Below are positions 1-13,840 of a DNA stretch of 13,840 nucleotides, piece after piece. Source of the DNA: a virus (Duplodnaviria; Heunggongvirae; Uroviricota; Caudoviricetes). The stretch lies in the IMG/VR virus record IMGVR_UViG_2698536366_000004. One strand, given 5' to 3'. Numbering within the stretch: position 1 is the stretch's first letter; every line of letters begins with the position of its first letter. The notes under the pieces were generated by a model, which saw nothing but the letters and a program-made list of their open reading frames with translations, was not told where the DNA came from and searched no databases. Both the position numbers and the translations under genes were made by a program.

Positions 1-367
1 CCTCAAAAACACCATCATACACTAAATCAGTAAGTTGGCAGCATCACCAGCCTTCTTGAGGCTACCACCTGTTTTCAGGTGTCATTCAGACGTGATTTGC
101 CCCAGATTGGGAAAGCACGCTTTTTTCTCAGCTATCGTCCTCTTATTTTGCCGTTACATTTCTTTTTGCATTCTAATGATTAATTTACAATAATAATATC
201 GGTAATTATTGAGTAATAATAAATTAATTATTGCAAATGTAATTTAATTCCATCTTCGCGTTATATTCCAATCTTTAATCTCCGCATGGAACAAGTTGCA
301 TGCGTGACTATATTAAGACGACTTATAACCACCAAAACATTTGCTTTGCAAGCAAAAACAGTGACCA

Positions 368-396
368 TTGACTCTAAGAAAATTCCGATCTATTGT
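368..396 (+). promoter_or_regulatory. Candidate sigma70-like promoter (TTGACT - 17 nt - TATTGT) in the AT-rich island
   Basis: ttgact at 368-373, 17-nt spacer, tattgt at 391-396; it lies upstream of a small hydrophobic ORF and a plus-strand terminator. AT-rich DNA produces many chance promoter-like matches, so this is weak. Confidence 0.2.
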
Positions 397-430
397 TAGG
401 GTCATCAAAGTTACTTAACAGTATTCCGAA

Positions 431-532
431 ATGAAAATACAAAGCAAGCTAATTGTCTTATTAAACATTATTATTGCATTTATATTATTTGAGCTTTTAG
501 CTCAAAAATTTGGTTTGAGTACATTATTTTAA
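431..532 (+). CDS. Hypothetical 33-aa hydrophobic peptide (MKIQSKLIVLLNIIIAFILFELLAQKFGLSTLF)
   Basis: ATG at 431, TAA at 530-532. Basic N-terminus followed by a ~20-residue hydrophobic stretch resembles a single-pass membrane peptide. No convincing Shine-Dalgarno upstream and it is below the ORF-track length cutoff. Confidence 0.2.
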   Translation: MKIQSKLIVLLNIIIAFILFELLAQKFGLSTLF

Positions 533-681
533 AGCAAGATAAACAATATCGGGCACTCTAGTTTTTATAATTAACAATTAAACGTCCATAAAATGTTATT
601 TACTTTTCTTCGCTATTGTCATATCTTAATATAGTGGCTTACGCCACTCTACTTTCATCACATTTTGTACGTTTATGTACT

Positions 682-714
682 CGCCATGAAGCTCTTTCAT
701 GGCGATTTTTTATT
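682..714 (+). terminator. Rho-independent terminator, plus-strand orientation
   Basis: Perfect 9-bp stem cgccatgaa (682-690) / ttcatggcg (696-704) with 5-nt loop, followed by attttttatt (705-714). No comparable T-run on the minus strand, so it would end a plus-strand transcript arriving from the AT-rich island. Confidence 0.55.
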
Positions 715-797
715 CTTAATCCAAGAACATACTCCCTACCTATAGCAAAATCACTTTTTTAACAAAAGAATAACGTATTTAGGTAATCATTACGAAT

Positions 798-1379
798 TTA
801 CCCTATAGGTGCTACTGGCCATTCAATATCCGGTGCAGTTGATGTATCAACACGGTTCAGCAACACCCGATACTTTTTCCAAGCTTCCAGCAACAAGGTT
901 TCTTTCTCCGTTGCGATCTCCAGATCCACAGCATCCTGAAGCGGCGCTATATGCTCACTGGCTACCTGCATCAGGCTGTTTTTTGTTTCTTCCGCCTCCC
1001 GGATCCGGAACAGTTTTTCTGCTTCCGTATCCTTCACCCAGGCTGTGCCGTTCCACTTCTGAAACTCCCCTTCCGGGGATAACCAGGTGACATTTTCCGG
1101 TAATGAGCCGAGTTCAGAAATAAATAACGCGTCGCCGGAAGCCACGTCATAAACCGTTTTACCCCGATGATCTTCAACGAGATGCCACGATGACTCATCA
1201 CTGTTGAAAACAGCCACGAAACCAGCCGGAATATCTGGCGGTGCAATATCGGTACTGTTTGCAGGCAGACCTGTATGAGGCGGAATATATGCGTCACCTT
1301 CACCAATAAATTCATTAGTTCCGGCCAGCAGGTTATAAATTTTTATGGTCCGTGCTTGTTCACTCATTCTGAATGCCAT
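798..1379 (-). CDS. tfa: Tail fibre assembly protein Tfa (193 aa)
   Basis: ORF starts [44 protein letters not shown], near-identical over its length to phage lambda Tfa as I recall it. Its ATG overlaps the stf stop (TAATG), and it is in the canonical position after stf. Confidence 0.92.
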
Positions 1380-4300
1380 TATGCGAGCCTCACAATATAG
1401 TTAAATGCGATGTTTTTGACGGTGTTTTCCGCGTTACCAGCAGCGTTAACGGTGATGGTGTGTCCATGTGAACCAATCGCAACAGAGTGCGTATGAGCAC
1501 CAATACCGACAGTATGCGCGTGTGCACCCGCAGATGCTGCTGTGCCGGACAGTGAGTGTGTATGGTTTCCTTCTGAAGATGATTTACCTACCCATTGGGA
1601 GGTGCCACTGGTTAATGAGCCACTGATACCAACCTGATTAGTCCCGCTAACTTGAGTACTCCCTGCCGGAAACATTCCAGTAGGTTGACTCCCGCTATTC
1701 GTTCTGGGCCCAGTCTGACTATGTTGGTGGGCCCCAGCTGAACTTGTAGAGCCGCTCAGACTGTGCGTATGCGCCCCGGTGTTATTCGTGGATTTAGTGC
1801 CGTAATCAAACGACGATGTGGTTTTCGTCCCCAAATCCGTACTGGATGCGCTGGCGCTGTGGGTGTGCGATTTAATGCCATCCTGTTCCTGAGACAATAC
1901 GGCACGACCACTGGCGGGCTTGCCCTTAATCGTCCAGCCACGCATATCAGGGATCACGCCTGACGGATAAGCGGCTGCAAGTTTCGGGTAAGCAGATTTG
2001 TCAAAAGTCTGCCCCTGCATCAGGGCATAACCAGACGGAACGGTATCTGATGGCCACGGGATTGGTGCACCGACTGGATAAAACTCTGCAGGAGGATGAG
2101 CCGAGGTGTAAAGCTGCGCCCACGGCGACCAGTTTGCGTCGGTCGTATCCCGTCGTGAACGAATAAATGCCGGAGCATGAGCACCGCTTGTACCACTCCA
2201 GCCGATGAGTAACTCACCTTCGCCAACGGCTGTCATCCCTTTCAGGTGAATGATATTTCCATACGCTGTTGGATATCCGTTGTTATACACCTCGTATAAC
2301 TCAAGACCTGCTGCCCCCTGCGTATTGTCTGTCAGCGCGGCTACCCGACCTTTTGAAGCCAGATTAACTGATGATACTGCTGTTCCACCTGACGGTAGCG
2401 CCCCGATCTCTGATGCCGTTGGCTTATTTCTGGAGTTATAGTCCCTTCGCCAGCCAGGTGAATAATCTGTTCCGTGATTAATATAGGTAAACTGGGCGTT
2501 GGTTGTTCCGCCACCGCTGGATGTGGTCGGAGTGGTAATGCGGATCGTCATCGCTGACTTTATCCCCATTACTTCAATGACAGCTCCGGCGAGATGAATA
2601 TTACCGCAGCCAGTATCAGTAATGATTTTATTATTGCCATAAGACCAGGAACCCTTGCACATCCAGTATGGATGGTTAAATGCTCCCTGAGAATCCAGCC
2701 ACTCGATAAACTGTGCAGTCGTCCAGTTTCCTGTTGTTGTGCTTACTGACCCACCGAAGGCACGGCAGGCACCAATATTTTTCGTAAAGGTGTCTTTGCC
2801 AGGGATATCCGCACCGTTCTGATCTTTCTGCAGACGTTTCTCAGCATTGTCATTGGCTGCTTTTACTGCCTTTGGCGTTGCCGCCAGCGTTTCAGACGTG
2901 CTGTTGGTCGCGCTGCTTAGCTGGATTATCCCTTTCTGTGCTGTCGTTGCATCCTGTGCGGTGTATTTCCCGTTAGCCAGGTCATACGCGGCCTTAACGG
3001 CTTTTGGTGTTGCCGCCAGTGACTCGGAAGTGCTGTTAGTCGCACTACTGAGCTGTACTATCCCCTTTTTCGTCGTGCTCGCATCCTCAAGCGCCACGGC
3101 GGATGCAATATCCTCTGCCCGTTTTGCCGCTGTCTCAGCGCGCGTTGCTGCAGATTCCGCCGTACTTTTGCTCTGAGCTGCTGCCGTCGCACTACCAGCA
3201 GCCTCTGTCGCCTTCGTGGATGCCGTCGTGGCGCTGCCCTTCGCTGCTGACGCCTGTCTGGTCGCCTCATCTTTTGAAGCAGACGCCGATGATGCCGATG
3301 ACGCCGCCGAACTGGCGGACGATGCGGCAGCCGTTTTTGAGGATTCTGCACGGGTTTCCGACGCTTTCGCGTTCGTTTCGGATGTCTTCGCTGCGGAAGC
3401 TGACCTCGCTGCTGCCGTGGCCTGCTCAGTGGCTTCGCCAGCCTTCGTTGTGGCTGTTGAAGCGGATGATGCGGCGCTTTCTGCCGATTTTCCGGCGGCG
3501 GTGGCACTGGCTGAGGCCTGCCCGGCACTTGTTGACGCGGCGCTGGCAGACGACGCAGCCGCTGTTTTTGAGCCTGCCGCAGCTGAGGCACTCTGTCCCG
3601 CTGCCGTTTCAGAAGACCTGGCGTTCGTCTCGGACGTTTTGGCCGCCTTCGCAGAATTTGCAGCCGCCGTCGCCGAGGAAGCTGCGCTACTGGCGCTTGA
3701 TGATGCGTTCGTTTCTGATGATTTTGCCGCCTCTTTTGAAGCCGACGCATCCCGGGCTGAGGTGGCAGCTTCTGACGCTTTCGTGGTCGCGGTGGATGCA
3801 GAAGTGGCTGCTGATTGTTGTGACGCTGCCGCATTCGTTTCTAACGTTTTCGCCGCACCGGCACTGGTAGCCGCCGCGCTTTTTGAGGACTCTGCAGCGG
3901 CAGCACTTTTTGAGGCTTCAGTGGCCTTTGTTGATGCCGTTCCTGCGCTGGAAGACGCTGACTGAGCCGACGAAGCGGCCTGTCCGGCTGACGTGCTGGC
4001 TGCACGTGCTGAATCTGCAGCATCAGTCGCATGGGTTGCCGCCTCACGGGCTGATGTGCTGGCATCGCTGGCTGATTTCTTCGCGGCTGCCGTGTTCTGT
4101 GCCACCGCGGACGCGTTACGCGCCACCTCTTCCACCATCAGCTCAAAACGGCGCAGTGCCTCCGGACGGGCATCATCCTCCGTCATGGCACCGAGAAAAT
4201 CATTCAGCGTACCGGGTCGGGAATCTTCATACACGGTGATGGTCCCGGCATGTGACGGCGGGAATCCTTCCACCAACAGAATAACGCTGTACTGACCGTA

Positions 4301-4462
4301 CTCAACGTCCATGCTGTAACGCCCGGCTTCATCCGGATTTTCTGAGGCCAGCGTGTTCACCACCACCGTGGTGCTGTTACGTTTTGCTTTCAGCTGGATT
4401 GTGCAGTTCTGTACCGGTTTTCCTGTGCCGTCTTTCAGTACACCTGAAATCTTTACTGCCAT
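1379..4462 (-). CDS. stf: Side tail fibre protein Stf (about 1027 aa from the ATG at 4460-4462; the track's GTG at 4466-4468 adds 2 codons)
   Basis: N-terminus [26 protein letters not shown] matches lambda Stf. Long Ala/Ser/Thr-rich low-complexity shaft, duplicated [26 protein letters not shown] tail-fibre motif, and His-rich GAHxHS C-terminal repeats ending [11 protein letters not shown] as in lambda Stf. GGGGTGA Shine-Dalgarno-like sequence upstream of the ATG. Confidence 0.9.
2857..3070 (-). repeat. Two ~80-bp direct repeats inside stf encoding the duplicated tail-fibre motif
   Basis: Segments ~2857-2938 and ~2988-3070 are highly similar at DNA level and encode [28 protein letters not shown] and [28 protein letters not shown]. 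Confidence 0.6.
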
Positions 4463-4473
4463 ATTCACCCCAC

Positions 4474-4500
4474 AAAAAAGCCCGCCTGAACCGGCGGGCT
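4474..4500 (-). terminator. Rho-independent terminator after lom copy 1, immediately upstream of the stf ribosome-binding site
   Basis: Minus-strand reading gives an 8-bp GC-rich stem (agcccgcc 4479-4486 / ggcgggct 4493-4500), 6-nt loop, then TTTTTT (A-run 4474-4479 on plus strand). Confidence 0.6.
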
Positions 4501-4560
4501 GTCATAACACTGTGTTACCTGGCTAATCAGAATTTATAACCGACACCCACGATGAAACCG

Positions 4561-5043
4561 TCAGTGCGCCAGAGACGTGTTGCTGTGGCGACCGTCATCA
4601 CTTCCGGTCAGCACATCGTGCGTTTTCCCCTTATTGTCAGTTACGCGGATATAATCCCCGGAAAAAGTCGACACACGGCTGTAAGCCACACCCGCCATCG
4701 CATACGCGCTGAACCATTCATTCACGCGCACAGACGGCCCCGCCATCACGCTGAACCAGCGGTTACGCACGGAATCTTCATGCCAGCGGGTATCGCTGTA
4801 ACGGGTCAGCTGGCGATTCTTGTCTCCTGCATAGCTGAATGACGTCACCAGCCCCAGCGTATCCGTAAACTCATAACGGTATTTCACGTTAATCCCGTTC
4901 AGATCATCACTGCCGGGAACGTTGGTCCGGGCATGAAGATACCCCGCGCTCAGCGTGGACTGATGTTCAGACGCCCATGCAGGCGCACCGGATACGGCCA
5001 GACAGATGGCTGCGGACAAAATGGCTGCACAAACTTTACGCAT
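4561..5043 (-). pseudogene. lom copy 1: Lom/Ail/PagC-family outer membrane protein gene disrupted by an 83-bp internal deletion (frameshift, 160-aa product)
   Basis: Signal peptide and first ~150 residues match lambda Lom. Compared with intact copy 2, the 83 nt between two cgccag hexamers (copy-2 coordinates 7940-8022) are missing, so the frame shifts and the product ends ...NTSLAH. The original GVGYKF-stop codons are still present out of frame at about 4527-4547. Confidence 0.75.
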
Positions 5044-5063
5044 AATTACCTCTCGCTTTTCTG

Positions 5064-5091
5064 CAATAAAAAAGGCGTCATTCCTGACGCC
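5064..5091 (-). terminator. Rho-independent terminator between the J1 fragment and lom copy 1
   Basis: Stem ggcgtca (5074-5080) / tgacgcc (5085-5091) with 4-nt loop; the minus-strand hairpin is followed by TTTTTTATT. A GAGAGG Shine-Dalgarno for lom follows. Confidence 0.55.
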
Positions 5092-5113
5092 ATTTATTGG
5101 GGTTATAAATATT

Positions 5114-7417
5114 TCAACGAATACTGATGCCGGAAGCCGCTTTTTTGGTCACAATCACCGTACAGTCGGTGATATTGCCTGCCCCCTGATTGCCTTTCTG
5201 GAAAATCTTAAACTCCAGAGTGACGCTACCACCACCACTAGGCATATCAATAACTGCACTGTAACTACCGGGAATGGCACCTTTAGTTTCTCTGGATGCG
5301 ATTAATACGCCGTTTTTGCGAACTTCAAAACCATAACCCGTGTATCGCGTGCCTCCTGGGTTATTTCCGCTCCCCGGATCGTCATACGCTATACCGTTAA
5401 AAATAATGGGCGGAATAATAATCTGGCGGTCAAAGTTATGATCATCGCTTATGGTGACTGTAACCGTCCCGTTTGGTGTTTCCGTGTTACCCCACGTACC
5501 AGCCTGTTTCGGAAATGATTTGGATACAGCTTTAACGAAGTCACCTCTGACCTGAGTCGCCTCCAGCATGCCCTTAATCGTACAGTTTTCATTTACCGTG
5601 ACATTGTTGAGCGTCCCGGCGTTCGCATTCACACTGCCACTGATATCCGCATTTTTAGCGGTCAGCTTTCCGTCCGGAGTCAGGGAAAATGCCGATGGAT
5701 TTCCACCGCTGGTAATGGTGGGGGCCGTCAGGCGTTTCAGGAACACGTCGTTCATGAATATCTGATCGCCCTGACCAACAAACATCGGTTTTGTGTTGCC
5801 ATTCGCAGGATTAACCATCGCAATCCTGTCCGCCGCCAGCAGCACCTGACTCTGCATGCCGTCAGGGGTGTTCTCAATACCGGCACCAATACCCGCGATA
5901 TAAAGGCGTCCGTCCTGCATCTGCTGCAGCTTCACAGCCCACATGCTGTTCAGGTTATTATTTGTATCAACCTGAACCTTCTGTATCTGCTGAATTGCCG
6001 CACTCTGGTCTTCCAGTTTCTTATTGACGGTCTGCGTGATTTCATTGCTGACATCCGTAATGGACGTCCTGATTTCAGCCAGGTCAGGCGCAAGCTGACC
6101 GTTATCAATCTGCGTCCACAGCTCCTGAGCCAGATGGGTTTTCCCTATCTCGCCTTTGAAAAAATCCAGATAACCGGATGCATCATCACTCGGCTGACCA
6201 ACAGCCTCCACGAATGCCGATTTGCCAACGGTGTTCACACTGCGGATATAAAAGTAATAATCATGGCCCGGTTTGATATTGATACTGGCGGCTATCCAGT
6301 ACAGCGCCGTGCCAAGATAGCGTGCTGTGGTTTCAACCTGCCTGATATCCGCAATCCGCTTTTCCGAGAACCAGAACTCAAACTGTACCGTCGGATCATA
6401 AACCGCAAGATGCGGCGTGGCGGTTATCTGAAAATAGCCCGGCGTCAGCTCAATCCGCGACAGCGCTGCCGGTGCGGCAATCCGGAACGATACCGACGCC
6501 GGATCGCCCTGCTGCCCCCACGCATTTACTGCCCGGACTGTCAGCCTGTAGTTCCCCAGCGCCAGTTGTGTGAAGCGGTAAGTGGTTTCCGTCGTCCGGG
6601 CCGTGCTGACCAGCCGCTCACTGCCGTCATCCGCTGTTACGGTCAGACGGAGCAGGAAGCTCACGCCCTTCACCACCTTCGGCGTGTCCCAGCGCGCCAG
6701 CACCTGATATTCCCCGCTGTCTGCGGTGACTTCGGCAGTCAGGTGCTGCACCGCTGGCGGCGTGACACCATTCACCGTGCCGCTCTGGTCGCCGTCAAAG
6801 TGCGCCCCGTTATCCACGATGGCTTCTTTTTCCGGCACATGCTGCACGGCGGTGATGGCATACGTGCCGTCGTCGTTCTCACGGATACTCACGCAGCGGA
6901 ACAATCGCTGGTGCAGCGTCGGCAGCTTCAGCCCCCACACGCTGTATTCAGCAACACCGTCAGGAACACGGCTCACTTTTACCTTCACGCCGTCGGTGAC
7001 GGACTGGACCTCCACGCTGACCGGATTCCCCTGCCCGTCAACCAGGCTTATCAGCGTGGTGCCGGAGGATGGCAGCGTGATTTCACGGTCGAGCGTCAGC
7101 GTCCGGGTCTGGCTGTTCACCGCCAGCACGCGCCCGCCGGTGCGGATACCGGCATAGTCATCATCGCAGATTTCAATGACATCGCCCGGTACATGACGAA
7201 GCCCTTCAGCACCCACGCTGAAATCCACGGTCTGCGTCTCCAGCAGTTCCGTTTTAATCAGCCACAGCCCGGCAGTCTTTCTGGCTGGCGGTTCAGGGTA
7301 TTTGAGGTAGCGTCTGACCGTCCGTTCAGAGCAACCAATCTGAGTCGCAATATCGACGATGTACGCGCCCTGCTGGCGCATTTGCTTTATCATGTAAAAG
7401 TCCTCTCTGCTCAGCAT
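5114..7417 (-). CDS. Chimeric ORF (767 aa): 48-aa helix-turn-helix N-terminus of an IS21-family IstA-like transposase fused in frame to the C-terminal ~719 aa of host specificity protein J, with receptor-binding C-terminus variant A
   Basis: N-terminus [48 protein letters not shown] has a classic HTH and matches my memory of the IS21 IstA start. From [14 protein letters not shown] onward it is collinear with J; DNA homology to full J ends at 7273/7274. It has its own ATG (7415-7417) preceded by AGGA at 7-nt spacing. The last ~150 aa are unrelated to the C-terminus of copies 2 and 3. Confidence 0.7.
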
Positions 7418-7518
7418 GTTGATGTCCTTTCTGGTGTGAGAACCTTAAGGAAACAACATGTTGGGTGGAGCGGACAATCCAAATGGCGAATTACCGTCTT
7501 ATATCACTGGCGCTGACA
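7274..7518 (-). mobile_element. IS remnant (left end plus first 48 codons of an IS21-family istA-like transposase gene)
   Basis: J homology stops abruptly at 7273/7274 and is replaced by sequence encoding a transposase-like HTH N-terminus. The minus-strand sequence begins TGTCAGCGCCAGTGATATAAGACGG near 7518, a plausible IS terminus (TG...). The left boundary is approximate and the rest of the element is absent. Confidence 0.5.
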
Positions 7519-7830
7519 CTTCATCACCTCCGGACGTAAATCACCATCCTTTGGTGCATTCAGAAACGCGTTCAGTGTCCCCGGTGCATCAGTCGGTGCC
7601 ACATCAATATCCCCGACACGGGTTGGCTGCCAGCCGTTACAGTGAAGCGCAACCTCGTAATACCCCGGCTCAGCCTCAATCACATAAGCACCGTTATTGT
7701 CCGTCACGCAAGTGGCAACAACGTGTGCCACAACGGTCGGACTGGTTCTTCTGGCCCGCAGTTCAATCGCACAATTTACGACAGGTTTACCCGCCCCATC
7801 TTTCAGTACACCTGAAATCTTTACTGCCAT
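7504..7830 (-). pseudogene. Truncated second side-tail-fibre gene: Stf-like N-terminal domain only (108 aa), interrupted by the IS remnant
   Basis: Starts [28 protein letters not shown], the same start motif as Stf, in the same context (lom terminator then GGGGTGA Shine-Dalgarno then ATG at 7828-7830). It diverges from Stf after ...GDLRPEV and ends in IS-derived codons MKCQRQ-stop. The track ORF 7504..7872 is an upstream GTG extension. Confidence 0.65.
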
Positions 7831-7841
7831 ATTCACCCCAC

Positions 7842-7867
7842 AAAAAGCCCGCCTGAACCAGCGGGCA
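7842..7867 (-). terminator. Rho-independent terminator after lom copy 2
   Basis: Stem gcccgc (7848-7853) / gcgggc (7862-7867); minus-strand hairpin followed by TTTTT (A-run 7843-7847). Paralogous to the 4474-4500 terminator. Confidence 0.55.
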
Positions 7868-7893
7868 GTCATAACACTGTGTTACCTGGCTAA

Positions 7894-8493
7894 TCAGAAC
7901 TTATAACCGACACCCACGATGAAACCGTCAGTGCGCCAGTCACCACTGCCGGAACCTTCATAAGCAAGGTCAATGGCCACGGATTCGGTCGGGTTAAACT
8001 GCACGCCAGCCCCCCACGCCAGAGACGTGTTGCTGTGGCGACCGCCATCACTTCCGGTCAGCACATCGTGCGTTTTCCCCTTGTTGTCAGTTACGCGGAG
8101 ATAATCCCCGGAGAAGGTCGACACACGGCTGTAAGCCACGCCCGCCATCGCATACGCGCTGAACCATTCATTCACGCGCACAGACGGCCCCGCCATCACG
8201 CTGAACCAGCGGTTACGCACGGAATCCTCATGCCAGCGGGTATCGCTGTAATGCGTTTTTTGCTCATCTTCAGCGTTGGCATAACTGAATGACGTAATCA
8301 GCCCCAGCGTGTCCGTAAACTCATAACGGTATTTCACGTTAATGCCCTTCAGGTCATCGCTGCCTGGCATATCAGTATGGGTCTGAAGATACCCGGCGCT
8401 CAGCGTGGACTGATGTTCAGACGCCCATGCAGGCGCACCGGATACGGCCAGACAGATGGCTGCGGACAAAATGGCTGCACAAACTTTACGCAT
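7894..8493 (-). CDS. lom: Lom outer membrane protein, intact (199 aa; Lom/Ail/PagC/OmpX family)
   Basis: Signal peptide MRKVCAAILSAAICLAVSGAPAWA followed by a mature beta-barrel sequence ending GFIVGVGYKF, collinear with lambda Lom. GAGAGG Shine-Dalgarno 7 nt upstream of the ATG. Confidence 0.9.
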   Translation of the reverse strand: MRKVCAAILSAAICLAVSGAPAWASEHQSTLSAGYLQTHTDMPGSDDLKGINVKYRYEFTDTLGLITSFSYANAEDEQKTHYSDTRWHEDSVRNRWFSVMAGPSVRVNEWFSAYAMAGVAYSRVSTFSGDYLRVTDNKGKTHDVLTGSDGGRHSNTSLAWGAGVQFNPTESVAIDLAYEGSGSGDWRTDGFIVGVGYKF

Positions 8494-8513
8494 AATTACC
8501 TCTCGCTTTTCTG

Positions 8514-8541
8514 CAATAAAAAAGGCACCATTTCTGGTGCC
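8514..8541 (-). terminator. Rho-independent terminator between the J2 fragment and lom copy 2
   Basis: Stem ggcacca (8524-8530) / tggtgcc (8535-8541); minus-strand hairpin followed by TTTTTTATT. The stem differs from the 5064-5091 paralogue by compensatory changes that keep pairing. Confidence 0.55.
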
Positions 8542-8560
8542 CGTATCTGGGTTATAAAAT

Positions 8561-10455
8561 TCAGCTAATCGTGATGCCTGCAGTGGCTTTCTTCATCACC
8601 ACAACCAGCAAATCGCTGATACTTGCTGTGGGATACCAGCCATTTACCAGCCATGCCGATACAGAAAACTCCAGCGTCATGTGACCGTGACCGGCAGGCA
8701 TATCAATAACACCCGTATATATCAGCGTATTATCCAGGGTCGTTCGGTTATAAATTTCAGCACCGTTTTTCTTCACTATCAGGCGGCATGACGAATAAAT
8801 ATTGTTATTCTTCCGCTCATGTTTAGCACCGCGAAACGCCACCGCGGGAATAACAATTTGCCGATCAAACGGCTGATCGTCATAAACCCTGACGGTAATG
8901 GTCCCTGATGGCCACCTCTCCGGTGCCCGGGAGTCCCGTGGGAAAGGTTTGCCCACTGTTTTAACGAGATCGCCTTCAATCTGGTTCGCGGACAATTTTC
9001 CCAGAACCCGACAGTTCTTATTAATCGTGACGTTGTTGAGCGTCCCGGAGTTCGCGTTCACGTTACCGCTGATATCGGCATTTTTCGCCGTCAGCCGTCC
9101 GCCAGGTGTCAGGGAAAATGCCGGAGGATTACCGCCGCTGGTAATGGTCGGAGCCGTCAGGCATTTCAGGAACACGTCGTTCATGAATATCTGATCGCCC
9201 TGACCAACAAACATCGGCTTTGTGTTGCCATTCGCAGGATTAATCATCGCAATCCTGTCTGCCGCCAGCAGCACCTGACTCTGCATTCCTGCTGGCGTAT
9301 TCTCAATACCGGCACCGATACCCGCAATATAAAGGCGTCCGTCCTTCATCTGTTGCAGCTTCACAGCCCACATGCTGTTCAGGTTATTATTTGTATCAAC
9401 CTGAACTTTCTGTATCTGCTGGATTGCAGCACTCTGATTTTCCAGTTTTTTATTGACGGTTTGCGTGATTTCATTGCTGACATTCGTAATGGACGTCCTG
9501 ATTTCAGTCAGGTCCGGCGCAAGCTGACCGTTATCAATCTGCGTCCACAACTCCTTGCCGAGATGCGTTTTATTGATCAACCCTTTATAAAAATTCAGAT
9601 AACCTTCTGCATCATCGCTCGCCCGACCGATGGCCTCCACAAATGCCGATTTGCCAACGGTGTTCACACTGCGAACGTAAAAATAATAATCATGGCCCGG
9701 CCTGATATTGATACTGGCGGCTATCCAGTACAGCGCCGTGCCAAGATAGCGGGCGCTGGTTTCAACCTGCCTGATATCCGCAATCCGCTTTTCCGAAAAC
9801 CAGAACTCAAACTGCACCGTCGGGTCATATACAGCCAGTTTCGGGACCGCCGTTATCTGAAAATACCCCGGTATCAGTTCAATAGTGACAGGCGCTGCCG
9901 GTGCCGCAATCCGGAACGATACCGACGCCGGATCGCCCTGCTGCCCCCACGCATTTACTGCCCGGACTGTCAGCCTGTAGTTCCCCAGCGCCAGTTGTGT
10001 GAAGCGGTAAGTGGTTTCCGTCGTCCGGGCCGTGCTGACCAGCCGCTCACTGCCGTCATCCGCTGTTACGGTCAGACGGAGCAGGAAGCTCACGCCCTTC
10101 ACCACCTTCGGCGTGTCCCAGCGCGCCAGCACCTGATATTCCCCGCTGTCTGCGGTGACTTCGGCGGTCAGATGCTGCACCGCTGGCGGCGTGACACCAT
10201 TCACCGTGCCGCTCTGGTCGCCGTCAAAGTGCGCCCCGTTATCCACGATGGCTTCTTTTTCCGGCACATGCTGCACGGCGGTGATGGCATACGTGCCGTC
10301 GTCGTTCTCACGGATACTCACGCAGCGGAACAGACGCTGGCGCAGCGTCGGCAGCTTCAGCCCCCACACGCTGTATTCTGCAACGCCGTCAGGAACACGG
10401 CTCACTTTTACCTTCACGCCGTCGGTGACGGACTGGACCTCCACGCTGACCGGAA
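8561..10455 (-). pseudogene. 5'-truncated host specificity protein J fragment (J2; C-terminal ~626 codons, receptor-binding variant B), no native start
   Basis: Collinear with the C-terminal 626 aa of full J. It begins mid-gene at VEVQSVTDG directly at the junction with truncated lom copy 3 (10455/10456). The track's start is a GTG with no evident Shine-Dalgarno. Confidence 0.75.
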
Positions 10456-10896
10456 TCCGGTCAGCACATCGTGCGTTTTCCCCTTGTTGTCAGTTACGCG
10501 GAGATAATCCCCGGAGAAGGTCGACACACGGCTGTAAGCCACGCCCGCCATCGCATACGCGCTGAACCATTCATTCACGCGCACAGACGGCCCCGCCATC
10601 ACGCTGAACCAGCGGTTACGCACGGAATCCTCATGCCAGCGGGTATCGCTGTAATGCGTTTTTTGCTCATCTTCAGCGTTGGCATAACTGAATGACGTAA
10701 TCAGCCCCAGCGTGTCCGTAAACTCATAACGGTATTTCACGTTAATGCCCTTCAGGTCATCGCTGCCTGGCATATCAGTATGGGTCTGAAGATACCCGGC
10801 GCTCAGCGTGGACTGATGTTCAGACGCCCATGCAGGCGCACCGGATACGGCCAGACAGATGGCTGCGGACAAAATGGCTGCACAAACTTTACGCAT
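10414..10896 (-). pseudogene. lom copy 3, 3'-truncated: first ~147 codons of lom joined at 10455/10456 to J-derived sequence, reading through 13 out-of-frame codons
   Basis: Identical to lom copy 2 from the start codon through ...DVLTG, then [13 protein letters not shown]-stop encoded by J-derived DNA. Lacks the C-terminal beta-strands. Confidence 0.75.
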
Positions 10897-10916
10897 AATT
10901 ACCTCTCGCTTTTCTG

Positions 10917-10944
10917 CAATAAAAAAGGCACCATTTCTGGTGCC
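10917..10944 (-). terminator. Rho-independent terminator between full J and lom copy 3
   Basis: Same hairpin as 8514-8541 (ggcacca / tggtgcc) followed by a T-run on the minus strand. Confidence 0.55.
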
Positions 10945-10963
10945 CGTATCTGGGTTATAAAAT

Positions 10964-13840
10964 TCAGCTAATCGTGATGCCTGCAGTGGCTTTCTTCATC
11001 ACCACAACCAGCAAATCGCTGATACTTGCTGTGGGATACCAGCCATTTACCAGCCATGCCGATACAGAAAACTCCAGCGTCATGTGACCGTGACCGGCAG
11101 GCATATCAATAACACCCGTATATATCAGCGTATTATCCAGGGTCGTTCGGTTATAAATTTCAGCACCGTTTTTCTTCACTATCAGGCGGCATGACGAATA
11201 AATATTGTTATTCTTCCGCTCATGTTTAGCACCGCGAAACGCCACCGCGGGAATAACAATTTGCCGATCAAACGGCTGATCGTCATAAACCCTGACGGTA
11301 ATGGTCCCTGATGGCCACCTCTCCGGTGCCCGGGAGTCCCGTGGGAAAGGTTTGCCCACTGTTTTAACGAGATCGCCTTCAATCTGGTTCGCGGACAATT
11401 TTCCCAGAACCCGACAGTTCTTATTAATCGTGACGTTGTTGAGCGTCCCGGAGTTCGCGTTCACGTTACCGCTGATATCGGCATTTTTCGCCGTCAGCCG
11501 TCCGCCAGGTGTCAGGGAAAATGCCGGAGGATTACCGCCGCTGGTAATGGTCGGAGCCGTCAGGCATTTCAGGAACACGTCGTTCATGAATATCTGATCG
11601 CCCTGACCAACAAACATCGGCTTTGTGTTGCCATTCGCAGGATTAATCATCGCAATCCTGTCTGCCGCCAGCAGCACCTGACTCTGCATTCCTGCTGGCG
11701 TATTCTCAATACCGGCACCGATACCCGCAATATAAAGGCGTCCGTCCTTCATCTGTTGCAGCTTCACAGCCCACATGCTGTTCAGGTTATTATTTGTATC
11801 AACCTGAACTTTCTGTATCTGCTGGATTGCAGCACTCTGATTTTCCAGTTTTTTATTGACGGTTTGCGTGATTTCATTGCTGACATTCGTAATGGACGTC
11901 CTGATTTCAGTCAGGTCCGGCGCAAGCTGACCGTTATCAATCTGCGTCCACAACTCCTTGCCGAGATGCGTTTTATTGATCAACCCTTTATAAAAATTCA
12001 GATAACCTTCTGCATCATCGCTCGCCCGACCGATGGCCTCCACAAATGCCGATTTGCCAACGGTGTTCACACTGCGAACGTAAAAATAATAATCATGGCC
12101 CGGCCTGATATTGATACTGGCGGCTATCCAGTACAGCGCCGTGCCAAGATAGCGGGCGCTGGTTTCAACCTGCCTGATATCCGCAATCCGCTTTTCCGAA
12201 AACCAGAACTCAAACTGCACCGTCGGGTCATATACAGCCAGTTTCGGGACCGCCGTTATCTGAAAATACCCCGGTATCAGTTCAATAGTGACAGGCGCTG
12301 CCGGTGCCGCAATCCGGAACGATACCGACGCCGGATCGCCCTGCTGCCCCCGGGCATTTACCGCCCGGACTGTCAGACTGTAATTCCCCAGCGCCAGCTG
12401 CCTGAAGCGGTATGTGGTTTCCGTCGTCCTGGCTGTGCTGACCAGCCGCTCACTGCCGTCGTCCGCTGCCACGGTCAGGCGAAGCAGGAAGCTCACACCC
12501 TTCACCACCTTCGGCGTGTCCCATCGCGCCAGCACCTGATATTCCCCGCTGTCTGCGGTGACTTCGGCGGTCAGATGCTGCACCGCTGGCGGCGTGACAC
12601 CATTCACCGTGCCGCGCCGGTCACCGTCAAAGTGTGCCCCGTTATCCACGATGGCCTCTTTTTCCGGCACATGCTGCACGGCGGTGATGGCATACGTGCC
12701 GTCGTCGTTCTCACGGATACTCACGCAGCGGAACAATCGCTGGTGCAGCGTCGGCAGCTTCAGCCCCCACACGCTGTATTCTGCAACGCCGTCAGGAACC
12801 CGGCTCACTTTCACCTTCACGCCGTCGGTGACGGACTGGACCTCCACGCTGACCGGATTGCCACTTCCGTCAACCAGGCTTATCAGCGTGGTACCGGAGG
12901 ACGGCAGCGTGATTTCACGGTCGAGCGTCAGCGTCCGGGTCTGGCTGTTCACCGCCAGTACGCGACCACCGGTGCTGATACCGGCATAATCATCATCGCA
13001 GATTTCAATGACATCACCCGGTACATGGCGAAGCCCTTCTGCGCCCACGCTGAAGTCCACGGTCTGCGTTTCCAGCAGTTCCGTTTTAATCAGCCACAGC
13101 CCGGCTCGGTGTGCCTGCCCCCGGCTGGTACAGCCAAAGGCATCCATCTTCGTGACATTACGACCGTAACGGGCAATGGCCTGCGTATCCTCCACAAGCT
13201 CTGTCGCCGTCTCCCAGCCGTTATCTGGGTCAATCCAGTTCACCTCAACGGCATTATGGCGGTCCTTCAGGGCGCTGAAGCTGTAGCGGAACGGCGCGCC
13301 ATCGTCCGGCATCACCACATTACTGCGGTTATAGGTCCACACCTTATCCGACGGTCGGTCCTGCACGAACGTCAGCATCTGTCCGTTCCATACCGGCATA
13401 CAGCGCATCGCCGAGCAGAAATCACTGAGAACATCCCACGCCTTACGCTGTGTGGTCAGGTAAGAGTTACAGGTGATGCGCGGCTCCGTGCCGCCAAATC
13501 CGTCCGTCACTGACTGGTCGCAGTACTGGCCGATGACATACAGCGCCCATTTGTCCACATCTGCCGCACCAAGACGTTTCCCCATGCCGTAGCGCGGATG
13601 AGTGAGCATGTCCCACAGACACCAGGCCATGTTGTTGCTGTATGCTGGCTTAAGCGTTCCGTCCCAGATACCGCTGTATTGCCGCGTCTGCGGGTTATAG
13701 TTCGACGGCACCTGCAGAATGCGCCCGCGAAGATGATAATTGCGACTCACCTGCTGGTTACCGAACTGCTCTGAATCCACCTGCACGCCGACCAGCGCCG
13801 TGTTCGGGTAGCACTGTTTCACATCGATGATTTCGGTGTA
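10964..13840 (-). CDS. J: Host specificity protein J (tail tip / central tail fibre), 5'-partial (C-terminal ~958 codons in window), receptor-binding variant B
   Basis: Collinear with lambda J from ...[22 protein letters not shown] through the fibronectin-like repeats; the frame stays open to the window edge. The last ~150 aa differ from lambda's LamB-binding C-terminus. The track's start at 13822 is an internal GTG; the gene continues upstream beyond the window. Confidence 0.92.

Follow-up and report, generated by a model that had tools for sequence, protein, structure and literature searches.

A YncL-related small gene in a putative accessory cassette beside tfa in lambdoid prophages of Escherichia coli

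Functions are just beginning to be assigned to small membrane proteins such as YncL and YohP, and they include mild depolarisation, nucleoid condensation and metabolic silencing. YncL (b4598) of Escherichia coli K-12 is a stress-response inner-membrane protein of 31 amino acids (MNVSSRTVVLINFFAAVGLFTLISMRFGWFI); it is encoded by a stand-alone monocistronic gene with its own promoter and terminator, found in the order patD-yncL-ortT on the K-12 chromosome, and the Salmonella orthologue of yncL is the transcript STnc1110. Cells that produce YncL have a depolarised membrane and a condensed nucleoid and become sensitised to pore-forming peptides, and early production of the protein lowers both viability and membrane potential (PMC12542507). 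The level of YncL goes up on heat shock and in minimal medium and is RpoS-dependent in Salmonella (PMC12542507, PMC5437024), and the protein is a candidate for cleavage by the RseP protease in vivo, which is unconfirmed in vitro (PMC10470546). Here we describe a small gene of lambdoid prophages whose predicted product appears to be a distant relative of YncL.

The type of genetic element in which this gene is found also has precedents. Hendrix and colleagues reportedly defined morons as autonomous promoter-gene-terminator cassettes of lambdoid phages, lom, bor and cor being examples. Among membrane peptides, the type I toxins HokD, TisB, ZorO and DinQ, which come from prophages and chromosomes, are small, have a single helix, reside in the inner membrane and are able to lower the membrane potential. 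Finally, the 37 amino acid hydrophobic protein YnaM is encoded near the right end of the Rac prophage of K-12, in the corresponding interval from the tail-fibre genes to the end of the prophage; it has no evident similarity by eye to the peptide described below, and the interval in Rac also contains pinR and ynaE.

The window, by which we mean the whole stretch of 13,840 nucleotides that was analysed (IMG/VR record IMGVR_UViG_2698536366_000004), has all of its large ORFs on the minus strand. The last gene of the phage late operon is tfa (tail fibre assembly; 798-1379, minus strand), which matches Pfam Caudo_TAP with an E value of 4.6e-44 and is annotated as such by RefSeq in two related loci, L001 and L002, each from a prophage at the lambda attachment site. 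A tail fibre gene lies at 1379-4468 on the same strand. Beyond tfa the G+C content falls to 0.25-0.32 over approximately positions 100-800, compared with 0.45-0.56 in the tail genes. A sequence-only reading of this DNA had described an AT-rich, non-coding island at 130-714 in the place where lambdoid prophages carry accessory cargo. The composition and the position were both correctly described, this being the cargo slot at the tail-fibre end of lambdoid prophages, and there is indeed no ORF of at least 60 codons between 1 and 797; the extent of the island, however, needs correction, as the AT-rich stretch continues as far as the tfa stop codon at 797, and positions 1-48 at its other edge belong to an insertion sequence.

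For comparison we used relatives of the region that fall into only three sequence lineages. The closest are the loci at the lambda attachment site, of which L001 is free of IS1 and L002 has an annotated IS1A. Locus L004 is a Qin-type prophage inserted in ydfJ, where a module corresponding to window positions 220-800 follows tfaQ at approximately 96% identity. L005 is a decayed prophage remnant near trkG/sit and contains the most diverged copy of the module (79% identical), and L041 represents the third lineage. The shared module has its left boundary at approximately 220 in both L004 and L005. It begins with a conserved block on the plus strand (220-320, approximately 87% identical to L005) in which no ORF is conserved across the lineages and which is possibly regulatory.

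The sequence-only reading had pointed to an ORF of 33 codons at 431-532 on the plus strand, and this ORF (MKIQSKLIVLLNIIIAFILFELLAQKFGLSTLF) is present as described. When it was compared with its counterpart in L005, we found 18 nucleotide differences and no indel, so that some 20% of positions differ; the differences are distributed 7/1/10 over the three codon positions. Eleven are synonymous and seven non-synonymous (pS 0.56, pN 0.088), which gives a dN/dS of about 0.09 with a Fisher p value of 2e-5, values that derive from only three lineages and hence from few independent changes. The replacements in L005 are V9I, I15F, F17L, E21K and S30Y, and the ORF of L041 shows four further synonymous changes and one replacement, A24D. 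Both flanks of the ORF have acquired indels relative to L005, for example a 5-nt deletion that falls right after the stop codon and preserves it, and an in-frame stop codon upstream of the ORF sits at the same place in the window and in L005. We conclude that this pattern of substitution shows the predicted coding sequence to be under purifying selection as such.

To avoid selecting for the ORF, we also searched a collection of viral contigs with the terminator sequence alone. This recovered 46 contigs, and an intact ORF was found in all 44 that could be evaluated, 249-250 nt upstream of the match to the anchor; the two others are interrupted by the end of a contig or by an IS1 insertion. Conservation of the ORF in related prophages, which had been put forward as a check on the reading, is seen at these loci. 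The start codon is not preceded by a Shine-Dalgarno sequence in any of the lineages. Other short ORFs in the region were considered and rejected. The only other ORF that is kept in all lineages, one of 24 codons on the minus strand at 626-700, has every one of its differences altering an amino acid, and L004 and L005 lack both of the plus-strand ORFs (286-399 and 300-371) and read ACG in place of the ATG at 286. We did note a variant of the peptide from a metagenome (P0003, 43 amino acids) that diverges from residue 27 onwards, at the position of the A-run CAAAAATTT of the window sequence, as could be expected of a rare frameshift allele at the run.

The predicted peptide gave a single match in NCBIfam, to NF000537, 'stress response membrane protein YncL' (E 1.3e-5, 25.0 bits), with an alignment that covers positions 1-28 of the 30 in the profile. 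Two natural variants of the peptide matched the same profile with 23.5 and 22.5 bits, and no match was obtained with the reversed sequence or with seven shuffled versions of it. A precomputed match of the exact peptide to Pfam PF28073 (YncL) is also recorded, as a weak one, in a gene-position index. In a BLASTP comparison with K-12 YncL, residues 1-28 of the two proteins align collinearly and without gaps, with 11 of 28 residues identical (39%) and 18 of 28 positive (64%; E 2e-7). It can be seen that they share the pattern M-x-x-x-S-[KR]-x-x-V-L-x-N-x-x-x-A-x-x-L-F-x-L-x-x-x-[KR]-F-G. The best 19-residue hydrophobic window is formed by residues 7-25 in both cases, with a mean Kyte-Doolittle value of 2.54 for the peptide and 2.15 for YncL. 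Basic residues lie before the predicted transmembrane helix (K2 and K6) and after it (K26, which is followed by the F and G of a K-F-G motif), in a similar fashion to R6 and R26 of YncL. The basic N-terminus and transmembrane-like core that had been read from the letters alone are thus both found.

There are also clear differences between the two genes. The score of the peptide falls below the curated equivalog cutoff of NF000537, which is 35 bits, and the gene has a different context, after tfa in a prophage rather than between patD and ortT on the chromosome; it should therefore be regarded as a distant paralogue and not as an orthologue or as YncL itself. There is no similarity at the DNA level to the yncL locus of K-12. 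A good Shine-Dalgarno sequence (AAGGTGG) precedes yncL, which has a short 3'UTR; the prophage gene lacks a Shine-Dalgarno sequence and its 3'UTR extends over approximately 180 nt. Finally, the predicted protein is longer by two residues and, unlike YncL, is encoded in only some 15% of complete E. coli genomes. Taken together, the profile and alignment evidence indicates that the ORF product is a distant, prophage-borne member of the YncL family. Other resources gave little. A phmmer search against 1.8 billion protein representatives retrieved only the peptide itself and one frameshifted variant and did not reach YncL; searches of PHROGs gave only non-significant matches (E 0.28-0.59) and hence no PHROG family, and PADLOC returned nothing. 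There is no named protein record for the peptide, its cluster has two members that are both unnamed and both from metagenomes, and no paper was found in a full-text literature search with the peptide sequence.

Upstream of the ORF is a predicted sigma-70-type promoter, TTGACT-17-TATTGT (368-396, plus strand), which was located by a consensus scan and corresponds to the element noted in the sequence-only reading. It matches the consensus at 9 of 12 positions. Such sites are common in AT-rich DNA, and since five promoter-like sites were found where 3.5 are expected, the consensus match alone is not above chance. This is, however, the only one to be kept at a homologous position in both L005, where it reads TTGACT-17-TATCGT, and L041, where it is identical; no other promoter-like site occurs in 670 bases of L005. 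It can also be seen that conservation rises from around the -35 element. The predicted start of transcription is at approximately 403, which would give a short 5'UTR that is unstructured according to fold prediction. There is a C at position -13 of the predicted -10 element, which we take as a weak hint of an RpoS-type promoter. An inverted repeat just upstream of the -35 element (TTTGCTT-TGC-AAGCAAA) was considered and set aside as it is not kept in L005.

The proximal part of the 3'UTR (533-632) is poorly conserved, L005 differing at 36 of 104 positions, including indels of -5, +1 and +4. It is followed by a conserved hairpin, AGUGGC-UUAC-GCCACU (633-648), in which the changes seen either fall in the loop or convert a pair to G-U, and by a mostly single-stranded, U/A-rich spacer (649-680) that is also conserved, with only position 661 differing in L005, compared with 20-35% of positions in the surrounding sequence. 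An intrinsic terminator occupies 681-714 on the plus strand; the stem-loop at 681-705 has 11 pairs, five of them G-C, closed by a 3-nt loop, and the U-tract (TTTTTTATT) runs from 706 to 714. The RNA from 620 to 716 folds with -27.1 kcal/mol (z = -6.7 against shuffled sequences). That a strong plus-strand terminator opposes all of the phage genes, as had been claimed, is thus confirmed. The terminator is kept in all related loci, and the substitution G691A turns a G-U pair into A-U. Its end is 83 nt short of the stop codon of tfa, the convergent neighbour.

A potential explanation for these features that would give the peptide a secondary role, or make the locus dual-function, is that the main product is an RNA, with the hairpin, spacer and terminator of the distal 3'UTR being released or acting as an Hfq-type, 3'UTR-derived sRNA. 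In the distal block (632-714) just 5 of 83 positions are different in L005, compared with 20% for the ORF and 35% for the non-coding stretches to either side, and conservation drops soon after the U-tract; a model in which only the protein is selected does not explain why the block is more conserved than the ORF at the nucleotide level. In addition, a stem-loop followed by a single-stranded U/A-rich stretch and a U-tailed terminator is the shape of many enterobacterial sRNAs, and the changes within the stems keep the pairing (C-G to U-G and G-U to A-U). Against this, not one of the 46 predicted pairs shows a double compensatory change, and Rfam has no family in the region, Infernal giving only weak, shape-level matches to MicC (E 1.5) and Esr41 (E 7.4). 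The block is also a recombination joint between the lineages, inside which L041 switches haplotype, so that recent exchange could account for its conservation. As the substitution pattern of the ORF is that of a coding sequence, RNA would not be the whole story, and the candidate of a pure sRNA that the sequence-only reading had offered is not supported. We therefore consider a mainly RNA-based locus to be unlikely, and quite unlikely, too, the more elaborate proposal in which the transcript of approximately 310 nt both encodes a YncL-like depolarising peptide that reprogrammes the host or excludes superinfecting phages and supplies 632-714 as a trans-acting sRNA.

The same reading had listed a type I toxin-like gene and the decayed remnant of a moron among its candidates. 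A type I toxin-antitoxin locus would combine a membrane toxin peptide with an antisense or nearby small RNA that holds it in check, and the small size, hydrophobicity and basic N-terminus of the peptide fit the toxin part, as does its location, given that hokD and ralR are prophage-borne type I toxin genes. The reduced viability and membrane potential of cells that make YncL early (PMC12542507) would also agree with such a role. A promoter-like site on the minus strand at 622-593 would give an RNA antisense to the ORF; however, none of the minus-strand promoter-like sites of the window is kept in L005 or L041, which, on prediction, removes the sole candidate for an antitoxin RNA, and neither an antisense nor a divergent promoter is conserved. 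The short, unstructured 5'UTR is unlike typical type I toxin leaders. A hok-like fold-back between the 5' and 3' ends appeared in the single-sequence fold, but the changes in the 5' part in L005 are not compensated, and a terminator-like hairpin at 488-506, inside the ORF, is broken in L005. In contrast to HokD, TisB, ZorO and DinQ, with which the peptide would share a single helix, an inner-membrane location and an ability to lower the membrane potential, we found no cognate antisense RNA, no structured leader and no match at the level of families, and the Rfam search gave no antitoxin family; to our knowledge no antitoxin is known for YncL either. A type I system is in our view very unlikely. 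The remaining alternative is that the region is a non-functional AT-rich spacer or a decayed gene, in which the ORF, promoter and terminator are chance features carried along with tfa. Promoter-like hexamers at about the rate expected for AT-rich DNA, an ORF that has no Shine-Dalgarno sequence, the lack of annotation in every genome and the tolerance of IS1 insertions (at window 1-48 and in L035) could all be read in this way. A spacer would not, however, be expected to show a dN/dS of 0.09 with just one of 18 differences at second codon positions, a specific match to YncL with negative controls, or an ORF that is intact at 44 of 44 loci. The cassette is, moreover, intact and nearly invariant in hundreds of genomes, and no annotated gene in 5426 genomes matches it at the DNA level, which also speaks against the decayed moron gene offered by the sequence-only reading. 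We regard this last explanation as extremely improbable.

We conclude that the window from 220 to 714 is probably an autonomous accessory cassette, or moron, of lambdoid E. coli prophages that encodes a YncL-related membrane peptide, and of the original candidates it is the small membrane peptide that is borne out, as a predicted YncL-family paralogue within an intact promoter-gene-terminator unit. According to this model, the sigma-70-type promoter at 368-396 would start a transcript of approximately 310 nt near position 403 in the lysogen, directed against the late operon. The transcript would consist of the short unstructured 5'UTR, the 33-codon ORF and the 3'UTR, ending at the terminator, which would keep transcription out of tfa. 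The peptide, if translated, would insert into the inner membrane of the lysogen by its single helix (residues 7-25) and, by analogy with YncL, may lower the membrane potential mildly. Such a depolarisation could shift the stress physiology of the host or its susceptibility to other phages.

The distribution of the cassette is that of a mobile accessory element. Window positions 49-800 (752 bases) are found at an identity of at least 99% in many complete E. coli genomes, where the carrier prophages are at the lambda attachment site and adjoin ybhB and bioA. The core (360-720) is present in 828 of the 5426 complete E. coli genomes, with up to four copies per genome; it is always chromosomal and in the 828 RefSeq genomes it never lies under an annotated feature. 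The cassette follows tfa in at least three chromosomal contexts, namely at att-lambda, in ydfJ (the Qin site) and at the trkG/sit remnant (a Rac-like site), and it is mobile between prophages. It is absent from the Rac prophage of K-12, where pinR follows tfaR instead. Cassette DNA is also present in four phage records, although a tblastn search of the phage collection with the peptide gave no match, presumably because of the low-complexity filter. Among the GTDB species representatives, a terminator scan found nothing and a degenerate ORF pattern gave one match, in a Poribacteria genome, which was taken as chance; the cassette was not found outside non-representative E. coli genomes, viral contigs and metagenome contigs. 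In L004 and L005 the cassette lies between a full or partial tfa and a tfa fragment of approximately 100 nt, which suggests that it moves between prophages by recombination within tfa. The flanking tfa 3' ends (~3880-3990 in L004 and 3892-3991 in L005) have the same orientation on both sides.

In several respects the cassette resembles the morons described above. It has its own predicted promoter and terminator, both kept at homologous positions in all three lineages; its G+C content is approximately 0.3 compared with approximately 0.5 in the neighbouring tail genes; and it sits at the tail-fibre end of the late operon, being present or absent among related prophages. Unlike classical morons, it is far smaller, would be transcribed convergently to the late operon, and has a 33 amino acid product that gene callers miss. 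Both the small-protein family and this kind of cassette were known already, and what is new here is the prophage-borne member. A YncL relative is thus mobile cargo of lambdoid prophages in about one-seventh of complete E. coli genomes and is missed by annotation pipelines and phage protein databases alike, which points to systematic under-annotation of prophages at their tail-fibre end. The gene would provide a further example of phages borrowing small-protein functions of their hosts, and it offers a natural presence/absence system in which the function of the family can be tested, as in lysogens of phage mEp332 (GenBank PV340541) that have or lack it. This is a modest addition for the small-protein field and for annotation, and not a new principle.

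The sequence on the far side of the cassette has a more complex history. In IS1-free relatives the AT-rich, unannotated stretch is approximately 1.5 kb long and spans the interval from tfa to a gene for an AraC-family regulator. In the window it is interrupted at 1-48, outside the cassette, by what we take from its terminal sequence to be the last 48 bases of an IS1 element that has inserted into the AT-rich region. In L002 the annotated IS1A transposase ends exactly where homology to window position 49 starts, and the IS is absent from L001. The AT-rich region is a repeated target of IS1, with independent insertions at two places, at window position 48 and, in L035, directly before the terminator stem. 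Positions 49-133 (plus strand) form an 85-nt module common to other prophage ends, such as the one that adjoins uspF in O157:H7, and this module matches on its own, without the remainder of the region, in many genomes; no match to it was found in K-12 Rac. If the sequence beyond the IS1 is counted, the module extends to approximately 215 nt with 96-97% identity to the end of the O157:H7 prophage at uspF (L063, 2872-3086), a prophage with DUF1076 (NleG-type) genes. Judged from these matches, the ends of different prophages seem to have been pieced together in the accessory region.

Two further elements of this region were seen in L001, beyond the IS1 and outside the window. The AraC-family regulator gene (4501-5253, minus strand; 250 amino acids, HTH_AraC and HTH_18) is additional cargo, situated between the cassette and the ybhB end of the prophage. 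The Qin-type context lacks this regulator, which is therefore not linked to the small gene. Approximately 110 nt past the IS1 junction, at 5828-5890 on the minus strand, there is a match of approximately 63 nt to the 3' part of a serine tRNA, presumably serU-like, that spans the anticodon loop to the acceptor end and lies inside the prophage accessory region. ARAGORN identified no complete tRNA in this region of L001, and Rfam found only tRNA-like pieces there. The fragment resembles what would be left of the attachment site of another integrating element.

Some additional features were noted in the tail genes. An Rfam match to IS009 (RF02111, 218 bits) at 838-1036 on the minus strand lies wholly inside the tfa coding sequence, on the coding strand. 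Further upstream in the late operon, between 4561 and 13822 on the minus strand, the C-terminal part of the tail-tip gene J and the lom gene behind it form a tandem array of three copies. The first unit consists of J (10964-13822) and a truncated lom (10414-10896), the second of J' (8561-10444) and a full lom (7894-8493), and the third of J'' (5114-7417) and another truncated lom (4561-5043). The repeats are spaced by 2403 and approximately 3430-3450 nt and the copies are 81-100% identical, while the related prophages L001 and L002 have a single J-lom-stf-tfa arrangement. Either the receptor-binding modules have really been amplified in tandem or the repeats are an artefact of assembly.

Follow-up and report, generated by a model that had tools for sequence, protein, structure and literature searches.

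Introduction

The receptor-binding cassette of the J protein decides which bacteria are entered by a lambdoid phage, including the long-tailed Shiga-toxin phages and engineered lambda delivery particles. In the lambda–LamB complex, the trimeric porin receives four bottom loops of the J homotrimer, and these loops (L1–L4) are described without residue numbers (PMC11101478). Exchange of J cassettes between lambdoid prophages has been described for J residues 960–1132 (Maddamsetti et al., 2018; PMC6646904). Lambda-type J proteins also use other porins. OmpC is the receptor of A8 (PMC11338833), and a Keio knockout with complementation showed that phi330 requires ompC (PMC12502783). The OmpC alleles accepted by A8 differ from those accepted by 1A2, another natural gpJ variant that likewise uses OmpC (PMC11338833). 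Mathieu (2020) distinguished only four J clusters, which did not track host range, and a receptor-prediction preprint of 2026 covers Drexlerviridae-type J and not the lambda type.

Gene organization of the window

The window, that is, the whole stretch of DNA analyzed, is the entire 13,840-bp draft contig CXDO01000151.1 of Shigella sonnei (GCA_001248255.1). It carries three J-type ORFs, J1 (5114–7417), J2 (8561–10444), and J3 (10964–13822+), on the minus strand, which also encodes the other genes described below. The Pfam domain order in all three copies is Ig_J, Ig_J_second, Phage_Tail_Tip, and Ig_GpJ_C, and the C-terminal sequences quoted for them in the original prediction are correct.

The side tail fibre assembly gene tfa (798–1379) and the side tail fibre gene stf (1379–4468) were identified by Pfam matches (phage_tail_N, Phage_fiber_2, Collar, and Caudo_TAP across 798–4468) and are colinear with S. 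sonnei 53G. The lom' gene (4561–5043), located 3' of J1, ends prematurely; its 160-aa product (Pfam Ail_Lom, positions 1–159 of 199) occurs identically in finished genomes. Directly past the J1 stop codon, there is a terminator-like hairpin with a T-run (5074–5091, minus strand). The last ~157 aa of J1 plus the stop (5114–5590; Pfam Ig_GpJ_C) constitute its C-terminal receptor-binding domain, hereafter module A, and the J1 body (5591–7273; Pfam Ig_J, Ig_J_second, Phage_Tail_Tip) comprises the end of the hub domains, two Ig/FNIII domains, a helical shaft, and the central straight fibre. At position 7274, the middle of J1 is joined to an IS21-like fragment through one filler base unlike either partner. 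The fragment (7275–7417; weak HTH_23 match) consists of the first 48 codons of an IS21-family istA-like transposase in frame with J1; an IS21-like ISEc62 istA is annotated at the equivalent place in a related E. coli record, and the colinearity of this piece with a finished S. sonnei locus (L008) extends to position 10598.

Then follow stf' (7504–7872), a 122-aa N-terminal side tail fibre fragment (phage_tail_N, positions 1–104 of 134), and a full-length lom of 199 aa (7894–8493; Ail_Lom, 1–199 of 199); finished S. sonnei genomes likewise have lom followed by an identical 122-aa stf' product. J2 consists of the 151-aa module B with its stop (8561–9016; Pfam PF12421) and a truncated, mosaic body (9017–10444), assigned by identity to the finished loci L004 and L008. 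A second lom' (10414–10896; Ail_Lom, 1–155 of 199) is cut at about codon 147 by a join between mid-lom and mid-J2 at position 10455, where one filler base forms the centre of a 10+10 nt palindrome. J3 carries module B again (10964–11419; 151 aa plus stop; PF12421) on a body (11420–13840) that runs past the contig end and was assigned by identity to finished locus L008. Terminator-like hairpins are found at the stop codons of both alleles: the one 3' of J2 (8523–8542, minus strand) has compensatory stem changes relative to the J1 hairpin, and an identical copy lies 3' of J3 (10926–10945, by sequence identity).

Domain family and predicted folds

The original prediction regarded A and B as two unrelated modules, neither of them lambda-like. 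Both were instead found to be members of a single family. Module A matches Pfam PF12421 (Ig_GpJ_C) with 89.9 bits over profile positions 1–134 of 135, and module B with 125.9 bits (J2) and 125.1 bits (J3) over positions 2–135, against a curated gathering cut-off of 26.2 bits. In phmmer searches against the PDB, both aligned over the full length with lambda J 905–1131 (E = 5e-63 for A, 1e-73 for B), and A8 gpJ was aligned by both as well. BLASTP aligned A with B unbroken to the final residue, with a score 46 standard deviations above shuffled controls (z = 46) and 63 of 147 residues identical, which contradicts the claim that only short motifs are shared downstream of the break. An alignment of seven distinct domain types has 35 invariant columns, so A and B are homologous. 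Both modules lie at the extreme C-terminus of J, right after Phage_Tail_Tip and the central straight fibre, and the proposal that the last ~150 aa form a receptor-binding module is supported.

Structure prediction, the comparison that the original prediction had proposed, returned the lambda J fold for both modules (TM 0.70–0.73). The AF2 model of module A has a pLDDT of 74.7, with core blocks mostly at 87–97, and that of module B (J3) has a pLDDT of 77.0; the input alignments were shallow (14 sequences) and the model termini are of low confidence. The top Foldseek matches of module A were 9wcb, 8xck, 9wca, and 8xcj (TM 0.71–0.73), and module B matched 9wcb/9wca (62% identity) and 8xck/8xcj (TM 0.70–0.73). 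These four entries were the sole strong matches of either module (E 1e-14 to 1e-17); the lambda J entries 8xck/8xcj reached TM 0.72–0.73 with E 2.5e-15 to 7e-14, and the next, unrelated matches had E >1e-4. In the models, the two modules share an Ig-like beta-sandwich superposable on solved lambda J. Both C-termini therefore fall in one characterised domain family, which is the domain-family half of what the original prediction had named as evidence against itself. They would represent types of the lambda gpJ C-terminal receptor-binding domain, an Ig-like beta-sandwich expected to form trimers at the tip of the central tail fibre.

Cassette borders

The J2 and J3 modules are identical at 453 of 453 nt. 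Upstream of an 'NC' motif, J1 and J3 share 521 of 562 residues (92.7%), whereas downstream only 63 of 147 (42.9%) are identical. At the DNA level (45-nt windows), identity between J1 and J2/J3 is 96–100% down to ~5740 and ~80% at 5720–5600; from ~5590 to just short of the stop codon it is 31–71%, mostly <60%, and it climbs back towards 70–78% around and after the stop codon. Since DNA identity drops from ~5590, the border had been placed correctly (about 5590/9020), and the protein and DNA profiles together confirm a break at ~5590/9016/11419. The divergent block is a discrete cassette, with a ~93%-identical fibre region upstream and identity recovery at the stop codon; the sharp break at about residue 960–980 with conserved flanks on both sides is that of a recombining J specificity cassette. 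Such cassettes may be exchanged between lambdoid prophages through homologous recombination in these flanks. Taken together, the two J endings are very probably common, catalogued alleles of the lambda-type receptor-binding domain that differ by a cassette swap between prophages.

Variable segments

Between domain types, a conserved scaffold (51–58% identical) is interrupted by four hypervariable, indel-rich segments (16–29%), with indels at lambda positions ~1012, 1048–49, 1077–78, and 1107. The lineage-defining hot spots of the J 'specificity region' lie at the same four positions (Maddamsetti et al., 2018; PMC6646904). The idea that divergence is limited to loops of the predicted structure was rejected, with strands 39% and non-strand residues 44% identical; conserved top loops confound this strand/loop test, and the four indel-centred segments were therefore used instead. 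These segments may correspond to the receptor-contacting bottom loops L1–L4 of the solved lambda structure.

In the variable segments, which contain indels, A shares 16% and B 21% of residues with lambda, so LamB binding is not expected of either module. Neither has the lambda-like variable segments, including the residues around 1012 and 1107, that characterise a LamB-type module, and the LamB-contacting loop sequences of lambda are absent from both. In this sense, the sequences agree with the original suggestion of non-LamB receptors. That one of them nevertheless keeps LamB as its receptor is quite improbable. The shared scaffold, the position of LamB as the archetypal receptor of the J domain, and the single mutations that shift J among LamB, OmpC, and OmpF speak for it, but the indels fall at the very positions of receptor choice, the segment identities are as low as given above, and B clusters with OmpC binders.

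Prevalence and functional state of the modules

Among 5426 complete E. coli genomes (a collection that excludes Shigella), module A occurs in 2113 (~39%) and module B in 3378 (~62%). Module A is also present in 74 phage records, being 95–99% conserved in 72 of them. These records include plaque-formers on K-12 (grown on MG1655, MC1061, and K12), and the module is further found on Stx1a and Stx2c phages of O157. A-type phages able to grow on K-12 are PhiR11_1, PhiR26_1, mEp332, Ayreon, and phi458, whereas vB_EcoS-640R1, PhiR5_1, PhiR40_1, and VT1-Sakai are of the B type. The dN/dS of module A relative to phage PhiR11_1 is 0.10, and the intact 1165-aa J of finished S. sonnei genomes terminates in this module, within an apparently complete tail operon.

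The J1 ORF of the contig is missing ~446 codons at its start and is joined to part of a transposase gene, as would be seen if module A were the decaying remnant of a functionless pseudogene. This reading is extremely improbable, as the same sequence terminates an intact J of finished genomes whose tail operon is complete, is under strong purifying selection, is carried by plaque-forming phages, and has a confident fold prediction. The phage conservation, the dN/dS value, and the intact finished-genome J exclude the decayed, non-folding variant A that had been raised as an alternative.

Comparison with finished S. sonnei genomes

Finished S. sonnei genomes have one intact 1165-aa J (module A) and one intact 1159-aa J (module B) on separate prophages. 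J1 residues 49–767, including module A, are 100% identical to residues 447–1165 of the S. sonnei 53G J protein, which is intact at 1165 aa, and window positions 1256–7273 are 99.97% colinear with the 53G chromosome. At L008, an intact J of 1159 aa and the 5' end of lom together match positions 10456–13840 with 99.9% identity, and this one finished locus takes both window pieces, 7275–10454 and 10456–13840. Apart from its 5' part, the J2 body is identical to L008, the J of the module-B prophage (100% at positions 9400–9949). The 5' part (9950–10454, ~500 nt) is 98.6% identical to L004, the J of the module-A prophage, and 95.4% identical to L008; with 7 mismatches, it matches neither finished copy exactly. 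No colinear match to the whole window was obtained among the complete E. coli genomes, since that collection leaves out Shigella, from which the contig comes.

Judging from the sequence, scaffolding appears to have created the joins at 7274 and 10455, and the tandem J3-J2-J1 layout is probably a repeat-induced assembly or scaffolding artefact. Alternatively, illegitimate recombination among the prophages of a Shigella genome rich in IS elements may have produced the J3-lom'-J2'-lom-stf'-IS21'-J1' array, which would then be a genuine strain-specific rearrangement. IS insertions heavily disrupt the prophages of S. sonnei, the perfect 10+10 nt palindrome at 10455 could promote recombination, internally duplicated J fragments occur in other S. 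sonnei records (e.g., P0075), and the J2 5' part is unlike either finished copy, so a third, truly rearranged copy in the strain is possible. However, the exact J1 and J2 products are confined to this one contig, at least 25 finished or long S. sonnei contigs have intact single J genes at both loci, each join has a single non-templated base, and the contig stops at a repeat boundary on either side (IS1 and the conserved 5' region of J). A real array is therefore considered unlikely, and an artefact is preferred; in real S. sonnei, the two alleles would be carried by separate intact J genes of two prophages. The case also holds a lesson on data quality, as short-read Shigella assemblies of repeat-rich prophage tail regions can give chimeric contigs that mimic tandem arrays.

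Putative receptors

The sequences of A and B are different enough to support the expectation of different receptor specificities. Each allele may dock the J trimer on a different outer-membrane protein and thereby trigger tail opening. Module B is 64% identical in the receptor-binding domain to A8, 67% to ev203, and 63% to Stx2-1717; at 59–67% identity to the A8/phi330 type, it belongs to the same supercluster as a distinct type. The phi330 domain is 98.7% identical to that of A8, and PDB 9wcb is, by its entry title, the A8 gpJ–OmpC complex. On account of the shared supercluster, OmpC is the most likely candidate target of module B, with about even chances of being the right one; its use by B is an extrapolation, given only 44% identity to A8 in the variable segments and the differences in OmpC alleles between A8 and 1A2. 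The 1A2 sequence, sought in the supplements of PMC11338833 to see whether 1A2 is B-type, was not found among the delivery data provided there.

Module A is clearly outside the A8/phi330 type (45% identity overall, 18% in the variable segments) and is not closely related to any characterised type; no receptor data for A-type carriers (mEp460, PhiR phages, and gut lambda isolates) were found in the literature. Its receptor should be present on E. coli K-12 and is most likely another trimeric porin. Possibly, though with the odds against it, A recognises an outer-membrane receptor other than LamB, OmpC, and OmpF, one not yet assigned to any J domain of the lambda type. If so, its assignment would close the widest gap still left in the map of lambdoid prophage receptors.

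It is also conceivable that A and B share one receptor protein, such as OmpC, and differ in the allelic variants accepted, their divergence reflecting an arms race over a single receptor. The A8 and 1A2 gpJ proteins set this precedent, phage 434 J uses OmpC (PMC11101478), and Gifsy-1 J does so with a C-terminal region 18% identical to that of lambda by the count of the source paper. Yet A resembles lambda (41% identity) about as closely as it does the OmpC binders (45% to A8), and its variable segments differ from those of A8 by 11 gap columns at 18% identity. A common receptor thus seems rather unlikely, and different receptors for the two alleles are favoured.

Comparison with known systems

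The lambda gpJ domain (~981–1132; PF12421; PDB 8XCK closed, 8XCJ with LamB) is of the same family, C-terminal position, and fold as A and B (TM ~0.72). Its scaffold is 51% identical to theirs, including the motifs DDxxFDRQ, KNG, DMPxGxG, and KK..GI, but overall identity is 41% and the variable segments diverge with indels (16–21%). The A8 gpJ/phi330 type (PDB 9WCA; 9WCB with EDL933 OmpC; Brodel et al., 2024; PMC12502783) is the best PDB match of both modules. B groups with A8, ev203, and Stx2-1717 and shares 64% of residues with A8 (74% in the scaffold), whereas its variable segments are 44% identical and lack the 5-aa insertion of A8 in segment 2; A is 45–46% identical to A8 overall and 18% in the variable segments. 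As both modules are members of the solved lambda/A8 family, it should be possible to graft them to lambda J at the fusion point already published, which would allow a direct receptor readout.

Among Salmonella relatives, Gifsy-1 J (which binds OmpC, BtuB, and OmpX), compared by its description, has a conserved body, a divergent C-terminal receptor domain, and a non-LamB receptor, and Fels-1 is 47–50% identical to A and B. The J 'specificity region' (lambda J 960–1132) of Maddamsetti et al. (2018) has the same border, four indel hot spots, and a phylogeny unlinked to that of the remaining J sequence, and does not differ substantively from the pattern of A and B. In the genome set of that study, mEp460 and cdtI carry module A and Stx2a_WGPS2 carries module B. 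Both alleles are abundant and already annotated, and the pair described here is an instance of a published pattern, in which the modularity, the hot spots, and the division of J adhesins into several clusters were already known.

Gene organization of the contig

An exact-protein look-up showed that the window is the entire contig CXDO01000151.1 of the draft assembly GCA_001248255.1, with proteins deposited as Shigella sonnei. All large genes are on the minus strand, and the gene order thus runs from high to low coordinates. Three copies of the lambda-type tail-tip gene J are present, including J3 (10964-13822), which runs off the contig end, an N-terminally truncated J2 (8561-10444), and J1 (5114-7417), in which 48 codons of an IS21-family transposase are fused in frame to the last 719 J codons. 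J3 is followed by a lom fragment (10414-10896), J2 by a full lom (7894-8493) and a side-tail-fibre fragment (stf', 122 aa, 7504-7872), and J1 by a prematurely ended lom (4561-5043), stf (1379-4468), and tfa (798-1379). The early-stopping lom product downstream of J1 (160 aa vs. 199) also occurs in finished S. sonnei genomes and is therefore a real pseudogene, not a contig error. The Ala/Ser-rich repetitive middle of stf (3058-3965) contains long spurious ORFs (249–258 aa) in other frames on both strands. About 63 bp within tfa (1193-1255) are missing from strain 53G, where tfa is called at 150 aa vs. 193. The stretch downstream of tfa (1-797) is low in GC (33–38%), has no ORF of at least 60 aa, and in finished genomes its end lies about 8 bp away from an IS1 copy.

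Sequence contrast and common fold of the two J endings

The two J endings, module A of J1 (5114-5590) and module B of J2 (8561-9016) and J3 (10964-11419), are homologous to each other, as two alleles of the receptor-binding domain of lambda J, rather than unrelated modules. The C-terminal sequences quoted in the original prediction are correct, and the contrast it drew is real and does fall in the receptor-binding part of J. The modules of J2 and J3 are identical (453/453 nt). Between J1 and J3, 521 of 562 residues (92.7%) are identical upstream of a shared NC motif and 63 of 147 (42.9%) downstream. In 45-nt windows, DNA identity between the A and B copies is 96–100% down to about 5740 and about 80% at 5720-5600. 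Between about 5590 and the last bases ahead of the stop codon it is 31–71%, with most windows under 60%; at the stop and in the intergenic region beyond, it climbs back towards 70–78%. This profile bears out both the coordinates and the sharp break predicted at about 5590. Contrary to the original prediction, A and B share more than short motifs downstream, as their BLASTP alignment reaches the last residue; its score is 46 standard deviations above shuffles, and 35 columns are invariant among seven distinct natural types of the domain.

The Pfam family PF12421 ([quoted passage not shown]) matches all three copies over the whole profile, with 89.9 bits for module A and 125–126 bits for module B against a curated cut-off of 26.2. 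In a sequence search against solved structures, both modules align uninterrupted to lambda J 905–1131 (E = 5e-63 for A, 1e-73 for B), and “A8 gpJ 713”, from a natural lambda-type variant, aligns better than lambda J (E = 2e-72 for A, 5e-97 for B). AlphaFold2 models, which rest on a 14-sequence alignment, have mean pLDDT values of 74.7 (A) and 77.0 (B), with a confident beta-sandwich core and disordered ends. For each model, Foldseek returned only four strong PDB matches (TM 0.70–0.73, E = 1e-14 to 1e-17), namely A8 gpJ with OmpC of E. coli EDL933 (9wcb), A8 gpJ in the closed state (9wca), and the lambda fibre in the closed state (8xck) and with LamB (8xcj); the remaining matches are ten orders of magnitude weaker. 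The family match, alignments, and structural matches together refute, at the level of family and fold, the view that the modules are unrelated and that neither is lambda-like.

A terminator-like hairpin with a T-run lies directly 3′ of each J stop codon (5074-5091, 8523-8542, and 10926-10945, the last by identity). The stems differ between A and B by compensatory changes (GGCGTC/GACGCC vs. GGCACC/GGTGCC), so the hairpin has been retained despite its position at the border of the divergent cassette. Every J copy has the conserved motif QIFMNDVF, whose phenylalanine (Phe554 of J1, 5756-5758) is the counterpart of lambda J F924, the residue that a 2026 study (PMC13043305) reported to trigger HepS, a prophage-encoded abortive-infection nuclease. 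Judged from this correspondence, the J proteins of the window would be HepS triggers.

Origin of the three-copy array

Finished S. sonnei chromosomes contain the exact stf of the window, and ahead of it lie the same 160-aa lom' and an intact J (1165 aa) whose upstream tail operon is complete. Residues 49–767 of J1 are 100% identical to residues 447–1165 of this J, and window 1-7273 is colinear with strain 53G (99.7–99.97%). A second, IS-riddled S. sonnei prophage has an intact J (1159 aa) together with lom (199 aa), the stf' seen in the window (122 aa), and the IS21 fragment; 10456-13840 (99.9%) and 7275-10454 (99.2%) map to overlapping parts of this one locus (L008). In L008 (10456-13853), IS3-family elements interrupt this IS21-like istA fragment and additional IS insertions disrupt the tail genes upstream, so this module-B prophage appears defective though its J is intact.

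The joins at 7274 and 10455 consist of exactly one base each, matching neither partner; such a single filler base would be expected from closing the gap at a scaffold join of one N. The join at 10455 is also the midpoint of a perfect palindrome (10+10 nt), GCTGACCGGA-T-TCCGGTCAGC, to which lom sequence and J sequence both contribute. One contig end abuts an IS1 copy and the other lies within the conserved 5′ part of J, and the exact J1 and J2 products were found on this contig only. The simplest reading is that the array consists of three repeat-bounded pieces from two prophages, possibly three, joined by a short-read assembler or scaffolder; a genuine strain-specific rearrangement is improbable. 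J2 itself is a mosaic. Over its first ~500 nt (9950-10454), it shares 98.6% identity with the module-A prophage J vs. 95.4% with the module-B prophage J; the remainder matches the module-B prophage J at 100%, and J2 shows zero differences from J3 over the last ~1450 nt. J2 would thus stem from a chimeric path in the assembly or else be natural, as a recombinant or a third copy. Public databases contain many chimeric “J” fragments (protein matches P0053, P0056, P0059, and P0075). In some, the N-terminus of stf, or an unrelated N-terminus, is joined to the final 55 aa of module A, and one S. sonnei J is internally duplicated; this pattern points to frequent misassembly, or frequent real rearrangement, at the locus.

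Distribution and putative receptors of the two alleles

Module A is 95–99% identical in 72 of 74 phage records, including cdtI, mEp460, mEp332, Evi, 2B8, Ayreon, phi458, phage 2851, Stx2a_WGPS6, and many Stx1a and Stx2c phages, and its DNA is present in 2113 of 5426 complete E. coli genomes; against phage PhiR11_1, its dN/dS is 0.10. Module B is 92–95% identical in about 55 phage records (among them vB_EcoS-640R1, PPompW prophages, Stx2a_WGPS2, P-EibA, and VT1-Sakai) and present in 3378 of the same genomes. Both are therefore living, selected alleles, not decay products, and both are already abundant and annotated.

A pairwise matrix of thirteen domains resolved about nine types at 40–56% mutual identity and one supercluster (63–89%) of A8, Lambda_ev203, Stx2-1717, and module B. 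A8 is a natural variant grafted onto lambda by Brodel et al., with OmpC as receptor (PMC11338833), and 9wcb is the complex of the two. The phi330 domain is 98.7% identical to that of A8, and phi330 does not plate on the Keio ompC deletion strain unless complemented (PMC12502783). Since module B is 59–67% identical to this OmpC-using group, OmpC is the best guess for its receptor; we put it at an even chance because the variable segments of B and A8 are only 44% identical and OmpC-binding J variants differ among themselves in the OmpC alleles accepted (PMC11338833).

Module A is a separate type in the matrix, its nearest other type being an uncharacterised metagenomic sequence (54%), and a literature search for receptor data on module-A carriers found none for any carrier. 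Growth on K-12 strains is recorded for several module-A phages, so the receptor must be present on K-12. By analogy with the trimer-in-trimer docking on LamB and OmpC, it would most likely be a trimeric porin.

Variable segments and the known specificity region of J

When lambda, A8, B, and A are aligned together, indels occur near lambda positions 1008–1014, 1048–1054, 1077–1078, and 1103–1107. Within four segments chosen around them (1006–1017, 1042–1054, 1069–1081, and 1099–1113), identity between types is 16–29%, compared with 51–58% outside; for B and A8, 74% of positions outside the segments are identical. A strand/non-strand split of the A and B models did not separate conserved from variable positions. 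The lambda domain inserts four bottom loops, L1–L4, into LamB (Ge and Wang, 2024; PMC11101478), and we infer that the four segments are these loops, which that study describes without residue numbers.

The indels fall at the same four positions where Maddamsetti et al. (2018; PMC6646904) reported critical residues and lineage-defining indels (lambda J 1012, 1107, 1048–49, and 1077–78). That study described J 960–1132 as an independently recombining “specificity region”, and its genome set took in module-A phages (mEp460, cdtI) and a module-B phage (Stx2a_WGPS2). Exchange of the region as a cassette, the location of the hot spots, and the division of J adhesins into several clusters have all been published already.

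Follow-up and report, generated by a model that had tools for sequence, protein, structure and literature searches.

The mosaic contig described here, a stretch of 13,840 nucleotides that we call the window, is probably a short-read assembly chimera of two ordinary prophages and not proof of gene exchange; we put the probability of this at about 0.6. The observations behind this reading are a mosaic copy of the tail gene J, a contig and junctions that are unique, a canonical layout in finished genomes, and deviations that are confined to the alleles of paralogs. For the sequence as written, the J2 copy is a recombinant of J1 and J3 in the formal sense. The chimeric contig would string together the tail regions of two separate lambdoid prophages of a Shigella sonnei-type genome, prophage A contributing J3-lom-stf′-IS21′ and prophage B contributing J1-lom(pseudo)-stf-tfa. 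J2 would then have no independent genomic copy. Its 3′ 1.9 kb would be the single J3 and lom of prophage A written twice, and its 5′ 0.5 kb would result from a walk hopping between J1 and J3 branches at shared runs of 37–79 identical bases. The joins would have been made by an assembler, a scaffolder or a gap closer, rather than in the cell.

The contig and its gene order

An exact-protein look-up identified the window as the entire contig CXDO01000151.1 (13,840 bp) of the draft assembly GCA_001248255.1. The gene strand is the minus strand throughout, and the order of genes is J3, lom′, J2, lom2, stf′, the end of an IS21 element, J1, lom1, stf, tfa and the end of an IS1 element. J3 (10964–13840, minus strand), a tail-tip or host-specificity gene J, extends from J nt 604 to the stop codon and runs off the end of the contig. 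Its open reading frame contains the Pfam families Phage-tail_3, Ig_J, Phage_Tail_Tip and Ig_GpJ_C, and precomputed Pfam assignments place this domain set on the three J products; E. coli records name the matching genes gpJ or phage tail tip protein. J3 is followed by lom′ (10456–10896, minus strand), the first 441 nt of a gene for an Ail/Lom outer-membrane protein, cut at what we term junction A. It is identical to lom2 over 8053–8493, and an open reading frame at 10414–10896 crosses the junction from lom′ into out-of-frame J.

J2 lies beyond junction A on the minus strand. It comprises a J1-like mosaic 5′ segment (9949–10454, J nt 1587–2092) and a 3′ part (8561–9948) that matches J3 at 10964–12351 with no mismatches. 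Downstream is lom2 (7894–8493, minus strand), a complete Ail/Lom gene of 199 aa with the Pfam family Ail_Lom, which occupies the matching position in prophage A of complete genomes. The next gene, stf′ (7504–7872, minus strand), encodes a side tail fibre cut down to its N-terminal 122 aa (Pfam phage_tail_N) and has directly after it a fragment of an IS21-family element (7275–7528, minus strand). This takes in the end of the element and codons 1–48 of istA, and is 98.4% identical to an annotated E. coli IS21 istA. The exact stf′ protein is found in 543 indexed blocks of the collection, and the order J-lom-stf′-IS21′ recurs in all ten complete-genome places listed.

The remainder of the window matches prophage B. 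J1′ (5114–7273, minus strand) runs from J nt 1339 to the stop codon; in complete genomes J1 is full-length (1,165 aa), with the tail genes M, L, K and I upstream. Next comes lom1 (4475–5043, minus strand), an Ail/Lom pseudogene with an internal deletion of 83 bp by alignment of the lom copies; its 160-aa product is annotated identically in complete genomes. The side tail fibre gene stf (1379–4462, minus strand; 1,027 aa as called) is in place in prophage B of the complete genomes. The tail fibre assembly gene tfa (798–1379, minus strand; 193 aa, Pfam Caudo_TAP) has its exact protein in 3,535 indexed blocks of the collection. The last 48 positions (1–48) match the first 48 nt of the terminal sequence of IS1. 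They are colinear with three of the retrieved loci (L012, L014 and L017), in which IS1 runs on, and a contig that stops 48 nt into IS1 has a typical repeat-bounded end.

The order J-lom-stf-tfa is that of the window, and the complete genomes add M-L-K-I upstream. The preliminary description had called the repeated units cassettes; they are fragments of ordinary J-lom-stf tail modules, and there is no dedicated system. Two of the three are truncated and non-functional.

Two prophage loci in complete genomes

Reference loci for prophage A (the J3 side) and prophage B (the J1 side) were retrieved from complete genomes, among them CP019689, which is S. sonnei 75/02. Prophage A reads M-L-K-I-J(1,159 aa)-lom-stf′-IS21′, followed by other IS elements, and is decayed. 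It was found in ten complete chromosomes of about 4.8 Mb, with one J in each, no duplication and no J2. Prophage B reads M-L-K-I-J(1,165 aa)-lom(pseudo)-stf-tfa-IS1, with one full-length J1-lom-stf-tfa in six complete chromosomes. Both loci were located in GCA_040189005.1 and GCA_040188945.1, where about 680 kb separates them and their orientation is the same; the potential donor and recipient paralogs of a gene conversion are therefore co-resident in these genomes.

The window follows these loci very closely. Positions 10456–13840 (3,385 bp) differ from prophage A at three positions, 12736, 12737 and 12744. J3 and the one J of prophage A are thus 99.9% identical, and at all three sites J3 carries the J1 allele. 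Positions 7275–10454 differ from prophage A at 25 positions, all within the mosaic part. Positions 1–7273 match prophage B at 99.9% or better in six complete genomes, and against one of these loci (L012) there are exactly two mismatches in 7,273 bp. These are at 5002 and 5005, both in lom1, and both are lom2 alleles. Every deviation of the window from the reference copies is accordingly an allele of the other paralog. Read against the finished loci, the window can be described as A (J nt 604 to lom nt 441), A again (J nt 1587 to IS21 nt ~240) and then B (J nt 1339 to IS1). Compared with the finished genomes, each join leads backwards, one by 2.4 kb and the other by about 680 kb.

The contig is a draft whose layout is contradicted by the finished genomes of its lineage that were retrieved, and its deviations are confined to paralog alleles and swaps of them. 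The exchange of alleles between J2 and J3, together with the lom2 alleles in lom1, is what the mixing of paralogs in assembly produces.

The layout could instead be real, a reading that we hold to be possible rather than probable. In a single recombination-dependent event of repair or replication, the J gene of prophage B would have received a copy of sequence from prophage A. Break-induced or synthesis-dependent copying, with repeated template switching between the homeologous J1 and J3, would give the patchy mosaic; a jump from lom nt 441 back to the base of a 10-bp inverted repeat at J nt 1587 would give the first join, and an illegitimate join of IS21′ to J1 nt 1339 the second. The presence of both donor and recipient paralogs in genomes of this lineage speaks for such an event, as does the high significance of the breakpoint described below. 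Against it, the arrangement is private to one draft assembly, though hundreds to thousands of indexed blocks of the collection contain the flanking genes. Were the structure real, the preliminary description would be right that the J copies exchange sequence.

J2 is a mosaic of J1 and J3

Self-BLAST and a site-by-site comparison reveal two head-to-tail units of 2,403 bp, at 8053–10455 and 10456–12858, with one novel joint at 10455/10456, as in a tandem duplication. Over 8053–9948 the J2 unit shows no mismatch with the J3 unit in 1,896 bp, which bears out the earlier statement that J2 is identical to J3 below a switch. All 28 differences between J2 and J3 sit in 9949–10454 (5.5%). J2 differs from J1 at only seven sites in 9906–10454 (offset –3429), namely 10166, 10172, 10333, 10334, 10341, 10379 and 10385. 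The claim that J2 follows J1 almost base for base in this part therefore holds, with 7 differences from J1 against 28 from J3, but the match is imperfect and patchy, with J3 alleles interspersed. The peptide variants that had been cited, DQSGT, FTQLA and NAWGQQ as against DRRGT, FRQLA and NARGQQ, are both present in the translations.

A three-way MAFFT alignment of J1, J2 and J3, of the kind the preliminary description had proposed as a check, yields 341 informative sites. To the left of the breakpoint J2 shares the J1 state at 0 of 312, and to its right at 25 of 29. The maximum chi-square, 290, places the breakpoint between 9905 and 9949; in 10,000 permutations no value as high occurred (P < 1 × 10−4). 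The switch had been placed at about 9905–9950, and the interval found here, 9906–9948, is a run of 43 nt identical in J1, J2 and J3. The informative sites are clustered and the breakpoint is significant, as expected for gene conversion. The differences are concentrated at the 5′ end, where J2 is nearer to J1. A plain tandem duplication is ruled out for the sequence as written, as had been argued, since the J2/J3 differences are clustered and the 5′ end is J1-like.

Within the J1-like part of J2 there is in turn a patchwork of five blocks, J1, J3, J1, J3, J1. They are J1 at 10409 and 10397, J3 from 10385 to 10333, J1 from 10253 to 10213, J3 at 10172 and 10166, and J1 from 10121 to 9949. At each of the seven sites that differ from J1, J2 carries the reference J3 allele. 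With the reference J3 used for comparison, the 32 variable sites of 9949–10454 show no allele that is peculiar to J2, the junction base 10455 apart. There is moreover a reciprocal swap of three sites between the two copies: J3 has J1 alleles at 12736, 12737 and 12744, and J2 has the reference J3 alleles there. J1 and J3 share 91% identity across the 1.7 kb aligned at the 3′ end, and resemble each other more closely further towards the 5′ end.

The patchwork bears on how the layout could have arisen in a cell. About seven homologous switches would be needed within 550 bp, in two copies, together with two illegitimate joins and a patch in lom1 2.3 kb away, and no simple biological process would produce the reciprocal swap between J2 and J3. 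Very-short-patch repair by Dcm/Vsr was considered for the two-site patches and rejected: there are no CCWGG sites in 9900–10460, leaving no Dcm/VSP sites to explain the short patches. A single complex repair with many switches would be coherent but rare, and it leaves the swap, the lom1 patch and the coincidences of boundaries described below unaccounted for. That the contig is correct and records one recent repair with at least seven template switches, leading from the decayed prophage into the J gene of a second prophage ~680 kb away, seems to us less likely than not. On the other side, parts of the pattern occur in nature. The exact 56-mer across the breakpoint is present in 4 viral contigs and the 45-mer across the switch 10385|10397 in 22; natural J genes with matching local combinations of alleles show that recombination at these sites takes place within the J gene pool.

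The same pool might have supplied the 5′ part of J2 ready-made, as a third J allele from another prophage or from contaminating DNA that resembles J1 by chance. The lambdoid J genes form a large and shuffled pool, and, besides the breakpoint 56-mer in viral contigs, the exact 113-mer of 10342–10454 is present in 3 complete E. coli genomes. We nevertheless consider this origin very improbable, given that at 32 of 32 variable sites J2 has the J1 or the reference J3 allele of this one lineage, and none that is private. The whole segment has no exact match among the complete E. coli genomes. Over 549 bp, natural sequences match it at 98.9% at best in E. coli and 97.6% in viral contigs (retrieved by two haplotype k-mers), and these carry private differences. 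A third allele with the three-site block ‘unswapped’ was also tried and rejected; it lowers the match to natural alleles.

The preliminary description had taken the mosaic as direct evidence that the cassettes exchange sequence. What stands of this is the formal recombinant of J1 and J3. The rest presumes that the contig is faithful to the genome, which is doubtful because the window is a whole draft contig, J3 and J1 lie in separate prophages in the complete genomes retrieved, the junctions are unmatched in the other sequences searched, J2 and J3 have swapped alleles, and lom1 contains lom2 alleles.

The junctions

Junction A lies at 10455/10456 and reads GCTGACCGGA-A-TCCGGTCAGC on the plus strand. 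In the orientation of the genes, lom ...GTGCTGACCGGA is followed by T and then by TCCGGTCAGCGTGG... of J; both lom and J have A at this point. The single base at 10455 is thus an orphan, A on the plus strand where J1, J3 and lom all have T. The junction is flanked flush by an inverted repeat of 10 nt, with the arms GCTGACCGGA and TCCGGTCAGC. There are five inverted 10-mers between lom and J, so that the presence of one is ordinary, but a join that lands exactly on one is not; for a random join the coincidence has a probability of roughly 3 × 10−6. A near direct repeat of 4 nt, GGAA (J1-type), is also present, and microhomology would fit save for the base at 10455.

Junction B lies at 7273/7275. 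In gene orientation IS21 ...CCAGAAAGAC is followed by T and then by GCCGGGCTGTGG... of J1, where both IS21 and the reference J1 have C. Its orphan base, 7274 (T on the gene strand; A in J3), corresponds to J nt 1338, a site that is polymorphic between J1 and J3. There is no inverted or direct match comparable to that of junction A, only arms of 6 nt. The IS21 fragment is colinear with the complete genomes only up to 7275, and no repeat that would explain this stop was detected in the reference loci. Each junction therefore has one orphan base that is unlike either parent, at a point where both parents agree.

The J sides of the joins have a further property in common. Homology to J starts at J nt 1339 at junction B, at 1585–1587 at junction A and at 604 at the contig end (13840), and J nt 1339, 1585 and 604 are the first bases of runs of 35, 47 and 44 nt, respectively, that are identical in J1 and J3, with junction A falling within 2 nt. 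Starts of such runs make up ~1% of positions, and by a post hoc estimate the double coincidence has a chance of about 1 × 10−3. The J-side joins look like graph or contig boundaries, and such coordinates are expected of a chimera. On the lom and IS21 sides of the joins there is no such repeat or boundary of identity. For a real lom|J or IS21|J join a boundary of J1/J3 identity would be irrelevant, and this coincidence (about 1 × 10−3 jointly, again post hoc) counts against recombination in the isolate, as does the orphan base at each junction. In its favour, the end points of junction A lie exactly at the base of an inverted repeat with the near-GGAA direct repeat beside it, which is the geometry of the end points of illegitimate recombination.

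For an assembly error the inverted repeat, flush with the junction, is awkward, as no verified software mechanism accounts for it. A direct overlap of at least 10 nt, ligation at a CCGG restriction site, fold-back priming and an IS21 pseudo-end were each considered as sources of junction A, and on reasoning from the sequences none yields what is observed. Under either reading the 10-nt inverted repeat fits none of the joining rules considered.

Neither junction was found elsewhere in the sequences searched. A megablast search with 10300–10620 against 5,426 complete E. coli genomes gave no match across junction A, and the exact 35-mer of this junction has no match in the GTDB species representatives. 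Junction B is absent from the same 5,426 genomes in a megablast search with 7150–7620, and its exact 36-mer has no match in IMG/VR. By exact-protein look-up the lom′-J fusion protein has no record, and the J2 open reading frame and a 767-aa IstA-J1 fusion are recorded on CXDO01000151.1 alone. Among the sequences searched, no other genome or contig carries the junctions or the fusion reading frames, and no recurrence of the recombinant copy in independent genomes was found.

The k-mer composition of the window

At k up to 37, all k-mers of the window are present in the two reference loci except around 7274, 10385|10397 and 10455. The k-mers that link alleles across 9906–9948 become new only at k of at least 45. 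All but one of the switch points of the mosaic lie in runs of 37–79 nt that are identical in J1 and J3; the exception is 10385|10397, where the two sites are 12 nt apart and the interval is 11 nt. The 48-nt IS1 end of the contig and a collapsed two-site variant in lom suggest that k was about 49–57. At k = 49–55 four more joints are new, and a fifth becomes so from about k = 59.

These results weigh partly against a chimera. Both junctions and the 10385|10397 switch require k-mers that have no source in the reference loci, and a pure de Bruijn assembler would therefore need reads at these three places. At k of about 49–57, joints spaced 38–45 nt apart also need the support of reads. A piece of the contig ends, furthermore, within IS21, where no repeat is detectable. 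For recombination in the isolate the same k-mers are a positive argument, since reads carrying the two junctions and the switch probably existed. A simple loop in an assembly graph is, in addition, normally traversed in the manner seen here, so that a real tandem duplication would assemble likewise.

Relationship to known rearrangements

Systems of programmed variation, such as the Gin, Cin and Pin inversions, shufflons, diversity-generating retroelements and silent cassettes, resemble the window superficially, in that partial copies of a receptor-binding gene are adjacent. In contrast to those systems, the partial copies here are J-lom-stf debris, interrupted by IS21 and by an internal deletion. 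All open reading frames of the window of at least 120 aa are J, lom, stf, tfa, the istA fragment or overlapping out-of-frame sequence, and none is an invertase or reverse transcriptase gene. No inverted repeat of at least 40 nt was found in the window, and there are no inverted crossover sites. A programmed cassette system was rejected, as there is neither a recombinase or reverse transcriptase gene nor repeat sites.

Mis-joined short-read contigs offer a closer likeness. They share with the window a draft contig bounded by repeats, a layout absent from finished genomes, copies written twice perfectly, alleles of paralogs that are mixed or swapped, and switch points in stretches that the paralogs share. 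The window differs from them in joins that lack shared sequence, the orphan bases, the flush 10-nt inverted repeat and the 11-nt switch interval, and these features of the joins would need reads or a step of scaffolding or gap closing. If the contig is an artefact, it serves as a warning: where short-read draft contigs show prophage tail genes in several copies, the layout can pass for gene conversion very convincingly, and comparison with finished genomes and with the reads should precede any biological conclusion.

Lambdoid prophages that share a host genome undergo homologous recombination and gene conversion, which give rise to mosaic J, stf and other tail genes in E. coli and Shigella. 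In known cases one allele is replaced by another inside intact genes. The window is similar in that two related J genes are found in one genome and a sharp breakpoint lies in a shared stretch, and many natural J alleles show these polymorphic sites in reshuffled combinations. It is unlike those cases in that a 5′-truncated fragment is fused to half of lom, and in a pattern that is unusually patchy and partly reciprocal. If real, the structure would be one more case of well-known recombination of lambdoid prophage tail genes, an event of an ordinary type. It would be a well-resolved patchy homeologous exchange, coupled to illegitimate joins and a duplication, with no new system.

If the contig is correct, a bacterial MMBIR-like complex rearrangement would have been caught in a natural isolate of Shigella sonnei type. 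The units of 2,403 bp in head-to-tail arrangement, a joint with at most 1–4 nt of microhomology and nearby template switches are all features of illegitimate or MMBIR-like tandem duplication. The window departs from such duplications in that its copies differ at one 0.5-kb end, and in that 3 kb downstream the sequence is joined backwards once more, to a locus about 680 kb distant.

The novel junctions

The joint between lom and J (the Ail/Lom gene and the tail-tip gene of the prophage) is formed by a 21-nt near-perfect palindrome at positions 10445-10465 of the window, of sequence GCTGACCGGA-A-TCCGGTCAGC. It comprises two 10-nt arms, of which one is derived from J and the other from lom, and the limits of the duplicated unit are exactly the arms of this palindrome. 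None of the biological or software mechanisms that we tried reproduces the palindromic joint.

The second novel junction joins the IS21-family element to J1, one of the three J copies. The end of the IS21-family element (7275-7528) directly follows a 122-codon N-terminal fragment of the side tail fibre gene stf. In complete genomes this IS21 copy is broken ~200 bp further on by an element of the IS3 family, a pattern of nested IS decay that Shigella typically shows. Each of the two novel junctions contains exactly one base, at 10455 (lom to J) and 7274 (IS21 to J1), that matches neither parent. The parents carry the same base as each other at both of these positions, and both orphan bases are A on the + strand.

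Allele patterns of the J and lom copies

Comparison with the reference copies reveals a reciprocal swap of alleles at three sites between J3 (12736, 12737 and 12744) and the mosaic middle copy J2 (10333, 10334 and 10341). The swap alters a single residue, which is H in J3 of the window and R in J2 and, as judged from the alleles common to both, also R in the reference J3. The same polymorphic sites of the J segment occur in many differing combinations across unrelated prophage contigs (L019-L044, from IMG/VR); J genes in nature are thus subject to extensive reshuffling at precisely these positions.

Within 1-7273 the window differs from the copy in L012, the reference carrying prophage B, only at positions 5002 and 5005 of lom1, where the alleles are those of lom2. 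This two-site variant forms a bubble between identical runs of 71 and 56 nt, and thus it is probably a collapsed bubble. At 4572-4603, lom1 has an internal deletion of 83 bp relative to lom2, giving a truncated product of 160 aa, and the same pseudogene is called in complete genomes of the lineage.

The contig end and the tail fibre region

Positions 1-48 belong to the terminal repeat of an IS1 element. The contig stops 48 nt into this repeat, and this provides a hint that the assembly k-mer was ~49-55. The adjoining region downstream of the tail fibre assembly gene tfa (49-797) is poor in G+C (33-38%). It contains no ORF of at least 80 aa, and several complete genomes have no called gene there. 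The middle of stf (~2800-4000) encodes a long low-complexity region rich in Ala, Ser and Thr. Its internal repeats are imperfect, as in the pair 2849-2935 and 2981-3067, which are 77% identical, and in the other reading frames the region gives rise to several spurious ORFs of considerable length.
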